From a virus (lineage: Duplodnaviria > Heunggongvirae > Uroviricota > Caudoviricetes), in the IMG/VR virus record IMGVR_UViG_2734482771_000002: a stretch of DNA of 18,233 bases; one strand, written 5' to 3'. Positions 1 to 18,233 of this stretch are shown here, one piece after another (positions within the stretch are counted from its first letter, which is position 1; each line of letters begins with the position of its first letter). The position numbers were made by a program, and so were the translations under genes. The notes beneath the pieces are model-generated. The model worked only from the letters and a program-made list of their open reading frames with translations. It did not search any database and was not told the DNA's origin.

Positions 1-195
1 AAAAACTGGATGTTCGCGGGTTCCGACAGCGGTGGTGAACATGCGGCGGTGTTGTACTCGCTGATCGGCACATGCCGTCTGAACAATGTGGAGCCAGAAA
101 AGTGGCTGCGTTACGTCATTGAACATATCCAGGACTGGCCGGCAAACCGGGTACGCGATCTGTTGCCCTGGAAAGTTGATCTGAGCTCTCAGTAA
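1..195 (+). CDS. IS66-family transposase, C-terminal fragment (5' end outside window)
   Basis: Translation ...MFAGSDSGGEHAAVLYSLIGTCRLNNVEPEKWLRYVIEHIQDWPANRVRDLLPWKVDLSSQ* matches the conserved C-terminal tail of IS66 TnpC-type transposases as I recall it; stop at 193-195. Confidence 0.7.
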   Translation, partial: KNWMFAGSDSGGEHAAVLYSLIGTCRLNNVEPEKWLRYVIEHIQDWPANRVRDLLPWKVDLSSQ

Positions 196-225
196 ATATC
201 AATACGGTTCTGACGAGTCGCTTAC
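1..225 (+). mobile_element. Right end of an IS66-family insertion sequence (partial; continues upstream of the window)
   Basis: Frame-1 ORF open to the window edge encodes an IS66-type transposase C-terminus; the element ends ...GAGTCGCTTAC at 219-225, whose reverse complement GTAAGCG is the terminus I recall as typical of IS66-family inverted repeats. Phage U coding sequence resumes in frame at 226. Confidence 0.7.
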
Positions 226-501
226 GTTTATCTCACCGGCGCTGAATACACGGGCGAAGAGCTGGACAGCGATACCTGGCAGGCGGAGCTGCATATTGAA
301 GTTTTCCTGCCTGCTCAGGTGCCGGATTCAGAGCTGGATGCGTGGATGGAGTCCCGGATTTATCCGGTGATGAGCGATATCCCGGCACTGTCAGATTTGA
401 TCACCAGTATGGTGGCCAGCGGCTATGACTACCGGCGCGACGATGATGCGGGCCTGTGGAGTTCAGCCGATCTGACTTATGTCATTACCTATGAAATGTG
501 A
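226..501 (+). pseudogene. U: Tail terminator protein U, 3' fragment truncated by the IS insertion
   Basis: Frame 1 from 226 reads [91 protein letters not shown], the C-terminal part of lambda gpU as I recall it. There is no start codon or RBS at the 5' boundary, which abuts the IS end. Confidence 0.8.
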
Positions 502-508
502 GGACGCT

Positions 509-1249
509 ATGCCTGTACCAAATCCTGTAATGCCGGTGAAAGGTGCCGGGACCACCCTGTGGGTTTATAAGGGAAGCGGTGACCCTTATGCGAATCCGCT
601 TTCAGACGTTGACTGGTCGCGTCTGGCAAAAGTTAAAGACCTGACGCCCGGCGAACTGACCGCTGAGTCCTATGACGACAGCTATCTCGATGATGAAGAT
701 GCAGACTGGACTGCGACCGGGCAGGGGCAGAAATCTGCCGGAGATACCAGCTTCACGCTGGCGTGGATGCCCGGAGAGCAGGGGCAGCAGGCGCTGCTGG
801 CGTGGTTTAATGAAGGTGATACCCGTGCCTATAAAATCCGCTTCCCGAACGGCACGGTCGATGTGTTCCGTGGCTGGGTCAGCAGTATCGGTAAGGCGGT
901 GACGGCGAAGGAAGTGATTACCCGCACGGTGAAGGTCACCAATGTGGGACGTCCGTCGATGGCAGAAGATCGCAGCACGGTGACGGCGACAACCGGCATG
1001 ACCGTGACGCCTGCCAGCACCTCGGTGGTGAAAGGGCAGAGCACCACGCTGACCGTGGCATTCCAGCCGGAAGGCGCAACCGACAAGAGCTTCCGTGCGG
1101 TGTCTGCGGATAAAACAAAAGCCACCGTGTCGGTCAGTGGTATGACCATCACCGTGAAAGGTGTTGCTGCAGGCAAGGTCAACATTCCGGTCGTATCCGG
1201 TAATGGTGAACTTGCTGCGGTTGCAGAAATCACCGTCACCGCCAGTTAA
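509..1249 (+). CDS. V: Major tail protein V (tail tube), with C-terminal Ig-like domain
   Basis: ATG at 509 preceded by GAGGA; [36 protein letters not shown]... matches lambda gpV. The supplied ORF begins 30 nt upstream at 479, but the lambda-like start is 509. Confidence 0.92.
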
Positions 1250-1264
1250 TCCGGGGAGTCAGAG

Positions 1265-1687
1265 ATGTTCCTGAAAACCGAATCATTTGAACATAACGGT
1301 GTGACCGTCACGCTTTCTGAACTGTCAGCCCTGCAGCGTATTGAGCATCTTGCCTGGTTGAAAGAGCAGGAAAAAAAGGCTGAATCCAGTGGCAACCTGC
1401 AGGTGTCTGTAGAGGAGCTTATCAGAGGCGGGGCGTTTCTGGTGGCGATGTCTCTGTGGCATAACCATCCACAGAAGACAAAGCTGCCGTCCATGAATGA
1501 AGCCATTACGCAGATTGAGCAGGAAGTGCTTACCACCTGGCCCACGGAGGCAATTGCTCAGGCTGAAAACGTGGTGTTACGTCTGTCCGGAATGTCTGAG
1601 TTTGTGGTGAATAATGCCCCTGAACAGACAGAGGACGCCGGGCCTGCAGAGCCTGTTTCTGCGGGAAAGTTTTCGACGGTGAGCTGA
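1265..1687 (+). CDS. G: Tail assembly chaperone G
   Basis: 140-aa ORF MFLKTESFEHNGVTVTLSELSALQRIEHLAWLKEQEKK... matching lambda gpG in sequence and in position between V and H. Confidence 0.9.
   Translation: MFLKTESFEHNGVTVTLSELSALQRIEHLAWLKEQEKKAESSGNLQVSVEELIRGGAFLVAMSLWHNHPQKTKLPSMNEAITQIEQEVLTTWPTEAIAQAENVVLRLSGMSEFVVNNAPEQTEDAGPAEPVSAGKFSTVS
1663..1669 (+). other. Programmed -1 ribosomal frameshift slippery heptamer G GGA AAG (G to G-T)
   Basis: GGGAAAG lies in the G frame (codons GGA 1664-1666, AAG 1667-1669) near the 3' end of G. The -1 frame is open from here to the stop at 2101-2103, as in the lambda G/GT mechanism. Confidence 0.8.
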
Positions 1688-2103
1688 GTTTTGCCCTGAA
1701 ACTGGCGCGTGAGATGGGGCGACCCGACTGGCGTGCCATGCTTGCCGGGATGTCATCCACGGAGTATGCCGACTGGCACCGCTTTTACAGTACCCATTAT
1801 TTTCATGATGTTCTGCTGGATATGCACTTTTCCGGGCTGACGTACACCGTGCTCAGCCTGTTTTTCAGCGATCCGGATATGCATCCGCTGGATTTCAGTT
1901 TGCTGAACCGGCGTGAGGCTGACGAAGAGCCTGAAGATGATGTGCTGATGCAGAAAGCGGCAGGGCTTGCCGGAGGTGTCCGCTTTGGCCCGGACGGGAA
2001 TGAAGTTATCCCTACTTCCCCGGATGTGGCGGACATGACGGAGGATGACGTAATGCTGATGACAGTATCAGAAGGGATCGCAGGAGGAGTCCGGTATGGC
2101 TGA
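1669..2103 (+). CDS. T: T-frame portion of the G-T fusion protein (expressed by -1 frameshift from G; full product join 1265..1669,1669..2103)
   Basis: The -1 frame relative to G is open from the slippery site to TGA at 2101-2103 and translates ...GRPDWRAMLAGMSSTEYADWHRFYSTHYFHDVLLDMHFSGLTYTVLSLFFSDPDMHPLDFSLLNRREADEE..., resembling lambda gpT; it ends overlapping the H start. Confidence 0.8.
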   Translation, partial: VFDGELSFALKLAREMGRPDWRAMLAGMSSTEYADWHRFYSTHYFHDVLLDMHFSGLTYTVLSLFFSDPDMHPLDFSLLNRREADEEPEDDVLMQKAAGLAGGVRFGPDGNEVIPTSPDVADMTEDDVMLMTVSEGIAGGVRYG

Positions 2104-4675
2104 ACCGGTAGGCGATCTGGTCGTTGATTTGAGTCTGGATGCGGCCAGATTTGACGAGCAGATGGCCAGAGTCAGGCGTCATTTTTCCGGTACGGAAACT
2201 GATGCGAAAAAAACAGCGGCAGTCGTTGAACAGTCGATGAACCGGCAGGCGCTGGCTGCACAGAAAGCGGGAATTTCCGTCGGGCAGTATAAAGCCGCCA
2301 TGCGTATGCTGCCTGCGCAGTTCACCGACGTGGCCACGCAGCTTGCAGGCGGGCAAAGTCCGTGGCTGATCCTGCTGCAACAGGGGGGTCAGGTGAAGGA
2401 CTCCTTCGGCGGGATGATCCCCATGTTCCGGGGGCTTGCCGGTGCGATCACCCTGCCGATGGTGGGGGCCACCTCGCTGGCGGTGGCGACCGGTGCGCTG
2501 GCGTATGCCTGGTATCAGGGCAACTCAACCCTGTCCGATTTCAACAAAACGCTGGTCCTTTCCGGCAATCAGGCGGGACTGACGGCAGATCGTATGCTGG
2601 TCCTGTCCAGAGCCGGGCAGGCGGCAGGGCTGACGTTTAACCAGACCAGCGAGTCACTGACGGCGCTGGTGAATGCCGGTGTGCGTGGTGGTGAGCAGTT
2701 TGAGGCGATCAGCCAGAGTGTGGCGCGTTTCTCCTCTGCATCCGGCGTGGAGGTGGACAAGGTCGCTGAAGCCTTCGGGAAGCTGACCACAGACCCGACG
2801 TCGGGACTGACAGCGATGGCACGTCAGTTCCATAACGTGACGGCGGAGCAGATTGCGTATGTTGCTCAGTTGCAGCGTTCCGGAGATGAAGCCGGGGCAT
2901 TGCAGGCGGCGAACGAGGCCGCAACGAAAGGGTTTGATGACCAGACCCGCCGCCTGAAAGAGAACATGGGCACGCTGGAGACCTGGGCAGACAGGACAGC
3001 ACGGGCATTCAAATCCATGTGGGATTCGGTGCTGGATATTGGTCGCCCGGACACTGCCCAGGGAATGCTGGAGAAAGCAGAAAAGGCTTTTGATGAGGCG
3101 GACAAAAAATGGCAGTGGTATCAGAGCCGGAGCCACCGGCGCGGTAAAACCTCAGCATTTCTTGCCAATCTCCGGGGAGCATGGGAGGACAGAGCGAATG
3201 CGCAACTTGGGCTTTCAGCCGCCACGTTGCAGGCCGATCTTGAAAAGGCCAGAGAGATGGCAGCAAAGGACTGGGTCGAGTCTGAGGCATCACGGCTGAA
3301 ATATACCGAAGAGGCGCAGAAGGCTTACGAACGCCTGCAGACGCCGCTGGAGAAATATACCGCCCGTCAGGAAGAACTGAATAAGGCACTGAAAGACGGG
3401 AAAATCCTGCAGGCAGATTACAACACGCTGATGGCGGCAGCGAAAAAGGATTATGAAGCGACGCTGAAAAAGCCGAAGCAGTCCGGCGTGAAAGTGTCTG
3501 CAGGCGATCGCCAGGAAGACAGTGCTCATGCTGCCCTGCTGACGCTTCAGGCAGAACTCCGGACGCTGGAGAAGCATGCCGGAGCGAATGAGAAAATCAG
3601 CCAGCAGCGCCGGGATTTGTGGAAGGCGGAGAGTCAGTTCGCTGTACTGGAGGAGGCGGCACAACGTCGCCAGCTGTCCGCACAGGAGAAATCCCTGCTG
3701 GCGCATAAAGATGAGACGCTGGAGTACAAACGCCAGCTGGCTGCACTTGGCGACAAGGTTACGTATCAGGAGCGCCTGAACGCGCTGGCGCAGCAGGCGG
3801 ATAAATTCGCACAGCAGCAACGGGCAAAACGGGCCGCCATTGATGCGAAAAACCGGGGGCTGACTGACCGGCAGGCAGCGCGGGAAGCCACAGAACAGCG
3901 TCTGAAGGAACAGTATGGCGATAATCCGCTGGCGCTGAATAACGTCATGTCAGAGCAGAAAAAGACCTGGACGGCTGAAGACCAGCTTCGCGGGAGCTGG
4001 ATGGCAGGCCTGAAGTCCGGCTGGAGTGAGTGGGAAGAGAGCGCCACGGACAGTATGTCGCAGGTTAAAAGTGCAGCCACGCAGACCTTTGATGGTATTG
4101 CGCAGAATATGGCGGCGATGCTGACCGGCAGTGAGCAGAACTGGCGCAGCTTCACCCGTTCCGTGCTGTCCATGATGACAGAAATTCTGCTTAAGCAGGC
4201 AATGGTGGGGATTGTCGGGAGTATCGGTAGCGCCATTGGCGGGGCTGTTGGTGGCGGCGCATCCGCATCAGGCGGTACAGCCATTCAGGCAGCTGCGGCG
4301 AAATTCCATTTTGCGACCGGAGGATTTACGGGAACCGGCGGCAAATATGAGCCAGCGGGGATTGTTCACCGTGGTGAATTTGTCTTCACGAAGGAGGCAA
4401 CCAGCCGGATTGGTGTCGGCAACCTGTACCGCCTGATGCGGGGCTATGCGGAAGGTGGTTATGTGGGCGGTGCCGGAAGTCCGGCGCAGATGCGGCGGGC
4501 TGAAGGCATTAATTTTAATCAGAACAATCACGTGGTGATTCAGAACGACGGTACGAATGGTCTGCCAGGTCCACAGATGATGAAGGCAGTGTATGACATG
4601 GCCCGCAAGGGTGCCCGTGATGAAATTCAGGCACAGATGCGCGATGGTGGTCTGTTCTCCGGAGGTGGACGATGA
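2096..4675 (+). CDS. H: Tail tape measure protein H
   Basis: 859-aa ORF MAEPVGDLVVDLSLDAARFDEQMARVRRHF..., coiled-coil-rich centre and Gly-rich hydrophobic C-terminal segment; lambda gpH-like. ATG at 2096 overlaps the T stop, and the H stop overlaps the M start (ATGA at 4672-4675). Confidence 0.92.
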   Translation: MAEPVGDLVVDLSLDAARFDEQMARVRRHFSGTETDAKKTAAVVEQSMNRQALAAQKAGISVGQYKAAMRMLPAQFTDVATQLAGGQSPWLILLQQGGQVKDSFGGMIPMFRGLAGAITLPMVGATSLAVATGALAYAWYQGNSTLSDFNKTLVLSGNQAGLTADRMLVLSRAGQAAGLTFNQTSESLTALVNAGVRGGEQFEAISQSVARFSSASGVEVDKVAEAFGKLTTDPTSGLTAMARQFHNVTAEQIAYVAQLQRSGDEAGALQAANEAATKGFDDQTRRLKENMGTLETWADRTARAFKSMWDSVLDIGRPDTAQGMLEKAEKAFDEADKKWQWYQSRSHRRGKTSAFLANLRGAWEDRANAQLGLSAATLQADLEKAREMAAKDWVESEASRLKYTEEAQKAYERLQTPLEKYTARQEELNKALKDGKILQADYNTLMAAAKKDYEATLKKPKQSGVKVSAGDRQEDSAHAALLTLQAELRTLEKHAGANEKISQQRRDLWKAESQFAVLEEAAQRRQLSAQEKSLLAHKDETLEYKRQLAALGDKVTYQERLNALAQQADKFAQQQRAKRAAIDAKNRGLTDRQAAREATEQRLKEQYGDNPLALNNVMSEQKKTWTAEDQLRGSWMAGLKSGWSEWEESATDSMSQVKSAATQTFDGIAQNMAAMLTGSEQNWRSFTRSVLSMMTEILLKQAMVGIVGSIGSAIGGAVGGGASASGGTAIQAAAAKFHFATGGFTGTGGKYEPAGIVHRGEFVFTKEATSRIGVGNLYRLMRGYAEGGYVGGAGSPAQMRRAEGINFNQNNHVVIQNDGTNGLPGPQMMKAVYDMARKGARDEIQAQMRDGGLFSGGGR

Positions 4676-5001
4676 AGACCTTCCGCTGGAAAGTGAAACC
4701 CGGTATGGATGTGGCTTCGGCCCCTTCCGTCAGGAAAGTGCGCTTTGGTGATGGCTATTCCCAGCGAGCGCCTGCCGGGCTGAATGCCGACCTGAAAACG
4801 TACAGCGTGACGCTTTCTGTTCCCCGTTGGGAGGCCACGGCGCTGGAGTCGTTTCTGGCTGAGCACGGGGGCTGGAAAGCCTTTCTGTGGACGCCGCCTT
4901 ATGAGTGGCGGCAGATAAAGGTGACCTGCGCAAAATGGTCGTCGCGGGTCAGTATGCTGCGTGTTGAGTTCAGCGCAGAGTTTGAACAGGTGGTGAACTG
5001 A
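4672..5001 (+). CDS. M: Minor tail protein M
   Basis: 109-aa ORF MKTFRWKVKPGMDVASAPSVRKVRFGDGYSQRAPAGLNADLKTYSVTLSVPRWEA... matching lambda gpM; translationally coupled to H and L. Confidence 0.9.
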   Translation: MKTFRWKVKPGMDVASAPSVRKVRFGDGYSQRAPAGLNADLKTYSVTLSVPRWEATALESFLAEHGGWKAFLWTPPYEWRQIKVTCAKWSSRVSMLRVEFSAEFEQVVN

Positions 5002-5699
5002 TGCAGGATATCCGGCAGGAAACACTGAATGAATGCACCCGTGCGGAGCAGTCGGCCAGCGTGGTGCTCTGGGAAATCGATCTGACAGAGGTCGGTGGAG
5101 AACGTTATTTTTTCTGTAATGAGCAGAACGAAAAAGGTGAGCCGGTCACCTGGCAGGGGCGACGGTATCAGCCGTATCCCATTCAGGGGAGTGGTTTTGA
5201 ACTGAATGGCAAAGGCACCAGTACGCGCCCCACGCTGACGGTTTCTAACCTGTACGGTATGGTCACCGGGATGGCGGAAGATCTGCAGAGTCTGGTCGGC
5301 GGAACGGTGGTCCGGCGTAAGGTTTACGCCCGTTTTCTGGATGCGGTGAACTTCGTCAACGGAAACAGTGACGCCGATCCGGAGCAGGAGGTGATCAGCC
5401 GCTGGCGCATTGAGCAGTGCAGCGAACTGAGCGCGGTGAGTGCCTCTTTTGTACTGTCCACGCCGACGGAAACGGACGGCGCTGTTTTTCCGGGACGTAT
5501 CATGCTGGCCAACACCTGCACCTGGACCTATCGCGGCGATGAGTGCGGTTATCACGGTCCGGCGGTCGCGGATGAATATGACCAGCCAACGTCCGATATC
5601 ACGAAGGATAAATGCAGCAAATGCCTGAGCGGTTGTAAGTTCCGCAATAACGTCGGCAACTTTGGCGGCTTCCTTTCCATTAACAAACTTTCGCAGTAA
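5001..5699 (+). CDS. L: Minor tail protein L
   Basis: 232-aa ORF MQDIRQETLNECTRAEQSASVVLWEIDLTEVGGERYFFCNEQNEKGEPVTWQGRRYQPYPIQ..., with the C-terminal Cys cluster (CGYHG...CSKCLSGC) as in lambda gpL. Confidence 0.9.
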   Translation: MQDIRQETLNECTRAEQSASVVLWEIDLTEVGGERYFFCNEQNEKGEPVTWQGRRYQPYPIQGSGFELNGKGTSTRPTLTVSNLYGMVTGMAEDLQSLVGGTVVRRKVYARFLDAVNFVNGNSDADPEQEVISRWRIEQCSELSAVSASFVLSTPTETDGAVFPGRIMLANTCTWTYRGDECGYHGPAVADEYDQPTSDITKDKCSKCLSGCKFRNNVGNFGGFLSINKLSQ

Positions 5700-5704
5700 A
5701 TCCC

Positions 5705-6448
5705 ATGACACAGACAGAATCAGCAATTCTGGCGCACGCCCGGCGATGTGCGCCAGCGGAGTCGTGCGGCTTCGTGGTAAGCACGCCGGAGCGGGAAAGA
5801 TATTTCCCCTGCGTGAATATCTCCGGTGAGCCGGAGGCGTATTTCCGGATGGCTCCGGAGGACTGGCTGCGGGCAGAAATGCAGGGTGAGATTGTGGCGC
5901 TGGTCCACAGTCACCCCGGTGCTCTGCCCTGGCTGAGTGAGGCCGACCGGCGGCTGCAGGTGCAGAGTGATTTGCCGTGGTGGCTGGTCTGCCGGGGGGC
6001 GATTCACAAGTTCCGCTGTGTGCCACATCTTACCGGGCGGCGCTTTGAGCACGGGGTGACGGACTGTTACACGCTGTTCCGGGATGCTTACCATCTGGCG
6101 GGAATTGAGATGCCTGATTTTCATCGTGAGGATGACTGGTGGCGTCACGGTCAGAATCTCTATCTGGATAATCTGGAGGCCACAGGGCTGTATCAGGTGC
6201 CGTTGTCAGCGGCGCAGCCGGGCGATGTGCTGCTGTGCTGTTTTGGTTCATCGGTGCCGAATCATGCCGCCATTTACTGCGGCGACGGCGAGCTGTTGCA
6301 CCATATTCCTGAACAACTGAGCAAACGAGAGAGGTATACAGACAAATGGCAGCGACGCACACACTCCCTCTGGCGTCACCGGGCATGGCACGCATCTGCC
6401 TTTACGGGGATTTACAACGATTTGGCCGCCGCATCGACCTTCGTGTGA
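5705..6448 (+). CDS. K: Tail tip assembly protein K (JAMM/MPN + NlpC/P60-like), long form
   Basis: 247-aa ORF beginning MTQTESAILAHARRCAPAESCGFVV.... It contains the E...HSHP...S..D JAMM-type motif (EIVALVHSHPGALPWLSEAD) and a C-terminal Cys/His region; the 3' end overlaps I by 103 nt. The classic 199-aa lambda K annotation would begin at the internal Met at 5849. Confidence 0.85.
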   Translation: MTQTESAILAHARRCAPAESCGFVVSTPERERYFPCVNISGEPEAYFRMAPEDWLRAEMQGEIVALVHSHPGALPWLSEADRRLQVQSDLPWWLVCRGAIHKFRCVPHLTGRRFEHGVTDCYTLFRDAYHLAGIEMPDFHREDDWWRHGQNLYLDNLEATGLYQVPLSAAQPGDVLLCCFGSSVPNHAAIYCGDGELLHHIPEQLSKRERYTDKWQRRTHSLWRHRAWHASAFTGIYNDLAAASTFV

Positions 6449-6987
6449 AAACGGGGGCCGAAGCCATCCGGGCGCTGGCCACGCAGCTTCCGTCGTTTCG
6501 CCAGAAACTGAATGAGGGCTGGTATCAGGTGCGCATTGCCGGGCGTGATGCAGGCGAAAATGAATTATCAGCCCGTCTTAATGAACCGCTGGCAAATGGT
6601 GCTGTGATCCATATCGTGCCGCGTCTGGCAGGAGCCAAAAGTGGCGGTGTGTTTCAGGCTGTGCTGGGGGCGGCTGTTATGGCGGTTGCTATATGGATGC
6701 CGGGGGTAGGAATTATGGCGAGTAATCTGCTGTTTTCTCTCGGTGCCAGTATGGTGCTCGGTGGTGTGGCGCAGATGCTGGCACCGAAAGCCAGAACTCC
6801 CCGCACACAGACAACGGATAACGGCAAACAGAACACCTATTTTTCTTCACTGGATAATATGGTTGCCCAGGGCAATGTCCTGCCCGTTCTGTACGGTGAA
6901 ATGCGTGTGGGGTCGCGGGTGGTATCTCAGGAGATCAGCACAGCAGATGAAGGGGATGGTGGTCAGGTTGTGGTGATTGGTCGCTGA
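6346..6987 (+). CDS. I: Tail tip assembly protein I (ubiquitin-like N-terminus, hydrophobic Gly/Ala-rich centre)
   Basis: 213-aa ORF MAATHTLPLASPGMARICLYGDLQRFGRRIDLRVKTGAEAIRALATQLP...GEMRVGSRVVSQEISTADEGDGGQVVVIGR matching lambda gpI; the start lies inside the 3' end of K. Confidence 0.88.
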   Translation: MAATHTLPLASPGMARICLYGDLQRFGRRIDLRVKTGAEAIRALATQLPSFRQKLNEGWYQVRIAGRDAGENELSARLNEPLANGAVIHIVPRLAGAKSGGVFQAVLGAAVMAVAIWMPGVGIMASNLLFSLGASMVLGGVAQMLAPKARTPRTQTTDNGKQNTYFSSLDNMVAQGNVLPVLYGEMRVGSRVVSQEISTADEGDGGQVVVIGR

Positions 6988-7005
6988 TGCAAAATGTTTT
7001 ATGTG

Positions 7006-7030
7006 AAACCGCCTGCGGGCGGTTTTGTCG
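7006..7030 (+). terminator. Stem-loop with trailing T-rich tract between I and J (possible attenuator or partial terminator)
   Basis: AAACCGCC-TGCG-GGCGGTTT forms a perfect 8-bp stem with a 4-nt loop at 7006-7025, followed by TGTCGTTT; it sits in the 60-nt I-J gap. Confidence 0.45.
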
Positions 7031-7047
7031 TTTATGGAGCGTGAGGA

Positions 7048-10000
7048 ATGGGTAAAGGAAGCAGTAAGGGGCATACTCCGCGCGAAGCGAAGGACAACCT
7101 GAAGTCCACGCAGTTGCTGAGTGTGATCGATGCCATCAGCGAAGGGCCGATTGAAGGTCCGGTGGATGGCTTAAAAAGCGTGCTGCTGAACAGTACGCCG
7201 GTGCTGGACAGTGAGGGGAATACCATTATCTCCGGCGTCACGGTGGTGTTCCGGGCCGGTGAGCAGGAGCAGACTCCGCCGGAGGGATTTGAATCCTCCA
7301 GCTCCGAGACAGTGTTGGGTACGGAAGTGAAATACGACACGCCGATCACCCGCGCCATCACGTCGGCAAACATCGACCGACTGCGCTTTACCTTCGGTGT
7401 GCAGGCACTGGTGGAAACCACCTCAAAGGGGGACCGGAATCCGTCGGAAGTTCGCCTGCTGGTTCAGATACAGCGTAATGGTGGCTGGGTGACGGAAAAA
7501 GACATCACCATTAAGGGCAAAACCACCTCGCAGTATCTGGCCTCGGTGGTGGTGGATAACCTGCCGCCGCGCCCGTTTAATATCCGGATGCGCAGAATGA
7601 CGCCGGACAGCACCACAGACCAGCTGCAGAACAAAACGCTCTGGTCGTCATACACCGAAATCATCGATGTGAAACAGTGCTACCCGAACACGGCACTGGT
7701 CGGCGTACAGGTGGATTCGGAGCAGTTCGGCAGCCAGCAGGTGAGCCGTAATTATCATCTGCGCGGGCGTATTCTGCAGGTGCCGTCGAATTATAACCCG
7801 CAGACGCGGCAATACAGCGGTATCTGGGACGGAACGTTTAAACCGGCATACAGCAACAACATGGCCTGGTGTCTGTGGGATATGCTGACCCACCCGCGCT
7901 ACGGCATGGGGAAACGTCTTGGTGCGGCAGATGTGGATAAATGGGCGCTGTATGTCATCGGCCAGTACTGCGACCAGTCGGTGCCGGACGGCTTTGGCAG
8001 CACGGAGCCGCGCATCACCTGTAATGCCTGGCTGACCACACAGCGCAAGGCGTGGGATGTGCTCAGTGATTTCTGCTCGGCGATGCGCTGTATGCCGGTA
8101 TGGAACGGGCAGACGCTGACGTTCGTGCAGGACCGACCGTCGGATAAGGTGTGGACCTATAACCGCAGTAATGTGGTGATGCCGGATGATGGCGCGCCGT
8201 TCCGCTACAGCTTCAGCGCCCTGAAGGACCGCCATAATGCCGTTGAGGTGAACTGGATTGACCCGGATAACGGCTGGGAGACGGCGACAGAGCTTGTGGA
8301 GGACACGCAGGCCATTGCCCGTTACGGTCGTAATGTCACGAAGATGGATGCCTTTGGCTGTACCAGCCGGGGGCAGGCACACCGAGCCGGGCTGTGGCTG
8401 ATTAAAACGGAGCTGCTGGAAACGCAGACCGTGGATTTCAGCGTCGGCGCAGAAGGGCTTCGCCATGTACCGGGCGATGTTATTGAAATCTGTGATGATG
8501 ACTATGCCGGTATCAGCACCGGTGGTCGTGTGCTGGCGGTGAACAGCCTGACCCGGACGCTGACGCTTGACCGTGAAATCACGCTGCCATCCTCCGGTAC
8601 CACGCTGATAAGCCTGGTTGACGGAAGTGGCAATCCGGTCAGCGTGGAGGTTCAGTCCGTCACCGACGGCGTGAAGGTGAAAGTGAGCCGTGTTCCTGAC
8701 GGTGTTGCTGAATACAGCGTATGGGGGCTGAAGCTGCCGAGGCTGCGCCAGCGACTGTTCCGCTGCGTGAGTATCCGTGAGAACGACGACGGCACGTATG
8801 CCATCACCGCCGTGCAGCATGTGCCGGAAAAAGAGGTCATCGTGGATAACGGGGCGCACTTTGACGGCGAACAGAGTGGCACGGTGAACGGTGTCACGCC
8901 GCCAGCGGTGCAGCACCTGACCGCAGAAGTCACTGCAGACAGCGGGGAATACCAGGTGCTGGCCCGCTGGGACACGCCGAAGGTGGTGAAGGGCGTGAGC
9001 TTCCTGCTTCGCCTGACCGTGGCAGCGGATGACGGCAGTGAGCGGCTGGTCAGCACGGCCCGGACGACGGAAACCACTTACCGCTTCACACAACTGGCTC
9101 TGGGGAACTACAGGCTGACAGTCCGGGCAGTAAATGCGTGGGGGCAGCAGGGCGATCCGGCGTCGGTATCGTTCCGGATTGCCGCACCGGCAGCGCCGTC
9201 GCGGATTGAGCTGACGCCGGGCTATTTTCAGATAACCGCCACGCCGCATCTTGCGGTTTATGATCCGACGGTACAGTTTGAGTTCTGGTTCTCGGAAAAG
9301 CGGATTGCGGATATCAGGCAGGTTGAAACCACAGCACGCTATCTTGGCACGGCGCTGTACTGGATAGCCGCCAGTATCAATATCAGGCCGGGCCATAATT
9401 ATTATTTTTACGTTCGCAGTGTGAACACCGTTGGCAAATCGGCATTCGTGGAGGCTGTTGGTCAGCCGAGTGATGACGCATCCGGCTATCTGGATTTTTT
9501 CAAAGGCGAGATAGGGAAAACCCATCTGGCTCAGGAGCTGTGGACGCAGATTGATAACGGTCAGCTTGCGCCTGACCTGGCTGAAATCAGGACATCCATT
9601 ACGGATGTCAGCAATGAAATCACACAGACCGTCAATAAGAAACTGGAAGACCAGAGTGCAGCGATCCAGCAGATACAGAAGGTTCAGGTTGATACAAATA
9701 ATAATCTGAACAGCATGTGGGCTGTGAAGCTGCAGCAGATGCAGGACGGACGCCTTTATATTGCGGGTATCGGTGCCGGTATTGAGAACACCCCCGACGG
9801 CATGCAGAGTCAGGTGCTGCTGGCGGCAGACAGGATTGCGATGATTAATCCTGCAAATGGCAACACAAAACCGATGTTTGTTGGTCAGGGTGATCAGATA
9901 TTCATGAATGAAGTGTTCCTGAAATATCTGACGGCTCCCACCATTACCAGCGGCGGTAATCCTCCTGCATTTTCCCTGACACCGGACGGAAAGCTGACCG

Positions 10001-10545
10001 CTAAAAATGCGGATATCAGTGGCAGTGTGAATGCGAACGCCGGGACGCTCAACAATGTCACGGTAAATGAAAACTGTACAATTAAGGGCATGCTGGAGGC
10101 GACCCAGGTCAGAGGGGATTTCGTTAAAGCTGTATCAAAAGCCTTCCCGAAAAAAGTCGGTACGTGGGGTAACACGGAAACACCAAACGGTACGGTTACA
10201 GTCACCATCAGCGATGATCATAACTTTGACCGCCAGATTATTATTCCGCCCATTATTTTTAACGGTATAGCGTATGACGATCCGGGGAGCGGAAATAACC
10301 CGGGAGGCACGCGATACACGGGTTATGGTTTTGAAGTTCGCAAAAACGGCGTATTAATCGCATCCAGAGAAACTAAAGGGGCCATTCCCGGTAGTTACAG
10401 TGCAGTTATTGATATGCCTAGTGGTGGTGGTAGCGTCACTCTGGAGTTTAAGATTTTCCAGAAAGGCAATCAGGGGGCAGGCAATATCACCGACTGTACG
10501 GTGATTGTGACCAAAAAAGCGGCTTCCGGCATCAGTATTCGTTGA
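7048..10545 (+). CDS. J: Central tail fibre / host specificity protein J (tip attachment protein)
   Basis: 1165-aa [57 protein letters not shown]..., lambda gpJ-like over most of its length (fibronectin III-like repeats); the last few hundred residues appear divergent from lambda J as I recall it. Confidence 0.92.
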
Positions 10546-10565
10546 AATTGTTATAACCCATATAA

Positions 10566-10591
10566 GGGCACCAGAAATGGTGCCTTTTTTA
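10566..10591 (+). terminator. Rho-independent terminator downstream of J
   Basis: GGCACC-AGAAAT-GGTGCC stem-loop (10567-10584) followed by TTTTTT (10585-10590), 21 nt after the J stop. Confidence 0.6.
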
Positions 10592-10614
10592 TTGCAGAAA
10601 AGCGAGAGGTAATT

Positions 10615-11214
10615 ATGCGTAAACTTTATGCCGCCATTTTGTCCGCAGCCATTTGTCTGGCCGTATCCGGTGCGCCTGCATGGGCATCTGAACATCAGTC
10701 CACGCTGAGCGCGGGGTATCTTCATGCCTCGACGAACGTTCCCGGCAGCGATGATCTTAACGGGATTAACGTGAAATACCGTTATGAGTTTACGGACACA
10801 CTGGGGCTGGTGACGTCATTCAGCTATGCAGGAGACAAGAATCGCCAGCTTACCCGTTACAGCGATACCCGCTGGCATGAAGATTCCGTGCGTAACCGCT
10901 GGTTCAGCGTGATGGTGGGGCCGTCTGTGCGCGTGAATGAATGGTTCAGCGCGTATGCGATGGCGGGTATGGCTTACAGCCGTGTGTCGACTTTCTCCGG
11001 GGATTATCTCCGCGTAACTGACAACAAGGGGAAAACGCACGACGTGCTGACCGGAAGTGATGACGGTCGCCACAGCAACACGTCTCTGGCGTGGGGAGCT
11101 GGCGTGCAGTTTAACCCGACCGAATCCGTGGCCATTGATATTGCTTATGAAGGCTCCGGCAGTGGCGACTGGCGCACTGACGGTTTCATCGTGGGTGTCG
11201 GTTATAAGTTCTGA
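10615..11214 (+). CDS. lom: Lom-family outer membrane protein (Ail/Lom/OmpX/PagC beta-barrel family)
   Basis: 199-aa ORF with a signal peptide ([24 protein letters not shown]) and the Lom-type C-terminus ...[29 protein letters not shown]; RBS GAGAGG upstream; located between J and stf as in lambda. Confidence 0.85.
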
Positions 11215-11240
11215 TTAGCCAGGTAACACAGTGTTATGAC

Positions 11241-11268
11241 AGCCCGCCTGTTCAGGCGGGCTTTTTTG
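11241..11268 (+). terminator. Rho-independent terminator downstream of lom
   Basis: AGCCCGCC-TGTTCA-GGCGGGCT perfect 8-bp stem (11241-11262) followed by TTTTTTG. Confidence 0.65.
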
Positions 11269-11278
11269 TGGGGTGAAT

Positions 11279-14200
11279 ATGGCAGTAAAGATTTCAGGTG
11301 TACTGAAAGACGGCACAGGAAAACCGGTACAGAACTGCACAATCCAGCTGAAAGCAAAACGTAACAGCACCGCGGTGGTGGTGAACACGCTGGCCTCAGA
11401 AAATCCGGATGAAGCCGGGCGTTACAGCATGGACGTTGAGTACGGTCAGTACAGCGTTATTCTGTTGGTGGAAGGATTCCCGCCGTCACATGCCGGGACC
11501 ATCACCGTGTATGAAGATTCCCGACCCGGTACGCTGAATGATTTTCTCGGTGCCATGACGGAGGATGATGCCCGTCCGGAGGCTCTGCGCCGTTTTGAAC
11601 TGATGGTGGAAGAGGTGGCGCGTAACGCGTCCGCGGTGGCACAGAACACGGCAGCCGCGAAGAAGTCAGCCGGCGATGCCGGCACATCTGCCCGTGAGGC
11701 GGCAACCCATGCGACTGATGCTGCAGGCTCAGCACGCGCAGCCAGCACGTCAGCCGGACAGGCCGCTTCGTCGGCTCAGTCAGCGTCTTCCAGCGCAGGA
11801 ACGGCATCAACAAAGGCCACTGAAGCGGAAAAAAGTGCTGCCGCTGCAGAGTCCTCAAAAAGCGCGGCAGCTACCAGTGCCAGTGCCGCGAAAACGTCAG
11901 AAACGAATGCTGCAGCGTCACAACAATCAGCAGCCACTTCTGCATCCACCGCGACTACGAAAGCGTCAGAAGCTGCCACCTCAGCCCGGGATGCGTCGGC
12001 TTCAAAAGAGGCGGCAAAATCATCAGAAACGAACGCATCCTCGAGCGCCAGTAGCGCAGCTTCCTCGGCAACGGCGGCAGCAAATTCCGCGAAGGCGGCA
12101 AAAACGTCCGAGACGAACGCCAGGTCTTCTGAGACGGCAGCGGGACAGAGCGCCTCAGCTGCGGCAGGCTCAAAAACAGCGGCTGCGTCGTCTGCCAGTG
12201 CCGCGTCAACAAGTGCCGGGCAGGCCTCAGCCAGTGCCATCGCCGCCGGAAAATCGGCAGAAAGCGCCGCATCATCCGCTTCAACAGCCACAACGAAGGC
12301 TGGCGAAGCCACTGAACAGGCCAGCGCAGCAGCGAGGTCAGCTTCCGCAGCGAAGACATCCGAAACGAACGCGAAAGCGTCGGAAACCAGCGCAGAATCC
12401 TCAAAAACGGCTGCCGCATCGTCCGCCAGTTCGGCGGCGTCATCGGCCTCATCGGCGTCTGCTTCAAAAGATGAGGCGACCAGACAAGCGTCAGCAGCGA
12501 AGGGCAGCGCCACGACGGCATCCACGAAGGCAACAGAGGCTGCTGGCAGTGCGACGGCGGCAGCACAGAGCAAGAGTACGGCAGAATCCGCAGCAACGCG
12601 CGCCGAGACAGCAGCAAAACGGGCAGAGGATATTGCATCCGCTGTGGCGCTTGAGGATGCGAGCACGACGAAAAAGGGGATAGTACAGCTCAGTAGTGCG
12701 ACTAACAGCACTTCCGAGTCACTGGCGGCAACACCAAAAGCCGTTAAGGCCGCGTATGACCTGGCTAACGGGAAATACACCGCACAGGATGCAACGACAG
12801 CACAGAAAGGGATAATCCAGCTAAGCAGCGCGACCAACAGCACGTCTGAAACGCTTGCCGCGACACCAAAGGCAGTAAAAACAGCCTATGACAATGCTGA
12901 GAAACGTCTGCAGAAAGATCAGAACGGTGCGGATATCCCTGGCAAAGACACCTTTACGAAAAATATTGGTGCCTGCCGTGCCTTTGGTGGGTCAGTAAGC
13001 ACAATAACAGGAAACTGGACGACTGCACAGTTTATCGAGTGGCTGGATTCTCAGGGAGCATTTAACCATCCCTACTGGATGTGCAAGGGGTCCTGGTCTT
13101 ATGGCAATAATAAAATCATTACTGATACTGACTGCGGTAATATTCATCTCGCCGGAGCTGTCATTGAAGTAATGGGGATAAAGTCAGCGATGACGATCCG
13201 CATTACCACACCGACCACCTCCACTGGTGGTGGAACAACTAACGCCCAGTTTACCTATATTAATCACGGAACAGATTATTCACCTGGCTGGCGAAGGGAC
13301 TATAACTCCAGAAATAAGCCAACGGCATCAGAGATCGGGGCGTTACCGTCAGGTGGAACAGCAGTATCATCAGTTAATCTGTCTTCAAAAGGTCGGGTAA
13401 CCGCGCTGACAGACAATACGCAGGGGGCAACAGGTCTTGAGTTATACGAGGTGTATAACAACGGATATCCAACAGCGTATGGAAATATCATTCACCTGAA
13501 AGGGATGACAGCCGTTGGCGAAGGTGAGTTACTCATCGGCTGGAGTGGTACAAGCGGTGCTCATGCTCCGGCATTTATTCGTTCACGACGGGATACGACC
13601 GACGCAAACTGGTCGCCGTGGGCGCAGCTTTACACCTCGGCTCATCCTCCTGCAGAGTTTTATCCAGTCGGTGCACCAATCCCGTGGCCATCAGATACCG
13701 TTCCGTCTGGCTATGCCCTGATGCAGGGGCAGACTTTTGACAAATCTGCATACCCGAAACTTGCAGCGGCTTATCCGTCAGGCGTGATCCCTGATATGCG
13801 TGGCTGGACGATTAAGGGCAAACCTGCCAGTGGTCGGGCCGTATTGTCTCAGGAACAGGACGGCATTAAATCGCATACCCACAGCGCCAGCGCATCCAGT
13901 ACGGATTTGGGGACGAAAACCACATCGTCGTTTGATTACGGCACTAAATCCACGAATAACACTGGTGCGCATACCCATAGTTTAAGTGGCAGCACGAATG
14001 CAGCTGGTAATCACAGCCATAGAGATGGCCGTCGATTTAACCCCAGTGTTTTTAAAGATACTTATCAATATGGTTATACAAGCTCAGGTCAAAATACCTG
14101 GGGTGTACAAGGCTCAGTAGGTATGTCTACGGGGTGGTTAGCTAATACCAGTACAGATGGTAATCATAGCCACTCACTGTCCGGCACAGCAGCATCTGCA

Positions 14201-14350
14201 GGTGCACACGCGCATACTGTCGGTATTGGTGCTCATACGCACTCCGTTGCGATTGGTTCACATGGACACACCATCACCGTTAACGCTGCTGGTAACGCGG
14301 AAAACACCGTCAAAAACATCGCATTTAACTATATTGTGAGGCTTGCATAA
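11279..14350 (+). CDS. stf: Side tail fibre protein Stf
   Basis: ORF beginning [30 protein letters not shown]... (ATG 11279; the supplied track starts at the in-frame GTG 11273). It has a long Ala/Ser/Thr-rich low-complexity shaft, duplicated KGI(V/I)[11 protein letters not shown](S/T)LAATPKAVK motifs, and a His-rich C-terminus ([43 protein letters not shown]) of the lambda Stf / T4 gp37 type. Its stop overlaps the tfa start (TAATG). Confidence 0.85.
12674..12892 (+). repeat. Duplicated 29-codon motif inside stf (copies 12674-12760 and 12806-12892, separated by 45 nt)
   Basis: Both copies encode KGI(V/I)[11 protein letters not shown](S/T)LAATPKAVK(A/T)AYD; the nucleotide sequences differ at many synonymous positions while the peptides are nearly identical. 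Confidence 0.8.
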
Positions 14351-14925
14351 TGGCATTCAGAATGAGTGAACAACCACGGACCATAAAAATTTATAATCTG
14401 CTGGCCGGAACTAATGAATTTATTGGTGAAGGTGATGCATATATTCCGCCTCATACAGGTCTGCCAGCAAACAGTACCGATATTGCACCGCCAGATATTC
14501 CGGCTGGCTTCGTGGCTGTTTTCAACAGTGATGAGTCATCGTGGCATCTCGTTGAAGATCATCGGGGTAAAACGGTTTATGACGTGGCTTCCGGCGACGC
14601 GTTATTTATTTCTGAACTCGGTCCGTTACCGGAAAATGTTACCTGGTTATCGCCGGAAGGGGAGTTTCAGAAGTGGAACGGCACAGCCTGGGTGAAGGAT
14701 ACGGAAGCAGAAAAACTGTTCCGGATCCGGGAGGCGGAAGAAACAAAAAACAACCTGATGCAGGTAGCCAGTGAGCATATTGCGCCGCTTCAGGATGCTG
14801 CAGATCTGGAAATTGCAACGGAGGAAGAAATCTCGTTGCTGGAAGCATGGAAAAAGTATCGGGTATTGCTGAACCGTGTTGATACGTCAACTGCACAGGA
14901 TATTGAATGGCCAGCACTGCCGTAG
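14350..14925 (+). CDS. tfa: Tail fibre assembly protein Tfa
   Basis: 191-aa [82 protein letters not shown]... matching lambda Tfa; immediately follows stf. Confidence 0.88.
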
Positions 14926-15022
14926 GGTAAAACATATAAATTCTATAATTAGATGTATCTTTCCATTTACGGCAAGGAAGGGGGCTTGGAAGACGTAAAG
15001 CATCTCACACCGAGATTATTTT

Positions 15023-15613
15023 TTATATGTCAGGTGTCTGAAGTTTTGCTTTGGCTCTTAAAATGGTTTGCCGCGAGGTTTTGAATTCCCGGGCAATGGC
15101 ACTTATACTTACACCTGACTTAATTCGTTCGAATACCACCTGTTTCTGTTCTTCATTTAACACAGGTGGTCGACCAAAACGTTTCCCTGCGCCGCGGGCT
15201 CTTACTATCCCGGAATGAGTGCGTTCAAGTAAAAGGTCTCGTTCAAATTCAGCGACTGCTGAAATTACTTGCATCATCATTTTTCCTGTTGGACTGGTCA
15301 GGTCAATGCCACCCAATGCTAAGCAATGCACTCTGATACCTGTTTCGGTCAGTTGTTCCACTGTTTTCCTGATATCCATTGCATTACAACCAAGGCGATC
15401 CAGTTTTGTCACAATCAATTGATCACCACATTTCAGGCGAGCAAGCAACCGGTTAAAACCAGGACGCTCACTGGTTGCTGCTGAGCCGCTAATGTGTTCT
15501 TCGATTATTTGCTGAGGTTTGATTTTAAAACCTGCACTTTCGATTTCCCGGCGTTGATTTTCGGTGGTCTGATCCAGCGTTGATATCCGACAGTAAGCAA
15601 AAATTCGAGACAT
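15023..15613 (-). CDS. pin: Serine recombinase, Pin/Gin/Hin-family DNA invertase
   Basis: 196-aa [32 protein letters not shown]... with the resolvase/invertase N-terminal catalytic-serine motif (YCRISTLDQ) and a C-terminal HTH ([22 protein letters not shown]). Convergent with tfa, as in the Rac/Qin/e14 arrangement. Confidence 0.88.
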
Positions 15614-15929
15614 AGTGAGACTCTATACGAAATTGGTGTTCATATCATAATGCATCTCAGAAAATAATTATGATTATTTTTGTGCATATTTGTATGTACA
15701 CGTTCGAAAATAAACGAATGCGTATGCAACCCCGTAATTTTGGTGAGACCCAAAATCGATTTTGTGAAAAATGGCTTTAACTCGGTTTGTTTTTCGAGTT
15801 CCGGGCGGACTCAAGGAAGAAGAATAGTGTTGCGTGTTATTTTAACCAGATTTCAAGTTGTTTGGTCGTGGAAAAGTGGAGCAAAATGTTGTTAAAGTGG
15901 AAAAATGATAAAAAAGTAAGTTTATTATA

Positions 15930-16163
15930 TTACATTTTACCATTTAAATTTTGGTTGTCTTTAAGAACTGATATCGCTGTTTGTAATAATTCTTTGTTAT
16001 CCAGCCATGATTTTTTCTTTATGTTTCCTTCAATGTAATCAAGCAATGTTCTGGTATTGATAGGTCTTCCCTGTTTTGCTACTTCCACTACAGCATCCCC
16101 TAGGATAATTCTTACTTCAGGAAGCTGCGCAGGGAACCACTTTAGGGTGTCTTTTGATTTCAT
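15930..16163 (-). CDS. ydfK: Small YdfK/YnaE-like protein (DUF1398-type, cold-shock-associated prophage gene)
   Basis: Minus-strand ORF; the supplied 88-aa version (to 16196) starts MKINNILRNIFMKSKDTLKW..., while the internal Met gives a 77-aa product MKSKDTLKWFPAQLPEVRIILGDAVVEVAKQGRPINTRTLLDYIEGNIKKKSWLDNKELLQTAISVLKDNQNLNGKM. The call rests mainly on synteny (pin-ydfK-ydfJ as in the K-12 Qin end) and size; the start codon is uncertain. Confidence 0.6.
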   Translation of the reverse strand: MKSKDTLKWFPAQLPEVRIILGDAVVEVAKQGRPINTRTLLDYIEGNIKKKSWLDNKELLQTAISVLKDNQNLNGKM

Positions 16164-16667
16164 GAAGATATTCCTTAAAATATTATTGATTTTCATTGCG
16201 ATATTGTATGTCTGATTCAGGATATGTTGACTTATACATCGGTTTTGTCTGGGTTATTGGATATGCCAATCCCTAATTTTATTAGGGCATGACTAAAAAT
16301 GCTGAATATGATAAGGAGAGATGTGATTATCAGTATGCTGTTCATATAGCCTCGAATTAGTAATGTGTTATATATGATATAGTTGACAATTTTTATCTTG
16401 GGTGTTCTTAAAGTTCGTAGATAAACATTGTCGTTTCAGGTATACAGGAATGCTAACAGGTGGCAGCAAAAATCAGGCGGTTTATGGCGCAAGCTGAAGC
16501 GGCAACTGTAAACTATCTTATGCAGAGACTCTACACGGATTGGGTTTAAAAGTATACATAGATAACAGTTTTTATCTGAAAAAGAAAAATATCAAGGTGA
16601 TATAGCCTATATGCCTTTGATGCGGAGGAATGAATGTGATGGGAGTGATGTATCTGAATAGTTGAAA

Positions 16668-16705
16668 AACCGCAGACACGCCTTATGCAAGAACGTGCTG
16701 CGGTT
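16668..16705 (-). terminator. Strong hairpin, terminator-like when read on the minus strand
   Basis: AACCGCAG-A-CACG [13-nt loop] CGTG-CTGCGGTT (12 bp of stem with one bulge). On the minus strand the hairpin runs directly into a TTTTT tract (complement of the A-run at 16665-16669); on the plus strand no immediate T-run follows. Confidence 0.4.
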
Positions 16706-16949
16706 GGCTGGTAAATTTTTCGATAGTGTGAGTATTGAATGATTTCCAGCCGTTCTTGATTTTACGCATAAATCCATGAAAAAACTACTTATCTGTTGGG
16801 GAGTTTTTTTTGGGGCATATATGGGACAGAAATAGGCCCCAGATAGACACTGAGATCGAACTTAGGATGCTTTTTAAAAAATGCAACTATCTGAAAAAAC
16901 CTAGAAAACGCCAAGGAAACCACAGGATGGGAAAAAACACCTGTGAATT

Positions 16950-18233
16950 ATGGATTTCCAGTTATATTCGCTCGGCGCAGCGTTAGTGTTTCATGAAATA
17001 TTTTTTCCTGAATCATCAACGGCAATGGCGTTAATTCTGGCAATGGGAACCTATGGTGCAGGTTATGTGGCGCGTATTGTCGGAGCATTTATTTTCGGCA
17101 AAATGGGCGACAGAATAGGGCGTAAAAAAGTGCTCTTTATTACCATCACCATGATGGGGATCTGTACCACCTTAATTGGAGTGTTACCGACCTATGCACA
17201 GATTGGTGTTTTTGCACCCATCTTGCTGGTGACGCTGCGTATTATTCAGGGATTGGGTGCAGGTGCGGAAATTTCCGGTGCCGGTACGATGCTGGCGGAA
17301 TATGCGCCAAAAGGTAAGCGCGGAATTATCTCCTCATTTGTGGCTATGGGAACTAACTGCGGAACCTTAAGCGCAACGGCAATCTGGGCCTTTATGTTCT
17401 TCATTCTCAGTAAAGAGGAACTGCTGGCGTGGGGATGGCGTATACCGTTCCTGGCGAGCGTTGTCGTGATGGTCTTTGCTATCTGGTTGCGTATGAATCT
17501 GAAAGAAAGCCCGGTCTTTGAGAAGGTTAACGACAGCAACCAACCGACAGCAAAACCTGCACCTGCTGGTAGCATGTTCCAGAGCAAATCCTTCTGGCTG
17601 GCAACAGGGCTGCGTTTTGGTCAGGCGGGTAACTCCGGTTTAATTCAGACTTTCCTTGCAGGCTATTTAGTACAGACGTTATTGTTTAACAAAGCAATTC
17701 CAACAGATGCATTGATGATCAGTTCGATTCTCGGCTTTATGACCATTCCGTTCCTTGGTTGGTTATCCGATAAAATTGGTCGCCGGATCCCGTATATTAT
17801 TATGAATACCTCTGCGATTGTGCTGGCGTGGCCAATGCTTTCTATCATCGTAGATAAAAGCTATGCCCCGAGCACCATTATGGTTGCACTGATTGTGATT
17901 CATAACTGTGCGGTGCTGGGATTATTTGCTCTGGAAAACATTACCATGGCAGAAATGTTCGGCTGTAAAAACCGCTTTACCCGGATGGCTATTTCAAAAG
18001 AAATTGGTGGTCTTATCGCTTCCGGTTTTGGTCCTATCCTGGCGGGTATTTTCTGCACCATGACGGAATCCTGGTATCCGATCGCCATTATGATCATGGC
18101 ATATTCAGTAATTGGTTTAATCTCTGCGCTGAAAATGCCAGAGGTGAAAGACCGTGATTTAAGTGCGCTGGAAGACGCTGCGGAAGATCAACCGCGTGTT
18201 GTAAGAGCTGCGCAACCTTCCAGAAGTCTGTAA
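16950..18233 (+). CDS. ydfJ: MFS transporter of the metabolite:H+ symporter type (YdfJ-like), apparently 5'-truncated
   Basis: 427-aa ORF MDFQLYSLGAALVFHEIFFPESSTAMALILAMGTYGAGYVARIVGAFIFGKMGDRIGRKKVLFITITM... with many hydrophobic helices. Its first residues align to the conserved (E)WYDF.LYG...FFP box that in ProP/ShiA-type transporters sits about 25-35 residues from the N-terminus, so the true N-terminus appears missing. In-frame stop at 16944-16946 just upstream; stop at 18231-18233. Confidence 0.8.
   Translation: MDFQLYSLGAALVFHEIFFPESSTAMALILAMGTYGAGYVARIVGAFIFGKMGDRIGRKKVLFITITMMGICTTLIGVLPTYAQIGVFAPILLVTLRIIQGLGAGAEISGAGTMLAEYAPKGKRGIISSFVAMGTNCGTLSATAIWAFMFFILSKEELLAWGWRIPFLASVVVMVFAIWLRMNLKESPVFEKVNDSNQPTAKPAPAGSMFQSKSFWLATGLRFGQAGNSGLIQTFLAGYLVQTLLFNKAIPTDALMISSILGFMTIPFLGWLSDKIGRRIPYIIMNTSAIVLAWPMLSIIVDKSYAPSTIMVALIVIHNCAVLGLFALENITMAEMFGCKNRFTRMAISKEIGGLIASGFGPILAGIFCTMTESWYPIAIMIMAYSVIGLISALKMPEVKDRDLSALEDAAEDQPRVVRAAQPSRSL

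Follow-up and report, generated by a model that had tools for sequence, protein, structure and literature searches.

Insertion sequence end and U fragment

The DNA analysed here, 18,233 nucleotides long and referred to below as the window, corresponds to bases 2–18234 of the draft contig JUBQ01000034.1 (87,466 bp; assembly GCA_000797815.1), which starts one base earlier and was identical to the window over all 10,195 bases compared. The window opens inside an insertion sequence (IS) because the draft contig breaks within the IS repeat; such an opening can simply be the end of a draft contig. On the plus strand, frame 1 of positions 1–195 is closed by a TAA at 193–195 and translates as KNWMFAGSDSGGEHAAVLYSLIGTCRLNNVEPEKWLRYVIEHIQDWPANRVRDLLPWKVDLSSQ. 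These 64 residues match the Pfam domain DDE_Tnp_IS66_C (PF13817) with an e-value of 2e-17 and, in agreement with RefSeq annotation, represent the last 64 codons of the IS66-family DDE transposase TnpC, the C-terminus that an earlier note on this DNA had recognised from the letters alone. It is on these C-terminal residues that the transposase is identified, the catalytic core lying outside the window. An exact look-up with the same 64 residues led to the source contig.

The whole of positions 1–225 (plus strand) is identical, at 225 of 225 bases, to the right ends of complete ISCro1-family elements in three E. coli chromosomes, those of O103:H2 strain 129, RMDEC332 and ETEC 120899, whose transposases carry the RefSeq label ‘IS66-like element ISCro1 family’. 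Every one of these complete copies stops at ...GAGTCGCTTAC, with unrelated DNA beyond it, so that the element boundary at 225, also placed there by the earlier note, is real. The right terminal inverted repeat occupies 191–225 on the plus strand, with its outer end ...GAGTCGCTTAC (reverse complement GTAAGCGACTCGTCAGAACCG) matching the left repeat of the complete copies, GTAACCGGCTCATTTAAACCG, at 15 of the 21 outermost positions. The left repeat starts GTAACCGG... in identical-ended complete copies and the right repeat of the window ends ...CGCTTAC at 225; the inverted repeats therefore start 5'-GTAA, as in IS66/ISCro1 elements, with the left one read from other copies. Those copies sharing the identical last 225 bp have the tnpA-tnpB-tnpC organisation; the window's contig begins within tnpC.

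Positions 1–225 are the right end of an ISCro1-like element of the IS66 family. The resemblance to ISCro1 extends to the identical last 225 bp, the PF13817 domain of TnpC and the ...CGCTTAC terminus, with its repeat starting GTAA, and the identical-ended copies elsewhere share with published ISCro1 a length of 2,699 bp (measured in strain 129 and RMDEC332) and 8-bp duplications. The window contains no more than the right 8% of the element, however, and the name depends on the RefSeq labels and on the length of the complete copies. ISCro1 has been described as a 2,699-bp element that produces 8-bp target-site duplications on simple insertion (PMC12115866), while another reported ‘ISCro1’ has a length of 2,824 bp (PMC8764528).

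From position 226 the same strand reads into the tail terminator gene U. Collinearity with uninterrupted U loci starts at 225/226, which corresponds to nucleotide 121 of U, the first base of codon 41; base 225 (C) equals nucleotide 120 of U by a coincidence of a single nucleotide. Positions 226–501 encode 91 residues followed by a TGA, and match positions 42–130 of the 130 in the Pfam profile Phage_tail_U (PF06141) with an e-value of 2e-42. The retained residues are 100% identical to residues 41–131 of lambda gpU (PDB 1Z1Z; also 3FZ2 and 3FZB), the intact U allele of sister prophages being identical to the lambda protein at 128 of 131 positions. What the window lacks in comparison with lambda are residues 1–40 and the start codon. 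The upstream frame is shut by an in-frame TGA at 211–213, and the earliest in-frame start after it is a GTG at 319. The fragment has no ribosome-binding site, and no gene is called over 226–501 in the source contig. Within positions 1–700 no promoter-like site was found, hence none directed outward from the IS, and the sole terminator-like hairpin there (205–220) is no more than is seen in shuffled sequence.

The surroundings of the fragment follow the lambda-type order Z-U-V-G-T-H: V, G, T and H come directly after U (509–4675) and Z, which lies outside the window, precedes U in two near-identical prophages (L009 and L017). A full-length, 131-residue gpU-like protein with its own start is absent. 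Region 226–501 is therefore homologous to U yet a truncated pseudogene remnant, codons 41–131 plus TGA, and not a functional member of the family. The IS removes the first 40 codons of a lambda-type U, with truncation at codon 40/41, just as the earlier note had described the last ~90 codons of gpU running on from 226 without a start.

Might the junction be an artefact of assembly, a chimeric contig end in a genome where U is really intact? It is 226 bp away from a short-read draft contig's end, and no fewer than nine further draft contigs begin at this IS coordinate too, making this a systematic assembly break point. However, the join coincides with the very last nucleotide of a known IS, as transposition yields, and so is not a matter of chance. 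A misjoin, moreover, needs shared sequence, which here amounts to one nucleotide, and the same contig is reported in two samples. We regard an artefact as extremely improbable. As a separate observation on these break points, the start coordinates of nine contigs from draft assemblies (L021–L029) agree within ISCro1 to one nucleotide, at 226–227 nucleotides from the right end, which is also the start of the window's source contig. Two of them (L025 and L027) are without the exact right-repeat motif, and related IS variants with common upstream sequence may lie behind the shared break.

Tail module, chromosomal locus and age

The tail module downstream of the U fragment (509–14925, plus strand) is whole. 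It comprises V (509–1249), G (1265–1687), H (2096–4675), M (4672–5001), L (5001–5699), K (5705–6448), I (6385–6987), J (7048–10545), lom (10615–11214), stf (11279–14350) and tfa (14350–14925), all on the plus strand, and the G-T slippery heptamer GGGAAAG is found at 1663. All 11 of the open reading frames from V to tfa are full length with a single terminal stop each, and the gene sizes equal those of prophages with intact U, bearing out the earlier description of an intact V-to-tfa module. Beyond the module, 15023–18233 carries pinQ (15023–15613, minus strand), ydfK, ynfT and ydfJ (16950–18233, plus strand), named from RefSeq annotation of matching E. coli chromosomes. Since these flanks are 99.9% identical to E. 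coli chromosomes, the prophage sits at the E. coli Qin locus.

Relatives of the prophage vary in how well they match the window over approximately 10090–12760. Alignments to seven of them (L007, L008 and L010–L014) show 99.3–99.9% identity up to 10088, are lost for around 440 bp and resume at about 94% identity across 10528–12760, a region running from the end of J through lom into the start of stf. L009 and L017, in contrast, are near-identical to the window throughout this stretch. The drop in identity is typical host-range mosaicism.

Three prophages allow the insertion to be placed in time. Between window positions 225–18233 and L017 (GCA_018134385.1) there are two substitutions in 18,009 bp, neither of which alters a protein: that at 13090 is a silent change in stf, and that at 15916 falls outside the genes called in L017. 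L009 differs by two substitutions in 14,451 bp and L019 by one in 10,393 bp. In each of these prophages U is intact, with 131 codons, and Z, FII, FI and the head genes lie ahead of it. The inactivation, which the earlier note had suspected to be recent, must indeed be so on this comparison, intact-U prophages differing from the window by only one or two substitutions in 10–18 kb.

The distribution of the allele is equally narrow. The junction was absent from all 5,426 complete E. coli genomes searched, and in none of 24 contigs encoding an identical J protein was an IS present at this position. A 30-mer spanning the exact right junction gave no matches in complete E. coli genomes, species-representative genomes, IMG/VR or JGI metagenomes, apart from the source contig itself. 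The allele is thus seen in one assembly only, and by these sequence comparisons the insertion is both recent and private to its strain.

This distribution bears on whether the insertion could be adaptive, halting virion production while immunity and lom are kept, or acting as a reversible switch through excision of the IS. Nothing supports such a role directly, although related prophages do carry several independent ISCro1 insertions in their FI-FII-Z-U segment. These insertions seem to cluster and to share an orientation, but this is an effect of the similarity search used, which joins same-strand pieces within ~1.1 kb of each other. Confinement to a single assembly, with absence from the complete genomes and the identical-J contigs, likewise speaks against an advantage, as does the lack of an outward promoter-like site. 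The earlier note's alternative of selection for a tail-less prophage accordingly finds no support, the allele being limited to one assembly, and we hold an adaptive origin to be highly improbable; neutral decay of the prophage would be the simplest reading.

Other ISCro1 copies and the left side of the element

Complete copies of the element elsewhere indicate how it might have arrived in U. In the FI-FII-Z-U segment of other E. coli prophages, 8-bp duplications flank all four of the complete ISCro1 copies examined: GCATCAAC at the Z/U boundary of RMDEC332, TACACGGG inside the gpU gene of O103:H2 strain 129, GGTTAACC in Z of six ETEC genomes and GCTGATTT between FI and FII in CFSAN018748. By comparison with these, the GTTTATCT at 226–233 of the window, nucleotides 121–128 of U, is predicted to be the right copy of an 8-bp target-site duplication.

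We therefore favour a simple insertion of ISCro1 into U, with a probability of roughly 0.85, because all four nearby complete copies carry 8-bp duplications, one of them in gpU only 21 bp away. On the sequence evidence, an ISCro1-like element would have transposed into U of a lambda-like prophage at the Qin/ydfJ locus of E. coli, landing between nucleotides 120 and 121 of the gene in the same orientation as the late operon. Some 2.5 kb further left, on another contig, there should then be the left repeat GTAACCGGCTC..., a second GTTTATCT, and U codons 1–43 running into a TAA supplied by the IS. The left flank expected is ...GCCGTTTATCT (U nucleotides 1–128, with Z before it), for which GCCGTTTATCTGTAACCGGCTC would serve as a sequence mark.

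What tells against a simple insertion is that only its right junction is observed, the left junction of this copy being on another contig. An IS junction at a contig edge shows that a gene is truncated, but not by itself that it is simply split. The right junction alone is equally compatible with a rearrangement, in which, after insertion, recombination between ISCro1 copies or a deletion next to the element displaced or eliminated all DNA to the left of U nucleotide 121, leaving a tail-only prophage remnant with no 5' U fragment beside the IS. With the left side hidden by the contig edge, such an event gains some plausibility from the abundance of the element, which is multi-copy in many E. 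coli genomes (our query matched up to 25–27 places per genome), and from published evidence that large segments are lost through homologous recombination mediated by ISCro1 copies (PMC12115866). Yet it demands a second event within the very short time allowed by the one or two substitutions separating the window from its intact relatives, and the four nearby complete copies, together with one from the literature, are simple insertions flanked by target-site duplications. We judge a rearrangement unlikely.

With the contig broken inside the IS repeat, the left IS end, together with the 5' U fragment and second GTTTATCT expected from a simple insertion, would be on another contig. A 31-mer across the predicted left junction, GCCGTTTATCT|GTAACCGGCTC, had no matches in IMG/VR, species-representative genomes or metagenomes. 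Look-ups with the H, J and V proteins retrieved only prophages with intact U. The sister prophages with intact U have every protein of the window in identical form, which leaves no protein unique to the source strain.

Simple insertion also predicts a 43-residue product, comprising U residues 1–43 before the IS-supplied TAA, and exactly this protein is present in the protein collection on 14 contigs. It was nevertheless rejected as evidence for the insertion, since partial U proteins from the N-terminus have been deposited in nearly all lengths between 34 and 57 residues, an expected consequence of contigs breaking inside a multi-copy prophage gene U. The N-terminal ‘partial’ U proteins in question (cluster P0001–P0015) have 34, 35, 37, 41–44, 46, 47, 49, 51, 53, 55 and 57 residues, some of them occurring on dozens of contigs. 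Contigs of draft E. coli assemblies seem to break often within U, a probable cause being several prophage paralogues that diverge there.

Two further truncated-U products were discarded after exact protein look-ups. That of 60 residues led only to an adapter-contaminated contig and to scaffolds with N gaps, and that of 51 residues to frameshift-ridden long-read assemblies. In one public assembly (GCA_054769875.1, contig BAAHUW010000283.1), the locus retrieved opens (positions 1–93) with Illumina P5/Nextera adapter sequence, AATGATACGGCGACCACCGAGATCTACAC...AGATGTGTATAAGAGACAG, that is joined to the middle of U, a case of contamination by adapter. A metagenome scaffold (ENA ERZ28576192) has a run of 60 Ns at 1313–1372 of the retrieved locus, just downstream of U nucleotides 110–120 and over the insertion site of the window, which might hide an IS or merely reflect low coverage.

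The closest parallel to the window is the gpU pseudogene of O103:H2 strain 129 (NZ_AP038976.1), where the IS, its orientation and the interrupted gene are all the same and where PGAP annotates the 5' and the 3' half of the gene as pseudogenes, each labelled ‘phage tail terminator protein, incomplete’. It is nonetheless an independent event, located 21 bp downstream of the window's site with its own duplication TACACGGG, in a more divergent prophage (~94–96% identical to that of the window), and the gene holds two head-to-tail IS copies. The pair spans 834–6225 of the strain 129 locus, the first copy being 2,699 bp and the second 2,693 bp long. The second copy is without the first 6 bp (GTAACC) of the left repeat, the right end directly abuts GGCTCATT, and TACACGGG is the outer duplication. 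An IS dimer or a junction of abutted ends could account for the tandem, as could an effect of assembly. Elsewhere, E. coli BN01 (NZ_CP187563.1, 2334975–2356966) has a related tail region with an extra ~4 kb, annotated with both an IS3-like element and an ISCro1-family transposase.

An insertion hotspot or orientation bias in Z-U, as a first view of these neighbouring cases might imply, was rejected in light of the same-strand joining of the search described above. That ISCro1 genuinely prefers the head-tail joining segment FI-FII-Z-U in the late operons of lambda-like phages is very doubtful. Were it true, infectivity of prophages would be lost recurrently in E. coli with immunity and lom kept, and the allele in the window would be one of many such events.

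Consequences for the prophage

In lambda, a hexamer of the terminator protein caps the tail tube and gives the surface that binds the head. With codons 1–40 and the start codon gone, U would be a null allele in the window; the 131-residue terminator fold would be out of reach for either of the two U fragments expected from simple insertion. Deletion of gpU in lambda leads to capsids and very long polytails (PMC11784142). By analogy with lambda genetics, induction of the prophage would be expected to give DNA-filled heads and unterminated polytails with zero infectious particles, while the cell would still be a lysogen. Late, anti-terminated transcription may, as in lambda biology, still pass through the IS to reach the downstream tail genes. 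Taking the gene analysis together with the lambda parallel, the prophage very probably cannot produce infectious particles.

Lambdoid prophages of E. coli inactivated by an IS are known, for instance in the pools of defective prophages of O157. The prophage in the window is like them in having a single IS in a morphogenesis gene with the rest intact, and nothing of substance sets it apart. Both the IS and the gene it interrupts are well known, as is the phenomenon, and a near-identical case is already annotated in RefSeq. The case is one of ordinary, recent prophage decay. Its importance is mainly for annotation, in that the prophage can be marked as very probably non-infectious and its inactivation dated as recent by comparison with sister strains whose U is intact.

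Follow-up and report, generated by a model that had tools for sequence, protein, structure and literature searches.

Our analysis of gene J leads to an account that, taken as a whole, we consider probable: the host specificity protein of this lambdoid prophage joins a lambda-type tail-tip hub to two exchangeable cassettes, the distal one supplying a receptor-binding tip of the phage 434 class, with OmpC as the most probable receptor. The window, by which we mean the entire stretch of 18,233 nt that was analysed, is an E. coli-type prophage, and its features are listed in Table 1. An earlier note made from the letters of the sequence had proposed that the C-terminal receptor-binding portion of J was replaced relative to lambda. 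The receptor domain is indeed a different module from that of lambda, gained by mosaic exchange, and over the last 155 residues it is 97.4% identical to that of 434 (151/155 residues; 97.6% at the nucleotide level). The result picks out the determinant of host range in a lambdoid prophage and allows its receptor to be predicted from sequence as OmpC and not LamB. In naming the segments of J we followed the cryo-EM study of lambda gpJ, which distinguishes the hub, FNIII-1/2, the alpha-helical shaft, the central straight fibre and the receptor-binding domain (PMC11101478).

Table 1. Gene J, its segments and the neighbouring genes, in window coordinates.
Feature	Position	Strand	Basis
Gene J (tail tip / central tail fibre, host specificity protein)	7048..10545	+	Intact ORF, 1165 aa, 3498 nt
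Lambda-like part of J, aa 1-818 (hub and FNIII/Ig domains)	7048..9501	+	Identity to lambda and 434
Variable block 1, alpha-helical shaft and upper central straight fibre, aa ~819-951	9502..9900	+	Nucleotide alignment, BLASTP gaps
Conserved lower central straight fibre, aa ~962-1005	9930..10060	+	Nucleotide identity, invariant columns
Variable block 2, receptor-binding domain, aa 1011-1165, phage 434 class (OmpC-type by sequence class)	10078..10545	+	Identity to 434 J, PF12421
lom (Ail/Lom outer-membrane protein)	10615..11214	+	PF06316, E=1e-119; position as in lambda and 434
stf (side tail fibre)	11273-14350	+	1025 aa; PF08400, PF03406, PF07484
tfa (tail fibre assembly)	14350-14925	+	PF02413
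Serine recombinase (Resolvase and HTH_7), 196 aa	15023-15613	-	Directly downstream of stf/tfa

A Pfam search located seven gpJ domains on J, with PF24801, PF13550, PF24421, PF24489, PF09327 and PF12421 scoring above the curated cut-offs. The tail-tip fibre domain PF09327 covers aa 872-1000 and the receptor-binding domain PF12421 covers aa 1029-1164 (E=7e-25). The protein has the architecture of the gpJ family, consisting of FNIII-A, the Phage-tail_3 hub, two Ig/FNIII domains, the tail-tip fibre and the C-terminal receptor-binding domain, and BLASTP gave an overall amino acid identity to lambda gpJ of 82%. The surrounding ORFs run in the order H-M-L-K-I-J-lom-stf-tfa, in agreement with the annotation of this cluster in lambda, 434 and ev243, and the identities of lom, stf and tfa are backed by Pfam.

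The J gene was compared with its relatives in a five-way nucleotide alignment in which identity was measured in sliding windows. The first 818 residues are 97% identical to lambda gpJ (793/818) and share 796/818 residues with 434 J, and the corresponding DNA is 93-97% identical to lambda. Similarity to lambda breaks at the motif FFKG(E/K)I, at aa ~819 (nt ~9500). These values bear out the proposal that the first ~800 residues are lambda-like and place the start of divergence no more than ~20 nt from position 9480, where it had been put from the letters. The earlier description of all distal J as unlike lambda holds for the shaft and receptor blocks but fails for one continuous region, since nucleotide identity to lambda returns to ~96% at ~9930-10060. 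In protein terms, lambda shares 48/127 residues with the shaft and upper prism, 57/65 (88%) with the lower prism and 58/161 aligned residues (36%) with the receptor domain.

Base composition also differs between the two parts of the gene. Codons 1-818 have a GC content of 58.7% and a GC3 of 70.8%, and from codon 819 onwards the values are 49.1% and 53.2%; across both cassettes GC3 drops from 71% to ~50%, and block 2 has a GC content of 48.2%. The same comparison in lambda J yielded a smaller fall, from 58.3 to 54.1% for GC and from 70.0 to 64.1% for GC3. The impression that the distal DNA is richer in AT than the upstream part was therefore correct, and lambda J itself falls less.

Block 1 is only 19-66% identical at the nucleotide level to lambda and to 434, yet it is 96-99% identical to ev243 and Stx2a_WGPS6, and it matches Kati, mEp332, cdtI and many Stx phages at the same level (96-99%). 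The block includes 28 extra shaft residues (84 nt; ~aa 836-866, nt ~9553-9645), which appear in BLASTP as gaps in both lambda and 434. The shaft displays a hydrophobic heptad pattern, and 28 residues correspond to four heptads. An AF2 monomer model of aa 819-1165 placed helices at aa 827-836 and 841-888; for this region the model speaks to helix propensity only, because the trimeric shaft and prism cannot be modelled reliably as a monomer (pLDDT <50) and confidence is usable in the receptor domain alone.

Shaft length varies across relatives in our alignment (A1), which contains the lambda form, the form with 28 additional residues seen here, and a form with ~100 additional residues in two relatives (P0046 and P0059). 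The shafts of the latter two carry ~73 further residues, also heptad-like, near the equivalent of window positions 9550-9650. In another relative, P0058, a segment of the shaft and prism is duplicated internally.

The two variable blocks are separated by a conserved junction, for which nucleotide identity is ~96% to lambda and 90-94% to 434, ev243 and WGPS6, so that it is conserved in all five aligned genes. A run of invariant columns is found at the same place across 23 diverse J C-termini. The junction is likely a recombination site.

Block 2 differs from the 434 receptor domain by four substitutions (N1047D, I1136V, Q1138H and G1143R) and is 100% identical at the amino acid level in Stx2a_WGPS6 and ASU11. 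Windowed nucleotide identity to lambda is 40-58% (~50%) across the block. The last 150 residues are thus clearly not near-identical to lambda, and the domain, with the 36% amino acid identity given above, is distinct from the LamB-binding domain of lambda gpJ (residues ~983-1132). The AF2 model contains a beta-sandwich at aa ~1025-1165 with pLDDT values of 70-92, and a Foldseek search with the C-terminus model returned 9wca, 8xck, 8xcj and 9wcb as top matches (E 8e-21 to 4e-13; target-normalised TM of 0.65 to 9wcb). These entries, the A8 chimera (9wca, 9wcb) and lambda (8xck, 8xcj), are the best matches of the C-terminus in sequence as well as in fold. The C-terminal domain is therefore predicted to adopt the gpJ receptor-domain fold, an Ig-like beta-sandwich as in 8xcj and 9wcb.

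Positive selection is known to act on receptor-binding regions, and the J proteins of lambda and Phi21 collect host-range mutations in their C-termini. Distal J could accordingly have diverged in a single lineage through a rapid accumulation of point mutations driven by diversifying selection, with no exchange of cassettes. We find this scarcely credible, and gradual divergence by point mutation is effectively refuted by the sliding-window identities, the block combinations and the bimodal receptor-domain classes. Over tens of nucleotides identity drops from 97% to 19-50%, the shaft differs in length by 84 nt, and GC3 shifts by ~20 points. Among 120 database relatives the two blocks are found in all combinations, that is, the long shaft with the 434 domain, the short shaft with the 434 domain, and the long shaft with other domain classes (~42%, including the A8 type); the shaft and receptor blocks assort independently among these relatives. 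Furthermore, both cassettes are 97-100% identical in Stx2a_WGPS6, whose N-terminal part reaches only 76% identity. When 243 phage records were compared by receptor-domain identity, 74 were at least 90% identical to J, 169 were below 60% and none fell between, indicating that receptor domains form discrete classes, with the present J in the class of at least 90%. Fels-1, the sole Salmonella record listed in this comparison, was 45% identical, and Salmonella domains therefore belong to other classes. The block combinations, the WGPS6 backbone, the abruptness of the breakpoints and the shift in GC3 together lead to the conclusion that J was assembled by cassette exchange and not by gradual divergence.

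As to the receptor, the most informative comparison is between lambda and 434, whose J genes share 96-98% of their nucleotides as far as the position equivalent to nt 9900, 92.5% over 9901-10060 and only 48.8% in the final ~485 nt. Since the two genes differ essentially only in these last ~485 nt, their difference in receptor maps there. Phage 434 and lambda h434 use OmpC, and replacement of lambda J by the 434 gene results in OmpC use (PMC11101478). Hantke 1978, as represented by its citations in PMC11101478 and bioRxiv 10.1101/2022.09.30.509847, likewise attributed the host range of 434 and lambda h434 to OmpC, and the h434 allele has been sequenced in lambda h434 imm21 (PMC9119081). Similarly, engineered C-terminal swaps of gpJ retarget lambda from LamB to OmpC (bioRxiv 10.1101/2022.09.30.509847), and structures have been solved for the A8 gpJ chimera on OmpC (9wcb) and for lambda gpJ on LamB (8xcj). 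Because the receptor domain studied here is of the 434 class, and 434 and h434 use OmpC, we consider OmpC rather than LamB its likely receptor on the basis of sequence class. This agrees with the earlier suggestion of a receptor other than LamB, which gains support from the membership of the domain in a class described in the literature as using OmpC.

A domain of the 434 class might nonetheless recognise a different porin, or particular OmpC alleles only, in which case OmpC of K-12 would be the wrong call. Receptor use by J proteins is labile: single mutations in J shift receptor use in Phi21, where one mutation is enough for OmpC to be used (PMC11336670), and gpJ variants tell OmpC alleles apart, with A8 and 1A2 gpJ differing in the alleles they accept and 1A2 accepting the EDL933 allele only (bioRxiv 10.1101/2022.09.30.509847). 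The J protein of Gifsy-1 binds OmpC, OmpX and BtuB, and the four substitutions relative to 434 could also matter in this respect. We judge a different specificity quite unlikely in view of the 97.4% identity to 434 across the domain, the discreteness of the 434 class, which lacks intermediates, and the phages with 99-100% identical domains (PhiR34_1, mEp332 and Ayreon) whose records give K-12 hosts for their propagation. A literature search for published receptor data on phages with near-identical J proteins (ev243, Kati, HannyBb, PhiR34_1, mEp332 and WGPS6) found none, and in PMC13190303 and PMC7553319 OmpC or 434 is mentioned or cited in passing, with no receptor data for these phages. The prophage might also be defective and J a relic, with a specificity that now serves no function and an ORF that is intact by chance or because decay is recent. 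The location of the prophage at the ydfJ (Qin-type) site fits such a history, as does the fact that the window holds the tail half of a prophage only, but the tail genes in the window are all intact long ORFs in lambda order, and J equals in length its counterparts in the plaque-forming phages ev243, Kati and mEp332. We regard a relic as unlikely.

Thus we favour a lambda-type hub carrying two exchanged cassettes, with OmpC as the probable receptor, and propose the following model. J would form the trimeric tail-tip or central fibre protein of a lambda-like siphophage that resides as a prophage beside ydfJ. The N-terminal 818 residues would build the lambda-type tail-tip hub and the FNIII domains, and the distal fibre would be composed of cassette 1, with the longer shaft and the upper beta-prism, and cassette 2, with the 434-class Ig-like receptor domain. 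Both cassettes were presumably acquired by homologous recombination in conserved flanks, with nt ~9930-10060 serving as one such flank. By analogy with the lambda gpJ-LamB and A8 gpJ-OmpC complexes, the bottom loops of the three receptor domains at the fibre tip may enter a trimeric porin, which is most probably OmpC and not LamB. From there the signal of binding would travel through the beta-prism and the helical shaft, allowing the tail tip to open and the DNA to be ejected.

Comparison with known J proteins places the present one close to several sequenced phages. The J of phage 434 and lambda h434 (OL657226, OM418627) has nearly the same receptor domain, ending in KAASGISIR, an N-terminal part of 818 aa that is 97% identical, and lom following J. 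It differs in its short lambda-type shaft, relative to which the J described here has the additional 28 residues, a divergent upper prism and the low nucleotide identity noted for block 1 (over 9500-9900). The J genes of ev243, Kati, PhiR34_1, mEp332, cdtI and Ayreon are collinear with ours over all 3498 nt at 95-96% nucleotide identity (96.2% over the full length for ev243) and combine the long shaft with the 434-class domain. They differ by scattered point changes, such as one receptor-domain residue in the case of ev243, and in the side tail fibre genes downstream. Since near-identical full-length J genes are present in sequenced phages, the exact combination of blocks is already in the databases. 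Lambda gpJ (NP_040600; 8xcj, 8xck, 8iyk) shares the domain architecture and the fold family, whereas its LamB-binding receptor domain is the 36% identical one described above and its shaft is 28 residues shorter and ~38% identical. Finally, the A8 gpJ chimera on EDL933 OmpC (9wca, 9wcb) and phi330 J, for which OmpC use is known by experiment, belong to the same Ig-like gpJ receptor-domain family. Their domains are of other classes (~42% amino acid identity), and what they support is the plausibility of OmpC use for the fold, not OmpC binding by this allele.

The arrangement of J is ordinary and has already been described; it is textbook lambdoid host-range mosaicism. The h434 allele has been part of lambda genetics for decades, and swaps of the gpJ C-terminus are used deliberately in engineering. 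What goes slightly beyond routine annotation is the prevalence of the modules and the recognition of the shaft as a separately assorting module of variable length. Of 5426 complete E. coli genomes, 2113 (39%) contain the 434-class domain and 3616 (67%) the long shaft. The lambda-type domain occurs in 98 of the same 5426 genomes (2%), in every case at an identity of at least 99%, and laboratory strains and DE3 derivatives head the match list. The 434-class form is hence ~20 times commoner than the lambda type in E. coli genomes, and J can be called replaced only if lambda is taken as the reference. The term is a matter of reference frame; it is the lambda form that is unusual. Its LamB-binding domain is a natural rarity, and the 434-class domain and the long shaft are the E. 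coli norm.

The lambda shaft flips and partly refolds, thereby relaying receptor binding to the opening of the tail. Because of this role, variants in shaft length could tune the reach of the fibre or the threshold of the trigger, and the shaft might be a second, independently exchanged functional cassette. We offer this tentatively, as a rather doubtful possibility. If it were true, the shaft would set host range or infection efficiency apart from the receptor domain, for instance by how far the fibre extends through the O-antigen or in comparison with the side fibres. We found no description of shaft-length polymorphism in the literature searched.

Stf and Tfa constitute a second host-range determinant of the same virion, independent of J. 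The stf ORF as listed starts with GTG, and its product is longer than the side tail fibre of Ur-lambda, which has 774 aa. In the Stf protein, Ala/Ser/Thr-rich low-complexity repeats span ~400 aa (aa ~120-520); the conserved N-terminal domain precedes them, and the distal fibre-repeat and collar domains follow.

Tail-fibre invertases of the Pin/Gin/Cin type sit immediately downstream of fibre genes, and here ~100 bp separate tfa from the serine recombinase. Around 15023-15613, a search for an invertible tail-fibre segment gave no convincing flanking inverted repeats and no alternative fibre cassette, and such a segment appears to be absent or to have been lost. The ~1.3 kb that follow the recombinase (15614-16949) are AT-rich and contain small ORFs only. 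Beyond them, the right end of the prophage adjoins ydfJ, an MFS transporter gene (16950-18233, + strand), at a site that in K-12 is occupied by the defective Qin prophage.

Follow-up and report, generated by a model that had tools for sequence, protein, structure and literature searches.

Patchwork of the kind described here has been known in phage tail fibres for decades, and the mosaic structure of this particular fibre is already known. The HxH motifs of T4 gp37 are reported to hold seven iron ions, and motifs of this type are also reported for lambda (PMC11705849). The C-terminus of lambda Stf has been modelled on the gp37 tip structure 2XGF, and Stf binds OmpC (PMC7291167). Foreign fibre parts have also been joined to the lambda protein by design, at residues 393 and 528, in engineered lambda-P2 and lambda-K5 STF chimeras (Brodel et al., 2024, PMC11338833).

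The window, i.e., the whole stretch of 18,233 nt that was analysed, contains an open reading frame on the + strand spanning 11273/11279-14350. According to its translation, the start equivalent to that of lambda is the ATG at 11279, giving an Stf of 1023 residues plus the stop codon. The ORF map and the Pfam matches (J domains, Ail_Lom, Caudo_TAP) give the gene order J-lom-stf-tfaQ-pinQ, with J, lom, stf, tfa and a serine recombinase arranged as in the lambdoid tail module of lambda. These genes belong to an intact lambdoid prophage of the Qin type that occupies ydfJ of E. coli, and the matching chromosomal region is annotated in E. coli as tfaQ-pinQ-ydfK-ynfT-ydfJ. The stf DNA is 99.5% identical to the tail fibre gene of phage mEp460, and this level of identity spans stf, tfa and the invertase gene. 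The expectation of the initial annotation that stf is followed by its chaperone gene is borne out: tfa lies directly 3' of stf, overlaps its stop codon by one base, and encodes a cognate Tfa that is 95% identical to that of lambda. The invertase gene (pinQ), of the Pin/Gin/Cin family, lies 97 bp 3' of tfa on the opposite strand and matches Pfam Resolvase and HTH_7 as well as the PHROG 'DNA invertase' (E = 2e-68). The features of stf and tfa are the following:

11279-14350, + strand: stf, a stfQ-type side tail fibre gene (Pfam phage_tail_N, Phage_fiber_2, Collar)
11279-11680, + strand: N-terminal tail-attachment domain, aa 1-134 (PF08400, E = 2.8e-71), collinear with lambda Stf
11681-12658, + strand: Ala/Ser-rich repetitive shaft, aa 135-460, with direct repeat families D1-D9, longer than that of lambda
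12659-12913, + strand: two Phage_fiber_2 repeats, aa ~461-545 (PF03406, E = 6.6e-38, two stretches)
12914-13318, + strand: cassette block A and linker, aa 546-680, a conserved globular shaft domain of the P2 gpH/Mu S'/P1 S' type
13319-13660, + strand: cassette block B, aa 681-794, a second shaft segment, P1 S'/S-like, with the right junction at its end
13661-13873, + strand: Collar domain of the gp37-type tip, aa 795-865 (PF07484, E = 6.7e-12)
13874-14020, + strand: first half of the needle, aa 866-914, HxH motifs 1-3 (aa 866, 898 and 912)
14021-14164, + strand: hypervariable head region, aa 915-962, between HxH motifs 3 and 4, where T4 gp37 932-965 aligns
14165-14347, + strand: second half of the needle, aa 963-1023, HxH motifs 4-7 (aa 963, 977, 986 and 995)
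14350-14925, + strand: tfa, the tail fibre assembly chaperone gene (Pfam PF02413, Caudo_TAP, E = 3.6e-43), named tfaQ in E. coli genomes

The proximal part of the fibre is of lambda type: residues 1-352 share 81% identity with lambda Stf, with additional repeat copies here, and residues 1-94 match PDB 9e7m ('Tail fiber protein', E = 6e-51). The initial annotation had pointed to a distal segment as apparently absent from lambda Stf. This agrees with BLASTP against the 774-aa lambda protein, in which residues 1-545 and 795-1023 are collinear and residues 546-794 give no alignment, and with the lambda DNA homology, which stops at nt 12879 and restarts at 13670; the collinearity that had been named as evidence to the contrary does not extend across this stretch. 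The low-GC peptide noted after a duplicated motif is found at residues 564-633, just past the two Phage_fiber_2 copies, and ends in AVIEVMG. The description of the domain as inserted has to be revised to a replacement, in which a cassette of 249 aa (nt 12914-13660) stands in place of lambda residues 396-529 (134 aa). The sequence comparison shows a module exchange relative to lambda, and the Phage_fiber_2 region is a conserved linker that contains the left recombination junction. Because collinearity with lambda Stf is not full-length, the protein is classed as a mosaic variant of lambda-type Stf; mosaic variants are usual in this family. The exchange may have gone in either direction, with either arrangement ancestral.

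The cassette belongs to the P2 gpH/Mu S'/P1 S' fibre family. P2 DNA homology covers nt 12654-13326, and block A and its linker share 78-88% identity with P2 H (residues 342-476), Mu S'v (25-161) and P1 S'v (229-362). In tblastn, P2 H is 54% identical over residues 368-791 and Mu S' 49% identical over residues 538-792, and these matches stop at residues 787-792. The structure of the Mu tail fibre S' (PDB 8ju3) matches the cassette with E = 7.5e-85 and is the sole match (probability 1.00) of an AF2 monomer model of the cassette in a Foldseek search of the PDB. This model has a mean pLDDT of 59.8 and is confident only for residues ~579-679, and the fold of block B is therefore not established. 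Block B shares 65% identity with residues 59-165 of P1 S'v; the block order in P1 is B-A, and P1 carries two DNA copies of block B. The sole match of the cassette alone against Pfam is a weak one, of block B to Gp34_trimer (20.4 bits, below the cutoff of 27). Block A is globular and compact, and some of its Trp, Tyr and Cys residues are invariant; two of its cysteines, C602 and C619, are nearly invariant. Toward its 3' end, block B shares 99.6% identity with the Qin remnant of K-12. Of 5426 complete E. coli genomes, 800 contain at least 80% of the cassette, and 1600 E. coli genomes have a match. In phage Kati, a tip that is 100% identical is combined with a different middle cassette (~350 aa, junctions at 12939 and 13629). 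Among close relatives, cassette and tip assort independently.

Distal to the cassette, residues 794-1023 match chain residues 28-242 of PDB 2xgf, the T4 gp37 tip (E = 1.9e-84), and the resemblance to gp37-type fibres proposed earlier is upheld. The 67-71% identity to 2xgf already fixes the predicted fold of the tip, whose Pfam matches are to the Collar and the Phage_fiber repeat. Identity to lambda Stf is 71% over the whole tip. By segment, identities to lambda and T4 gp37, respectively, are 90 and 84% in the Collar (gp37 813-882), 90 and 82% in the first half of the needle, and 93 and 79% in the second half (gp37 966-1026). Repeated HxH motifs are present at the C-terminus as reported, although they number seven, not six (KSHTHS had been missed). 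They comprise all 14 histidines of the tip, and they align one-to-one with those of T4 gp37, all 14 being invariant columns; motifs 1-3 are invariant in lambda as well. When the tip sequence was shuffled 100,000 times, seven motifs were never reached (mean 0.79, maximum 6). The implication that such a tip is unusual does not hold: lambda Stf has the same tip, and the HxH motifs are normal lambda Stf anatomy. Within the tip only the head (aa 915-962) is divergent; its local identities of 28% to lambda and 35% to T4 are not significant. The T4-like phage P896 carries the same head variant with 90.5% identity.

Homologies, junctions and motif conservation are direct observations. The stretch singled out by the initial annotation makes up the distal half of an ordinary side tail fibre gene of lambda type. 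Taken together, Stf is very probably a natural mosaic of known modules, consisting of a lambda part, a two-block cassette acting as a spacer, and a lambda/T4 gp37-type tip. Metal binding, receptor contact by the head and the spacer role of the cassette are inferred by homology. In the proposed mechanism, three chains would fold starting at the C-terminus, aided by Tfa, and the HxH pairs of the three chains would form seven stacked His6 sites; octahedral binding of Fe2+, for which the literature on the homologous tips also argues, would stiffen the needle. The variable head loops at the extreme end, probably the receptor-contact part, would then touch the host surface receptor, which in the T4 and lambda relatives is OmpC or LPS; the head here is a different variant. 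The cassette would be a trimeric spacer or knob that sets the length and geometry of the fibre and not its specificity. Its exchange came about by recombination in conserved flanking sequence, with the Phage_fiber_2 repeat at the left end and the pre-collar sequence at the right.

The composition of the region could suggest that the cassette alone was acquired recently from a donor genome of lower GC. The Ala/Ser-rich repeats (nt 11681-12658) have a GC of 0.62, after which the value drops to 0.49 in nt 12914-13660; it is 0.53 in the whole window, and the GC3 of the cassette (0.46) is below the 0.61-0.66 of J, lom and the N-terminus of Stf. However, such an acquisition is unlikely: the lambda-homologous tip (0.44) and tfa (0.45) are equally low in GC3, lambda's own segments have values of 0.49 (aa 396-529), 0.49 (tip) and 0.46 (tfa), and GC3 steps down after aa 134 in both phages, not at the cassette junction. 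Overall GC likewise does not recover beyond the cassette (tip 0.50, tfa 0.48, pinQ 0.45). Much of the contrast stems from upstream GCN codons; the high GC there reflects Ala/Ser codons, with a GC2 of 0.80. The AT-richer segment of the initial annotation is thus real as a drop in GC but is not specific to the cassette, and the GC3 comparison with the lambda segments rules out GC as a marker of an insert.

A second alternative is that the cassette itself binds a receptor and sets or adds host specificity, for instance as a lateral LPS-binding knob, as in the earlier proposal of a swapped-in receptor-binding module. The swap relative to lambda is real, the homologues in Mu and P1 form part of the variable, host-range-switching S'v regions, and the compact fold of block A with its invariant residues also speaks for this reading. 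The receptor-binding part of the proposal nevertheless appears quite improbable. A complete gp37-type collar-needle-head tip lies distal to the cassette, and Mu S', P2 H and P1 S' likewise have 78 to more than 170 further C-terminal residues beyond the homologous part. Block A is the best-conserved piece of these three fibres, whose tips differ, and the head is hypervariable, which is the opposite of what is expected if the cassette determined specificity; moreover, Kati combines the identical tip with another cassette. A contribution of the cassette to specificity is formally conceivable, given that the homologous blocks of Mu and P1 lie inside invertible segments that switch host range. Block A (aa 579-680), which is very strongly conserved among lambdoid, P2, Mu and P1 fibres, could provide a second, lateral binding site for a conserved surface structure, e.g., the LPS inner core; this is very improbable, and if true it would make the fibre bivalent, combining a conserved low-affinity contact with a variable head.

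Finally, a host-range switch of the Mu G/P1 C/e14 P type that contains the cassette and is actively inverted by the adjacent PinQ might be suspected from the nearby Pin/Gin/Cin-family gene and from the location of the cassette homologues in the Mu and P1 invertible segments, but it is extremely improbable and is rejected because a search of the window for invertase crossover sites gave no gix/hix/cix-type site in or near stf, tfa or pinQ. A gix/cix-like core (AAACCNNGGTTT, up to 2 mismatches) does not occur between 11000 and 16200, and the place where Mu has its gix site is not a site here. Long inverted repeats are absent from 11000-16900, where only short, imperfect pairs consistent with chance occur, and neither the interval from tfa to pinQ nor the sequence beyond it carries another tfa' or stf' C-terminus in inverted orientation.

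The locus shows, in clean form, a tail-fibre cassette exchange that took place in nature. It is of little importance beyond annotation and makes no open question newly testable. The exchange took place at lambda residues ~393 and ~528, the junctions that engineers used to retarget lambda particles. This may help in choosing fusion points and in predicting which part, the head (aa 915-962), determines host range.

Compared with known systems, the fibre shares features with each of several relatives. The K-12 Qin remnant (stfQ-tfaQ-pinQ-ydfK) has the same ydfJ locus and the same tfaQ-pinQ-ydfK-ynfT neighbours, but there the cassette survives only in its 3' part, which starts at approximately nt 13398 and lies beside nohA; the tail genes in the window are intact. 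With lambda (Ur-lambda) Stf/Tfa the fibre shares the J-lom-stf-tfa order, the N-terminal domain, the Ala/Ser-rich shaft, the Phage_fiber_2 motif and the collar-needle tip (90-93% identity in collar and needle). In contrast to lambda, the Ala/Ser-rich repeats are longer, there is one additional Phage_fiber_2 copy, and Stf has seven HxH motifs instead of eight; lambda residues 396-529 are unrelated to the cassette, and the head regions are unrelated as well. The T4 gp37 tip (2xgf) is similar in collar and needle (79-84% identity) with seven HxH motifs in register; however, the head between motifs 3 and 4 has ~46 aa here and 32 in T4 and is unrelated. The tip is borne by a side fibre of a siphovirus, and the chaperone is Tfa rather than gp38. 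Mu S' (gp52, 8ju3), P2 gpH and P1 S' share the upstream Phage_fiber_2 linker with this Stf, whereas this fibre lacks the C-terminal tips and the U or G chaperones that are particular to them. The carrier also differs, being a lambdoid siphovirus, and the blocks are ordered A-B instead of the B-A of P1 and are not flanked by gix/cix sites. The engineered chimeras of Brodel et al. (2024, PMC11338833) are joined at the same two points that bound the natural cassette. These chimeras, however, replace everything distal, including the tip, whereas the natural fibre has a foreign segment only in its middle and retains a tip of the lambda/T4 type.

The window shows an intact lambdoid prophage of the Qin type where it meets the host chromosome, because the lambda-type tail genes stand in canonical order, phage mEp460_ev081 is 99.5% identical across stf-tfa-recombinase, and the right part of the window carries, in complete E. 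coli genomes, the annotation tfaQ-pinQ-ydfK-ynfT and then a ydfJ truncated at its N-terminus. Several further lambdoid phages match the stf-tfa-recombinase stretch at 97-98% identity. Since ydfJ lacks its N-terminus in the annotation of other genomes, the prophage sits in ydfJ, as does Qin of K-12. The prophage-host junction lies at 15600-18233, and within it ydfK and ynfT have a GC of only 0.32-0.36. The ORF antisense to J is probably an artefact of a GC-rich coding strand with few stops, and GCN-rich repeats within stf give rise to long spurious ORFs in further frames and on the minus strand, for instance the two listed below.

Tail genes, invertase, host gene and additional ORFs in the window
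7048-10545: J
7648-9525, (-): 625-aa ORF antisense to J
10615-11214: lom
11273/11279-14350, (+): stf, long ORF
11676-12683, plus: spurious ORF, 335 aa
11776-12843, minus: spurious ORF, 355 aa
14350-14925: tfa
15023-15613, (-), opposite strand, 97 bp downstream of tfa: pinQ, serine recombinase gene (Pin/Gin/Cin-family DNA invertase)
16950-18233, (+): ORF of ydfJ, host MFS transporter gene

In a protein alignment with the full-length 774-aa lambda Stf, residues 1-545 align to lambda 1 to about 395, with additional Ala/Ser-rich repeats in the window protein and Phage_fiber_2 in duplicate, and residues 795-1023 (the tip) align to lambda 530-774 with 71% identity. Residues 546-794 (nt 12914-13660, hereafter the cassette) gave no alignment to lambda 396-529, and lambda DNA homology stops at nt 12879 and restarts at 13670. 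The unaligned residues and this break point to a module exchanged relative to lambda, with 249 aa where lambda has 134 aa. Collinearity over the whole region, named as what would refute the initial annotation, is therefore not seen: it fails at the cassette and holds in the tip. The peptide quoted there is present in Stf, and both copies of the Phage_fiber_2 motif were found upstream of it. The Ala/Ser-rich repeat shaft (11681-12913) is ~105 aa longer than that of lambda.

GC is 0.62 in the Ala/Ser-rich repeats and 0.49 in nt 12914-13660, so the reported drop is real, but it is neither unusual nor cassette-specific, since the tip, tfa and the lambda segments are similar in GC3.

GC3 per segment, window and equivalent lambda segment (lambda values for the Stf segments and tfa)
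J: window 0.66
lom: window 0.62
Stf N-terminal domain: window 0.61, lambda 0.63
Ala/Ser-rich repeats: window 0.51, lambda 0.46
Phage_fiber_2: window 0.55, lambda 0.56
Cassette: window 0.46, lambda (aa 396-529) 0.49
Tip: window 0.44, lambda 0.49
tfa: window 0.45, lambda 0.46
pinQ: window 0.36

In both phages GC3 declines over the entire distal stf-tfa stretch, and the sharp contrast at nt 12900 is mainly due to upstream Ala/Ser codons rich in GCN (GC2 0.80); the cassette thus does not stand out by composition.

Among solved structures, a sequence search matches the cassette to tail fibre S' of Mu (PDB 8ju3, E 7.5e-85), with ~75% identity over a 158-residue stretch. DNA and tblastn comparisons relate it to P2 gpH, Mu S'v and both variable parts of P1 S. 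The linker plus block A (aa 546-680) is 78-88% identical to P2 H 342-476, Mu S'v 25-161 and P1 S'v 229-362, and block B (aa 681-794) is 65% identical to P1 S'v 59-165 and shows no significant local similarity to P2 or Mu in the block-by-block comparison. P1 has block B ahead of block A, the reverse of the window order; the sub-blocks themselves have thus been shuffled, beyond exchange of the whole cassette. The P1 S'v stretch in question (3255-4847 of the P1 sequence) reads B-A vs A-B in window 12914-13660; a second block B copy occurs in the opposite arm of the P1 C segment. The AF2 model is confident for aa about 579-679 only, a compact alpha/beta domain; Foldseek returned 8ju3 as sole match, and Pfam gave a sub-threshold Gp34_trimer match alone. 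Block A carries two cysteines, C602 and C619 (nt 13082-13135), nearly invariant in an alignment of 25 homologues, which could form a structural disulfide or metal site in a conserved knob domain; a third, C566, is in the linker. The cassette is widespread: among 5426 complete E. coli genomes, 800 carry at least 80% of it at high identity. In K-12, the Qin remnant has only the 3' 272 nt of the cassette (13398-13669, 99.6% identical) abutting nohA, so that the deletion in K-12 ends within block B of stfQ.

A Pin/Gin/Cin-type invertase gene adjoins the fibre gene, and the Mu G and P1 C segments contain relatives of the cassette, which suggested an invertible switch. However, no crossover-site core occurs anywhere in 11000-16200, the position equivalent to Mu gix holds no site, and neither an alternative fibre end nor a chaperone gene lies inverted at the locus. 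PinQ appears to be without a target at stf-tfa; as this locus has neither detectable crossover sites nor an alternative fibre cassette, PinQ is seemingly an orphan invertase.

The tip (aa 794-1023) matches the T4 gp37 receptor-binding tip crystal structure (PDB 2xgf, E 1.9e-84). Seven HxH motifs (aa 866, 898, 912, 963, 977, 986, 995), one more than initially listed, account for every one of the 14 histidines in the C-terminal 229 residues, a count reached in 0 of 100,000 tip shuffles, and are invariant between Stf and T4 in a four-way alignment. In T4 gp37, HxH pairs coordinate seven iron ions, and such motifs have also been reported in lambda (PMC11705849), whose Stf C-terminus has been modelled on 2XGF and whose Stf is reported to bind OmpC (PMC7291167). 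The 2xgf match, the HxH register and the downstream tfa bear out a gp37-type tip followed by its chaperone gene; Tfa is 95% identical to that of lambda. The tip is not unusual, as had been implied, because lambda Stf has the same anatomy with eight HxH motifs. The collar (795-865) and needle halves (866-914, 963-1023) share 79-93% identity with T4 and lambda, and the head (915-962), between HxH 3 and 4 and aligned opposite T4 gp37 residues 932-965, has no significant similarity to either. Part of a tail fibre gene of P896, a 170-kb T4-like phage, encodes this head variant at 90.5% identity (window 13991-14185, aa 905-969), so that, judged by its sequence relatives, the head looks like a unit exchanged by itself between lambdoid and T-even phages. 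In other matching phages the variant is at 41% identity or less.

Judged by homology, the most likely mode of action is that folding of the three chains would start at the C-terminus, assisted by Tfa, that seven His6 metal sites formed by the HxH pairs would rigidify the needle, and that the variable head would contact the presumed receptor; the cassette would act passively as a trimeric spacer or knob. The alternative, that the swapped-in cassette is, as first proposed, the receptor-binding module and determines specificity, is argued against by its position proximal to a complete tip, by block A being the most conserved part among fibres with different tips while the head is hypervariable, and by phage Kati, in which a 100% identical tip follows a different cassette of ~350 aa (junctions 12939 and 13629).

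That lambda, T4, P2, Mu and P1 have mosaic tail fibres is a classical finding, reportedly described by Haggard-Ljungquist et al. in 1992 and by Sandmeier in 1994. The exact stf gene is already known from sequenced phages and hundreds of E. coli genomes. The natural cassette junctions coincide with the fusion points of engineered lambda STF chimeras, at lambda aa 393 and 528 (PMC11338833).

Follow-up and report, generated by a model that had tools for sequence, protein, structure and literature searches.

The Escherichia coli prophage recombinase PinQ is probably the relic of a Tn3-family transposon resolvase and not a tail-fibre invertase

The systems closest to the recombinase described here are the DNA invertases of the Din family (PinE of e14, Gin of Mu and D108, Cin of P1, and Hin) and the resolvases of Tn3-family transposons. 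A Din crossover is defined here by two 26-bp sites (12-2-12, with a half-site of approximately TTATCNAAAACC) that are inverted and flank a segment by the gene, and the three res subsites of Tn3 have spacings of 28, 34 and 25 bp. Din invertases are so alike in sequence that one can substitute for another, and their genes contain a Fis-dependent recombinational enhancer in the 5' part. Activating mutations of both resolvases and invertases map near the start of helix E. The E. coli genes pinR and pinQ have long been annotated and their orphan status is known, and a 2025 study has already given PinQ a trans-inversion role in phage defence, reporting that PinQ of K-12 inverts the P segment of e14 in trans (PMC12529663). 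A gene named 'pinR' has also been annotated next to Tn5403 (PMC13253593). We found no statement on a transposon origin of PinQ or PinR in the literature that we searched, but one may still have been published.

The DNA analysed here, hereafter called the window, is a stretch of 18,233 nucleotides that matches, at 99.9% identity, the RefSeq-annotated pinQ-ydfK-ydfJ locus of E. coli SCU-316. As judged by this identity, the recombinase gene at positions 15023-15613 (minus strand) is pinQ/pinR, an E. coli prophage gene already described, carried by a Qin-like lambdoid prophage in ydfJ. Its open reading frame is intact and encodes a small serine recombinase of 196 aa, apparently TnpR-derived (Pfam Resolvase, 125 bits; HTH_7, 43 bits), which is identical to PinR of K-12. 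The tail-fibre assembly gene at 14350-14925 (plus strand; Pfam Caudo_TAP, 147 bits) is tfaQ in the 99.9% identical genome. It is convergent with pinQ, and the distance from the end of tfa to the pinQ stop codon at 15023 is 97 bp, just as the first-pass annotation of this DNA had stated. On the other side of pinQ lies ydfK, annotated in the identical RefSeq locus as encoding a cold-shock protein (15930-16196, minus strand). In the window, the tail genes of the prophage are still complete, from H through J, lom and stf, and the Qin prophage of K-12 is presumably more degraded. With regard to distribution, pinQ and ydfK travel as one module, which has been preserved in Rac, in Qin and in phage isolates, plaque-forming lambdoid phages among them; of 5426 complete E. 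coli genomes, 2868 (~53%) carry it, and an intact pinQ reading frame of at least 99% identity is found in ~2560 records.

Comparison with other serine recombinases clearly places PinQ apart from the invertases. PinQ shares 35-38% identity with PinE, Gin and Cin, whereas these three are 75-82% identical among themselves. In the 5' part of the gene, codon-aligned DNA of the first 120 nt is 50-61% identical between pinQ and gin, pinE and cin, and 71-88% within that group. In contrast, PinQ is 83-84% identical to TnpR of a compact Tn3-family transposon from E. coli and Salmonella virulence plasmids, which RefSeq and PLSDB name merely 'Tn3 family transposase' and in which tnpR is divergent from the gene of a 994-aa transposase with DUF4158 and DDE_Tnp_Tn3 domains. 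A Shewanella TnpR with 77% identity to PinQ has the same divergent placement by a transposase (Pfam scores of 495 and 152 bits), two homologs at 62-67% identity adjoin DUF4158 N-termini, and one at 68% adjoins a tnpA pseudogene. The recognition helix of PinQ, SRQTILRAK, resembles TRQTILRVK of the TnpRs and is unlike STLYK of Gin, PinE and Cin; the S-T-L-Y-K/R motif of the Din family is absent, Q-T-I-L-R standing at that place. At the level of sequence, PinQ is thus a TnpR-type resolvase of a Tn3-family transposon and not an invertase of the Pin/Gin/Cin/Hin type, and the label 'Pin-type invertase' in the first-pass annotation does not hold. A more distant homolog in Erwinia phage LS-2018a (61%) was considered as an invertible system and rejected, as it lies between the terminase and portal genes without flanking inverted repeats.

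The homology to transposons extends beyond the gene. A blastn alignment of the pinQ region with the plasmid transposon covered 712 bp at 82.3% identity (window positions 14984-15693) and halted at the tip of the terminal inverted repeat (IR). Positions 14980-15014 (GGGGGCTTGGAAGACGTAAAGCATCTCACACCGAG) hold a decayed terminal inverted repeat, the right end of a Tn3-family transposon, which aligns to the 38-bp IR of the plasmid element (GGGGTCCGCTTGGAAAACGGAAAATATCCCACGCTAAG, GGGG...TAAG) with ~27 of 35 bases equal, as counted by eye, and a 3-bp gap. In the plasmid transposon this IR bounds the element on both sides, the two ends agreeing at 48 of 49 positions. The window has kept the right end alone: the left IR is missing, ydfK stands where intact transposons have tnpA, and no tnpA remnant was detected in the window by tblastn with TnpA (best E = 9.9). 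Without tnpA, the element is a transposon fragment and not a transposon. The junction and spacer at 14913-14979 consist of the end of the lambda tfa homology followed by an AT-rich stretch of 54 bp that abuts the transposon tip. Since the match of lambda-type phages to the window stops at ~14912-14915, 10-13 bp short of the tfa stop, no empty site (tfa followed by the 54-bp spacer but free of the transposon relic) was found.

Upstream of pinQ, 175 bp align colinearly with an array that in seven relatives comprises three subsites built from TGTMCGAAA half-sites, and this alignment suggests where the ancestral res subsites would have been. The presumed relic of subsite III (TGAACACCAATTTCGTATA, 15624-15642, minus strand) lies beside the ATG, and its half-site at 15624-15633 (TATACGAAAT) scored 14.6 bits with a half-site position weight matrix (PWM), being the sole upstream half-site in the functional score range. 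The presumed relic of subsite II (15655-15686, minus strand; TGCACAAAAA-N12-TTTTCTGAGA) aligns with TGTCCGAAAG-N12-CTTTCGGATA of the plasmid transposon, but the conserved CG has gone from both half-sites, each of which scores below 8 bits. Between these two subsites, a putative -10-like hexamer, TATGAT (15644-15649, minus strand), falls in alignment columns kept by every relative; its homologue in the transposon copies is TATAAT/TATGAT, and it may serve as a promoter element. Subsite I, the crossover site, would correspond to 15701-15727 (minus strand), which aligns with TGACCGAAAA-TGACCG-GTTTCGGACA. The half nearer to the gene can still be recognised (TTTCGAAC), the distal one agrees at 3 of 13 positions, which is chance level, and the score of the pair is far below that of functional sites. 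Five of the six upstream half-sites are degraded, and with a single half-site scoring as functional ones do and subsite I down to chance level in its distal half, the array reads as a relic and not as a working res site. Nor did the PWM detect any paired TnpR-type site in the window, across 44 kb of the identical locus, at the right end of Rac or in e14: the best pair scored 12-13 bits, where real sites reach 25.7-32.3 bits and the null expectation is 14.8 ± 2.4 bits. Just past the res relic, a palindrome (CACAAAATCGATTTTGGGTC, 15747-15766) can be read directly from the sequence and is similar to the right half of site I (TCGATTTTGGACA) of one relative; it was rejected as a crossover site, scoring low on both the TnpR-type and the Din-site PWM and having a spacing 4 bp short for the TnpR family. 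Footprinting was likewise discarded: when the flanking regions of ten copies from Escherichia, Shigella and phages were aligned, the non-coding DNA proved nearly identical throughout and the alignment therefore uninformative.

To look for an inversion system, a Din-site PWM was constructed from authentic pix, gix and cix sites (of K-12 e14, D108 and P1, respectively) together with hix sites. It revealed no gix-, pix-, cix- or hix-like site in the 18-kb window, and hence no inverted pair: the best 26-mer reached 11.9 bits, at the level of the shuffle expectation (11.0 ± 2.4 bits), compared with 21-33 bits for true Din sites. In tblastn searches of 14926-16950 with Tfa, the Stf C-terminus, TfaE/TfaP of e14 and U, U' and S' of D108, no tfa' or stf' remnant appeared (best E = 0.1). 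Between 10500 and 17000 there were no long inverted repeats, just short matches of 70-90% complementarity, none of which flanks a plausible segment. The first-pass annotation had described the recombinase as an orphan, with no second, inverted stf'/tfa' pair beyond it, and both observations are borne out. Of the explanations that it offered, loss of the cassette is at odds with the DNA between tfa and the pin stop, which is a Tn3-family terminal inverted repeat and not a cix-like crossover site, and a location of the sites inside stf finds no Din-type or paired TnpR-type site above chance in the window. Closest comes its third option, a different target, the ancestral one presumably being the res directly upstream of the gene itself. 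If PinQ is the leftover resolvase end of a transposon, no invertible tail-fibre cassette is to be expected beside it.

It is nevertheless worth considering whether the locus could be what remains of a P1-type system with the order stf, tfa, [tfa', stf'], cin, from which the inverted half and the sites have been deleted. The arrangement does resemble P1, with stf and tfa facing pin as S and U face cin, whose stop codon is overlapped by cixL, and other lambdoid phages such as HK225 (mid-genome) and mEpX1 have putative invertase homologs that, like Gin and Cin, are 35% identical to PinQ. However, PinQ is as remote from the closely knit Din invertases as described above and its DNA-binding region is unrelated to theirs, its closest relatives are resolvases paired with transposases, the Tn3-family IR follows directly on the pin stop, and the window contains neither a hybrid crossover site nor a trace of tfa' or stf'. 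We regard this reading as highly improbable; it is already contradicted by what the sequence comparisons indicate.

We then turn to the enzyme as it stands today. The codon of Ser11, at the nucleophile position (Ser10 of Tn3 and gamma-delta resolvase), is retained at 15581-15583 (minus strand; coordinates calculated from the pinQ start codon), as seen from the alignment of YCRISTLDQ with YARVSTSQQ, and of the rest of the catalytic set (Y6, R8, S10, D36, R68 and R71 in Tn3 numbering) Tyr7, Arg9 and Arg73 are kept as well, along with Glu39, which is Glu family-wide. Codon 76 (15386-15388, minus strand), the counterpart of Arg71 in Tn3 and gamma-delta resolvase, is TGT (Cys) where the relatives have CGT or CGA (Arg); the change is seen in the PinQ/PinR lineage alone, every relative compared having Arg. 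The 'seemingly intact invertase' of the first-pass annotation is thus intact as a reading frame but not in its conserved active-site arginine. In Tn3 resolvase, R71A and R71K abolished recombination and made cleavage ~1000-fold slower, and R71 mutants still bound site I (PMC2794168). With Cys at this position and no cognate site in cis, we infer that recombination by PinQ is lost or very weak, by analogy with the effect of Arg71 in Tn3 resolvase. PinQ also departs from its family at 14 alignment columns in which 39 relatives show at least 95% conservation; other members do so at 1.2 columns on average and at no more than 5. Residues 109 and 113, where helix E begins, are unlike those of the relatives too, and these changes might conceivably have altered the regulation of PinQ. 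For dN/dS the closer pairs alone were used, as synonymous sites are saturated in comparisons with distant TnpRs. The ratio is 0.05-0.10 for TnpRs against one another, increases to 0.15 and reaches 0.35 inside the Cys lineage, where 34 non-synonymous changes stand against 27 synonymous ones. As this last value is still below neutrality, the protein is not simply decaying, and the residual purifying selection suggests that PinQ has kept some activity, most plausibly DNA binding. Among pinQ copies of at least 98% identity, 6 variant sites are non-synonymous and 4 are synonymous, numbers too small to be informative.

A rival view, which also appeared in the first-pass annotation as action in trans on another prophage, is that PinQ is an active invertase of the 1.8-kb e14 P segment or of similar Din-type segments elsewhere, switching tail-fibre-derived proteins that block T2 adsorption; such a role would be compatible with a transposon origin. 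It has in vivo results of a peer-reviewed study in its favour, obtained with the identical protein of K-12: over-production of PinQ left the P segment 88% inverted, compared with 49% for over-produced PinE, deletion of pinQ lowered both P-segment inversion and survival of T2, and the survivors of T2 challenge bore the inverted segment (PMC12529663). These phenotypes imply an activity of PinQ that the Cys76 substitution would lead one to expect to be weak. In addition, 8 of the 10 bases of the pix half-site TCTCCCAAAC are those of the TnpR-type consensus TGTCCGAAAC, which makes weak cross-binding conceivable. On the other hand, the P segment is locked once pinE alone has been deleted, with pinQ and pinR still in place, and the study neither assays PinQ in vitro nor includes a catalytic-serine mutant or a pinE-deficient strain in which PinQ is tested (PMC12529663). 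A reversible enzyme should give approximately 50:50, and 88% looks more like selection or bias. The recognition helix is moreover of the TnpR type, pix sites scoring 4.8 bits on the TnpR half-site PWM compared with 10.7-16.6 bits for real half-sites, and the arginine that Cys76 replaces is essential in Tn3 resolvase. It should also be underlined that the full P segment together with pinE occurs in 170 of the 5426 complete E. coli genomes, so that inversion in e14 cannot be the general role of a module present in 2868 of them. Taken together, direct catalysis of e14 inversion by PinQ appears doubtful on these comparisons, and we consider the view as a whole unlikely, its in vivo support notwithstanding.

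A further possibility, and in our estimation quite an unlikely one, is that PinQ has been domesticated, being kept as a catalytically attenuated TnpR that acts as a sequence-specific DNA-binding protein. It could then repress its own gene through the surviving subsite III at its promoter, it could repress newly arriving Tn5403-like transposons or interfere with them by silencing or poisoning (their res sites should still be recognised by it), or it could modulate or bias the inversion of the e14 P segment driven by PinE. The recognition helix conserved with the TnpRs, the binding retained by R71 mutants of Tn3 resolvase, the sub-neutral dN/dS of the Cys lineage and the many intact, nearly identical copies, including those in plaque-forming lambdoid phages, are all consistent with such a function. 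Related transposons are common on enterobacterial plasmids (matches on 1809 plasmids), and a DNA-binding role would reconcile the published anti-T2 phenotypes with the requirement for pinE. Against it, the non-coding DNA flanking pinQ is as conserved as the gene, and the high identity may therefore reflect recent spread alone; the degradation of all upstream half-sites but one also speaks against it.

The account that we favour and hold to be likely is that PinQ is the relic of a Tn3-family, presumably Tn5403-like resolvase, that it does not belong to an inversion switch and that its recombination activity is lost or very weak. In the history that we infer, a compact transposon of this kind would have inserted just 3' of tfa in an ancestral lambdoid phage. 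Its right end would survive as the IR (14980-15014), tnpR, now pinQ (15023-15613), and the res relic (15624-15727), and the transposase gene and the left end would have been lost, ydfK now lying on that side. The ancestral job of the protein would have been cointegrate resolution by recombination of two directly repeated res sites. It would never have been part of a tail-fibre inversion switch, in which case no invertible cassette is missing. Present-day PinQ would lack a cognate site in cis, subsite I being destroyed and one of about six half-sites being left, and the block comprising the tfa 3' end, IR, pinQ and ydfK would spread among lambdoid prophages by homologous recombination.

If correct, this is a correction of kind: what has been taken for a prophage invertase in ~53% of E. 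coli genomes would be a Tn3-family fragment made up of IR, tnpR and a decayed res, and no reason would be left to expect a hidden tail-fibre switch beside pinQ or pinR. The origin would also explain why annotation pipelines call transposon resolvases 'PinR', as is often the case for the resolvase of the plasmid transposon and for a related Enterobacter element ('Serine recombinase PinR'). It raises a concrete doubt as to whether PinQ itself catalyses the reported e14 inversion. Should the domesticated form prove true, PinQ/PinR would be a DNA-binding factor and not a recombinase, with purifying selection acting on it in viable lambdoid phages and in over half of E. coli genomes.

Compared with the Din invertases PinE, Gin, Cin and Hin, PinQ is likewise a small serine recombinase of similar length, and like them in phages it adjoins tail-fibre genes, in a convergent layout such as that of P1 cin; it differs in having the QTILR helix in place of STLYK and in the absence of 26-bp sites and an invertible segment. 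With Tn3 and gamma-delta resolvase it has in common the fold, the domain order Resolvase + HTH_7 and the catalytic Tyr, Arg, Ser, Asp and Arg positions save the Arg71 equivalent, and the site upstream of the gene in PinQ relatives also consists of three subsites with unequal spacing (~26, 32 and 19 bp as read from sequence). The distance is nevertheless considerable, with a phmmer score of 83 bits to PinQ and an estimated identity of roughly one third, and the PinQ family has Glu for Asp36 throughout and TGTMCGAAA as its half-site. K-12 PinR (Rac) and PinQ (Qin) share with the window the gene order tfa, pin, ydfK/ynaE, ynfT/ynaM. The plasmid Tn3-family transposon is the closest: the order IR, tnpR, res III-II-I and the recognition helix are the same, and DNA identity is 82% over the IR, the gene and the proximal res. 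What sets the window apart from it is the loss of tnpA and the left IR, the 3-bp deletion in the IR, the degraded res half-sites and, in the protein, the change of Arg76 to Cys together with 13 further changes at otherwise conserved positions.

The window covers the right arm of an E. coli lambdoid prophage and starts, in order, with the tape-measure gene, J (7048-10545), lom, stf (11273-14350) and tfa (14350-14925). The recombinase gene pinQ follows on the minus strand (15023-15613), and beyond it lie ydfK, ynfT and ydfJ (16950-18233), the last annotated in RefSeq, at the identical locus, as missing its N-terminus. That loss is consistent with a right attachment junction of the prophage between ynfT and ydfJ. 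A 4.2-kb query around pinQ was 99.9% identical to tfaQ-pinQ-ydfK-ydfJ of strain SCU-316, and 1080 complete genomes matched it with coverage of 80% or more. The ORF is intact (196 aa; Pfam Resolvase, 125 bits, plus HTH_7) and its product is identical to E. coli K-12 PinR. Since pinQ ends exactly 97 bp from the tfa stop, the first-pass annotation of a seemingly intact invertase 97 bp from the end of tfa was accurate as written; the orphan observation is real, and its object is the already known gene pinQ/pinR. In the neighbouring genes, central stf (11650-12650) is a long Ala/Ser/Thr-rich repeat yielding large spurious antisense ORFs (e.g. 11776-12843, minus strand), and an antisense ORF of 625 aa lies inside J (7648-9525).

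The whole window was scanned for crossover sites of the Din invertases (Hin, Gin, Cin and Pin) with a half-site matrix built from pixL and pixR of the K-12 prophage e14, gix of phage D108, cix of P1 and hix sites. The top 26-mer scored 11.9 bits, which is at the level of the block-shuffle maximum (11.0 ± 2.4) and far from that of true sites (21-33), so that neither gix/hix/pix-type sites in general nor the recombination sites suggested to lie inside stf were detected. As had been remarked, no second, inverted stf'/tfa' pair follows the gene: tblastn of 14926-16950 with Tfa, the Stf C-terminus, e14 TfaE and TfaP, and D108 U, U' and S' revealed no tail-fibre remnants (best E = 0.1). An inverted-repeat search returned short, weak pairs only. 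Taken together, these results show that the cassette is absent.

The relatives of PinQ point to a different kind of enzyme. A scan of species-representative genomes identified homologs at 57-78% identity in Shewanella, Erwinia, Photorhabdus, Budvicia, Sphingobium and several MAGs; tail-fibre genes adjoin none of these. Upstream of these homologs the half-site TGTMCGAAA is repeated in a regular pattern over about 130 bp: farthest from the gene a 10-6-10 palindrome, then an inverted pair 12 bp apart, and finally a close pair adjoining the -10 box; judged from its sequence, this is the layout of a three-subsite (I-III) resolvase site (res). Next to the Shewanella homolog (77% identity), and divergent from it, lies a full Tn3-family transposase (DDE_Tnp_Tn3, 495 bits; DUF4158, 152 bits), two more homologs adjoin DUF4158 N-termini, and a third adjoins a transposase (tnpA) pseudogene. 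A protein search found a very common E. coli/Salmonella plasmid protein with 83-84% identity to PinQ, whose gene is separated by 160 bp from that of a divergent Tn3-family transposase of 994 aa. The ends of this plasmid element are terminal inverted repeats (IRs; GGGGTCCGCTTGGAAAACGGAAAATATCCCACGCTAAG...) that agree at 48 of 49 positions. Transposase and resolvase within matching IRs thus define a compact transposon of about 3.8 kb with tnpA and tnpR as its sole cargo. Related elements were found on 1809 plasmids, chiefly from Klebsiella and Escherichia, and one such element, on an Enterobacter plasmid, has its resolvase annotated as 'Serine recombinase PinR'.

Two homologs have unusual surroundings. 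In Erwinia phage LS-2018a (L004:8001-8606), a homolog of 61% identity has the large terminase gene on one side and the portal gene on the other, an odd location for a resolvase; its complete-looking res-like array has half-sites TGTACTAAA instead of TGTMCGAAA, a change that may reflect co-variation of protein and site. Erwinia oleae (L020:1268-2652) has two PinQ-family genes (72% and 78% identity) head to head, with mirrored res-like arrays in the 200 bp between them, i.e. two res sites in inverted orientation.

Searched with blastn, the window gave a single match to the plasmid element (82.3% identity, 712 bp, window 14984-15693), whose tfa-side limit is the transposon tip. A decayed IR, GGGGGCTTGGAAGACGTAAAGCATCTCACACCGAG, is found there (14980-15014), agreeing with the 38-bp IR at about 27 of 35 bases with a 3-bp gap, as counted from the printed alignment. 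The region upstream of pinQ is colinear with res and retains relics of subsite III (TGAACACCAATTTCGTATA, 15624-15642), subsite II (TGCACAAAAA-N12-TTTTCTGAGA, 15655-15686) and subsite I (15701-15727), the last with a recognisable gene-proximal half and a distal half at chance level (3/13). When scored with a TnpR matrix of 35 half-sites from seven bona fide res sites (functional range 10.7-16.6 bits), only the half-site at 15624-15633 (14.6 bits) fell in the functional range. In the window, and likewise in 44 kb round the identical SCU-316 locus, at the K-12 Rac right end and in e14, paired half-sites scored no higher than 12-13 bits, compared with 25.7-32.3 bits for real subsites and 14.8 ± 2.4 for the null. 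Because the recognition helix of PinQ is almost as in the TnpRs, the degraded half-sites seem to have decayed, not to have co-evolved with the protein. No trace of tnpA was seen in the window; this half may have been lost through recombination at or near the crossover site, which would fit the fading of similarity at subsite I. Just past the res relic, a near-perfect palindrome (CACAAAATCGATTTTGGGTC, 15747-15766) is conserved in all Escherichia copies; its score and spacing agree with neither the Din model nor the TnpR model.

The protein has also diverged. In the motif KLDRLG-R, PinQ carries Cys76 (codon TGT), where 42 of 46 aligned database homologs have Arg (CGT or CGA), as do all transposon copies, Gin, PinE, Cin and gamma-delta resolvase. 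Of the other four, three have Cys: two of these are near-identical PinQ/PinR clusters, and one is a prophage lineage that has diverged further (85% identity). Residue 76 is the counterpart of Arg71 in Tn3 and gamma-delta resolvase, and the R71A and R71K mutants of Tn3 resolvase gave zero recombination in vivo and in vitro and about 1000-fold slower cleavage, with DNA binding retained (PMC2794168). At columns at least 95% conserved in 39 relatives, PinQ deviates at 14, individual relatives at 1.2 on average (maximum 5). Pairwise dN/dS was 0.05-0.10 among transposon TnpRs (pairs with estimable dS), 0.15 between PinQ and the plasmid TnpR, and 0.35 when the two prophage lineages with Cys were compared (34 non-synonymous, 27 synonymous differences), a climb indicating that constraint is relaxed yet not abolished. 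We lean towards PinQ being catalytically inert, though less firmly than towards its transposon origin.

The earlier suggestion that the enzyme acts in trans on another prophage has real in vivo support. Kirigo et al. reported that over-production of K-12 PinQ moves the 1797-bp invertible P segment of e14 from about 30% to 88% inverted, that survivors of T2 challenge have the inverted segment, that the chimeric StfE2 protein stops T2 adsorption, and that pinQ deletion gives less inversion and lower survival (PMC12529663). We give weight to these phenotypes. Even so, Cys76, the TnpR-type helix and the finding that deletion of pinE by itself locks the segment (PMC12529663) make it doubtful that PinQ acts directly as the catalyst at pix. 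Such catalysis is still conceivable, since the pix half-site TCTCCCAAAC agrees with TGTCCGAAAC at 8 of 10 bases, albeit without the two best-conserved G residues. Furthermore, a reversible switch should approach the 49% inversion seen with over-produced PinE (PMC12529663), and in our reading 88% suggests bias or selection; the published work is in vivo, without an in vitro assay, a catalytic mutant or PinQ in a pinE-less strain. Nor can P-segment inversion be the general role of PinQ, since 2868 of 5426 complete E. coli genomes contain the IR-pinQ-res module (about 2560 records at least 99% identical) and only 170 have the complete P segment with pinE. Given the residual purifying selection and the published phenotypes, a domesticated and perhaps non-catalytic function is conceivable.

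Eleven phage records of the collection encode an identical or 99%-identical PinQ, including mEp460_ev081, 2H10, Tritos, HannyBb and PhiR63_1; in Tritos, the sole phage inspected for context, pinQ lies between tail-fibre genes and ydfK/int. In E. ruysiae, Tritos and HannyBb the fibre genes differ, yet pinQ keeps the terminal ~110 bp of tfa (about 36 codons) beside it (window 14814-14985; L007 8692-8799), marking a recombination boundary inside tfa. The mobile unit is thus the tfa 3' end, spacer, IR, pinQ and ydfK, presumably transferred through homologous recombination in tfa; lambda tfa homology stops about 10 bp short of the tfa stop. One E. coli prophage copy in the same ynaE-pin-tfa context (GCA_910593615.1, L037:8001-8591 and upstream) is nearly identical to the plasmid transposon in most of pin and in subsites II-III (dS 0.039), with Arg76 restored, and PinQ-like in its 3' end and subsite I region; it looks like a gene overwritten by conversion from the transposon. 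Second, diverged copies in the usual tfa-pin-ydfK context of some Shigella flexneri and E. coli genomes (L026 and L027) match only in two overlapping pieces (47-73% identity), as frameshifted pseudogenes would. Copies of pinQ-tfa-ydfK at 99-100% identity to E. coli in MAGs labelled Alistipes, Draconibacterium and Caldithrix (L008, L011, L012), which belong to unrelated phyla, are almost certainly E. coli contamination or mis-binning, probably also the cause of the 'Clonorchis sinensis' PinQ hit in PMC12529663.

With regard to known systems, a published gene map carries 'Tn5403-pinR' (PMC13253593), and Tn5403 is described as a Tn3-family element with transposition functions only (PMC5142620); a tie between Tn5403 and the pinQ family is suggested by this annotation and description. 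Among solved structures, PinQ matched Gin (105 bits) and gamma-delta resolvase (83 bits), and none of the specific NCBIfam models reached its cut-off. PinQ shares 38% identity with PinE and 35-36% with Gin and Cin, whereas these three are 75-82% identical to one another, and its recognition helix reads SRQTILRAK where Din enzymes have STLYK, so the 'Pin-type' label has to be abandoned. Low Din identity, helix type and transposon resolvases as closest kin all speak against a tail-fibre invertase. By origin, pinQ is very probably the resolvase part left over from a Tn3-family transposon; the broader claim, a transposon relic with no inversion system in cis, is likely as well. The ordinary explanation for the missing cassette is thus that pinQ descends from a Tn3-family resolvase and not from the tail-fibre invertases.

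Follow-up and report, generated by a model that had tools for sequence, protein, structure and literature searches.

The non-coding interval between ynfT and the truncated transporter gene ydfJ' in the window, an 18,233-nucleotide stretch of tailed phage DNA (IMG/VR record IMGVR_UViG_2734482771_000002), is the inner side of attR, the junction left by a Qin-type lambdoid prophage integrated in ydfJ. As an attachment site this is a textbook case, one that the annotation of Escherichia coli K-12 already records. Along the minus strand, the direction in which int runs, the interval would comprise in succession the att core, the P arm, the relic of a dinI-like gene, a conserved module of two hairpins, and the promoter and leader of ynfT-ydfK. 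For the whole, the best explanation is probably that attR of a Qin-type prophage retains, as hairpin 2 of the module, the terminator of the int transcription unit.

Attachment site and phage arm

The att core, TTATGGATTTC, occupies positions 16948-16958, carries no strand assignment and contains the crossover point. It has the same letters in all four sites of a four-way comparison, in which the window represents attR, the free phage mEp460_ev081 attP, strain cS33a with its intact ydfJ attB, and FDAARGOS_497 attL. The reading made earlier from the sequence alone had proposed that the prophage ends in this region and leaves attR there, to be located by alignment with a prophage-free locus and with the other prophage end. 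Both alignments agree with it: the uninterrupted ydfJ of cS33a shares TTATGGATTTC, and attL carries the same core. Identity to the free-phage attP spans 16600-16958 and ends after 16958, and similarity to uninterrupted ydfJ starts at 16944, the phage and host versions of the core being more loosely similar from 16944 and differing by a 1-nt indel. That indel, left of the core, segregates as expected for reciprocal hybrids, attR combining the P arm with the right host flank and attL the left host flank with the P' arm. The annotated boundary of the K-12 Qin prophage, 1632277, is equivalent to window position 16958. Integration took place by a crossover within TTATGGATTTC. The remaining 3' part of the MFS transporter gene, ydfJ', extends over 16950..18233 on the plus strand, and its annotated ATG, lying inside the att core, is Met29 of intact YdfJ.

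The prophage is essentially the same phage as the free phages mEp460_ev081, HannyBb and Tritos. The integrase (426-431 aa) carries the domains Arm-DNA-bind_2 (PF12167) and Phage_integrase (PF00589). In the free phage its gene stops 38 nt past the core on the same strand, and in a lysogen the gene adjoins attL. The P arm of attR, delimited by identity to attP, is the phage DNA from the module to the core (16768..16947, without strand) and shares 81.5% identity with its counterpart in the O157 prophage at ydfJ. It contains an inverted repeat (I5) of 10-nt arms, 16811-16820 and 16832-16841, with 90% complementarity; the sequence-only reading had noticed this dyad at 16806-16836, about 5 nt to the left of its actual position. 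The repeat may, on weak evidence, be an inverted pair of arm-type sites for the integrase, TGGGGCATA (16811-16819, plus strand) and TGGGGCCTA (16841..16833, minus strand), spanning 16811..16841. The P' arm of the free phage has two more copies in direct orientation, TGGGGCATG and TGGGGCAAA, which are spaced by 11 bp and fall within the 3' end of int. With these, the candidate motif TGGGGCAnA occurs four times, inverted in the P arm and in tandem in the P' arm, and families of at least four members also arose in 5 of 30 shuffled sequences.

Alignment with the O157 prophage at ydfJ shows that what lies between the module and the att core is left over from the deletion of a dinI-like gene. Window positions 16811-16965 match the upstream region and the first 8 nt of the O157 dinI ORF, positions 16684-16789 match its last 17 nt and the downstream sequence, and about 21 nt (16790-16810) take the place of some 218 nt of the ORF in relatives. 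What is left on the minus strand (16789..16818) is a start codon and 9 codons (MPQKKLPNR*). A search of the window upstream of the module detected no DinI-like translation, the intact ORF of about 81 codons being absent, and there is no LexA box of the form CTG-N10-CAG upstream of the relic. The ORF is likewise deleted in K-12 Qin and in the free phages mEp460_ev081, HannyBb and Tritos. A scan of viral contigs with the DinI protein returned near-identical copies only, adding no depth.

The conserved two-hairpin module

The module extends over about 105 nt on the minus strand (16658..16767) and consists of a left border, GTAAAATC..AAC, followed by hairpin 1, hairpin 2 and a U-tract. The window copy scores 114.8 bits (E 4e-27) against the covariance model R1 and folds into two adjacent hairpins of -34.3 kcal/mol (z -5.07). 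About 60 sequence variants have flanks that differ beyond either border. At the left border the sequence is T-A-n-A-A-T, its third position alone being free, and it resembles a -10 box. A coding reading of the module was rejected on account of 1-nt indels among the variants. Matches to the module are present in 5337 of 5426 complete E. coli genomes (98%), and all copies come from Escherichia/Shigella, so that the divergence among them is shallow. In the scan of species-representative genomes, hits outside Escherichia/Shigella were mostly chance 18-mer matches. Covariance-model searches detected no module at the divergent dinI loci of Klebsiella, Salmonella Gifsy-2 and Yersinia phages or of the E. 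coli phages BP-4795 and PhiR12_2, nor in a lambda region, a control without dinI. Rfam gave no minus-strand match at E <= 1, the sequence has no match in searchable full texts or in the supplements of the enterohaemorrhagic E. coli (EHEC) anti-sRNA paper, and none of the genome annotations inspected marks it as an RNA.

Hairpin 2 with its U-tract (16661..16705, minus strand; repeat I7) is a Rho-independent terminator, as the sequence-only reading had held for the stem at 16668-16705. The outer arms of this stem, AACCGCAG and CTGCGGTT, pair perfectly; its minimum-energy fold has 16 pairs and -20.7 kcal/mol (z -4.33), which none of 200 shuffles equalled. On the minus strand the stem runs into UUUUU (16669..16665), with RNA 3' ends expected at 16664 and 16661. 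In K-12, whose sequence is near-identical to the window at the hairpin, Term-seq reports "orphan" 3' ends at 1632571 and 1632574 on the plus strand (Adams et al. 2021, PMC7815308), equivalent to 16664 and 16661 in the window; these data are from K-12 and not from the strain of the window. The first of these is the C that follows UUUUU and the second lies 3 nt beyond it, and the listed read sequence has the same hairpin. A terminator scan with a simple pattern did not call this hairpin, and we suspect that a bulge breaks the gapless stem that the scan seeks. The earlier description of the hairpin was right about its reality and missed its membership in a widely conserved module.

Pairing in hairpin 2 is maintained through substitution of both partners. 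Double changes affect 5 of the 9 pairs of helix 2, amounting to 23 such cells against 6.7 +/- 2.3 in shuffled alignments, none of 500 of which reached this number. Paired nucleotides fill 93% of cells; sliding the partners by 1, 2 or +3 columns lowers this to 27-30%, and sliding them by -3 to 56%. In 17 of 56 hairpin-2 variants no more than 2 of the 8 bases that follow the stem are T, so that termination may be weak in some copies.

Hairpin 1 (16706..16751, minus strand; repeat I8) is predicted to form by pairing of GGCUGG with CCAGCC around a 34-nt loop, and the loop sequence is conserved. Judged from the variants, hairpin 1 is conserved in sequence and hairpin 2 only in structure. At loci that carry dinI, pairwise identity in hairpin 1 is 95%, compared with 88% in the adjacent dinI at third codon positions, an estimate restricted to the part of the hairpin not fixed by the search pattern and biased by the way the loci were collected.

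K-12 has a second copy of the module between ecpE and ykgJ, downstream of the ecp fimbrial operon, with both hairpins retained. This copy is an independent, ancient fossil fixed in nearly all E. coli. K-12 Term-seq places 3' ends there at 304212/304213, with scores about 30-fold higher, near 1e5. EcsR2 was considered as the identity of the fossil and rejected, since it lies in the neighbouring yagU-ykgJ spacer.

Function of the module and alternative readings

The position of the module relative to integrase genes argues for the terminator of int as its probable function. Upstream sequence of 1.8 kb or more was available for 57 loci; at 34 of them an int-class ORF ends 0.1-0.45 kb upstream of the module on the same strand, and these integrases belong to at least seven classes, one representative of each being confirmed by Pfam. 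In the excised or infecting phage, hairpin 2 lies about 290 nt past the int stop, across attP, in the place of lambda's tI/sib; it would end the leftward int unit, or int-dinI where dinI is kept, and protect the cargo genes on its far side from that transcription. Once integrated, the phage has its module stranded just inside attR, where it still terminates a low-level transcript. We infer that int transcripts end at hairpin 2. Against this stand the lack of a good promoter between the core and the module and the arrangement in mEp460-type phages, in which int, dinI and the module adjoin one another, so that attP does not always part int from the module. The sequence conservation of hairpin 1 and of the left border is left unexplained by a plain terminator.

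It is possible, though doubtful, that the module is an undescribed functional RNA at the att-proximal end of Escherichia lambdoid prophages, either an sRNA or a portable 3'-end element controlling the stability of the int or dinI message. A regulatory sRNA in particular, which we consider unlikely, might come from a gene of its own or be a stable product of processing at the 3' end of the int/dinI transcript; the loop of hairpin 1 would then be the part that pairs with bases or binds a protein, and hairpin 2 the terminator. Discrete borders between flanks unrelated on both sides, a sequence-conserved hairpin 1 before a structure-conserved hairpin 2 (the usual pattern of sRNAs), the exclusion of a coding reading by single-base indels, and orphan 3' ends at two separate K-12 copies, one of them fairly abundant, are all consistent with it. 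A stand-alone RNA would start about 7 nt after the -10-like TAnAAT of the left border and measure about 89 nt (window about 16752..16664). For K-12 coordinates 16322xx-16327xx, PMC4782308 and PMC6131387 list no transcription-start entries. The differing upstream flanks, however, share no -35 box, and a consensus scan of the K-12 ecpE-ykgJ spacer yielded no promoter. Compared with 53 kb of phage sequence (the window and 35 kb of early and att regions), the loop of hairpin 1 shows no more complementarity than chance gives. The RNA has neither an Rfam family nor a text match, the estimate of its conservation carries the collection bias and the shallow divergence of Escherichia/Shigella, and Term-seq would not tell such an RNA from a stable decay fragment that two hairpins protect.

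Under a reading modelled on lambda, the module would be a portable retroregulator like sib: int RNA made from an early promoter across attP would be cleaved at the module and the int message would decay from 3' to 5', and in the prophage the module would be parted from int, so that Int could be made on induction. The geometry matches that of lambda, the module lying beyond attP, downstream of int and co-oriented with it (242 nt separate the hairpin from the core and 290 nt separate it from the stop codon of int, against 145 and 233 nt in lambda), and so many integrase types being associated with it. Nonetheless, this reading appears distinctly improbable. In folds of the read-through RNA (86 and 141 nt) the stem gains no extension, while in the lambda control the lower stem with the RNase III site does appear, and the module has no sequence similarity to lambda sib. 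Where it accompanies a lambda-type int, the module follows a genuine sib/tI hairpin, which makes it an addition to sib and not its equivalent. Moreover, dinI lies between attP and the module in many phages.

Quite improbable, too, is a reading without function, in which a dinI-like gene has left its 3' untranslated region and terminator behind as a relic and the copies in Escherichia prophages have stayed similar through recent descent and recombination. A dinI-like ORF ends just before the module in 61 of 126 copies, its stop standing 24 nt upstream of hairpin 1 and about 8 nt before the left border; remnants of dinI are found just upstream of the module in both the window and the ecpE-ykgJ fossil; and the module is restricted to Escherichia/Shigella. 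Against this, the same left border occurs where there is no trace of dinI, for instance directly after the tI hairpin of lambda, the pairing of hairpin 2 has been kept through many compensatory changes, and the ancient ecpE-ykgJ copy still has both hairpins and an RNA 3' end.

Beyond the module, the cold-shock genes ynfT-ydfK probably have their promoter and leader on the minus strand from about 16580 to 16346. RefSeq annotation of an identical sequence places ynfT, a small protein gene of the YnaM/YnfT family, at 16232..16345, followed by ydfK at 16163..15930, both on the minus strand. A consensus scan predicts a sigma-70 promoter, TTCAGA-18-TATACT, at 16551..16580 (9 of 12 matches), and the probable 5' leader (16346..16545) includes the equivalent, 16491, of a K-12 Term-seq 3' end at 1632744 (PMC7815308). 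The leader RNAs of ydfK and ynaE are reported to undergo premature termination and to be bound by Hfq (PMC5089854, PMC4152368); our literature search found no paper combining RIL-seq and ydfK. The leader has no significant overall fold. It contains an inverted repeat (I1, 16385-16398 and 16419-16432), which includes the TTGACA at 16383-16388 that the sequence-only reading had taken, together with TCTTAA 17 bp later (16406-16411), for a plus-strand promoter. The letters and positions are correct, and the pair (16383..16411) appears to be a chance match: it fails the consensus scan, and the region has 7 promoter-like sites against 6.4 +/- 2.5 in shuffles. That this pair drives a short plus-strand RNA across the region is extremely improbable, since a perfect TTGACA and a weak plus-strand Rfam match (CssrB, 25 bits against a gathering score of 76) sharing the hairpin are opposed by the poor -10, the lack of a U-tract on the plus strand of the hairpin, and K-12 3' ends that lie on the other strand.

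The module is a discrete, structured, transcribed and non-coding unit in 98% of complete E. coli genomes, situated at a site where phages exchange cargo genes. If it is only a terminator, it marks a recombination-prone boundary and helps to explain the swapping of ydfK, nleG effectors and a diguanylate cyclase at prophage ends. If hairpin 1 has a function of its own, an overlooked prophage-derived RNA exists at two or three loci of K-12. For a wider analysis, roughly 8800 copies of the module are known.

Comparison with known systems

The module resembles sRNAs that share a terminator or derive from 3' untranslated regions, as well as lambda OOP and AgvB/AsxR of EHEC, in its small size, prophage location and RNA 3' ends in vivo, and in combining a sequence-conserved 5' part with a structure-conserved terminator. 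AgvB/AsxR are located at the PR' moron site and not at an att end (PMC4104026), which rules them out as the identity of the module. The 3' hairpin of CssrB from Shigella (RF02799) is the reverse complement of hairpin 2, but CssrB is on the opposite strand, the rest of its model does not align, and the match stays at 25 of the 76 bits required. Lambdoid dinI-like genes (mEp460 gp21, the O157 prophage at ydfJ) have the module immediately downstream in about half of its copies, and the window retains the upstream region, the start codon and some of the 3' end of such a gene; in contrast to these relatives, the ORF is deleted in the window, and the module also exists without any trace of dinI.

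The attachment region parallels attR (P-O-B') and the Int/attP system of lambda in its short core of phage/host identity, in reciprocal attL and attR, and in a tyrosine integrase with an arm-binding domain whose gene ends beside the P' arm. The candidate arm sites would continue the parallel, with an inverted pair in the P arm and tandem P'-arm copies overlapping the 3' end of int. The core sequence differs, the host site is inside ydfJ and not between gal and bio, and the arm-binding domain is PF12167 instead of the PF09003 of lambda Int. Compared with lambda tI/sib, the module lacks sequence similarity and a lower stem in the read-through RNA, has an extra conserved hairpin upstream, is common to phages with at least seven integrases, and coexists with a true sib in lambda-type phages. 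Like tI/sib, it combines a hairpin with a U-tract on the int strand and is located past attP, a few hundred bases from int, and in both cases integration parts the element from int.

Gene layout, probable leader and attachment site

Lambdoid tail genes occupy the plus strand of the window; after them come minus-strand genes annotated as pinQ (15023-15613), ydfK (15930-16163) and ynfT (16232-16345), and, on the plus strand from 16950, ydfJ', the 3' part of an MFS transporter gene. The 764-base spacer between ydfK and ydfJ' is present at 100% identity in many E. coli chromosomes and at 99.2% identity in K-12-derived strains, where it forms the edge of the cryptic prophage Qin. The intergenic region equivalent to 16197-16960 is interrupted by an IS1 insertion in strain IMT16316. 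The free phages mEp460_ev081, PhiR42_1, HannyBb and Tritos carry 16600-16958 at 98-100% identity, and in the two whose annotation was inspected, mEp460_ev081 and HannyBb, a minus-strand integrase and excisionase are annotated directly after the equivalent of this segment.

The sequence-only reading placed the end of the prophage, and with it attR, between 16380 and 16950, and the comparison of attachment sites bears this out. Identity to the free-phage attP stops past 16958, and similarity to the uninterrupted ydfJ of a rspB-ydfJ-ydfI strain begins at 16944, with a 1-nt indel at the junction (TGAATTTATGG in the host, TGAATTATGG in the phage). The lysogen attL, between the integrase and rspB, consists of host-left sequence, the shared TTGAATTTATGGATTTC and the P' arm. 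Compared with one another, attP, attB, attL and attR prove to be reciprocal recombinants, and the crossover falls within TTATGGATTTC (16948-16958). The Qin boundary in the K-12 annotation is the equivalent of 16958, and the annotated ATG of ydfJ', within this att core, encodes Met29 of full-length YdfJ. As an attachment site this is known biology, correctly located. The integrase contains Arm-DNA-bind_2 and Phage_integrase domains. Two copies of the motif TGGGGCAnA, in direct orientation and 11 bp apart, lie in the P' arm within the 3' end of int; two more, inverted relative to each other, lie in the P arm and are exactly the second dyad of the sequence-only reading, found a few bases to the right, at 16811-16820 / 16832-16841. 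These copies are candidate integrase arm-type sites, and their arrangement resembles the P1/P2 and P'1-3 sites of lambda; the assignment can only be inferred, since families of equal or larger size arise in 5 of 30 shuffles.

The stretch upstream of ynfT-ydfK (minus strand, 16346 to about 16580) carries a promoter-like TTCAGA-18-TATACT (16580..16551, minus) found by consensus scan. A near-palindrome, ATCAAGGTGATATAG / CTATATGCCTTTGAT (16591-16621), lies directly upstream of this predicted promoter. No significant fold was found for this probable leader as a whole. A K-12 Term-seq 'orphan' 3' end at 1632744 (PMC7815308) corresponds to window position ~16491, where no obvious terminator hairpin is seen; it fits the prematurely terminated, Hfq-bound leader RNAs published for ydfK and for ynaE, its twin in Rac (PMC5089854, PMC4152368). 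YdfK is strongly induced by a cold shift (PMC10654059). The TTGACA at 16383-16388, proposed as a plus-strand promoter with TCTTAA 17 bp later, is indeed present, but the pair does not pass the consensus promoter scan and the region, with 7 promoter-like sites, stays within the shuffle expectation of 6.4 +/- 2.5; the pair is a chance match. The same TTGACA is included in a 14-nt inverted repeat of the leader (16385-16398 / 16419-16432; 93% complementary, arms 20 nt apart), which lies some 40-85 nt ahead of the ynfT start and may form an RNA hairpin or serve as an operator.

Terminator and conserved two-hairpin module

The hairpin at 16668-16705 (hairpin 2), described from sequence as a minus-strand intrinsic terminator, holds up as such. 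Its 8-nt outer arms pair perfectly, its fold of 16 pairs reaches -20.7 kcal/mol (z -4.3; 0 of 200 shuffles as good), and its stem on the minus strand leads into UUUUU; it is not called by a simple terminator pattern scan. K-12 Term-seq data (Adams et al. 2021, PMC7815308, Supplementary file 1) report 'orphan' 3' ends at 1632571 and 1632574 (+), with a read sequence containing the same hairpin. Mapped by K-12 = 1632277 + (16958 - window), these ends fall at 16664 and 16661, the C after the U-run and 3 nt further. Hairpin 2 is a real, working terminator with experimental support in K-12.

Hairpin 2 is part of a larger unit. Window 16666-16769 is matched in nearly every E. coli genome, and an alignment of viral copies, collected from more than 119 viral contigs with an exact 22-mer from this segment, delimits a discrete minus-strand module from 16765 to about 16661. 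The module comprises GTAAAATCrrTAAC, hairpin 1 (16751..16706; GGCUGG, a 33-34-nt loop, CCAGCC), hairpin 2 and a U-rich tail, and copies diverge completely directly upstream of GTAAAATC and right after hairpin 2. A 112-nt stretch folds into the two adjacent hairpins (-34.3 kcal/mol, z -5.1), and the window copy scores 114.8 bits under a covariance model built from 35 variants. In a model-based alignment of 63 distinct sequences, compensatory changes affect 5 of 9 pairs of helix 2; double-change cells number 23 against 6.7 +/- 2.3 in shuffles, none of 500 reaching 23, and 93% of cells are paired, a share that falls to 27-30% when the partners are shifted by 1 or 2 columns or by +3, and to 56% for a shift of -3. 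These figures describe helix 2, helix 1 lying outside the covariation test because the search pattern fixed its 5' arm. Among 56 hairpin-2 variants the median energy is -17 kcal/mol and the U-tract is poor in 17. A coding reading of the module is excluded by single-base indels, and the module matches no Rfam family and nothing in searchable text. A terminator by itself does not account for the conservation of hairpin 1, and the conserved module is the residue of interest.

Distribution and genomic context

The 110-nt module occurs at 8799 places in 5337 of 5426 complete E. coli genomes (median 2 per genome), with no annotation or as 'hypothetical protein' in every genome row among the matches listed; among species-representative genomes it is found only in Escherichia and Shigella. 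One near-universal copy, with a decayed dinI ahead of it, occupies the spacer from ecpE to ykgJ (K-12 304210-304330, minus; 1711-1830 of locus L278) and is complete in nearly all E. coli. K-12 Term-seq (PMC7815308) places an 'orphan' 3' end 6-7 nt past hairpin 2 of this copy, at 304212/304213 (-), with scores of 88,000-99,000, some 30-fold above the Qin copy. RNA 3' ends are thus formed in vivo at two independent copies. Given this fairly strong end and the 30 nt between hairpin 2 and the ykgJ start codon, the module here may serve ykgJ as a leader or attenuator, or may mark where the ecp operon ends. In reverse complement, hairpin 2 matches the 3' hairpin of the Shigella sRNA CssrB of Rfam (16565-16702, plus; 25 bits, far below threshold), and the Shigella RNA may overlap a module copy in antisense.

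In 61 of 126 copies the stop of a dinI-like ORF lies 24 nt ahead of hairpin 1 and about 8 nt short of the left border of the module; the ORF is absent from 57. The window copy lacks the ORF but bears a deletion scar: 16811-16965 is 81.5% identical to the P arm and first 8 nt of dinI in an O157 prophage at the same ydfJ site, 16684-16789 is 85.8% identical to the last 17 nt of that dinI and the following sequence, and some 21 nt stand for roughly 218 nt of the ORF. A relic of ATG and 9 codons is left at 16818..16789 (minus). The deletion is common to the window and its free phages and is thus a feature of the lineage, not prophage decay. The module is not a mere dinI tail, as phages with lambda-type int carry it right after the P1 site and the tI/sib hairpin of lambda itself; further types of flank are also free of any dinI trace. 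The covariance model detected no module beside the divergent dinI genes of Klebsiella, Salmonella Gifsy-2 and Yersinia phages and of the E. coli phages BP-4795 and PhiR12_2; a lambda region scanned as a control also lacked it.

An integrase-class ORF ends 0.1-0.45 kb upstream on the same strand in 34 of the 57 loci with enough upstream sequence for this count. Pfam confirmed one member of each of seven integrase classes. In phage mEp460 (locus L006, 2495-4015) int, dinI and the module are contiguous, with an int-dinI gap of only 61 nt, so attP of this type is not between int and module; the integrase is of a different type, without the arm-binding domain. The cargo 3' of the module differs: ynfT-ydfK in the window, a diguanylate cyclase at the lambda site, convergent nleG in O157. 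Terminators like hairpin 2 also follow other cargo genes, and homology of Rac-type loci to the window starts only at hairpin 2. In locus L135 (2531-2594) such a terminator, without hairpin 1, stands after a SAM-methyltransferase cargo gene ~1 kb downstream of a full module; the hairpin-2 family seems to mark several cargo boundaries.

Role of the module

The best-supported reading is that hairpin 2 ends the leftward int unit and insulates the cargo. The hairpin would terminate transcription of int (int-dinI in relatives), would shield the cargo region and, after integration, lies stranded inside attR. It is less likely that the module is instead an sRNA, even with RNA 3' ends from two K-12 copies, a left border of T-A-n-A-A-T in which position 3 alone varies, and 95% conservation of hairpin 1, compared with 88% for the third codon positions of the neighbouring dinI, an estimate biased by locus sampling: the module flanks share no common -35, the spacer from ecpE to ykgJ has no predicted promoter, and 53 kb of phage sequence yielded no target above chance. 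The Qin transcript may originate just past TAAAAT, at a weak TTGGCG-17-GATAGT (16914..16886) or at a predicted antisense promoter in ydfJ' (TTCCCA-16-GATAAT, 17352..17325, minus). The last of these comes from a genomic SELEX study (PMC3946193), which lists it as the constitutive sigma-70 promoter of 'ydfK'; transcription from it would cross attR into the module. A sib-type retroregulator is less probable still, as the read-through RNA gains no stem extension, whereas the lambda control extends.

The proposed termination of the int unit by hairpin 2 has its counterpart in lambda tI, which holds the same position relative to that unit. In the free phage of the window, 290 nt separate the hairpin from the int stop and 242 nt separate it from the core; the lambda values are 233 and 145 nt.

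Follow-up and report, generated by a model that had tools for sequence, protein, structure and literature searches.

Rac, located at the 5' end of ttcA, and e14, located at the 3' end of icd, are examples of site-specific integration within genes, with the phage att bringing in a partial copy of the host sequence; a figure legend of PMC6379469 ascribes a variant TtcA N-terminus to Rac and a duplicated pseudo-icd' region to e14. The same paper states that integration of Qin at the 5' end of ydfJ cost the gene its promoter and 28 N-terminal codons. Nakamura et al. 2021 (PMC8112680) described lambdoid prophages in ydfJ (PPydfJ) of STEC and other E. coli, comprising many phages that use an 18-19-bp att. 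The truncation of ydfJ is therefore known: it has been published (Ramisetty & Sudhakari 2019; Nakamura et al. 2021), is flagged by PGAP, and is contained in the K-12 annotation.

The DNA analysed here (the window, 18,233 nt) is a piece of an E. coli chromosome, and its ydfJ part has a match in every one of the collection's 5426 complete E. coli genomes. We consider it practically certain that a Qin-type lambda-like ('PPydfJ') phage integrated into ydfJ and thereby produced a 5'-truncated gene. Strain PRO_A-1374-6M-A_ESBL, which covers 97% of the window with 98% identity, was the source of the gene names. The features of the window are as follows.

1-16345, + strand (pinQ, ydfK and ynfT on the - strand): right-hand part of a Qin-type lambdoid prophage, from ORFs and the annotation of the relative
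within this part, + strand: tail module with major tail protein, G/T, tape measure (2096-4675), M, L, K, I and J (7048-10545)
10615-11214, + strand: lom
11273-14350, + strand: stf, side tail fibre, 1025 aa
14350-14925, + strand: tfa
15023-15613, - strand: pinQ
between pinQ and the arm, - strand: ydfK and ynfT
16346-16947, no strand: non-coding right prophage arm between ynfT and the core, with no annotated gene
16927-16986, + strand: junction-spanning small ORF, MGKNTCELWISSYIRSAQR and a stop, with its ATG at 16927, a phage start and an out-of-frame end in ydfJ
16941-16958, no strand: extended imperfect 18-nt att, CTGTGAATTATGGATTTC in the window versus CTTGAATTTATGGATTTC in the host
16948-16958, no strand: exact 11-bp core TTATGGATTTC, common to attB (empty site), attR (window) and attL
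16950-18233, + strand: 5'-truncated ydfJ, MHS-family MFS transporter, native codons 29-455 and the stop codon

The ORF at 16950-18233 encodes 427 aa from an ATG, and its product begins with MDFQLYSLGAALVFHEIFFPE. This product matches the intact 455-aa YdfJ of strain M217 (WP_000151243.1) at 100% identity over residues 29-455, and this exact identity with a known gene excludes a chance origin of the observation. The frame is closed on its 5' side by TGA 16944-16946, which is followed by one Ile codon and then by the ATG (...HL-stop-IMDFQLY...). Judged from the alignment, ATG 16950 is the native internal Met29 codon of ydfJ, lying within the att core. As the ORF starts at native residue 29, the window copy is a 5'-truncated ydfJ and no intact member of the MHS family. 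A sequence-only reading of the window had picked out this ORF, the stop before it and the small peptide starting at ATG 16927, all of which are present, and had supposed that around 30 N-terminal residues are missing in comparison with the family. Residue 2 of the ORF aligns at profile position 37 of ShiA, 40 of ProP and 37 of PRK10406, hence about 30 family-typical residues are indeed absent, and the 455-aa YdfJ proves this directly. The remaining part scores as a whole protein of the MHS family (TC 2.A.1.6), with 453.5 bits for the TIGR00883 metabolite/H+ symporter model (above the cut-off of 443.45; profile positions 7-400 of 400), and it matches Pfam MFS_1 at E = 2.6e-37. What the window ORF lacks, compared with full-length members, is the N-terminal half of TM1 (...AAVSGWLGTALEF) that precedes MDFQLY. 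At the same coordinates of near-identical loci PGAP gives the label 'ydfJ: MHS family MFS transporter YdfJ, incomplete; missing N-terminus'. The annotations are in conflict here, as b1543 of NC_000913.3 is an ordinary CDS with no pseudogene flag, while PGAP calls the gene a pseudogene in other strains. The gene order rspA-rspB-ydfJ-ydfI-ydfZ-rspR identifies the gene as ydfJ also by synteny; ydfI lies 3' of ydfJ in all near-identical loci and is visible only in these relatives, since the window itself stops at the ydfJ stop codon.

The junction was defined by aligning three sites with one another: attB of strain M217, attR of the window and attL of K-12. The core TTATGGATTTC is present in all three and the flanks join seamlessly, as in a lambda-type insertion. 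On the evidence of this alignment, strand exchange must have fallen within these 11 bp. Going leftward, the similarity to host ydfJ stops at 16941 and the phage arm lies beyond; in the search for the junction in empty-site genomes the match begins at window 16944 and extends only to the right, and everything to the left of around 16948 is prophage DNA. These boundaries place the junction within a few nucleotides of 16950, where it had been expected, with att at 16941-16958, and this span fits the '18- or 19-bp att sequence' that the S7 Fig legend of PMC8112680 gives for ydfJ prophages; the study also reports a PCR-derived attP for a ydfJ prophage of strain 11368. The host att copy CT-TGAATTTATGGATTTC, encoding L-E-F-M-D-F, and the phage-derived CTGTGAATT-ATGGATTTC match imperfectly: a 1-nt indel shifts the phage-derived GAA-TT into another frame, and TGA 16944-16946 is phage-derived and lies inside the extended att. 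The faint likeness of the small peptide's '...ELW' to the missing part of the transporter motif is consequently real, being an out-of-register phage copy of the host L-E-F-M codons. The small ORF itself lies inside a longer ORF (16810-16986) in a frame other than that of ydfJ; AAGGA is found 8 nt 5' of its ATG, with an anti-SD duplex of -5.4 kcal/mol, unremarkable among all ATGs of the window, and the ORF is probably fortuitous.

By analogy with the lambda-type att organisation, the segment 16346-16947 may be regarded as the P arm of attP. Each of the two phage arms contains GGGGCA motifs, at 16800-16830 of the window (TTGGGGCATATATGGGAC, around 140 nt to the left of the core) and at 3630-3665 of locus L008 (TATGGGGCATGGTTGGGGCAA, around 70 nt to the right of the core in attL, where the integrase gene has its 3' end). 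These motifs are candidates for arm-type binding sites of the integrase.

A synthetic empty site, made by joining the K-12 rspB-side flank and ynfP codons 1-31 to the window from 16959 onward, matched as one piece in 2007 of 5426 complete E. coli genomes (37%), and in two of them the identity was 100% over all 415 nt. The reconstructed site thus joins both flanks seamlessly with complete identity, the opposite of what would have spoken against integration, and nothing was found against either integration or truncation. The gene order at the empty site is rspA-rspB-(57 nt)-ydfJ-(88 nt)-ydfI, with ydfJ of 1368 nt (455 aa, WP_000151243.1). The window-type attR junction was found in 3169 of the 5426 genomes (58%). 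In some of these, e.g., O157:H7 (H92-H94), the phage arm is only around 90% identical, which indicates on sequence grounds that different lambdoid phages use the ydfJ site. The phage-ydfJ junction of the window recurs with identical sequence in the representative genome of Escherichia ruysiae (L014, NZ_CABVLQ010000001.1); going by this junction, use of the ydfJ site, or inheritance of the prophage, is not confined to E. coli proper.

The truncation would have been contradicted by intact orthologues that begin, like the window ORF, at this Met and have no additional N-terminal segment. The opposite was found when they were aligned, as the segment is present in E. coli and at least 20 other enterobacterial genomes. 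YdfJ homologues from Citrobacter, Enterobacter, Leclercia, Klebsiella, Raoultella, Salmonella arizonae, Kosakonia, Kluyvera and others align from residue 1, the enterobacterial segment ...DL(V/I)(K/R)AA(V/L)SGWLGTALEF stands directly before MDFQLY, and AAVSGWLGTALEF in the lost segment is almost invariant across Enterobacteriaceae. Two further records deserve mention. The site in NZ_CP180600.1 (L003 3122-4489) is empty and uninterrupted, yet ydfJ is flagged there as a pseudogene for an internal stop, so the gene can be lost without a prophage too. A contig labelled 'MAG: Caldithrix sp. isolate CR04bin15' (SMXE01000224.1, L012) contains a truncated E. coli ydfJ with 100% protein identity; its junction is the K-12-type variant of locus L013 (upstream frame MLFKKMQLSEKT and a stop), with a 1-nt indel further upstream relative to the window, and the contig is almost certainly E. 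coli contamination or a result of mis-binning.

The far end of the window's own prophage falls beyond the window and is known from relatives only. In K-12, ynfP encodes 36 aa (MTIEKHERSTKDLVKAAVSGWLGTALEFMDFKSHAC) on the ydfJ strand, beside rspB and the intQ pseudogene, and contributes residues 1-31 of intact YdfJ; the cryptic prophage Qin of K-12 MG1655, with annotated limits of 1632277..1652745, shares 9 nt with ydfJ and 18 nt with ynfP. The closest relative, PRO_A-1374-6M-A_ESBL, has attL with an identical ynfP, followed by genes for a site-specific integrase and an excisionase, and rspB adjoins. The integrase gene beside attL is intact in this strain and the prophage spans around 64 kb. 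An integrase gene next to att is therefore found in both relatives, as the intQ pseudogene in K-12, in a region lying beyond the window. The N-terminal ydfJ codons are 20 kb off in K-12 and around 64 kb off in PRO_A-1374, so the 5' fragment that had been predicted at the far prophage end is indeed there, beside rspB and an integrase gene. The far end of the window's prophage would accordingly read rspB, 57 nt, a ynfP fragment ending ...GAATTTATGGATTTCAAGAGTCATGCGTGTTAA, and an integrase gene. YnfP is among the small proteins detected in K-12 (PMC6001520), hence the native ydfJ translation start still works at the far end.

The arrangement is best explained as follows. A tyrosine integrase recombined a temperate phage with the chromosome at the 11-bp core, within an 18-19-nt att that covers ydfJ codons 25-31. 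The window represents the right junction, attR, with phage DNA up to around 16947 and host ydfJ codons 29-455 from the core on. Small indels in the phage att copy place TGA 16944-16946 in frame, and the N-terminus is not regenerated; because of this phage-side stop, Met29, a native internal codon, opens the longest ORF. Codons 1-28, the native start and the upstream rspAB remain at attL, where the 28 codons together with five phage-derived ones form the 36-aa ynfP. Precise excision, given an intact integrase, would be expected to restore ydfJ. The identity to residues 29-455 and the att alignment bear out the proposal of the sequence-only reading that ydfJ was the integration target, and fix the 5' truncation at exactly 28 codons.

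As to the remaining content of the window, a search for inverted repeats that could delimit an invertible segment around stf/tfa/pinQ gave short, weak pairs only, and the Rfam scan of 15500-18233 returned no match. In PRO_A-1374-6M-A_ESBL (NZ_CM136175.1, L006 17242-29436) an insert of around 11 kb interrupts the major capsid gene of the prophage, leaving two partial CDSs. This insert encodes its own tyrosine integrase, DNA primase, SSB, major capsid and head decoration protein and looks like a satellite or a second mobile element.

The consequences of the truncation for the transporter are less straightforward. The 427-aa YdfJ could be expressed from Met29, with the phage arm providing the promoter or through read-through, as a shortened and possibly altered transporter, in which case the gene would be remodelled and still active. 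We regard such expression as unlikely, despite several observations in its favour. The truncated ORF is uninterrupted and perfectly preserved, encodes exactly the amino acids of the intact allele and differs from K-12 by 14 synonymous changes, and there is no sign of relaxed constraint: dN/dS is around 0.015 against the truncated E. ruysiae copy and is as low for truncated copies as for intact ones. The K-12 reference annotation retains the CDS. In one screen the Keio ydfJ deletion (K-12) was mildly azithromycin-resistant, and the level of ydfJ RNA responded when DicC was induced. In PMC10971958, K+ is tabulated as a YdfJ substrate, marked with an asterisk; no primary source for this K+ annotation could be traced. 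Preservation of the ORF would follow equally from frequent prophage gain and loss, with 37% of genomes having an empty site, and the low dN/dS seems to fit a functional gene and a recently or repeatedly interrupted one equally; the phenotype from a single screen may be polar on ydfI, or noise.

Structure and signals also argue against expression of a working transporter. The near-invariant AAVSGWLGTALEF that was lost makes up the first half of TM1, including E27 of the E-x-x-D-F motif. Its placement in the first transmembrane helix comes from alignment to the structure of a fungal phosphate transporter of weak similarity (E = 3.5e-5), the best hit of a PDB sequence search that revealed no close MHS structure, so the TM1 boundaries are inferred only; Kyte-Doolittle hydropathy was uninformative on TM1. 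A sigma-70 and terminator scan of 15600-17200, with overall counts equal to the shuffled expectation, gave no promoter-like site on the + strand at 16181-16950, i.e., in the 770 bp before the ATG, and the neighbours directly upstream (ynfT, ydfK and pinQ) are on the opposite strand. Anti-SD duplex energies indicated no Shine-Dalgarno sequence at ATG 16950 better than at the average ATG of the window; these energies do not discriminate between the two ydfJ starts, truncated and native, and that of the small junction ORF. Two motifs that PMC3946193 places where RNA polymerase binds between 'ydfI' and 'ydfK' were considered as a promoter of truncated ydfJ and rejected, as both are inside the ydfJ coding region, at 18135-18163 (+ strand, toward ydfI, near the ydfJ 3' end) and at 17325-17352 (- strand). 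Judging by the position of the former motif, transcription of ydfI might start from a promoter of its own and not depend on rspAB. With the conserved half of TM1 lost, the upstream rspAB region a whole prophage away, and no promoter-like or Shine-Dalgarno signal, it is plausible that the truncated transporter is either unmade or non-functional while the prophage sits in ydfJ.

The prophage physically separates ydfJ-ydfI from rspAB. The products of rspA, rspB and ydfI reportedly form an L-gulonate pathway. It is conceivable that excision and integration act as a switch ('active lysogeny') of ydfJ-ydfI versus rspAB, or that an altered 427-aa protein is made from Met29 under the phage arm; taken jointly, these proposals seem very improbable to us, as what speaks for them is the intact truncated ORF and two weak hints in the literature. 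If the switch were true, an excision-competent ydfJ prophage would reconnect and disconnect ydfJ-ydfI from the rspAB sugar-acid genes.

A short ORF caused by a local frameshift or point mutation in a contiguous ydfJ, with no phage insertion, which had been offered along with a junction near 16950, has a negligible probability, since the 1-nt difference between GAATTATGG (window) and GAATTTATGG (host) is frameshift-like locally, but the host similarity ends at 16941, the upstream DNA is the phage arm, then ynfT, ydfK, pinQ and tail genes, and the true N-terminal codons lie 20 kb (K-12) or around 64 kb (PRO_A-1374) away beside an integrase, which already refutes it and leaves the junction standing.

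Integration of a Qin-type phage into ydfJ has practical implications. The 427-aa 'YdfJ' annotated in K-12 and in around 58% of complete E. coli genomes is a prophage-truncated product, and the real protein has 455 aa. Screens with ydfJ clones or deletions of K-12 use the truncated allele, and any inference of function for the rspAB/ydfJ-ydfI cluster should allow for the separation of ydfJ-ydfI from rspAB by a prophage.

Among the known systems, the PPydfJ prophages possess T3SS effector loci and nested prophages, none of which is visible in the window, and O157:H7 genomes share the ydfJ junction of the window with a phage arm that is around 90% identical. Qin of K-12 is in the same host gene (b1543), with the same 427-aa ORF (no amino-acid differences), the same core and the ynfP remnant; its phage arm is 99% identical to the window over 16800-17100, and the order of ynfT, ydfK, pinQ, tfa and stf is the same. 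The one difference is in completeness: Qin is a remnant of 20.5 kb in which stfQ is truncated and the tail module is missing, whereas the prophage of the window has a complete lambda-like tail set. The products of icd and ttcA stay functional after integration of e14 and Rac. In contrast to Rac and e14, the phage copy at ydfJ is out of frame and brings in a stop, so that 28 codons of the host gene are lost.
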